From Candidatus Sigynarchaeum calidifontis (GTDB lineage Archaea; Asgardarchaeota; Lokiarchaeia; Sigyniarchaeales; Sigyniarchaeaceae), in contig JAUQYZ020000055.1 of the NCBI GenBank assembly GCA_030587475.2, forward strand, positions 1 through 23,356: a stretch of 23,356 nucleotides of DNA, in the 5' to 3' direction. Positions 1-23,356 of the stretch are shown here, in pieces (position 1 is the first letter of the stretch; the number at the start of each line of letters is the position of its first letter). The notes beneath the pieces are model-generated. The model was not told the DNA's origin, did not search any database, and saw only the letters and a program-made list of their open reading frames with translations. The translations under genes were made by a program, and so were the position numbers.

Positions 1-535
1 ACAGGAACCCGGCGAGCATTGCCCACTGGACGATTTTCTTGAACGAGAACTCGTACTTGAACTCGGTCCCGTCGCAATCCACGATGCACTGTTTGAAGTA
101 CCACCGGTCGTTGCACGCGCCGGGTGGCGCGATCGCGGCCTTGTCGCTCTTCTTCAAGAGCATGTAGCAACCGGCGGCCAGGGTGAACGCGTAGAAGATG
201 AGCTTCATGACGGTCTTCCCGCCATCGAAACCCGTCACGATGAACTCGGTCAAGATGCTGCCTGCGATGGCGAACGGAGTCGAAAACACTATCAAATAGA
301 AGGAAACCTTGTAATCGATGCGCTTTTGGCGAATGTACGCGTGGCTGGTCGAGATGCTGTTGAGGAACACGACGAACAAGGATGTCCCGATGGCAATGTG
401 GACGTCCATGAACAACATGGACTCGAATATCGGCCCGTACAGCGAGCCGCCACCCGTGCCCGACAACGACGCGTAGATGCCGACGAGGAAACCGAGCCCT
501 ACCCCCAGCACGATCACGAGCCACCAGTCCAGCAT
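1..535 (-). CDS. Sulfite exporter TauE/SafE family membrane protein (runs off the window's left edge)
   Basis: Not in the ORF track; translated by hand from ATG at 535: MLDWWLVIVLGVGLGFLVGIYASLSGTGGGSLYGPIFESMLFMDVHIAIGTSLFVVFLNSISTSHAYIRQKRIDYK. The GxGGG..P, AIGTSL and YxRxxxID motifs are typical of TauE. Confidence 0.88.
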   Translation of the reverse strand, partial: MLDWWLVIVLGVGLGFLVGIYASLSGTGGGSLYGPIFESMLFMDVHIAIGTSLFVVFLNSISTSHAYIRQKRIDYKVSFYLIVFSTPFAIAGSILTEFIVTGFDGGKTVMKLIFYAFTLAAGCYMLLKKSDKAAIAPPGACNDRWYFKQCIVDCDGTEFKYEFSFKKIVQWAMLAGFL

Positions 536-607
536 GTGTTGTCGAACCGGCTATCGCTCTTAACTTCATGCCATGGCCGGTGAATATGAGCGATGACCCG
601 CACCACG

Positions 608-1450
608 TCATGGGAACGAATAGCCCGCCTTGACAATGCAGCGCTTGATGAACGGGACGTTGTCAGTCTCGAAGCCGTCAACATCAGCGTTAATGTAATC
701 GATGGCAAGTTGCTCGTCATCAGGAATGCGTGGGCAAAACTTGACGCCGCATTCATGGGCATAACCGATGCGGCTGGCTGGTAAATACTTGTAATGCGTC
801 GTGAAGCCCCATATCTTGTGTTTCTTGCAGCGACGCAGCACCCACTTGCCCGCGAACGAGCCCAGGGGGATAGCTTGTAGAGCGAAGCCATATCCCTTCT
901 TGCCCGCGAAGTGATCGTACAACGGGAGCCCGGCCCTCACGAACGCCTTGCGAAGCGAGATAACGGCGAACGGGTTGAAGCTCGAGAACACGACCGGTGC
1001 TTTCAAGGTTTCGTGGTCGATATCGGCTTGCTTTGCAGCCTCTACTATTCGCGCGTTGAAGTGAAACTCCTTGAGCTCGATCTGCGCTCCGACATGGTGA
1101 TCGTGCAAGAACGCGAGGAACTCGTCGAGCGACAGGATCGAGGCGCCGTGCTCGAACTTAATCGCTTTCAAGAACGACATCGTGTGGTCATTGACCTTCC
1201 CGACAGGCAGCTCGTGAAATTCCGATTCAGGCGGGATGCTGGTCGCGTGTTTCGTGATGTGATCGATGGTCTTGTTATGGACAAGGGCGATGTTGCCATC
1301 CCGCGTGCCTCGGATGTCACATTCGAGCATGTTGGCATCTTCCTTCAAGGCTTCCTCGAACGCTGGTATGCTGTTCTCCAGTAAACCGCCCTTGAACGCG
1401 CCTCGGTGCGAGTCGATCGTGAACTCGTGGTTTTCGAGCGCCCGGTTCAT
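608..1450 (-). CDS. Glycerophosphodiester phosphodiesterase (GDPD) family protein
   Basis: SHRG..LENSIPAFEEA..ECDIRGTRDG..VH, ELK, SSFN and a C-terminal VDGFETD motif. Start moved to ATG 1450 (MNRALENH), just before the domain; the ORF track starts at TTG 1561. Confidence 0.9.
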   Translation of the reverse strand: MNRALENHEFTIDSHRGAFKGGLLENSIPAFEEALKEDANMLECDIRGTRDGNIALVHNKTIDHITKHATSIPPESEFHELPVGKVNDHTMSFLKAIKFEHGASILSLDEFLAFLHDHHVGAQIELKEFHFNARIVEAAKQADIDHETLKAPVVFSSFNPFAVISLRKAFVRAGLPLYDHFAGKKGYGFALQAIPLGSFAGKWVLRRCKKHKIWGFTTHYKYLPASRIGYAHECGVKFCPRIPDDEQLAIDYINADVDGFETDNVPFIKRCIVKAGYSFP

Positions 1451-1636
1451 GCACCTAGATCCGTCCTTTGAAAAGAAATAATTTTCTGGCACGAGGCGAC
1501 GCACGGACACGCCACCAGACAGGCCATGCATATTGTCGATGACGGAACGAGGGGGGAACAAGAAATATAAACAGAGTTAAACATTACCGGCCGCAAGGGC
1601 CGTGAGGCGAAAGGGACCGGATCTTTTACCAATCGA

Positions 1637-1843
1637 TCAACAGAACAGGAACCGCATCGTGTCGGCGGGCAAGAACTCCTCGAACGGGCCGAAGTGCTTG
1701 CAGTCAAGGCAGATGTACATGTACTCGAGATCCTTCACGACGTTGGTTTGCTTGGGCTTCTTGCGGGAACCGCACGCGCAGCACTCGTAGTATCCGACGT
1801 CCTTTTTTTTCGAGCTCGTTTTTACATCATCCTCCTTTTTCAA
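1637..1843 (-). CDS. Small zinc-ribbon protein (68 aa)
   Basis: CCAC...CLDC pair of CxxC motifs and a Lys-rich N-terminus. The TTG start is uncertain. Confidence 0.7.
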   Translation of the reverse strand: MKKEDDVKTSSKKKDVGYYECCACGSRKKPKQTNVVKDLEYMYICLDCKHFGPFEEFLPADTMRFLFC

Positions 1844-1866
1844 GCGGTTTGGCTTTGGATATAAAA

Positions 1867-1991
1867 TGGATGCAAGAATCCCCGGCCTACCTCCCAGTTT
1901 TCCGATGAAAAAAATCTGGTTGGTGGACGGCTGGTATCGACGTGTGGGGTCCCGCCGGAATGTTGTGTCGATACCACGGATTTTACATCCA
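1867..1991 (-). ncRNA. Candidate ~125-nt three-way-junction structured RNA (sRNA, or leader of the Zn-ribbon gene)
   Basis: Terminal helix 1978-1991/1867-1881 has 14 bp with one bulge and a G-U pair that forms only on the - strand. Perfect 10-bp stem 1967-1976/1932-1941. Second arm 1885-1931. Starts about 24 nt downstream of a BRE-TATA. Confidence 0.55.
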
Positions 1992-2013
1992 ATCTATTCT
2001 TGCGCGCTTCGCG

Positions 2014-2028
2014 TATTTAAGTCTTTTC
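2014..2028 (-). promoter_or_regulatory. Archaeal BRE-TATA promoter
   Basis: Minus strand reads GAAAAGAC-TTAAATA; predicted TSS near 1990, matching the 5' end of the structured element. Confidence 0.6.
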
Positions 2029-2092
2029 AAAACGGCGCAAGATCTTGTGCCTTTCTAGCTAAATTTCGACAATTTCGAAGAGAAAATCAAGT

Positions 2093-2288
2093 CCGGACGA
2101 GATCCTTTTGACAGGGTAGTTTAGACGAATTTGTCAATACAGAAACGGCAATCATCACGACAACGCAACCAAAGCCAGGAGGAACCATCGGAGATGGTTC
2201 CATCAGTGACACTGATCAGTTCTCGCGTGAAAAACTGCGAGAGGTTTATCGATGATCTAAAAGATCCAAGGAGCAAACGTCCCTCCGG
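2093..2288. other. Cluster of back-to-back hairpins, possible second structured RNA
   Basis: TTGACA/TGTCAA (2108-2137), GGAACCATC/GATGGTTCC (2181-2201), ATCAGT/ACTGAT (2202-2216), TCTCGC/GCGAGA (from 2221), GATCT/AGATC. Possible closing helices GGACG/CGTCC and TCCTT/AAGGA. Confidence 0.35.
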
Positions 2289-2340
2289 GGTGACTAATGG
2301 AAGAATAAAGAGTTTCGCACGAGTTTTCATTGCGATTGCG

Positions 2341-2360
2341 GATATTAATAATGCTTTTCC
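2341..2360 (-). promoter_or_regulatory. Putative BRE-TATA promoter facing the hairpin cluster
   Basis: Minus strand reads GGAAAAGCA-TTATTAATAT. Confidence 0.4.
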
Positions 2361-2452
2361 CTTCTGCGCGAGGCATAGCAAAGATTTCTTCCGATGATCT
2401 AAGCTCTTAAACCATCAAAAAAGCCATTTCGCTTAGAATGCCTATTTCATCC

Positions 2453-3259
2453 TCACGTGGGAAACTGTGGGAAGTCCATCAAATATCCGACGAATGCGAG
2501 GAACGCTTTTCCTTTTGGCGTGAGGGACAGTAACGATCCCCTCCGCCCAGCCTTTTCCTCCTTCACGATGCCAAGCGCGGTGAGCGGGATGATTCTTTGC
2601 TTGAGTTCCCTGTAATATCCAAATTGTGGATAGTTCTTGATGATGTCAGTATAGGATTGGGCATCGGCATCTAATAAATAAAGCGGGATGAGAAATAACT
2701 TGTAATCAAGCTTCCAGTTGATCTCCTGGAGCAATTCCTGGATTTTCGGGGCGTATTCGAGCAGCGCGGGGAGTTGGGACTTGATGATCTTGAAGCTCTG
2801 GTATGACTGCTCCGGCGTGCCGAAGCCAGGCAATTGCGGGAACTTGGTCGCCAAGAACCGGAACAGCGTGAATTCATTGGTCTCGAACGCGAGCATGTAG
2901 AAGAAGAATGCAGAAACGAGCCTGCCCTTGTTCGTGGCGTGCAAGAACTTCGCGTTTTTCGGCCCGGTCTCCTCCGTGATGAGCCGGAACTGCGTCAAGA
3001 TGGGCACGTGGGGACTGATATCCTTGTAGTGCCGGAAAAATGGCCACCGCTTGATCAAGTCGGCGATGCTCTGTGGCTTCTCGGTAAGCACGAAGAGCAA
3101 GATGAAGGTCTTCCAGTCGATCTTCCACTCCACCTTCTGGAAATACTTGAACATGTAATAACTGTTCACGAGGAAGAGATCCTCGATGCGTTCTCCGAGG
3201 AGCAAGAACTTCAAGAATTTTTCCTCTTCGGGGATCTCCGATTTATCGATTTCGACCAT
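2453..3259 (-). CDS. Protein with two tandem winged helix-turn-helix repeats, putative DNA-binding regulator
   Basis: Internal duplication: WKIDWKTF..QSIADLIKRWP..LITEE..ATNKGR..FFFYM versus WKLDYKLF..QSYTDIIKNYP..GIVKEE..LTPKGK..FVGYL. Both end in the LTxKG wing terminus typical of MarR/HxlR/ArsR-like folds. Confidence 0.7.
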   Translation of the reverse strand: MVEIDKSEIPEEEKFLKFLLLGERIEDLFLVNSYYMFKYFQKVEWKIDWKTFILLFVLTEKPQSIADLIKRWPFFRHYKDISPHVPILTQFRLITEETGPKNAKFLHATNKGRLVSAFFFYMLAFETNEFTLFRFLATKFPQLPGFGTPEQSYQSFKIIKSQLPALLEYAPKIQELLQEINWKLDYKLFLIPLYLLDADAQSYTDIIKNYPQFGYYRELKQRIIPLTALGIVKEEKAGRRGSLLSLTPKGKAFLAFVGYLMDFPQFPT

Positions 3260-3269
3260 CGTGAACCGA

Positions 3270-3390
3270 CCGTTATGATGTAATTTTCACACCAGGGGTG
3301 AACGGGCACGCATCCTTAACTTCCGAACGGGACCCAAATCCGGCTCGCTACGCGTCAATATATGTCCTGGACTTGCTAATAAACCATTCC
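3270..3390 (-). promoter_or_regulatory. TATA promoter and structured ~95-nt 5' leader of the tandem wHTH gene
   Basis: Minus-strand GGAATGG-TTTATTA at 3390-3377, followed by two nested stem-loops (3355-3308 and 3305-3270) whose G-U pairs form on the - strand. Confidence 0.4.
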
Positions 3391-3441
3391 GTCAAAGAAG
3401 AAAGAATGAAATTAAAATAACGAATACCCTATACGAGGATA

Positions 3442-4833
3442 TTATACAAGGATGCCCCATTCCTTCCGATCGAAGGCCCATTTCAAGTATTCCTTGCCCG
3501 GCCGTGCCGCATAGGCAACGAGATAATCGACCCTTTCTTTTTCAGTTTGCAAAGATTGGTATTCCTTGGTTTCGACGATCCCCGCCACCTCCTCGAAAGC
3601 CTTTGCACCGGCGCGGGTTCCATCGGGGTGGCCATGGATACCGCCGCCAGCGTTGCACCCGATCTTGTAAGAGTTTCCGATCGCCCCGTTGAACCGCCGG
3701 ATACGAGGCAGCGCGCCCGGGAACAGCCCGCCAGACGCCATGGGAAGTACCGGCTTCAAGTGCTCCCACCGTTTCGTGAGCCAGCGGTTCAAGTACATGG
3801 TCGAATCGAGCCACTCTATCGGCATCTCCTCAGGCTCCTCGTCCTTGGCGAGTGATTCTTGAAATTCCTCGCGCTCGCCCATCTTGCCAGAACCGTAGGT
3901 ACCCGTGTGCAAGTAATCAGCGCCGGCCATTCGGAACATCTTTGCCCAGACCAGGAACGTCATGCCGAACTCCTTGCCCCTCGTCATGGCACCGTGCATC
4001 GCCCGGTGGATGTAGATCGGGTGCTTGAGGTCGGCCTGGTCGCGCACGTCGTGCACCGCGTTGAGCCCGGCGATGACGCCGTCGATCATGAACGAGAAAC
4101 CGGGAGTGCCCAGGTCTTCTGCGAGTTCTTGTACCTCCCGCGCCCGGCCTACGATGTTCCGGGTCGTGATGTTGTGCGCGTACATCTTCGGGTTGCCCGT
4201 TTTCTCCGCGATTTTCTGCTGGCGGGTCATCACCTCGGTGAACCTTTCCTTCCACGGGCAAAAGGTCTGGTTGCACAAGTTCTCGTCGTCCTTCACGAGG
4301 TCGGCCTCCCAGAATACTTGCTCGGCGACCTTGGCCCAGTCGACGGGGTTCAGCCCCATCTTTGGCTTCACGATGGACCCGGCGATCATGCGCTTCATGT
4401 TGCCGAACAGCTTGTAAACGCCATCAACGCCGAACCGGGGCCCGGGGAACTGTCGCACGATCGCAGGAGGAAAATATACGTCCAGGAACAAAGCTTTTTT
4501 CAAGACATGCAAGCCAAAATAGTTGCCGCCGATGTTTGCCCAAACGTTGTTGAATCCACCCGAGATATCCCAATTGTGAGCTGGTATCCCTATGTAGCCG
4601 ATGTTGCCTTTCTCGTGGATGATCCACGCGTCTGCCTGGTTCGATTCCTCGGTTTTTGTCGTGATATCGACCCACGTGCCCGAGGATGTTTCTTTTGCAA
4701 GTTCAATCAACGCCTGGTGTATGTCATCCTTCGTGTCATTCTTGTAACTGACTTGGACGGCGATGATGATCGCGTCCTTGTTCTCCTTGAACTTTTCCAA
4801 CCGTTCGATCGGGGTATAGAGGGTCCTGTCCAT
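3442..4833 (-). CDS. rbcL: RuBisCO large subunit, divergent archaeal form III-like
   Basis: Active-site motifs present (spinach numbering): ETSSGTW (E60, T65), GNYFG (N123), KPKMGL (K175, K177), KDDE (K201, D203, E204), HRAMH (H294, R295, H298), HTGT..GK (H327, K334), ASGG (S379), GGGIHGHP (G403, G404). Confidence 0.93.
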   Translation of the reverse strand: MDRTLYTPIERLEKFKENKDAIIIAVQVSYKNDTKDDIHQALIELAKETSSGTWVDITTKTEESNQADAWIIHEKGNIGYIGIPAHNWDISGGFNNVWANIGGNYFGLHVLKKALFLDVYFPPAIVRQFPGPRFGVDGVYKLFGNMKRMIAGSIVKPKMGLNPVDWAKVAEQVFWEADLVKDDENLCNQTFCPWKERFTEVMTRQQKIAEKTGNPKMYAHNITTRNIVGRAREVQELAEDLGTPGFSFMIDGVIAGLNAVHDVRDQADLKHPIYIHRAMHGAMTRGKEFGMTFLVWAKMFRMAGADYLHTGTYGSGKMGEREEFQESLAKDEEPEEMPIEWLDSTMYLNRWLTKRWEHLKPVLPMASGGLFPGALPRIRRFNGAIGNSYKIGCNAGGGIHGHPDGTRAGAKAFEEVAGIVETKEYQSLQTEKERVDYLVAYAARPGKEYLKWAFDRKEWGILV

Positions 4834-4952
4834 GTTTGTTCACACCGGTCGTTCTCGAACTCATTAGGATGCGTGAGGTTTTATTATTATGATCGAGCTC
4901 GAAATAACTATTTAGAGTGATCAAACCCGCGCACCACGTCACGCGCGGGAGC

Positions 4953-5081
4953 ATGGTAAAAATGGTAGAAGAAATCCTCATCATCCTATTCTTCATCGTC
5001 ATTCTCATCATATTCGTTGGTTTGTTGTCAAATAGCCAAACGCGGAAAATAATCACGGATTTATTATTCGGGAGGATGTAG
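4953..5081 (+). CDS. Small single-pass membrane protein (42 aa), below the ORF-track cutoff
   Basis: MVKMVEEILIILFFIVILIIFVGLLSNSQTRKIITDLLFGRM*. One clean hydrophobic helix; its TAG directly abuts the next ATG (TAGATG). Confidence 0.65.
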   Translation: MVKMVEEILIILFFIVILIIFVGLLSNSQTRKIITDLLFGRM

Positions 5082-6335
5082 ATGGCCGACACTATCCAAG
5101 AACACATCAACCAAATTCATGACTTGGGCCTCGAAAAGAGCCATATCATTAATGACAAGAACTATCGCCGGTACCTCCCCCGGAAGCACAAGTTCTTGCG
5201 CTCGGTCTACCAATTATGGATATTTCTTTTTATCGTGTCGTTGCTGCTCCTTTTCGCGTATTTTTTCCTTGCTGAAAATTGGTTAAAGCAACTCGCCTAC
5301 AATGGCATGATTGCCATCTTGATCTACTCGCTTTTCGTCTTGGTGCTGTCCCTCGGCCTGTACGCGGCGGCATACACCGTGCCCATCGCGGTCACGAACG
5401 AGGTGAAGGCCAAGATGGTCATGCGGATCAACAAGCGGCTCGAAGTGGTCAAGGAATCCTTGCAGCATGCCTTCATCGATGCGATCATCACGAAGGGGTT
5501 GCACAAGGGGAAATTTGTGCTCAAGGATATCCATGCAAGCGTCCTGGATTTCATCCAGAAGGGTTATCCCAACGTGCAATACATAAAGGAGATCGTGACA
5601 GACGAGATCATCAAGAATGTCGAGAAGCATATCGCGAATTATGTCTCGGAGATGAGCAATACCCTCCTGGCCAAGCTTAAGGGACCATCCGCCGTGAAAG
5701 TGCAGAAAATCGCGGATAGCACGAGCATGTCACCGGAATTCATCGTGCTCATGATCAAGTGGATGCTCGATAAAGGTGCGGTCGACGGCACCCTGACCGA
5801 GTTCGACACGGAATACTTGCCCGCAGGTGCCTCGCCGGCCTTGGCCGTGCAATCGGAACAAGCGATGCAACCCGCGACGGCCATGCAGCAGACCCCAGCG
5901 GGGGTTGCCATCGACGCGCCGATCATCCTCGACCAGCAAGGCAAGCCGACGACCATCCTCGTTCAGACGCCGGGATCCTCGAATCTTCCAAGTATTGACG
6001 CTGTGAAAATCCGGCTGGACGAGAAGAAGGCAGAGATCGAAGCCTCAAAGGCCGCGTTCGAGCGCGGGGACATTGGTATCGACGCGTACATTAGCAAATC
6101 TGGAATTCTCGAGAACCAGCTCGCGTTCCTCAAGCACAGGTTGACATTGCTAGAGAAAGTGCAGGACCCGAAGAATTGCTGCCTGGTCTGCTTCCAGAGC
6201 ATTGCCGGCAATGGTGCCCTCGTGAAATGCCCCAACGACCATGTCTTTCACCTCGACCACGCTCAAGACTGGCTCGCCAAGTACGAACTATGCCCCTGGT
6301 GCGAGCAAAAGATAACGGCGTTCCCGAGCGCGTGA
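5082..6335 (+). CDS. Membrane-anchored RING-finger protein (2 TM, PCI-like wHTH, coiled coil, RING variant), putative E3 ligase
   Basis: Two N-terminal TM helices; VKVQKIADSTSMSPEFIVLMIKWMLDKGAVDGTL (PCI-like); C-terminal CLVC-x12-CPNDHVFHLDHAQDW..CPWC. GGAGG at 5071-5075 precedes the ATG. Confidence 0.8.
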   Translation: MADTIQEHINQIHDLGLEKSHIINDKNYRRYLPRKHKFLRSVYQLWIFLFIVSLLLLFAYFFLAENWLKQLAYNGMIAILIYSLFVLVLSLGLYAAAYTVPIAVTNEVKAKMVMRINKRLEVVKESLQHAFIDAIITKGLHKGKFVLKDIHASVLDFIQKGYPNVQYIKEIVTDEIIKNVEKHIANYVSEMSNTLLAKLKGPSAVKVQKIADSTSMSPEFIVLMIKWMLDKGAVDGTLTEFDTEYLPAGASPALAVQSEQAMQPATAMQQTPAGVAIDAPIILDQQGKPTTILVQTPGSSNLPSIDAVKIRLDEKKAEIEASKAAFERGDIGIDAYISKSGILENQLAFLKHRLTLLEKVQDPKNCCLVCFQSIAGNGALVKCPNDHVFHLDHAQDWLAKYELCPWCEQKITAFPSA

Positions 6336-6416
6336 ACAGGTACTGAAATTGCTTGTGTAGTATTTCCCAACACATACTCTTTTTTAGTTCCTTTCGGACG
6401 ATAGTATTAATATAAA

Positions 6417-7538
6417 ATGGTGATCATTATTCCAGGGTTCGGACATCTCATTTTCGGGCTCGCGGTCGTCGCCGGGCTCCTCTACATCACCAGGAACAAG
6501 ATGAACCACAAGGTACTCTTCATCTTTTTCGTGAACAATTATCTCGGCCCTGACGTCGCGCATATCTTCTGGAATGAGGGCCACACGCTTGGTGGATTCA
6601 TATTTTTTGCCATTCCCCTTTCGCTCTTCTACAGCTACTTGTCCCGGTTTTCACTCCACAAGACAACGCATTTCGTGGACTTCGTCGACGATGGGAAGCG
6701 CGAGATCAACTGGAAAAACGCGTTTTACGCAACGGTCGCAGGTGGGATCATGCACAGGTTCATCGACTTCTTGTTTCACGGCGGCCATTACATCGGCCTT
6801 ATACCCTATTCGAATTGGGACCTGTCGTTAAACGACTTGAACTCTTGGCACACGGAAGCAACGAGCAGTTTGACTCCATGGATCATGCTCAACGTGGCAT
6901 TCATCGTTATTATTATCACCGGTTCGATTGCCACGATCCGAAACGGCTTCAAGCATACCATCACCTTCCTCGGCGTCATCGCCGGCTTGTACCTGGCCGC
7001 CGCGGCTGCGACTCACCTCGAAGTCTTGAGCGGAGAAAACGAGCTTTCCGTGTTCGTCGTCGCCGGCCTGTTCTTCCTCGCCCCGCTGCTGCTCATCGGC
7101 CACGCGGATCGTGAAACCCAAGCGCATCCAATAATAGCACCAGCTCGACCTAGGCTGTCACGGAAGGTCATCGTGCCTCTACTCATCCTCATGTTCACGA
7201 CGGTCATTGGATTCTTTTTCTTCGTCGCGTTCTCAGCAGTCTTCCTCACATCTTGGACTCGAGCCGTCCTCGTGGACATTATCGGTGATGATTACTTCAG
7301 CGGGGCCGGCGTCTTGGAAGGGATCGGTGCGGCACTCCTCGTTGTGACTGCCATCGGCCTCGCTGGCTGCATCGGGGCGTTCTTCCATGCCAAGTGGGGG
7401 CGGGCGATCATAATGGTCGTTAGCACGCTGACATGGTATTTCGTGATCCCGTTCGGCGTGGCGCTCGTCCTGTCCGAGAAGGACGTGAAGGCTTGGTTCG
7501 AGATGAAAGGGAAAGAAAAGTCTCCAAAGCCCGAGTAA
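6417..7538 (+). CDS. Integral membrane metal-dependent hydrolase (YdjM/DUF457-like N-terminus) with additional TM helices
   Basis: GH..GPD..GHTL..HRFID pattern of His/Asp ligands within hydrophobic helices; multiple further TM segments follow. Confidence 0.65.
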   Translation: MVIIIPGFGHLIFGLAVVAGLLYITRNKMNHKVLFIFFVNNYLGPDVAHIFWNEGHTLGGFIFFAIPLSLFYSYLSRFSLHKTTHFVDFVDDGKREINWKNAFYATVAGGIMHRFIDFLFHGGHYIGLIPYSNWDLSLNDLNSWHTEATSSLTPWIMLNVAFIVIIITGSIATIRNGFKHTITFLGVIAGLYLAAAAATHLEVLSGENELSVFVVAGLFFLAPLLLIGHADRETQAHPIIAPARPRLSRKVIVPLLILMFTTVIGFFFFVAFSAVFLTSWTRAVLVDIIGDDYFSGAGVLEGIGAALLVVTAIGLAGCIGAFFHAKWGRAIIMVVSTLTWYFVIPFGVALVLSEKDVKAWFEMKGKEKSPKPE

Positions 7539-7560
7539 TTGCGCGCCTTTCCTTGATATC

Positions 7561-7571
7561 TTCTTTTTTTT
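7561..7571 (+). terminator. Oligo-T tract, probable archaeal terminator between convergent genes
   Basis: TTCTTTTTTTT about 25 nt after the stop at 7538. Confidence 0.4.
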
Positions 7572-7590
7572 ATAGTGGTATTCCAATTAT

Positions 7591-8172
7591 CTATAATAAA
7601 GCAAAGACCCATTCGATGTTGAGCAAGAGTAAGGCACAAGCACCGATACAAGCGACATCCACCACGATGCCGATGATTATGCGCAATATATTCAAGCCAG
7701 CCGGCTTCTTTTCCTTGAATTCCGCCACGTAGCCTGCTATTTTCCACGAGAGTACCCACGCGATGCAACTGCCGGCCGCGACCATCAAGCCGGGAATGCG
7801 GTACAAGTACCGGTCCGAGTCCGGATCCAGGATACCGAAGCGGAGAAGCACGATGCTGGTGATCGCTATCAAGGTTGGGACGACAAGGATGATCGCGTGC
7901 CATTGGAACATGCGGGATGGCCGCCACGTAACGAGGGTCGCGGGGAGCGTGAGCACGAGGTAAAACGCGCCGAACACGAGTAGCCCGGACTTGATGTAGA
8001 CTTGTCCCCACCACCAGTATTCTAGTGCCATGACGAGGATCCATGCCTCAACCGCCAGCACCGCTGCCGCCACCGCGCCGGTTTTCCAAGGGATTTCTTG
8101 CCCATCATCGAATATCCGGCGATGGAAATCCACGGGGAAAAAGATGGTTTTGAGCAAATTTCTCGTGGCCAT
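7591..8172 (-). CDS. Multi-pass membrane protein, possibly Yip1-like
   Basis: Start moved to ATG 8172, which overlaps the upstream TGA (TGATG). N-terminal LLKTIFFPVDFHRRI resembles Yip1 N-termini; about 5 TM helices. Confidence 0.6.
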   Translation of the reverse strand: MATRNLLKTIFFPVDFHRRIFDDGQEIPWKTGAVAAAVLAVEAWILVMALEYWWWGQVYIKSGLLVFGAFYLVLTLPATLVTWRPSRMFQWHAIILVVPTLIAITSIVLLRFGILDPDSDRYLYRIPGLMVAAGSCIAWVLSWKIAGYVAEFKEKKPAGLNILRIIIGIVVDVACIGACALLLLNIEWVFALL

Positions 8173-9245
8173 CAGAAGAGCGCCCCCCAGCCGTTGATGT
8201 TCCACGTGGCTTGCCGCTGCCCCGTTGCATAATCGTGGAAGACTTGCGCCGCGGGCTTCCAGCTCCCGTCGGGACGTAGCACGCCGAAATCCCGTTCCGA
8301 GAGGTTCCACGTGACAGTCGGAAACTCCCACAAGCACCATGCCATGATGCCATCGATGCCGTGGGCATCACATAATTCCAGCATAGCACGGTAAAAGTCA
8401 GCTTGGATTTCTTCAGTTATTCCCAAAGGCTCGTAGGTGGGCCAACCGAATTCTTGCACGATGACCGGCTTCCCAGTTGCATCGAACTGCTTGACATACG
8501 CGTCGAATTCTCGCTTCCATTGAGGTTCCGTGCGGGCGCGGTAGAAGTGCATACAGACCGCGTCGACGTCAGGCGCGTACGACCAGGGATCCTCGAAGTT
8601 TCCATATGCACCGCCCACGACGATGTAATGTTCGCTGTCCATGGCGCGTATCGTGGTGGTCAGGTTCTGCACCCACACCGCGAATTGCGTGCTGGTGACG
8701 CGCGTGCTTGATGGCTCGTTGCGTAAATCCCAGATGAACGAGCAGTTGTAGTCCTTGAGCAGGGGGATGAAGAGCTGGAGCTGGGCGACCTCCCGCGCGA
8801 TCAAGGCCGGGCTCGTGTACATCTCGTCTTGCGTGGTTTCGTTCAGTCCAGCCCATGCCGGGGCGCCGAAATCGAAAAACGAGAACATGACCGCCACGTT
8901 GGCGTTGCTGCACACCTGGAAAAACTGCTCGACGCGGCTTACGATGGTCATGTTGAACACGCCGAGGCTTGGCTCGACAAGCGGCCACTGGATGAACGTG
9001 CGGATGCAATTGCCGCCGAGCTGCTTCACGAGTGCCATGTCTCTAGCGAGCTCGGTTGCATTGAATTGCTCCCATGTCCCCGTCCAGGGATGCATGCACG
9101 GGTAATAATTGAACCCGATCGGGCGAAACGGGACGCCGTTCCATACAAATTCCGGAGCCGGCGTTGTGACGGCGGTGTACTCGGTCGTGATGGCCGTGAT
9201 GCTCGCGATGGCGGCGAACATTACGATGAAAAAGGTGGTTTTCAT
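8172..9245 (-). CDS. Secreted clan GH-A glycoside hydrolase (GH5-like, mannanase/cellulase type)
   Basis: Signal peptide MKTTFFIVMFAAIASI; GFNYYP, NCIRTF, WDLRNEP (acid/base Glu), HFY, KPVIVQEFG (nucleophile Glu), WCL. Start uncertain (9245-9338). Confidence 0.85.
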   Translation of the reverse strand: MKTTFFIVMFAAIASITAITTEYTAVTTPAPEFVWNGVPFRPIGFNYYPCMHPWTGTWEQFNATELARDMALVKQLGGNCIRTFIQWPLVEPSLGVFNMTIVSRVEQFFQVCSNANVAVMFSFFDFGAPAWAGLNETTQDEMYTSPALIAREVAQLQLFIPLLKDYNCSFIWDLRNEPSSTRVTSTQFAVWVQNLTTTIRAMDSEHYIVVGGAYGNFEDPWSYAPDVDAVCMHFYRARTEPQWKREFDAYVKQFDATGKPVIVQEFGWPTYEPLGITEEIQADFYRAMLELCDAHGIDGIMAWCLWEFPTVTWNLSERDFGVLRPDGSWKPAAQVFHDYATGQRQATWNINGWGALF

Positions 9246-9435
9246 AACGTTGGCCGCATCCAAGGTATCTCGTTCCGGCGTCATTTGCTTCATGAGGCAA
9301 TAATTGTCTCGAAAAGATTTGAACGTTGTGCAGAGCAACCGAAGGTGACCAATAACGAACGTAAAAGGCGATCACGAACGTGATTCCTACATTAAACAGT
9401 AAAAAACGAGGTATAAAGAAAATAGGAAGAAACCT

Positions 9436-10857
9436 TCATTCCAGCTCCACGACACCAGCGATGCCCATGCCCAGGCCGACACAGAGCGTGCCGAGGCCGA
9501 GCTTCCCCTTGCCCGCACCACCCATTGCTTCGAGCTGGTGCACGAGGGTGCCAAGGAGCCGGCAGCCCGTGGAACCGGTCGGGTGGCCAATGGCGATGGC
9601 ACCGCCCCACGGGTTGATGCGCTGATCAAAGTAATCGATACCAACATCTTTGCAGAATGCATACACGACCGTGCTGAATGCCTCGTTGACCTCGATGATG
9701 CTGATATCGTCCATCTTGAGCCCTTCACGCTTGAGGAGAGTCTTCGTCGCGACTTGGGGGCCGGTCAGCATCAAGACGGGGTCGCTGCCAACGATCGTTA
9801 TTGCCTTGATCCGCGCACGAGGCTTGAGGCCGAGCTGCAAAGCTGCTTCCCGGCGCGCGAGCAGCATTCCCGACGCGCCGTCGGACTCGGGGCAAGAATT
9901 CCCGGCGGTGAGCAACCATTTTTTCTGGATCCCGGGCATCTTGGCCATCATCTCCATAGTTGTCTTGGAGCGCATGCCCTCGTCGATGTTATAGTCGAAA
10001 TACTTCACGTTGTCGGCGAGCTTTCCTTGGAGCCCGAGCTTGTCCTTCCACACGTCCCATGCGGGATAATCGTTCTCCGCAAGGAGTAACTTGCATTTTC
10101 CGTCCTTCACAGACGAGCGCAAGCCGGGGCGCACCTCGACGGACTTGTTCGGTTCCCCTTCAATTGTACCGAGGTAGGGCACCTTGATCGTGATGTTCTC
10201 CTTGTGGCGAATCTCGGCGTGCTTGACCGCTTTCTCGTGCGACCAGAGGCTGAACTTGTCGAGCTGTTCCCGGGGCGCATTGTATAACTTGCCGATCATC
10301 TCCGCGCCAGGTATCTGCCCTGCCATGACGCCTTGCTTGGTCCTATCAAAGGGATCCGTGATATGTGGGTTGAGTGCAATGCTTGGATGGGGAGCACTCC
10401 GTATCACGTTACCATCCCTGTCAACCCAGATCATGTCCTGGCCAATCGGCATGGTGCTCTGCTGCTCCATTCCACCGCAAATCACGAAATCGAAATAGCC
10501 CGACTTGATCTCGCCGATACCGGTGCTTATCGCGGTCATTCCAGATGCACACTGGCGATTTAGCGACATGCCGGGCACTTCAATCGGGAAATGTGCTGCC
10601 AGGGGTGCGGTCCTGCCGAGCGTGAGTGCCGATGTGCCTATCTGGCTGTTGCAGCCCCAGATCGAGTCGACCTTGAAGTCCTTGGCCAAGTTATCCAAGT
10701 TGTCCTTGAATTTCGGGTTCCGGTCGCGGAGCGCCTTGATCAACTCGACGACCATCGTGTCGGAACGGATGCCGGAAAGGCTTCCATCCTTGTAGCCTAT
10801 TCCTGTGCGTACATAGTCAACGATTACAACATCAGAAAGATCAGTTTTTCCAACCAT
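9436..10857 (-). CDS. Thiolase (acetyl-CoA C-acyltransferase family)
   Basis: NRQCASG (catalytic Cys), NEAF, GGAIAIGHPTG and LCVGLGMG motifs. Start at 10857 or 10869. Confidence 0.95.
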   Translation of the reverse strand: MVGKTDLSDVVIVDYVRTGIGYKDGSLSGIRSDTMVVELIKALRDRNPKFKDNLDNLAKDFKVDSIWGCNSQIGTSALTLGRTAPLAAHFPIEVPGMSLNRQCASGMTAISTGIGEIKSGYFDFVICGGMEQQSTMPIGQDMIWVDRDGNVIRSAPHPSIALNPHITDPFDRTKQGVMAGQIPGAEMIGKLYNAPREQLDKFSLWSHEKAVKHAEIRHKENITIKVPYLGTIEGEPNKSVEVRPGLRSSVKDGKCKLLLAENDYPAWDVWKDKLGLQGKLADNVKYFDYNIDEGMRSKTTMEMMAKMPGIQKKWLLTAGNSCPESDGASGMLLARREAALQLGLKPRARIKAITIVGSDPVLMLTGPQVATKTLLKREGLKMDDISIIEVNEAFSTVVYAFCKDVGIDYFDQRINPWGGAIAIGHPTGSTGCRLLGTLVHQLEAMGGAGKGKLGLGTLCVGLGMGIAGVVELE

Positions 10858-11144
10858 GTTCACGATCACTCAAAACGGGTTTGTTTTTTGGATAGCAAGA
10901 ATCACTCCTATCAAGAATCATGTCCTCGATTACCGAGGAGGATGAATGATGTTTTTCTTGAAACCTTTAATACCTTTAACTTTGTTTTTTGATGCGGCTT
11001 GGGGGCTTGTTTATTTTTCTGATGCGCGAAAATGGAAAGTCAAGATACACTTTTCGCCGGAAACGCGCGGAAAAAACGTCGAGAATGATCCGGACTCCTC
11101 GCATGAACGGACCCGCAAATTAAACAGGCGATATTACTTCAACT

Positions 11145-13004
11145 TTAAGCAAACCGGAATTCCAGGATCGAGATGGCCCCAGGATCGAGTACCACGTTAA
11201 TCACGGGTGCCGAGGCCGAGCCCGGATATCCCTTGGTCCAGAGCACGCAGTCATCTATCCAATTCGTCACGCTTTGGAGGCTCGTCCCCGCGGGGAATGT
11301 CTTCGCGAGGAAAGCGTCGTTCAGCTGGATCGTGACTGCCCTTGCCTGGCTGGCATCGACAGCGGGTGCCTTCCTCGGTTCCTTCGTGATCCCGTCGTTA
11401 TTGATCAACGTGAGCACCCAGCCCTTGTCGTTCCGGTTGACCATTTGTTGAATGCTCGCCCTCGCCCCGTACACGGACTGGCCGTTTCCCAGCAAGCTGC
11501 CGGTCTTCACGACGAACGGCGAGATCAAGCCCGCGAGTTCACGCAGCATCGGCCGGATCCGGGTGGTGTCATAGTCTGGACCGAATAAAACGAAATTGCC
11601 ACCACTTGAACCGAAGGGGAGCACTTTCACATGCTGTAGAAATGGCAGCTCGAGCACGGCATCGTGGCCCCGCGCCAGCAAGGCCGCGTTCAGGGCCTGG
11701 AAATAAGCCGAGTTGACGAACAACGTGCCGCCGTTTTCGACATACTTCACCAGCCTCTCGGCATCGCTATCCCGCAAGACGATCTCGCCGCTCATGAAAA
11801 TCACGGGATACGAGGCAAGAACGCTGGACGAGGCGTTCTGCAATAGCACGTCGAACATGTCGCCAAACTCGTTATTAACAAGTGCCCATTGCTCGTTCTC
11901 GGGCGAATCCCAGCAAGACGGGAATATCGTGTCTAAAAGGTGAAAGGTCATCATGTCCGCCACGTTGTACGGGAACGTGTTAAAGGCCCTTGGCGACCCG
12001 GATAGAATGCCGTTTGACCCGTGAAGCTCGTCGATGAGGATGCCGACGGGGGTGTATGGGATGCCCCGATCCGGGTGGCTCGCTGCGAAGTGCGCGAAAT
12101 CGCGCCCAACCTCACCGAGAGGCGTGAGCGGGAACAAACCATAGGGGTCAGGATTCTTGTAAAAAAAGTTCGCGCAGCCACCTTCCGCTATCACCCGGCT
12201 CGTGCCTGCCATGTATGCCATGTAATAACTGCGCTGGAACAGGCTTAGCGAGTGCCCGCACGTCGGGCCCCCTTGGTCACCCCACGTGGAAGGAACGTTG
12301 TAGTCCGTGATGGTACCAGACATCCAGGCCGAGAAGTCGACAAACCAGGGCAGGTGGTACTGCCGCGCGGCGCCCCGATTGAACGCCATCATCAATTGGT
12401 AATTGTCGATGTTTTCACCAATTTCGCTACCGATCGCATCGAAGCCAAACTCGGCTGCGTAGTGGTGGTACGGGTAGTGCCCGTTGAACGAGATCCAAGG
12501 CCTCGTGCCATTTTTCAAGTGTTCCGTGAAATTGATCACGTAATTGCGCATGTACGTGTAGGCTTCCCGCTTGGAGGCGGGCGGCGTGGGATACCCGCCG
12601 TAATGCGCCACGCCTGCCCCGTCCAGTGCCCCGCCCGTGAGATGGTGGAACGAGTACCCCCACTCGCCCCATGCCGTCGCGTTCGCCTTGAACCAGTCGG
12701 TCGTGCCCATCGTGTAGTTGTTGACCGAGTAGGTCACGTTCGGCCGCAAAGGGTTGGATGGATCGTAGGTCTCGACCTCGAATACGAAGCTGGTGTTCTT
12801 GAAGTGTGGTACGACCCAGCGGCTCGCGTTGAGCACCAGGTAGTCCGTGGTGATGTTTATGTCCAGCCCGTCGAGGTAATTGGTCTCGACGAACTGGAAA
12901 TGGTAGTATGTTGTCAACAACGGGGCCTGGATCACCAAAATGATGGATCCTATGATCAAGATGCGGTCGATTCTAGCCTTTCTGGATGTTCTTTTCGGCG
13001 GCAT
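11145..13004 (-). CDS. Membrane-anchored/secreted glycoside-hydrolase-like protein of unknown family
   Basis: Basic N-terminus plus one TM/signal helix; aromatic-rich core with GSEIGE and IAEG; segment YPVIFMSGE..LVKYVENGGTLFV resembles the GH42 trimerisation-type domain; beta-sandwich-like C-terminus. Confidence 0.55.
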   Translation of the reverse strand: MPPKRTSRKARIDRILIIGSIILVIQAPLLTTYYHFQFVETNYLDGLDINITTDYLVLNASRWVVPHFKNTSFVFEVETYDPSNPLRPNVTYSVNNYTMGTTDWFKANATAWGEWGYSFHHLTGGALDGAGVAHYGGYPTPPASKREAYTYMRNYVINFTEHLKNGTRPWISFNGHYPYHHYAAEFGFDAIGSEIGENIDNYQLMMAFNRGAARQYHLPWFVDFSAWMSGTITDYNVPSTWGDQGGPTCGHSLSLFQRSYYMAYMAGTSRVIAEGGCANFFYKNPDPYGLFPLTPLGEVGRDFAHFAASHPDRGIPYTPVGILIDELHGSNGILSGSPRAFNTFPYNVADMMTFHLLDTIFPSCWDSPENEQWALVNNEFGDMFDVLLQNASSSVLASYPVIFMSGEIVLRDSDAERLVKYVENGGTLFVNSAYFQALNAALLARGHDAVLELPFLQHVKVLPFGSSGGNFVLFGPDYDTTRIRPMLRELAGLISPFVVKTGSLLGNGQSVYGARASIQQMVNRNDKGWVLTLINNDGITKEPRKAPAVDASQARAVTIQLNDAFLAKTFPAGTSLQSVTNWIDDCVLWTKGYPGSASAPVINVVLDPGAISILEFRFA

Positions 13005-13153
13005 GTGCTTCACGCTCCGCGCTGGCGTTTGCATAGAAAAGATAGTACCTTCCGGGTTTATTCACCTTTCGGCGGTTCATCGTGAATGCGAACCTAACAC
13101 GACGATCTCGCGAGAAATGGAACCTCCGAAAGAAAAAGAAAGAAAATCGCGGG

Positions 13154-16100
13154 TTAAAACTTGAGCCCGCAGCCGCGGCAATACACGCTGCCTTCCGGCG
13201 ATCGTTCCTTGCATTGCTTGCATTCGATCGTCCTTTCGATGATGGAGGTCGTTCCAGCGAAGGTGGCACCGCATGCCGTGCAGTGCTGGCTCTCGAACAG
13301 GTTCGTGGCTTTGCACTGGGGGCACGTCTTGGTTTTCTCGATGATCCACGACCTCAGCGCGTCCTTCACGGTCGACTTGCTCGACACGATGGCCGTGCCC
13401 AATAAGAACACGCCGAGCCAGCCGATGACGAATGGCAGCAAGATGAGCATGCCTTGTTCCGCGTAGCGGCCGATCTGGGTCGTCGAGATCACGGCAAATG
13501 AAACGGTCACGAGGAAGATGAATATCTTGAGCGCGACGTTCGACGCGAGTTTTGAAACGGTCTCCTCCTTTTGCTGCCAGATCACCTTCCAGCTTTCCCC
13601 CGACACCCGGGCGAGCTCTAGCCGCTTGAGGACGTTCTTCAAATCGTGATAGCTCGTGAATAAAATGAGGGCGACCGACGTTATGACGGGCGTGACGAGC
13701 GACAAGTATAGCCGGGGGATGGAAATGGGACCGATGGTGAACGTCTGCTTGACGACGTAGTAGTTGAACCATTCAACGAGCGGCGCCGCGAGGATGAAGA
13801 CCACGAGGACCACGATGATGAGGGCCACGTGAACCCCGGCGAGGAGGTTTTTAGGACGTTTATCGATGTAGATGGAATCGCTGGCATCGATGTTCACCCG
13901 TTCCATAAACGCGAGGGAAGCGAGGAGCAATCCGACAGCGGAAACGACCAGGGCAAGCCCGCCGTTCCCGAGAACGTAGGTAGCAAGGATACCCGCGAGG
14001 ATACATGCTAGCGTGCCGATCGTCATGACGTTGTACATGAGCCGACCCCGCCCGAGCCCCTTTGCCTCGGCCATCGATGCGCGCTGCTTTCGCGCCGCGG
14101 CCAATGCCTTTTTGAATTGCTTGCTCGATGATGCTTGCACGGACGAACTCTCGACTTTCCCATAGGTCTCGAGCATATGTATGAAACGTGCCTGGACGCG
14201 GCTCGTGGTCGAACGTTTTCCTTGCGTCTGGATCACGCCGAGCATCAAGCCGAAGGAAAGTGAGATGAGCACGACGATAACGTTCCATGGGTACTCTATG
14301 GAGAACGATGGAAAAGCCGGAATGTACGTATACAAGAGCGGGTTGCCATCGACCGAGTCGATAATCACGACGTTCCCGGCATGGTCCGTCACGACGAAAT
14401 AAAAGGATATCTCATGATCCGGGAATGCAGGAATGATATACACGAAGCAAGTGCCATTGAATGTCATGTTAAAGGTTTTGTATCCAGACACGTCGTATTG
14501 ATAATATATTTCAACCGTGTAGTCGACAATACCAGTGCCATTGGCAAGAGCGACAGTTTGTGGCCTTGATGGCCTCATCTGGTCGAGCCGCGGCATCACG
14601 AGGTGAACATGAGGGAGGCTGTTATCGACCGTGCACGTGCCCCATTTTTTCATCGAGTTACCAGCTGTATCGGTCATGATCGCGCTGACGTTATAGATCC
14701 TTTCGTCGCAGTTCGATCCCCACATGTCTAGGCCGTTCCACGTTACTGTCTTGTTCATTTCACCCATCACGGAGCCCCGGAAATGTGCTTCCGTGGCCGT
14801 GAAGGAAAACAAGTACACGTCCCTGTTCTGCCGGGCGGCGGGGGACCGGCTATAAACATAGAAAATGTCTCCTCGCGGTGAACGACCACTACGCATGTCC
14901 TGATGGGTCACATAAGGGGGAGAGTTAAAATCCCCCTCTTGCACATCATCGAGCATAATGGTCTTGCGGACCGCCCAAGATATGCCAAGATCTTGTGATT
15001 GCAGCCAAGCAATCTTGGCAGTCGCGTTGATGATCAAGACGAGGGATTGCATCGTCCCGTTGGGGAGGATATCGAGGGTAAGCCCACGAAGGTACCGCCA
15101 ATCCCAGCCAGCAGACATGTACCCGTTCATGGACCATGTTGCACCCCAGTCACCCGATTGCCACAATTGTGCCGTGGTGTTCACGTACATATAAGAACCT
15201 GTTGCGTTCTCGGTCATCAAGTAAAGTATATTGCTCCCTTCATTGAAAGCGAGGTTTACAGGACGATCCATAGTCCACATGTCGCTGCCAGTCTCTGTAA
15301 ACACGATGACAGGGGTTGAAAAGGTGGTTCCACCATCGCTCGATCGCTTGATCTCGGCTTGCCTCACGCCCCAGGCAAGAGCATACCGGTAATATGCAAC
15401 GAAGAGGGTTCCATTGTTAGTGATCACGATATCGGGATTCTTGTAAAAATCCGATCCTGTTGGTTGCGCATTAGTTATGTTAACCGGTTCATTCCATGTC
15501 TTGCCCAGATCCGTGCTTTTGACCAGGAATAGATCAATCCGAGCGCTGTTCCCCCACTCGTCATATCGAAGCCGCGAGAACACGATGAAGATCGTTTTCC
15601 CGCGAATAGCAATCGTGGGCGAATCGTCTCCACCAAACCCTTCCGAAAGAGGCGCGAGCAAGCTTGGCGCGGACCATGACAGGCCATAATCGTCGGAATA
15701 TTTCAAATAAACACCCTTCACTTGATCTTGGTAGCTGGCATAGGTGCACCAAAGGCGGGCATTGTTGTCCATGGCAACATCGGCGTGAAAATCGATGGCA
15801 TCGTTCGTCGTGACACGCGTCTCGGGTCGAATCTTTTGGAAACCATCAATGAAAATATTATAGTCACCATCCGCCGTTGTGCTCAGCGAGATGTCGGTAG
15901 TGTCTTTCATACCCGGCGATGCACGGGGAGAAAAAAAAGGATTGCTTATCGTGAGAACGATTCCCGGGCCAGCGTTATCCACCTTGACAACTGCCACGGA
16001 TGGTAAAGGATACACGACGTGTGAAGCATTCTCGATAAAAACCCTAACGATATATATTCCGTCACGGACGATCTTCCCGAGTTCATCTCGACCGTTCCAG

Positions 16101-17470
16101 GTGAATGATTGCACCATATTTGCTTGCATTGCAAGATCACGCGCAAATGCCACGATCCTCGGCCGTAAAAAGAAAGACGAAGCGTAGGTGTAAAACTCCA
16201 TAGATTGCCCTATGTGGTTCCCCGCGAGTGCGGATGTAAAGGTCAACGATGTGTTTCCATCCCCAAGGTATTTATAATCAAGGCTGTAAATATCCGATTG
16301 CACGGAATAAGCGCGATAGAGCGTGAAATTTACCCAGTTCATGCCATTATCGGTGGATAGCAGGGTATAGATACGGGTCCGGTTGAAGACCATCACGGCA
16401 TCGACTCGCCCGGATCCATCAAAGATCATCTGGAACTGGCGGGATTCATGGCCGATTATGGTCGGGGAAACGAGAGGATCAATCGGAATCCCGCGAGACG
16501 CGTCGATTTTAACAGGAGTATCCCATGTTGCCCCAAAGTTGATCGACGTGCATAGCATGTAATCGCCGATGCCAGATTCTTGCGCATACCACATGCAAAG
16601 GACAATGCCGGATGTTGAAACCGCGATTGCGGGAGATGTGAAGAAGACGGAGCCGGGGTTCATGTCCAATTTTGTAATGACGAGATCTTGTCCGTTGTTT
16701 CTTATTTTCAGGAAATACGCGCAATTAGAGGAACCATTATTGCTAGTTACCGCTGCGAGTATTTCCGAGTTGTTACCAGAAAGTGCCATGTCAAATGTTA
16801 GACTATATATATTGCTGAAAATATTTACTTCGTTCAAGAGAGTCCAATTGATTCCATCGAATGATTTAAAGAACCGGAGAGATCTAAGGGTGTAAGGATT
16901 CGACGGGGCGCACACGGTCCCAAGGATATAGCTATTCTCTGAGGAGTTAAATGCAAGATCCAAATACCGATAAGAGGCGCCGTTATGGAAATACCCGAGA
17001 TAATAATCGGAAAGGTTTGTCTCGACCGGATTGGTCCATGTCAAGCCAAGATCGGTCGATTCCCGGGCGTATACCTTGTACTCGAAGTGATTTATGGCAT
17101 ATTCGATGTTCAACGAATTGAGCATGAGCAGCTTGCTCGAGCTACCGGCGACCGATGTGTACCGGCTCCGGGCATCGATTTGCCTTGCATCCTCCTCGAT
17201 CGTGTAATTATATGATCCGTTCGAGGAAGGCGTGAATGTTAAATCGACGACATCATCGATCCCATCGTTATTCAATGGCGAGATGACGGGGGTGCTGGCA
17301 ATCAACCCGCTCGTGAAACCGGGGATGCCATTTGCCTCTATCTTGCCAGAAACGAGTTTTCCCTTGGCTGCGATGGGAAGAACGGGATGTGCTGTCGTGG
17401 CGACTATTGTGATGGCGATATTCAAGATGATAGCGGCTTGTATGCCGAACCGAGCTAAATGACGCGTCAT
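13154..17470 (-). CDS. Giant receptor-like protein A: signal peptide, 2x (FlgD-type Ig with inserted Asp-box propeller), Ig, 7 TM, double zinc ribbon
   Basis: About 9 SxDxGxxW Asp boxes; ISPLNNDGIDD...WNGRDELG..DGIY; seven hydrophobic segments between about 14290 and 13385; C-terminal CPQC..CTAC..CKQC..CRGC. Confidence 0.85.
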   Translation of the reverse strand: MTRHLARFGIQAAIILNIAITIVATTAHPVLPIAAKGKLVSGKIEANGIPGFTSGLIASTPVISPLNNDGIDDVVDLTFTPSSNGSYNYTIEEDARQIDARSRYTSVAGSSSKLLMLNSLNIEYAINHFEYKVYARESTDLGLTWTNPVETNLSDYYLGYFHNGASYRYLDLAFNSSENSYILGTVCAPSNPYTLRSLRFFKSFDGINWTLLNEVNIFSNIYSLTFDMALSGNNSEILAAVTSNNGSSNCAYFLKIRNNGQDLVITKLDMNPGSVFFTSPAIAVSTSGIVLCMWYAQESGIGDYMLCTSINFGATWDTPVKIDASRGIPIDPLVSPTIIGHESRQFQMIFDGSGRVDAVMVFNRTRIYTLLSTDNGMNWVNFTLYRAYSVQSDIYSLDYKYLGDGNTSLTFTSALAGNHIGQSMEFYTYASSFFLRPRIVAFARDLAMQANMVQSFTWNGRDELGKIVRDGIYIVRVFIENASHVVYPLPSVAVVKVDNAGPGIVLTISNPFFSPRASPGMKDTTDISLSTTADGDYNIFIDGFQKIRPETRVTTNDAIDFHADVAMDNNARLWCTYASYQDQVKGVYLKYSDDYGLSWSAPSLLAPLSEGFGGDDSPTIAIRGKTIFIVFSRLRYDEWGNSARIDLFLVKSTDLGKTWNEPVNITNAQPTGSDFYKNPDIVITNNGTLFVAYYRYALAWGVRQAEIKRSSDGGTTFSTPVIVFTETGSDMWTMDRPVNLAFNEGSNILYLMTENATGSYMYVNTTAQLWQSGDWGATWSMNGYMSAGWDWRYLRGLTLDILPNGTMQSLVLIINATAKIAWLQSQDLGISWAVRKTIMLDDVQEGDFNSPPYVTHQDMRSGRSPRGDIFYVYSRSPAARQNRDVYLFSFTATEAHFRGSVMGEMNKTVTWNGLDMWGSNCDERIYNVSAIMTDTAGNSMKKWGTCTVDNSLPHVHLVMPRLDQMRPSRPQTVALANGTGIVDYTVEIYYQYDVSGYKTFNMTFNGTCFVYIIPAFPDHEISFYFVVTDHAGNVVIIDSVDGNPLLYTYIPAFPSFSIEYPWNVIVVLISLSFGLMLGVIQTQGKRSTTSRVQARFIHMLETYGKVESSSVQASSSKQFKKALAAARKQRASMAEAKGLGRGRLMYNVMTIGTLACILAGILATYVLGNGGLALVVSAVGLLLASLAFMERVNIDASDSIYIDKRPKNLLAGVHVALIIVVLVVFILAAPLVEWFNYYVVKQTFTIGPISIPRLYLSLVTPVITSVALILFTSYHDLKNVLKRLELARVSGESWKVIWQQKEETVSKLASNVALKIFIFLVTVSFAVISTTQIGRYAEQGMLILLPFVIGWLGVFLLGTAIVSSKSTVKDALRSWIIEKTKTCPQCKATNLFESQHCTACGATFAGTTSIIERTIECKQCKERSPEGSVYCRGCGLKF

Positions 17471-17652
17471 AGTGTGAATATGGATTTCATCAAGAAAAGC
17501 CCATTCCCCAGTCCCATTAGTTTCCCTTGATGCATTGCCAAACTCAAAGCATGGACTCGTGTACTTTTTTCACGCAATCGTGCAATTCGGAGAACACATT
17601 ATAAATTTCTAAAAAAAGGAATAATATATCGGAATTATCACGATAAATACTA

Positions 17653-18759
17653 TTAATTTTTAATGAATTTGAGAATATCATCGAATAACATTTCCCTGTT
17701 TTGCTCTCCGAGTTGTGGATGGTACCAGCCATCGTACAGCTTGTACTGGTGCGGGATGGCTTGATCTATCCTTGAAACAAACTCGGCCGCCCCTGTCGGG
17801 TCGACGAGGTCATCCAGGCTCGATCCCGTGCAGAATAAAGGAACCCTTGGCCACTTGTTAGCCATTTTACAAACCCGTCCGGCTGCGAAATATATTTTTA
17901 TCACGGTACTGAGGGGCGAACCTGGAAAGCAGTCGATCTCGTATTCCTTGCTCTGGTCCTCCGTTGGTAAACCGAATGATGATGCGGGTTCAATGCACGG
18001 AACACACCACTGCACGCTTTGCTTGTCGTGGCTTACCCGCGCGAGGCCCGTTGTGGGATCTGGAGGCGTTTGTTGGTCGAACACGAAGTTTGGAGCTAAT
18101 TTCCCCAAGATGAGCGCGAGTAGTTTTTTCACCGGGTTGATCTCCAGCCTGAACTTGATCGCGGGCACGAGGGCGATGACACCTTTGCAGCGGGCCATTT
18201 CCTGCTGGTCCAGGCACGCCTCGTTAAATTGGGAAAGCCCCCAATCGAGCACGCCGAGCCCGCTCATGCTGATGCCCACGACGAACCACGGCAGCGTGCC
18301 CACCGCGACCCCGGCGCTTGCGATTTTGCTGCTCGGGGCAAGTGCCCACTTGATACACGTCGTCATCGCCTCGATTTGTGACTCCCACTTGCCGATCCGG
18401 CCGTGCGCGCCGCGATGGAGGACGTTGTGTCCAAAATATGGCAAATCTGGTGCCACGGCCACGATGCCATGCTTGGCCAACCAGGGCGCAAAGTAATAAT
18501 ACTCGCGCTGGCCGAAATTGCCAAGGCCGTGGAAACAAAATGCCACGCCCTTGGCCGAGGAGGCGTCGAGCGGGGAATACACGGTCACGTGCAAGTCTTG
18601 ATGCCAGGCTTCTGCCTTGCCAGGGATCCAGCCTTCCTCGATGCGGATAACCTTGCCAAGCTCAGCTTGCTGCCGCGCCTTCCATTCTTTCCACGGTGGA
18701 ACCTTGACATAGGTGTTTCCTCGCTTTTCAAGGGCCTTGAAAGCTTTCTCTGCGACCAT
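17653..18759 (-). CDS. Alpha/beta hydrolase, lysophospholipase/monoglyceride lipase (Hydrolase_4) type
   Basis: FHGLG oxyanion motif, PDLPYFGH, GISMSG nucleophile elbow, DDLVD acid and WYHPQ His. Start at 18759 or 18819. Confidence 0.85.
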   Translation of the reverse strand: MVAEKAFKALEKRGNTYVKVPPWKEWKARQQAELGKVIRIEEGWIPGKAEAWHQDLHVTVYSPLDASSAKGVAFCFHGLGNFGQREYYYFAPWLAKHGIVAVAPDLPYFGHNVLHRGAHGRIGKWESQIEAMTTCIKWALAPSSKIASAGVAVGTLPWFVVGISMSGLGVLDWGLSQFNEACLDQQEMARCKGVIALVPAIKFRLEINPVKKLLALILGKLAPNFVFDQQTPPDPTTGLARVSHDKQSVQWCVPCIEPASSFGLPTEDQSKEYEIDCFPGSPLSTVIKIYFAAGRVCKMANKWPRVPLFCTGSSLDDLVDPTGAAEFVSRIDQAIPHQYKLYDGWYHPQLGEQNREMLFDDILKFIKN

Positions 18760-18861
18760 GCATATCGCCAGATACCAACTCAACAAGATCGCAAATAACG
18801 ATTCCGGATCGATCGACATGGTAGGAAAAAAACAAACAGAGATGTTAGATCGAGTGCCGTT

Positions 18862-21800
18862 TCACGCTGACTTCCCATAGACCACGTATTGCTTGGAGGG
18901 AATAGCAAACATGGCAATCACGCTAACGGCAAGCCAGGCAATGATGAAAGGCACCAGGAAGAGCATTCCTTCCTCCGCATATTGGCCGATCTGCGTCGTT
19001 GACACGAGCGCAAAGACGATCGTGACGAGGAAAACGAACATCTTGAGGGTAACGTTCGAGTTGAGCTTGGAGATGGTCTCTTCCTTGGCTTGCCATATAA
19101 CCCGCCATGATTCCCCCGCGGCTTGCATTGCATCGAATCGCTTGAGGGAATTCTTCAAGTCCCTATAACTCGAAACGACAATGAGCAAGACCGACGTTAT
19201 CACGGGCGTTATAAGAGATAGCCAGAGCTTCGGTATCGAGATTCCACCAAGCGTGAAGCTTTCCAAGACGATGTAATAATTAAACCAGTCGACGCGCGGT
19301 CCCGCGACCATAAACACTGCAAGGACGGCGATGATGAGACCCGTGTTGAGAATTATGGGAAGAAACGATGCCCGGCGACCAGCAAATATTGCATCAGCCG
19401 CGTCGAGTGACACTCGCTCCTTGAGCGCGAGAGATGACAAGAGAAGCCCAAACCCGGCGATGAGCATGGCCGAACCACCGCTATTGAGCACGAAAGTCGC
19501 GAACAGACCACCACCGATCGTCGCGAGCGTGCCGGCCATCATCGCGTTGTACATCAACCGTCCCCGGCGGAGTTGGTTGGTATCCTCGCCCCGATCGATC
19601 GTGGAGAATTGGCCACCAGATCGTTCCATTAGATCGAAGCGAGCTTTAAGTTTCTTCATGCTCGTCATTTTACCGTGTGCCTGCATCAACCCAAACGCGA
19701 GACCGACGACGGCGGAGATAATGACGATGATTACGTTGCCCGGATATGTGATGTTGATTTCGGGGAATGCTGGGATATAGTCTTGGGTGATCGGGACGAG
19801 CAGCTGATATATCTCTTCGGTTATATTACTACCATATCGAACAATTACAACCGAATATTTGAGACTAGTATGTTGCTGGCTACCGGGGAGAGTGATCGTG
19901 TATTTCAGAGTGTTGTTATCGAATAGCATCTCGACACGTGTGGGAGTTTTTGCACCATCGAACATGTAATCTAGATAAATATGAGTCAAGTTTGAAACCG
20001 GGAGCCCGCTAACCTGGATTTGCATATCAGCGTCTAGCAATCGCTTGGGATCTTCCGTTCCCGGCACGAACTCGACGATCGGGTTCGGCTTGAAATAGAA
20101 GCACTGGGGAAGGTTGATGGAATTTCCCGCGAAATCAGTGGCATTTGCGAAAAAATAGACTTCGTAGAAAGACGACGCCGGGATCATCACGGTATAATGT
20201 GTTCCATTGAACGCTGCCGGGACGACTGTCCAGTTACCAGCCAATGCATGTCTATAGCACAAGGTAACCTCATAGTCGTAATAAGTATCAATTTTGCGGA
20301 TCGGCACGGTCACGTTCTGGGAAGGTGACAGCATCGCAAGGGGAATGGTTTCATACTGGATCTGTGGAACCTCATTATCGAGCAAACATAAATACGAGTT
20401 AGAAACTTTGTTCCCGGCCACGTCGGTTGCAACTATCGTGATGGTATAGAAGCCGGATATCATGTTTCCCCAGTAATCGAACCCATTCCATGATATAACC
20501 CGAGGGGTCGCCTTGTAAACGGGTACGAACAAGTGCTGCGTCTCGGTCGTGAAGAACGAGATAAAAACGTCGCGATTATCCGTATTAGCGTTACGCAAGT
20601 CGAACGTGTATAAAATGCTTCCTCGCGGGGATTTACCGCTGCGCAAGTCGCACGCGTAGGGATAGCCAGGGGTAGACACGAGATCCGTGGTTTGTAGGAT
20701 GAGGGGTGATCCGGCGAGGAACCAGCTCGTGCCGCCATCGAATGATTCCAACGTGACCAGCCGTGCCACTTTAGCCAACCATATCAGATATCGTGATCTC
20801 AAAATTCCCGTGCTATAGACATCCAATGTAATTCCCCTGAAGAGGCCGTCGTTCTGGCTATTCTCGGTGAAGCTGCTCAAGAATGTCCATGATAGCCCGT
20901 TTGTTACCGAGGAATAGTAATCCACATAAACAACGAATGGCGAATTGTTCCCCACAAGACGTCCGACCCCGGCGTACACCACGTCCATCGCCTCGTCTAT
21001 AGCGAGCGCAACGGGTGTAATGGAAGTCGAGTCATCAAGGGAGCAGATGACGGTGGGGGACGAATACAAGAAAGTGCCGTTGATTGATCGAATGCATTCG
21101 ATCTGGCGTAATGCCCCATAACTGCGGCACCAGGAGATGATGATGGTCCCGTTTTCCCGCACGACGATATCCGGAGCGAAATAATTGGCAGAATTGAATT
21201 CTGCAGCTGTCAAATTCCTCGGATACATCCATGTCCTACCGAGATCATCACTTTGGATCATGAGGATGTCATAGACTTCTTGAAATGGATTATTAAGCGC
21301 CGGATGAAATTGTTGAAAGACAACGTAGATGCTATCGCCATAAATTGCTATCGCAGGACAATCCTCGCTATAAGGAGACGCAACGAGGGGTTGACTGATG
21401 GAAAAGGTGTTTCCTTGATCATCTGATTTTTTCAAGTATAGATCCATACCGTTCCCGCCCTCGTAGCTCGTGTAAACGCACCACAATCGACCTGTACGGT
21501 CTATAGCCGTGTCACCCCTGAAATCTTGCACATCGCTTGTCGTGGCACGCACTTGTGCCCGGGCAGTATATTCACCATCAATGAATACATCGATGTTTCC
21601 GTCCTCGGCCGACGTGATTTCGAAGTCCATGGTATCCATTATACCAGGAGAGGATAATGGCGAGAAATATTGGCTCTTCTGTGTCACGATAACATCCATC
21701 CGCTCGTTATCGACGAACACGCGTGCCTCCATCTTTTCGGAAACTATGTCGGATGACCCGGCATCCCTCGCGGTAACCCTTGCGAGGTAGGGAGCATCTT

Positions 21801-23220
21801 CGACGAACCGCCCGAGCGAGTCCCTACCTGTCCATACGAAAGTTTCGGGAATGCCCCCTGAGGCAGAAATTCCAAACTGCTGATGCACGATCCGGGGGCG
21901 AAGATAATAGGCGGAGGCATAGGTCTCGTGGCTTGATGAGAGCACGTTACCATTCAGCGAGCTCGTGAAGCACAGGCTCGAGTTCCCGTCACCTTGGGCC
22001 TTGAAGTTCATTGCATAAACATGGACATCCGTGCCAAAAGAACGGAACTTTTTACCGTTGATCCAGTTAATGCCATCGTTATTCGATTCGGCATAGAGCA
22101 AAGTGGAACGGTTCATGATTATGAACGCTCGCAACAAGCCAAGCGGTTCGTAAAGCAATCGGAAGGTGCCATATGACGATACTGCATACGATGGCGTGTT
22201 GGACTGGCCGATGCCCCTCGCCATATCGAGTCGCAAGGGCAGGCTCCACGTCTGGCCGAAATCCATCGATCTAGAGAGATAATAATAGCATGAACCGATC
22301 GTGCCATTGAACCAGATGCACGTGATCGATCCGGTCGTCGGCGACATGGCGATAGCAGGAGAATAACACGCACCCGTGGGAGGCGCGCTGTCGATGACTC
22401 GGATGACCCACGAATATCCGCCATCGGTCGACTTGATGAAATAAACACGGTGCGGGATTCCCTGGTTTTTCGTGATGATTCCCAGGATCTCGGTGCCATT
22501 CGGCGAGAGCACCATATCGATGTTGAGGTCACTAACGATGCCGGTAACATTGATGTCCGGGATCATGCTAATGAAGTACCAGCTGATACCATCGAAAGAA
22601 CCGAAGAGTTGAATGGTTATATTATCCGAGATCAAGGATGGCTCGTCGACCATCATCAAGAAAAATGTACCAGCGCTCTGGTTATATTCTATATCGAAAT
22701 TAGAGTATCGATGTGCCCAAACAGAGTTTAGCTCGTCGTATTCGTGCGACAAGCTGTTTTGCACGGGTGCGGACCAATTCATGCCGCCGTTGGTCGACTC
22801 GCGGGTCGTGACGTTGTAGAAACCGGCACCGGGTCGCGCTGGATCGATATCATCGACTGCGCTGACCATGATCATCCGAGATGCGTTTCCTCCGACAGCC
22901 ACGTGCCGGCTCTTCGAATTGACCATGCGGAGATCTTCCTCGATCGTGATATTGTAGACCGTGTTTATATTGGTCGTGAACGAAAACGCCACGGCGTCGT
23001 TTATTCCATCATCATTTTTTGGCGAGATGACGGAAGTGTTCGCTTTAAATGGACTCATGAGTTGCGGGACCACGCTCGGTTTGAGCATAACCGGCATGCT
23101 CGTGGAAAACGATGTGTTAGGTGCGGGTTGTACGAACGAAAGCAAGTTTGCCACGATCATCACCACGGCGATGCTACCCGCACATAAAGTGGATCTGGGG
23201 GATTGGATGCGGACGTGCAT
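18862..23220 (-). CDS. Giant receptor-like protein B, paralogue of A with an extra ectodomain module and no zinc ribbon
   Basis: Same order of motifs: ISPKNDDGIND, Asp boxes, WTGRDSLG, FSPLSSPGIMD, WNGFDYWG, seven TM helices. Ends at KQYVVYGKSA. Start set at ATG 23220 ahead of the signal-like segment. Confidence 0.85.
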   Translation of the reverse strand: MHVRIQSPRSTLCAGSIAVVMIVANLLSFVQPAPNTSFSTSMPVMLKPSVVPQLMSPFKANTSVISPKNDDGINDAVAFSFTTNINTVYNITIEEDLRMVNSKSRHVAVGGNASRMIMVSAVDDIDPARPGAGFYNVTTRESTNGGMNWSAPVQNSLSHEYDELNSVWAHRYSNFDIEYNQSAGTFFLMMVDEPSLISDNITIQLFGSFDGISWYFISMIPDINVTGIVSDLNIDMVLSPNGTEILGIITKNQGIPHRVYFIKSTDGGYSWVIRVIDSAPPTGACYSPAIAMSPTTGSITCIWFNGTIGSCYYYLSRSMDFGQTWSLPLRLDMARGIGQSNTPSYAVSSYGTFRLLYEPLGLLRAFIIMNRSTLLYAESNNDGINWINGKKFRSFGTDVHVYAMNFKAQGDGNSSLCFTSSLNGNVLSSSHETYASAYYLRPRIVHQQFGISASGGIPETFVWTGRDSLGRFVEDAPYLARVTARDAGSSDIVSEKMEARVFVDNERMDVIVTQKSQYFSPLSSPGIMDTMDFEITSAEDGNIDVFIDGEYTARAQVRATTSDVQDFRGDTAIDRTGRLWCVYTSYEGGNGMDLYLKKSDDQGNTFSISQPLVASPYSEDCPAIAIYGDSIYVVFQQFHPALNNPFQEVYDILMIQSDDLGRTWMYPRNLTAAEFNSANYFAPDIVVRENGTIIISWCRSYGALRQIECIRSINGTFLYSSPTVICSLDDSTSITPVALAIDEAMDVVYAGVGRLVGNNSPFVVYVDYYSSVTNGLSWTFLSSFTENSQNDGLFRGITLDVYSTGILRSRYLIWLAKVARLVTLESFDGGTSWFLAGSPLILQTTDLVSTPGYPYACDLRSGKSPRGSILYTFDLRNANTDNRDVFISFFTTETQHLFVPVYKATPRVISWNGFDYWGNMISGFYTITIVATDVAGNKVSNSYLCLLDNEVPQIQYETIPLAMLSPSQNVTVPIRKIDTYYDYEVTLCYRHALAGNWTVVPAAFNGTHYTVMIPASSFYEVYFFANATDFAGNSINLPQCFYFKPNPIVEFVPGTEDPKRLLDADMQIQVSGLPVSNLTHIYLDYMFDGAKTPTRVEMLFDNNTLKYTITLPGSQQHTSLKYSVVIVRYGSNITEEIYQLLVPITQDYIPAFPEINITYPGNVIIVIISAVVGLAFGLMQAHGKMTSMKKLKARFDLMERSGGQFSTIDRGEDTNQLRRGRLMYNAMMAGTLATIGGGLFATFVLNSGGSAMLIAGFGLLLSSLALKERVSLDAADAIFAGRRASFLPIILNTGLIIAVLAVFMVAGPRVDWFNYYIVLESFTLGGISIPKLWLSLITPVITSVLLIVVSSYRDLKNSLKRFDAMQAAGESWRVIWQAKEETISKLNSNVTLKMFVFLVTIVFALVSTTQIGQYAEEGMLFLVPFIIAWLAVSVIAMFAIPSKQYVVYGKSA

Positions 23221-23356
23221 GTCAAAATAATCGAACCAGAGGATAATAAAACCAACGTGGTGGGCATGCAACACAAAAAAACCATAAATGAAGAATAAAA
23301 AGGTAACGACATGTAATCTTATTTTACGGTCACCGACTTGGCCAGGTTCCGGGGCT

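Follow-up and report, generated by a model that had tools for sequence, protein, structure and literature searches.

The window, i.e. the whole 23,356-nt stretch of Candidatus Sigynarchaeum calidifontis DNA analysed here, carries genes for a form III RuBisCO, a 268-aa tandem winged-helix-like protein and a small basic zinc-ribbon protein in an order (positions 608-4833) that is kept across several lineages (L066, L067 and L068), which suggests that the three form a functional module. A gene for a GDPD-family phosphodiesterase is often found next after them. Between a promoter and the zinc-ribbon ORF, on the minus strand, lies the element that concerns us, a segment of ~123 nt (1990-1868), and its surroundings comprise the following features:

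2028-2014, minus strand: BRE and TATA box, read from the sequence; the region is 85% identical to that of the same-genus genome G001
1990-1978, minus strand: 5' strand of the terminal helix P1 in the minimum free energy (MFE) fold, beginning at the predicted transcription start G1990 and forming a GGAU...AUCC palindrome of its own
1976-1932, minus strand: arm 1 in the MFE fold, with a 10-bp stem, a 7/8-nt internal loop, a 3-bp stem and a GGCG tetraloop
1930-1882, minus strand: arm 2 in the MFE fold, an interrupted helix whose 5' strand is rich in C (GCCGUCC...) and whose 3' strand is purine-rich and Shine-Dalgarno-like (GGAGGUAGG)
1914-1908, minus strand: U7 tract within arm 2, transcript positions +77 to +83
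1881-1868, minus strand: 3' strand of P1 (GGAU...CAUCC) in the MFE fold
1867-1836, minus strand: variable spacer, including ATTTTAT at 1867-1861; 41-44% identical to relatives, with indels
1835-1817, minus strand: Shine-Dalgarno GGAGG (1835-1831) and start-codon region, with GTA (1825-1823) and ACG (1819-1817) in the window, GTG and ATG in relatives
1843-1637, minus strand: small basic zinc-ribbon ORF, 68 aa from the TTG at 1843; in relatives annotated as 60 aa from an ATG that aligns with 1819
1602-1588, minus strand: GC hairpin 3' of the ORF, near the ends of both RNA-library contigs described below (about 1610-1617), a weak hint

The promoter is of the archaeal type, its BRE being followed by a TATA box that reads TTAAATA (2020-2014), and the GGAUG with which the element begins at 1990 stands 23 nt past that box. 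The Y-shaped fold of the RNA is real and lies well beyond chance: left unconstrained, the MFE fold of 1990-1868 is a three-way junction of P1, arm 1 and arm 2 at -52.3 kcal/mol, compared with -34.2 +/- 3.6 kcal/mol for 200 dinucleotide shuffles (z = -5.0), none of which folds as well. A first-pass annotation, made from the sequence alone, had drawn just such an RNA behind a BRE-TATA promoter on the minus strand and had named comparison with shuffled sequences as a check; its parts can be recovered where it had placed them. The terminal helix pairs 1990-1978 with 1881-1868 and contains one bulged C and one G-U pair, the main stem of arm 1 is a perfect 10-nt inverted repeat (1976-1967 with 1941-1932) that leads through the internal loop to the tip UCC-GGCG-GGA (UCCGGCGGGA, 1959-1950), and arm 2 forms in the same unconstrained fold. 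The ATTTTAT that it had noted after the terminal helix is likewise there in this genome, and the first in-frame start of the zinc-ribbon gene, the TTG at 1843, comes 24 nt downstream of the helix, as that annotation had estimated. Farther upstream, about 100 nt from the TATA box (2144-2118, minus strand), there is also a block of ~25 nt with a GAC-N6-GTC palindrome, nearly identical in this genome (G000), G001 and L066 and reversed in the distant L064 (1243-1264), which is probably a transcription-factor operator.

The element belongs to a few lineages of uncultured Asgard archaea only. Eight distinct sequences of it were collected, namely those of the window, G001 (the same as L065), L066, L079, L080, L077, L085 (truncated) and the distant L064, and all copies sit between the same conserved TATA box and the same zinc-ribbon gene; no occurrence away from that gene was met in the searches made. 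A first covariance model (R1), run together with blastn on the genus, the family and the order, found the element in G001 only (84% identity), and neither in G002 and G003, which represent the family's other two genera, nor in 150 genomes of the order. The zinc-ribbon protein was also traced through protein collections and their contigs, which were rescanned with a second model (R2); applied to 150 class-level genomes, R2 returned no further element, the related genomes searched numbering about 300 in all. An exact core pattern had G001 as its sole other match among 185,579 species genomes, and a scan of metagenome proteins gave one locus.

The distance between the TATA box and GGAUG amounts to 22-23 nt in six lineages, with variable sequence in between, and each of the six has a pyrimidine/purine step at the predicted start; the fixed spacing and this step together indicate that the transcript starts at the base of P1. 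The zinc-ribbon gene occurs without the element in G002, G003 and L068, and the element is therefore dispensable for the gene. The leaders of the orthologues in G003, G002/L067 and L068 are shorter, with a hairpin of ~45 nt or none, and those of G002 and G003 keep a CAUCCA ~30 nt before the ribosome-binding site. It follows that the leader of this gene family is evolutionarily plastic, and that the Y shape is the elaboration of one lineage.

How well is the structure itself conserved? The window element is 80% and 68% identical to those of two relatives, as against 41-44% for the adjacent spacer and 32-35% farther upstream, and the zinc-ribbon ORF is 92% and 87% identical to those of the same two. 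In an alignment of the eight sequences, which are mostly close relatives and were fitted to the model, so that pair counts are inflated, especially in P1, standard pairs fill 88.7% of the cells versus 25-47% when the partners are slid, and 20 pairs are changed on both sides, values that none of 500 column shuffles matches. Covariation, on which the first-pass annotation had made its reading depend, is found in both arms: five of the ten stem pairs of arm 1 show compensatory changes (e.g. U-A to C-G), and so do five pairs of arm 2, where 88.8% of the cells are paired across the eight sequences. It is these changes in arms 1 and 2 that appear convincing, and judged from this model-fitted alignment their support is modest but real. 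Two further features stand out by their constancy, the tip of arm 1, identical in all seven sequences that have the arm, and GCCGUCC at the junction, an invariant single-stranded feature.

The terminal helix calls for a more guarded treatment. A one-register shift of L064 and L077 in the alignment inflates its pair counts, and its ends (GGAUG/CAUCC and AUCC/GGAU) are essentially invariant, the departures being just U-A to U-G or G-C to G-U. GGAUG opens every homologue whose 5' end is included and a CAUCC-like 3' end is kept in all, and each strand of P1 is a GGAU...AUCC palindrome in itself; two local hairpins, or palindromic operator sites acting at the DNA level, would explain the P1 ends equally well. 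The long-range helix is favoured thermodynamically in five of the seven complete homologues when each is folded alone. A MAFFT alignment of four sequences analysed with RNAalifold did not recover P1, because indels misalign its ends.

Folded by themselves, the three complete close homologues adopt the Y shape; the MFE structures of G001 and L066 are Y-shaped (z = -2.7 and -2.2, respectively). An element-only refold of G001, L066 and L077 gave no Y, L066 (and probably also G001) being incomplete and L077 carrying an extra 8-bp hairpin (about 540-565) between the 5' strand of P1 and arm 1; from this hairpin it can be seen that the junction of P1 and arm 1 tolerates insertions. The distant L064 folds with z = -2.05 and keeps P1 in an otherwise ambiguous interior; at the level of the alignment, P1 and arm 2 are retained, arm 1 is different and shorter, and the U-run is absent.

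Known RNA families were sought with covariance models, another check that the first-pass annotation had proposed, and none was matched: Rfam 15 gave no match at gathering thresholds for the whole window, and at E <= 10 the 341 nt around the element returned chance-level matches only (E >= 1.2), all to unrelated families and none to RF00001. Several other identities were rejected. ARAGORN finds no tRNA or tmRNA gene in 1500-2500. As to a coding function, no stop codon interrupts the zinc-ribbon frame across the element in this genome and in G001, but the frame has no start codon there, frame-shifting indels separate the relatives, L066 and L064 have in-frame stops, and two ORFs in databases (96 and 118 aa) that extend across the element look like gene-caller artefacts. 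Sequestration of the Shine-Dalgarno sequence in a conserved alternative fold was considered as well; the predicted partners of GGAGG differ among six homologues (the U-run in two, the 3' strand of P1 or the spacer in three, a downstream segment in one), and for this reason no sequestering fold is claimed. That CAUCC might pair by turns with the GGAUG of the 5' end and with that in GGAGGAUG is speculation, the idea resting on 5 nt.

The downstream gene encodes a basic zinc-ribbon protein of ~60 aa that is conserved across the family at 65-67% identity, as is the order of the RuBisCO, winged-helix and zinc-ribbon genes; the 68-aa form seen in this genome is recorded from four contigs. Relatives start it with GTG and ATG placed 5 and 11 nt past GGAGG. 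In this genome the same positions read GTA and ACG, and since both of the relatives' start codons are thus mutated, the gene may be poorly translated here; the sole canonical in-frame start, the TTG at 1843, was made by a small insertion and has no Shine-Dalgarno sequence in front. Directly past GGAGG there is also a tiny upstream ORF (1830-1822, minus strand), which reads ATG ATG TAA in the window and ATG ATG TGG AAA TGA in most relatives (L066 1190-1204); in the latter, the main ATG and the TGA of this ORF share bases in ATGA, as is typical of coupled translation. Pfam contains no family that scores above its cut-off with the zinc-ribbon protein. Membership of the Elf1 zinc ribbon family (PF05129) was considered and rejected: of seven family members scanned, four score just 13.6-18.1 bits where 29.8 would be required, the window's own protein has no Elf1 match in the Pfam scan, the best E-value for an Elf1 in the PDB is 0.05, and the predicted model of the protein, itself confident (pLDDT 80), has no significant fold match to the PDB by Foldseek, so that Pfam, the PDB sequence search and Foldseek offer only generic, sub-threshold ribbon matches.

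Is the element an RNA in its own right, or is it part of the zinc-ribbon mRNA? Public sequencing runs were compared with positions 1400-2500, and a 347-nt contig from a sludge metatranscriptome, derived from a relative 90-95% identical to the window, covers 1617-1963, running from the ORF across the spacer into the element, of which it includes two-thirds. Relatives are present in runs from sludge and from freshwater sediment. The contig has no substitution in 1876-1963, and its spacer of 26 nt differs by 10 substitutions and seven deleted bases. A second contig from the same study covers 1615-1840, and both end ~25 nt past the stop codon, close to the GC hairpin. Outside 1615-1963 these runs give no cover within 1400-2500, which is not evidence of silence. 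The longer contig fits co-transcription of the element and the ORF, as a hint rather than as proof of a single transcript, given that the contigs are assemblies from one study in which DNA carry-over is possible; it also gives a hint of expression, the other point on which the first-pass annotation had staked its reading.

The segment that joins the two parts tells the same way. The 32-nt spacer is the least conserved segment and varies by indels, and no second promoter is conserved in it, or for the zinc-ribbon ORF, among the homologues compared. The ATTTTAT after P1 occurs in this genome alone, its place being taken by C-rich sequence in G001, L066, L079, L080, L077 and the RNA-library relative, and no terminator is therefore conserved behind the element. 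The first-pass annotation had left a choice between an unassigned sRNA and a cis-regulatory leader; the leader is the part that has gained support, from the fixed position between promoter and gene, the bridging contig and the lack of a second promoter, and a stand-alone RNA of 125 nt with a terminator of its own finds no support, the ATTTTAT being unconserved and the contig joining element and ORF. We consider it fairly probable that the element is a lineage-specific structured 5' leader (~123 nt) of the zinc-ribbon mRNA, and one that probably acts in cis to regulate it.

Other explanations have to be weighed against this one. A free-standing sRNA of ~125 nt, ended by ATTTTAT or by processing and working apart from the gene, would agree with the pairing of its 5' and 3' ends, a trait of many stable RNAs, with a transcription start exactly at the base of the helix and with the T4 run that follows the helix in this genome; since that run is missing from the six relatives just named, the element is never found apart from the zinc-ribbon gene, no promoter specific to the ORF is conserved and the RNA contig bridges the two, such an sRNA seems quite improbable. 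The palindromic P1 strands raise the question of whether the signal is in the DNA, as two GGAT(G)-N4-6-(C)ATCC sites at +1 and about +111 that would be operators for a dimeric regulator, the candidate being the tandem winged-helix protein encoded upstream, with the RNA fold incidental. Both strands are indeed palindromic in every homologue, most clearly in L080 (GGATG-N4-CATCC twice), and the winged-helix-like gene is always the upstream neighbour, but the spacing of the palindromes varies from about 100 to 123 bp, and neither the compensatory changes in arms 1 and 2 nor the invariant tip of arm 1 would be explained, which makes this proposal highly improbable. A divergent 5S rRNA or a solitary MITE-like insertion has almost no credence with us. 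The size and three-helix topology, the terminal inverted repeat that resembles MITE ends and the fact that a canonical 5S was not detected in the MAGs of this family speak for it. The 5S likeness, which the first-pass annotation had already qualified by the missing signature sequences, is one of topology only: the element has no RF00001 match (threshold 38 bits) even at E <= 10, whereas the canonical and dissimilar 5S rRNAs of closed genomes from a sister family score 54-67 bits, it lacks the CCGAAC of loop C and the loop E signatures, it aligned poorly with three canonical 5S sequences of the same order, and it is confined to the leader of one gene in a few lineages and absent from the sister genera G002 and G003. 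The missing 5S is uninformative and reflects an assembly gap, because 16S and 23S genes are missing from these MAGs as well; in G000 neither 16S, 23S nor a canonical 5S was detected, and the single-contig relative G003 yielded neither a 23S nor a canonical 5S. As for a MITE, copies were counted by blastn and covariance-model searches, as the first-pass annotation had advised, and the element proved single-copy in the 5-Mb assembly with no dispersed copies, and hence not a MITE; there is no target-site duplication either, the flanks sharing a trivial ATT here and nothing in G001 or L066, and the position relative to the promoter is fixed across lineages. As a separate observation, nhmmer with the relatives' 5S picked up a fragment like the 5' half of a 5S elsewhere in the genome (G000:C97:9893-9953; L002 about 1467-1527), a sequence conserved in G001 (C451; L071), the other genome of the genus; it comprises helices II and III with the CCGAAC loop and has no recognisable 3' half.

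The U tract of arm 2 is the basis of a further rival. Most transcripts might stop at U7-9 (about +83) and release an RNA of ~85 nt, in which the 5' hairpin and arm 1 would be followed by an unpaired C-rich segment and terminal oligo-U; this RNA could act in trans or bind an Sm-like protein, with the gene being expressed by read-through only. Oligo-T tracts are an established termination signal in archaea, and the conserved run of U7-9 (+77 to +86) is long enough to terminate archaeal RNA polymerase, which makes an attenuator of this kind a serious rival. The U7 tract of the window lies above the minimum of an archaeal oligo-U terminator (>=5 U), a run of U6-U9 is present in arm 2 of all seven close homologues, where its partner strand varies and is often unpaired, and the 100 nt that follow long ORFs in this genome are ~3-fold enriched in T>=7 runs. 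Such runs are nevertheless common (~1 per 4.8 kb per strand, i.e. 209 per Mb of strand versus 25 expected from base composition, or ~8x), 44% of them lie inside long open frames, L064 has none at this place, and the RNA-library contig runs through the tract. The sequence past the U-run (the 3' strands of arm 2 and P1) is likewise conserved and complements the part before it, from which it follows that the full-length form matters too, and on balance we think attenuation unlikely. To a like degree doubtful is the bolder suggestion that the element represents a new, Asgard-specific class of RNA, in which an aptamer-like junction would sense a ligand or the zinc-ribbon protein and thereby decide between termination at U7-9 and read-through. 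If true, it would be a case of riboswitch- or attenuator-type control of transcription in archaea, of which very few examples are known to us.

For the structured leader, the course of events might be as follows. Transcription would begin at G1990, 23 nt past the conserved TATA box, and a three-way junction, closed by the 5' end of the transcript itself, would form in the nascent RNA, with the Shine-Dalgarno sequence and the ORF ~30 nt beyond the junction. The leader would then act in cis, in a regulatory or a stabilising capacity. A trans-acting factor would most likely recognise arm 1 by its invariant apical loop and arm 2 by its bulged base, and the basic zinc-ribbon protein itself is the obvious candidate for such a factor, implying autoregulation; both the regulatory role and any such partner are inferred. 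The U7-9 tract may serve as a site of premature termination or of binding by an Sm-like protein that sets the amount of full-length mRNA, and the leader may, in addition, cap the 5' end against decay.

The significance of the element depends on which of these capacities it has. Very few structured cis-regulatory RNAs are, to our knowledge, known from archaea, and a search of the literature found no description of this element and no structured cis-regulatory RNA described for Asgard archaea. With its defined promoter, covarying fold and fixed genetic partner, an uncharacterised basic zinc-ribbon protein whose gene always adjoins those for form III RuBisCO and the tandem winged-helix protein, it offers a concrete and testable entry point to how genes are controlled after initiation in this lineage, and it can serve as a covariance-model seed for mining metagenomes. 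Should it be merely a stabilising leader, it would be a narrowly distributed RNA motif, new but ordinary.

Three known systems invite comparison. With archaeal termination or attenuation at oligo-U the element shares a conserved U7-9 tract ~80 nt past the start; it differs in that the tract lies inside a helix arm, upstream of conserved RNA, and is read through in the RNA contig. With 5S rRNA (RF00001) it has in common a length of about 120 nt, a three-way junction and paired ends, but it gains no covariance-model score, lacks CCGAAC, belongs to an mRNA leader and is missing in sister genera. The closest likeness is to structured mRNA leaders, a category that comprises bacterial riboswitches and the autoregulatory leaders of ribosomal proteins as well as, in archaea, the L1 operon site of Methanococcus and the K-turn leader bound by L7Ae. 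In contrast to these, the element has no Rfam match, no conserved expression-platform switch was found in it, and it occurs in a few Asgard lineages only. What it shares with them is a compact domain of several helices that occupies the 5' end of the mRNA, a P1 that closes just upstream of the ribosome-binding site, invariant loops, covarying stems and a tie to one gene family; it is a new RNA motif within this known category.
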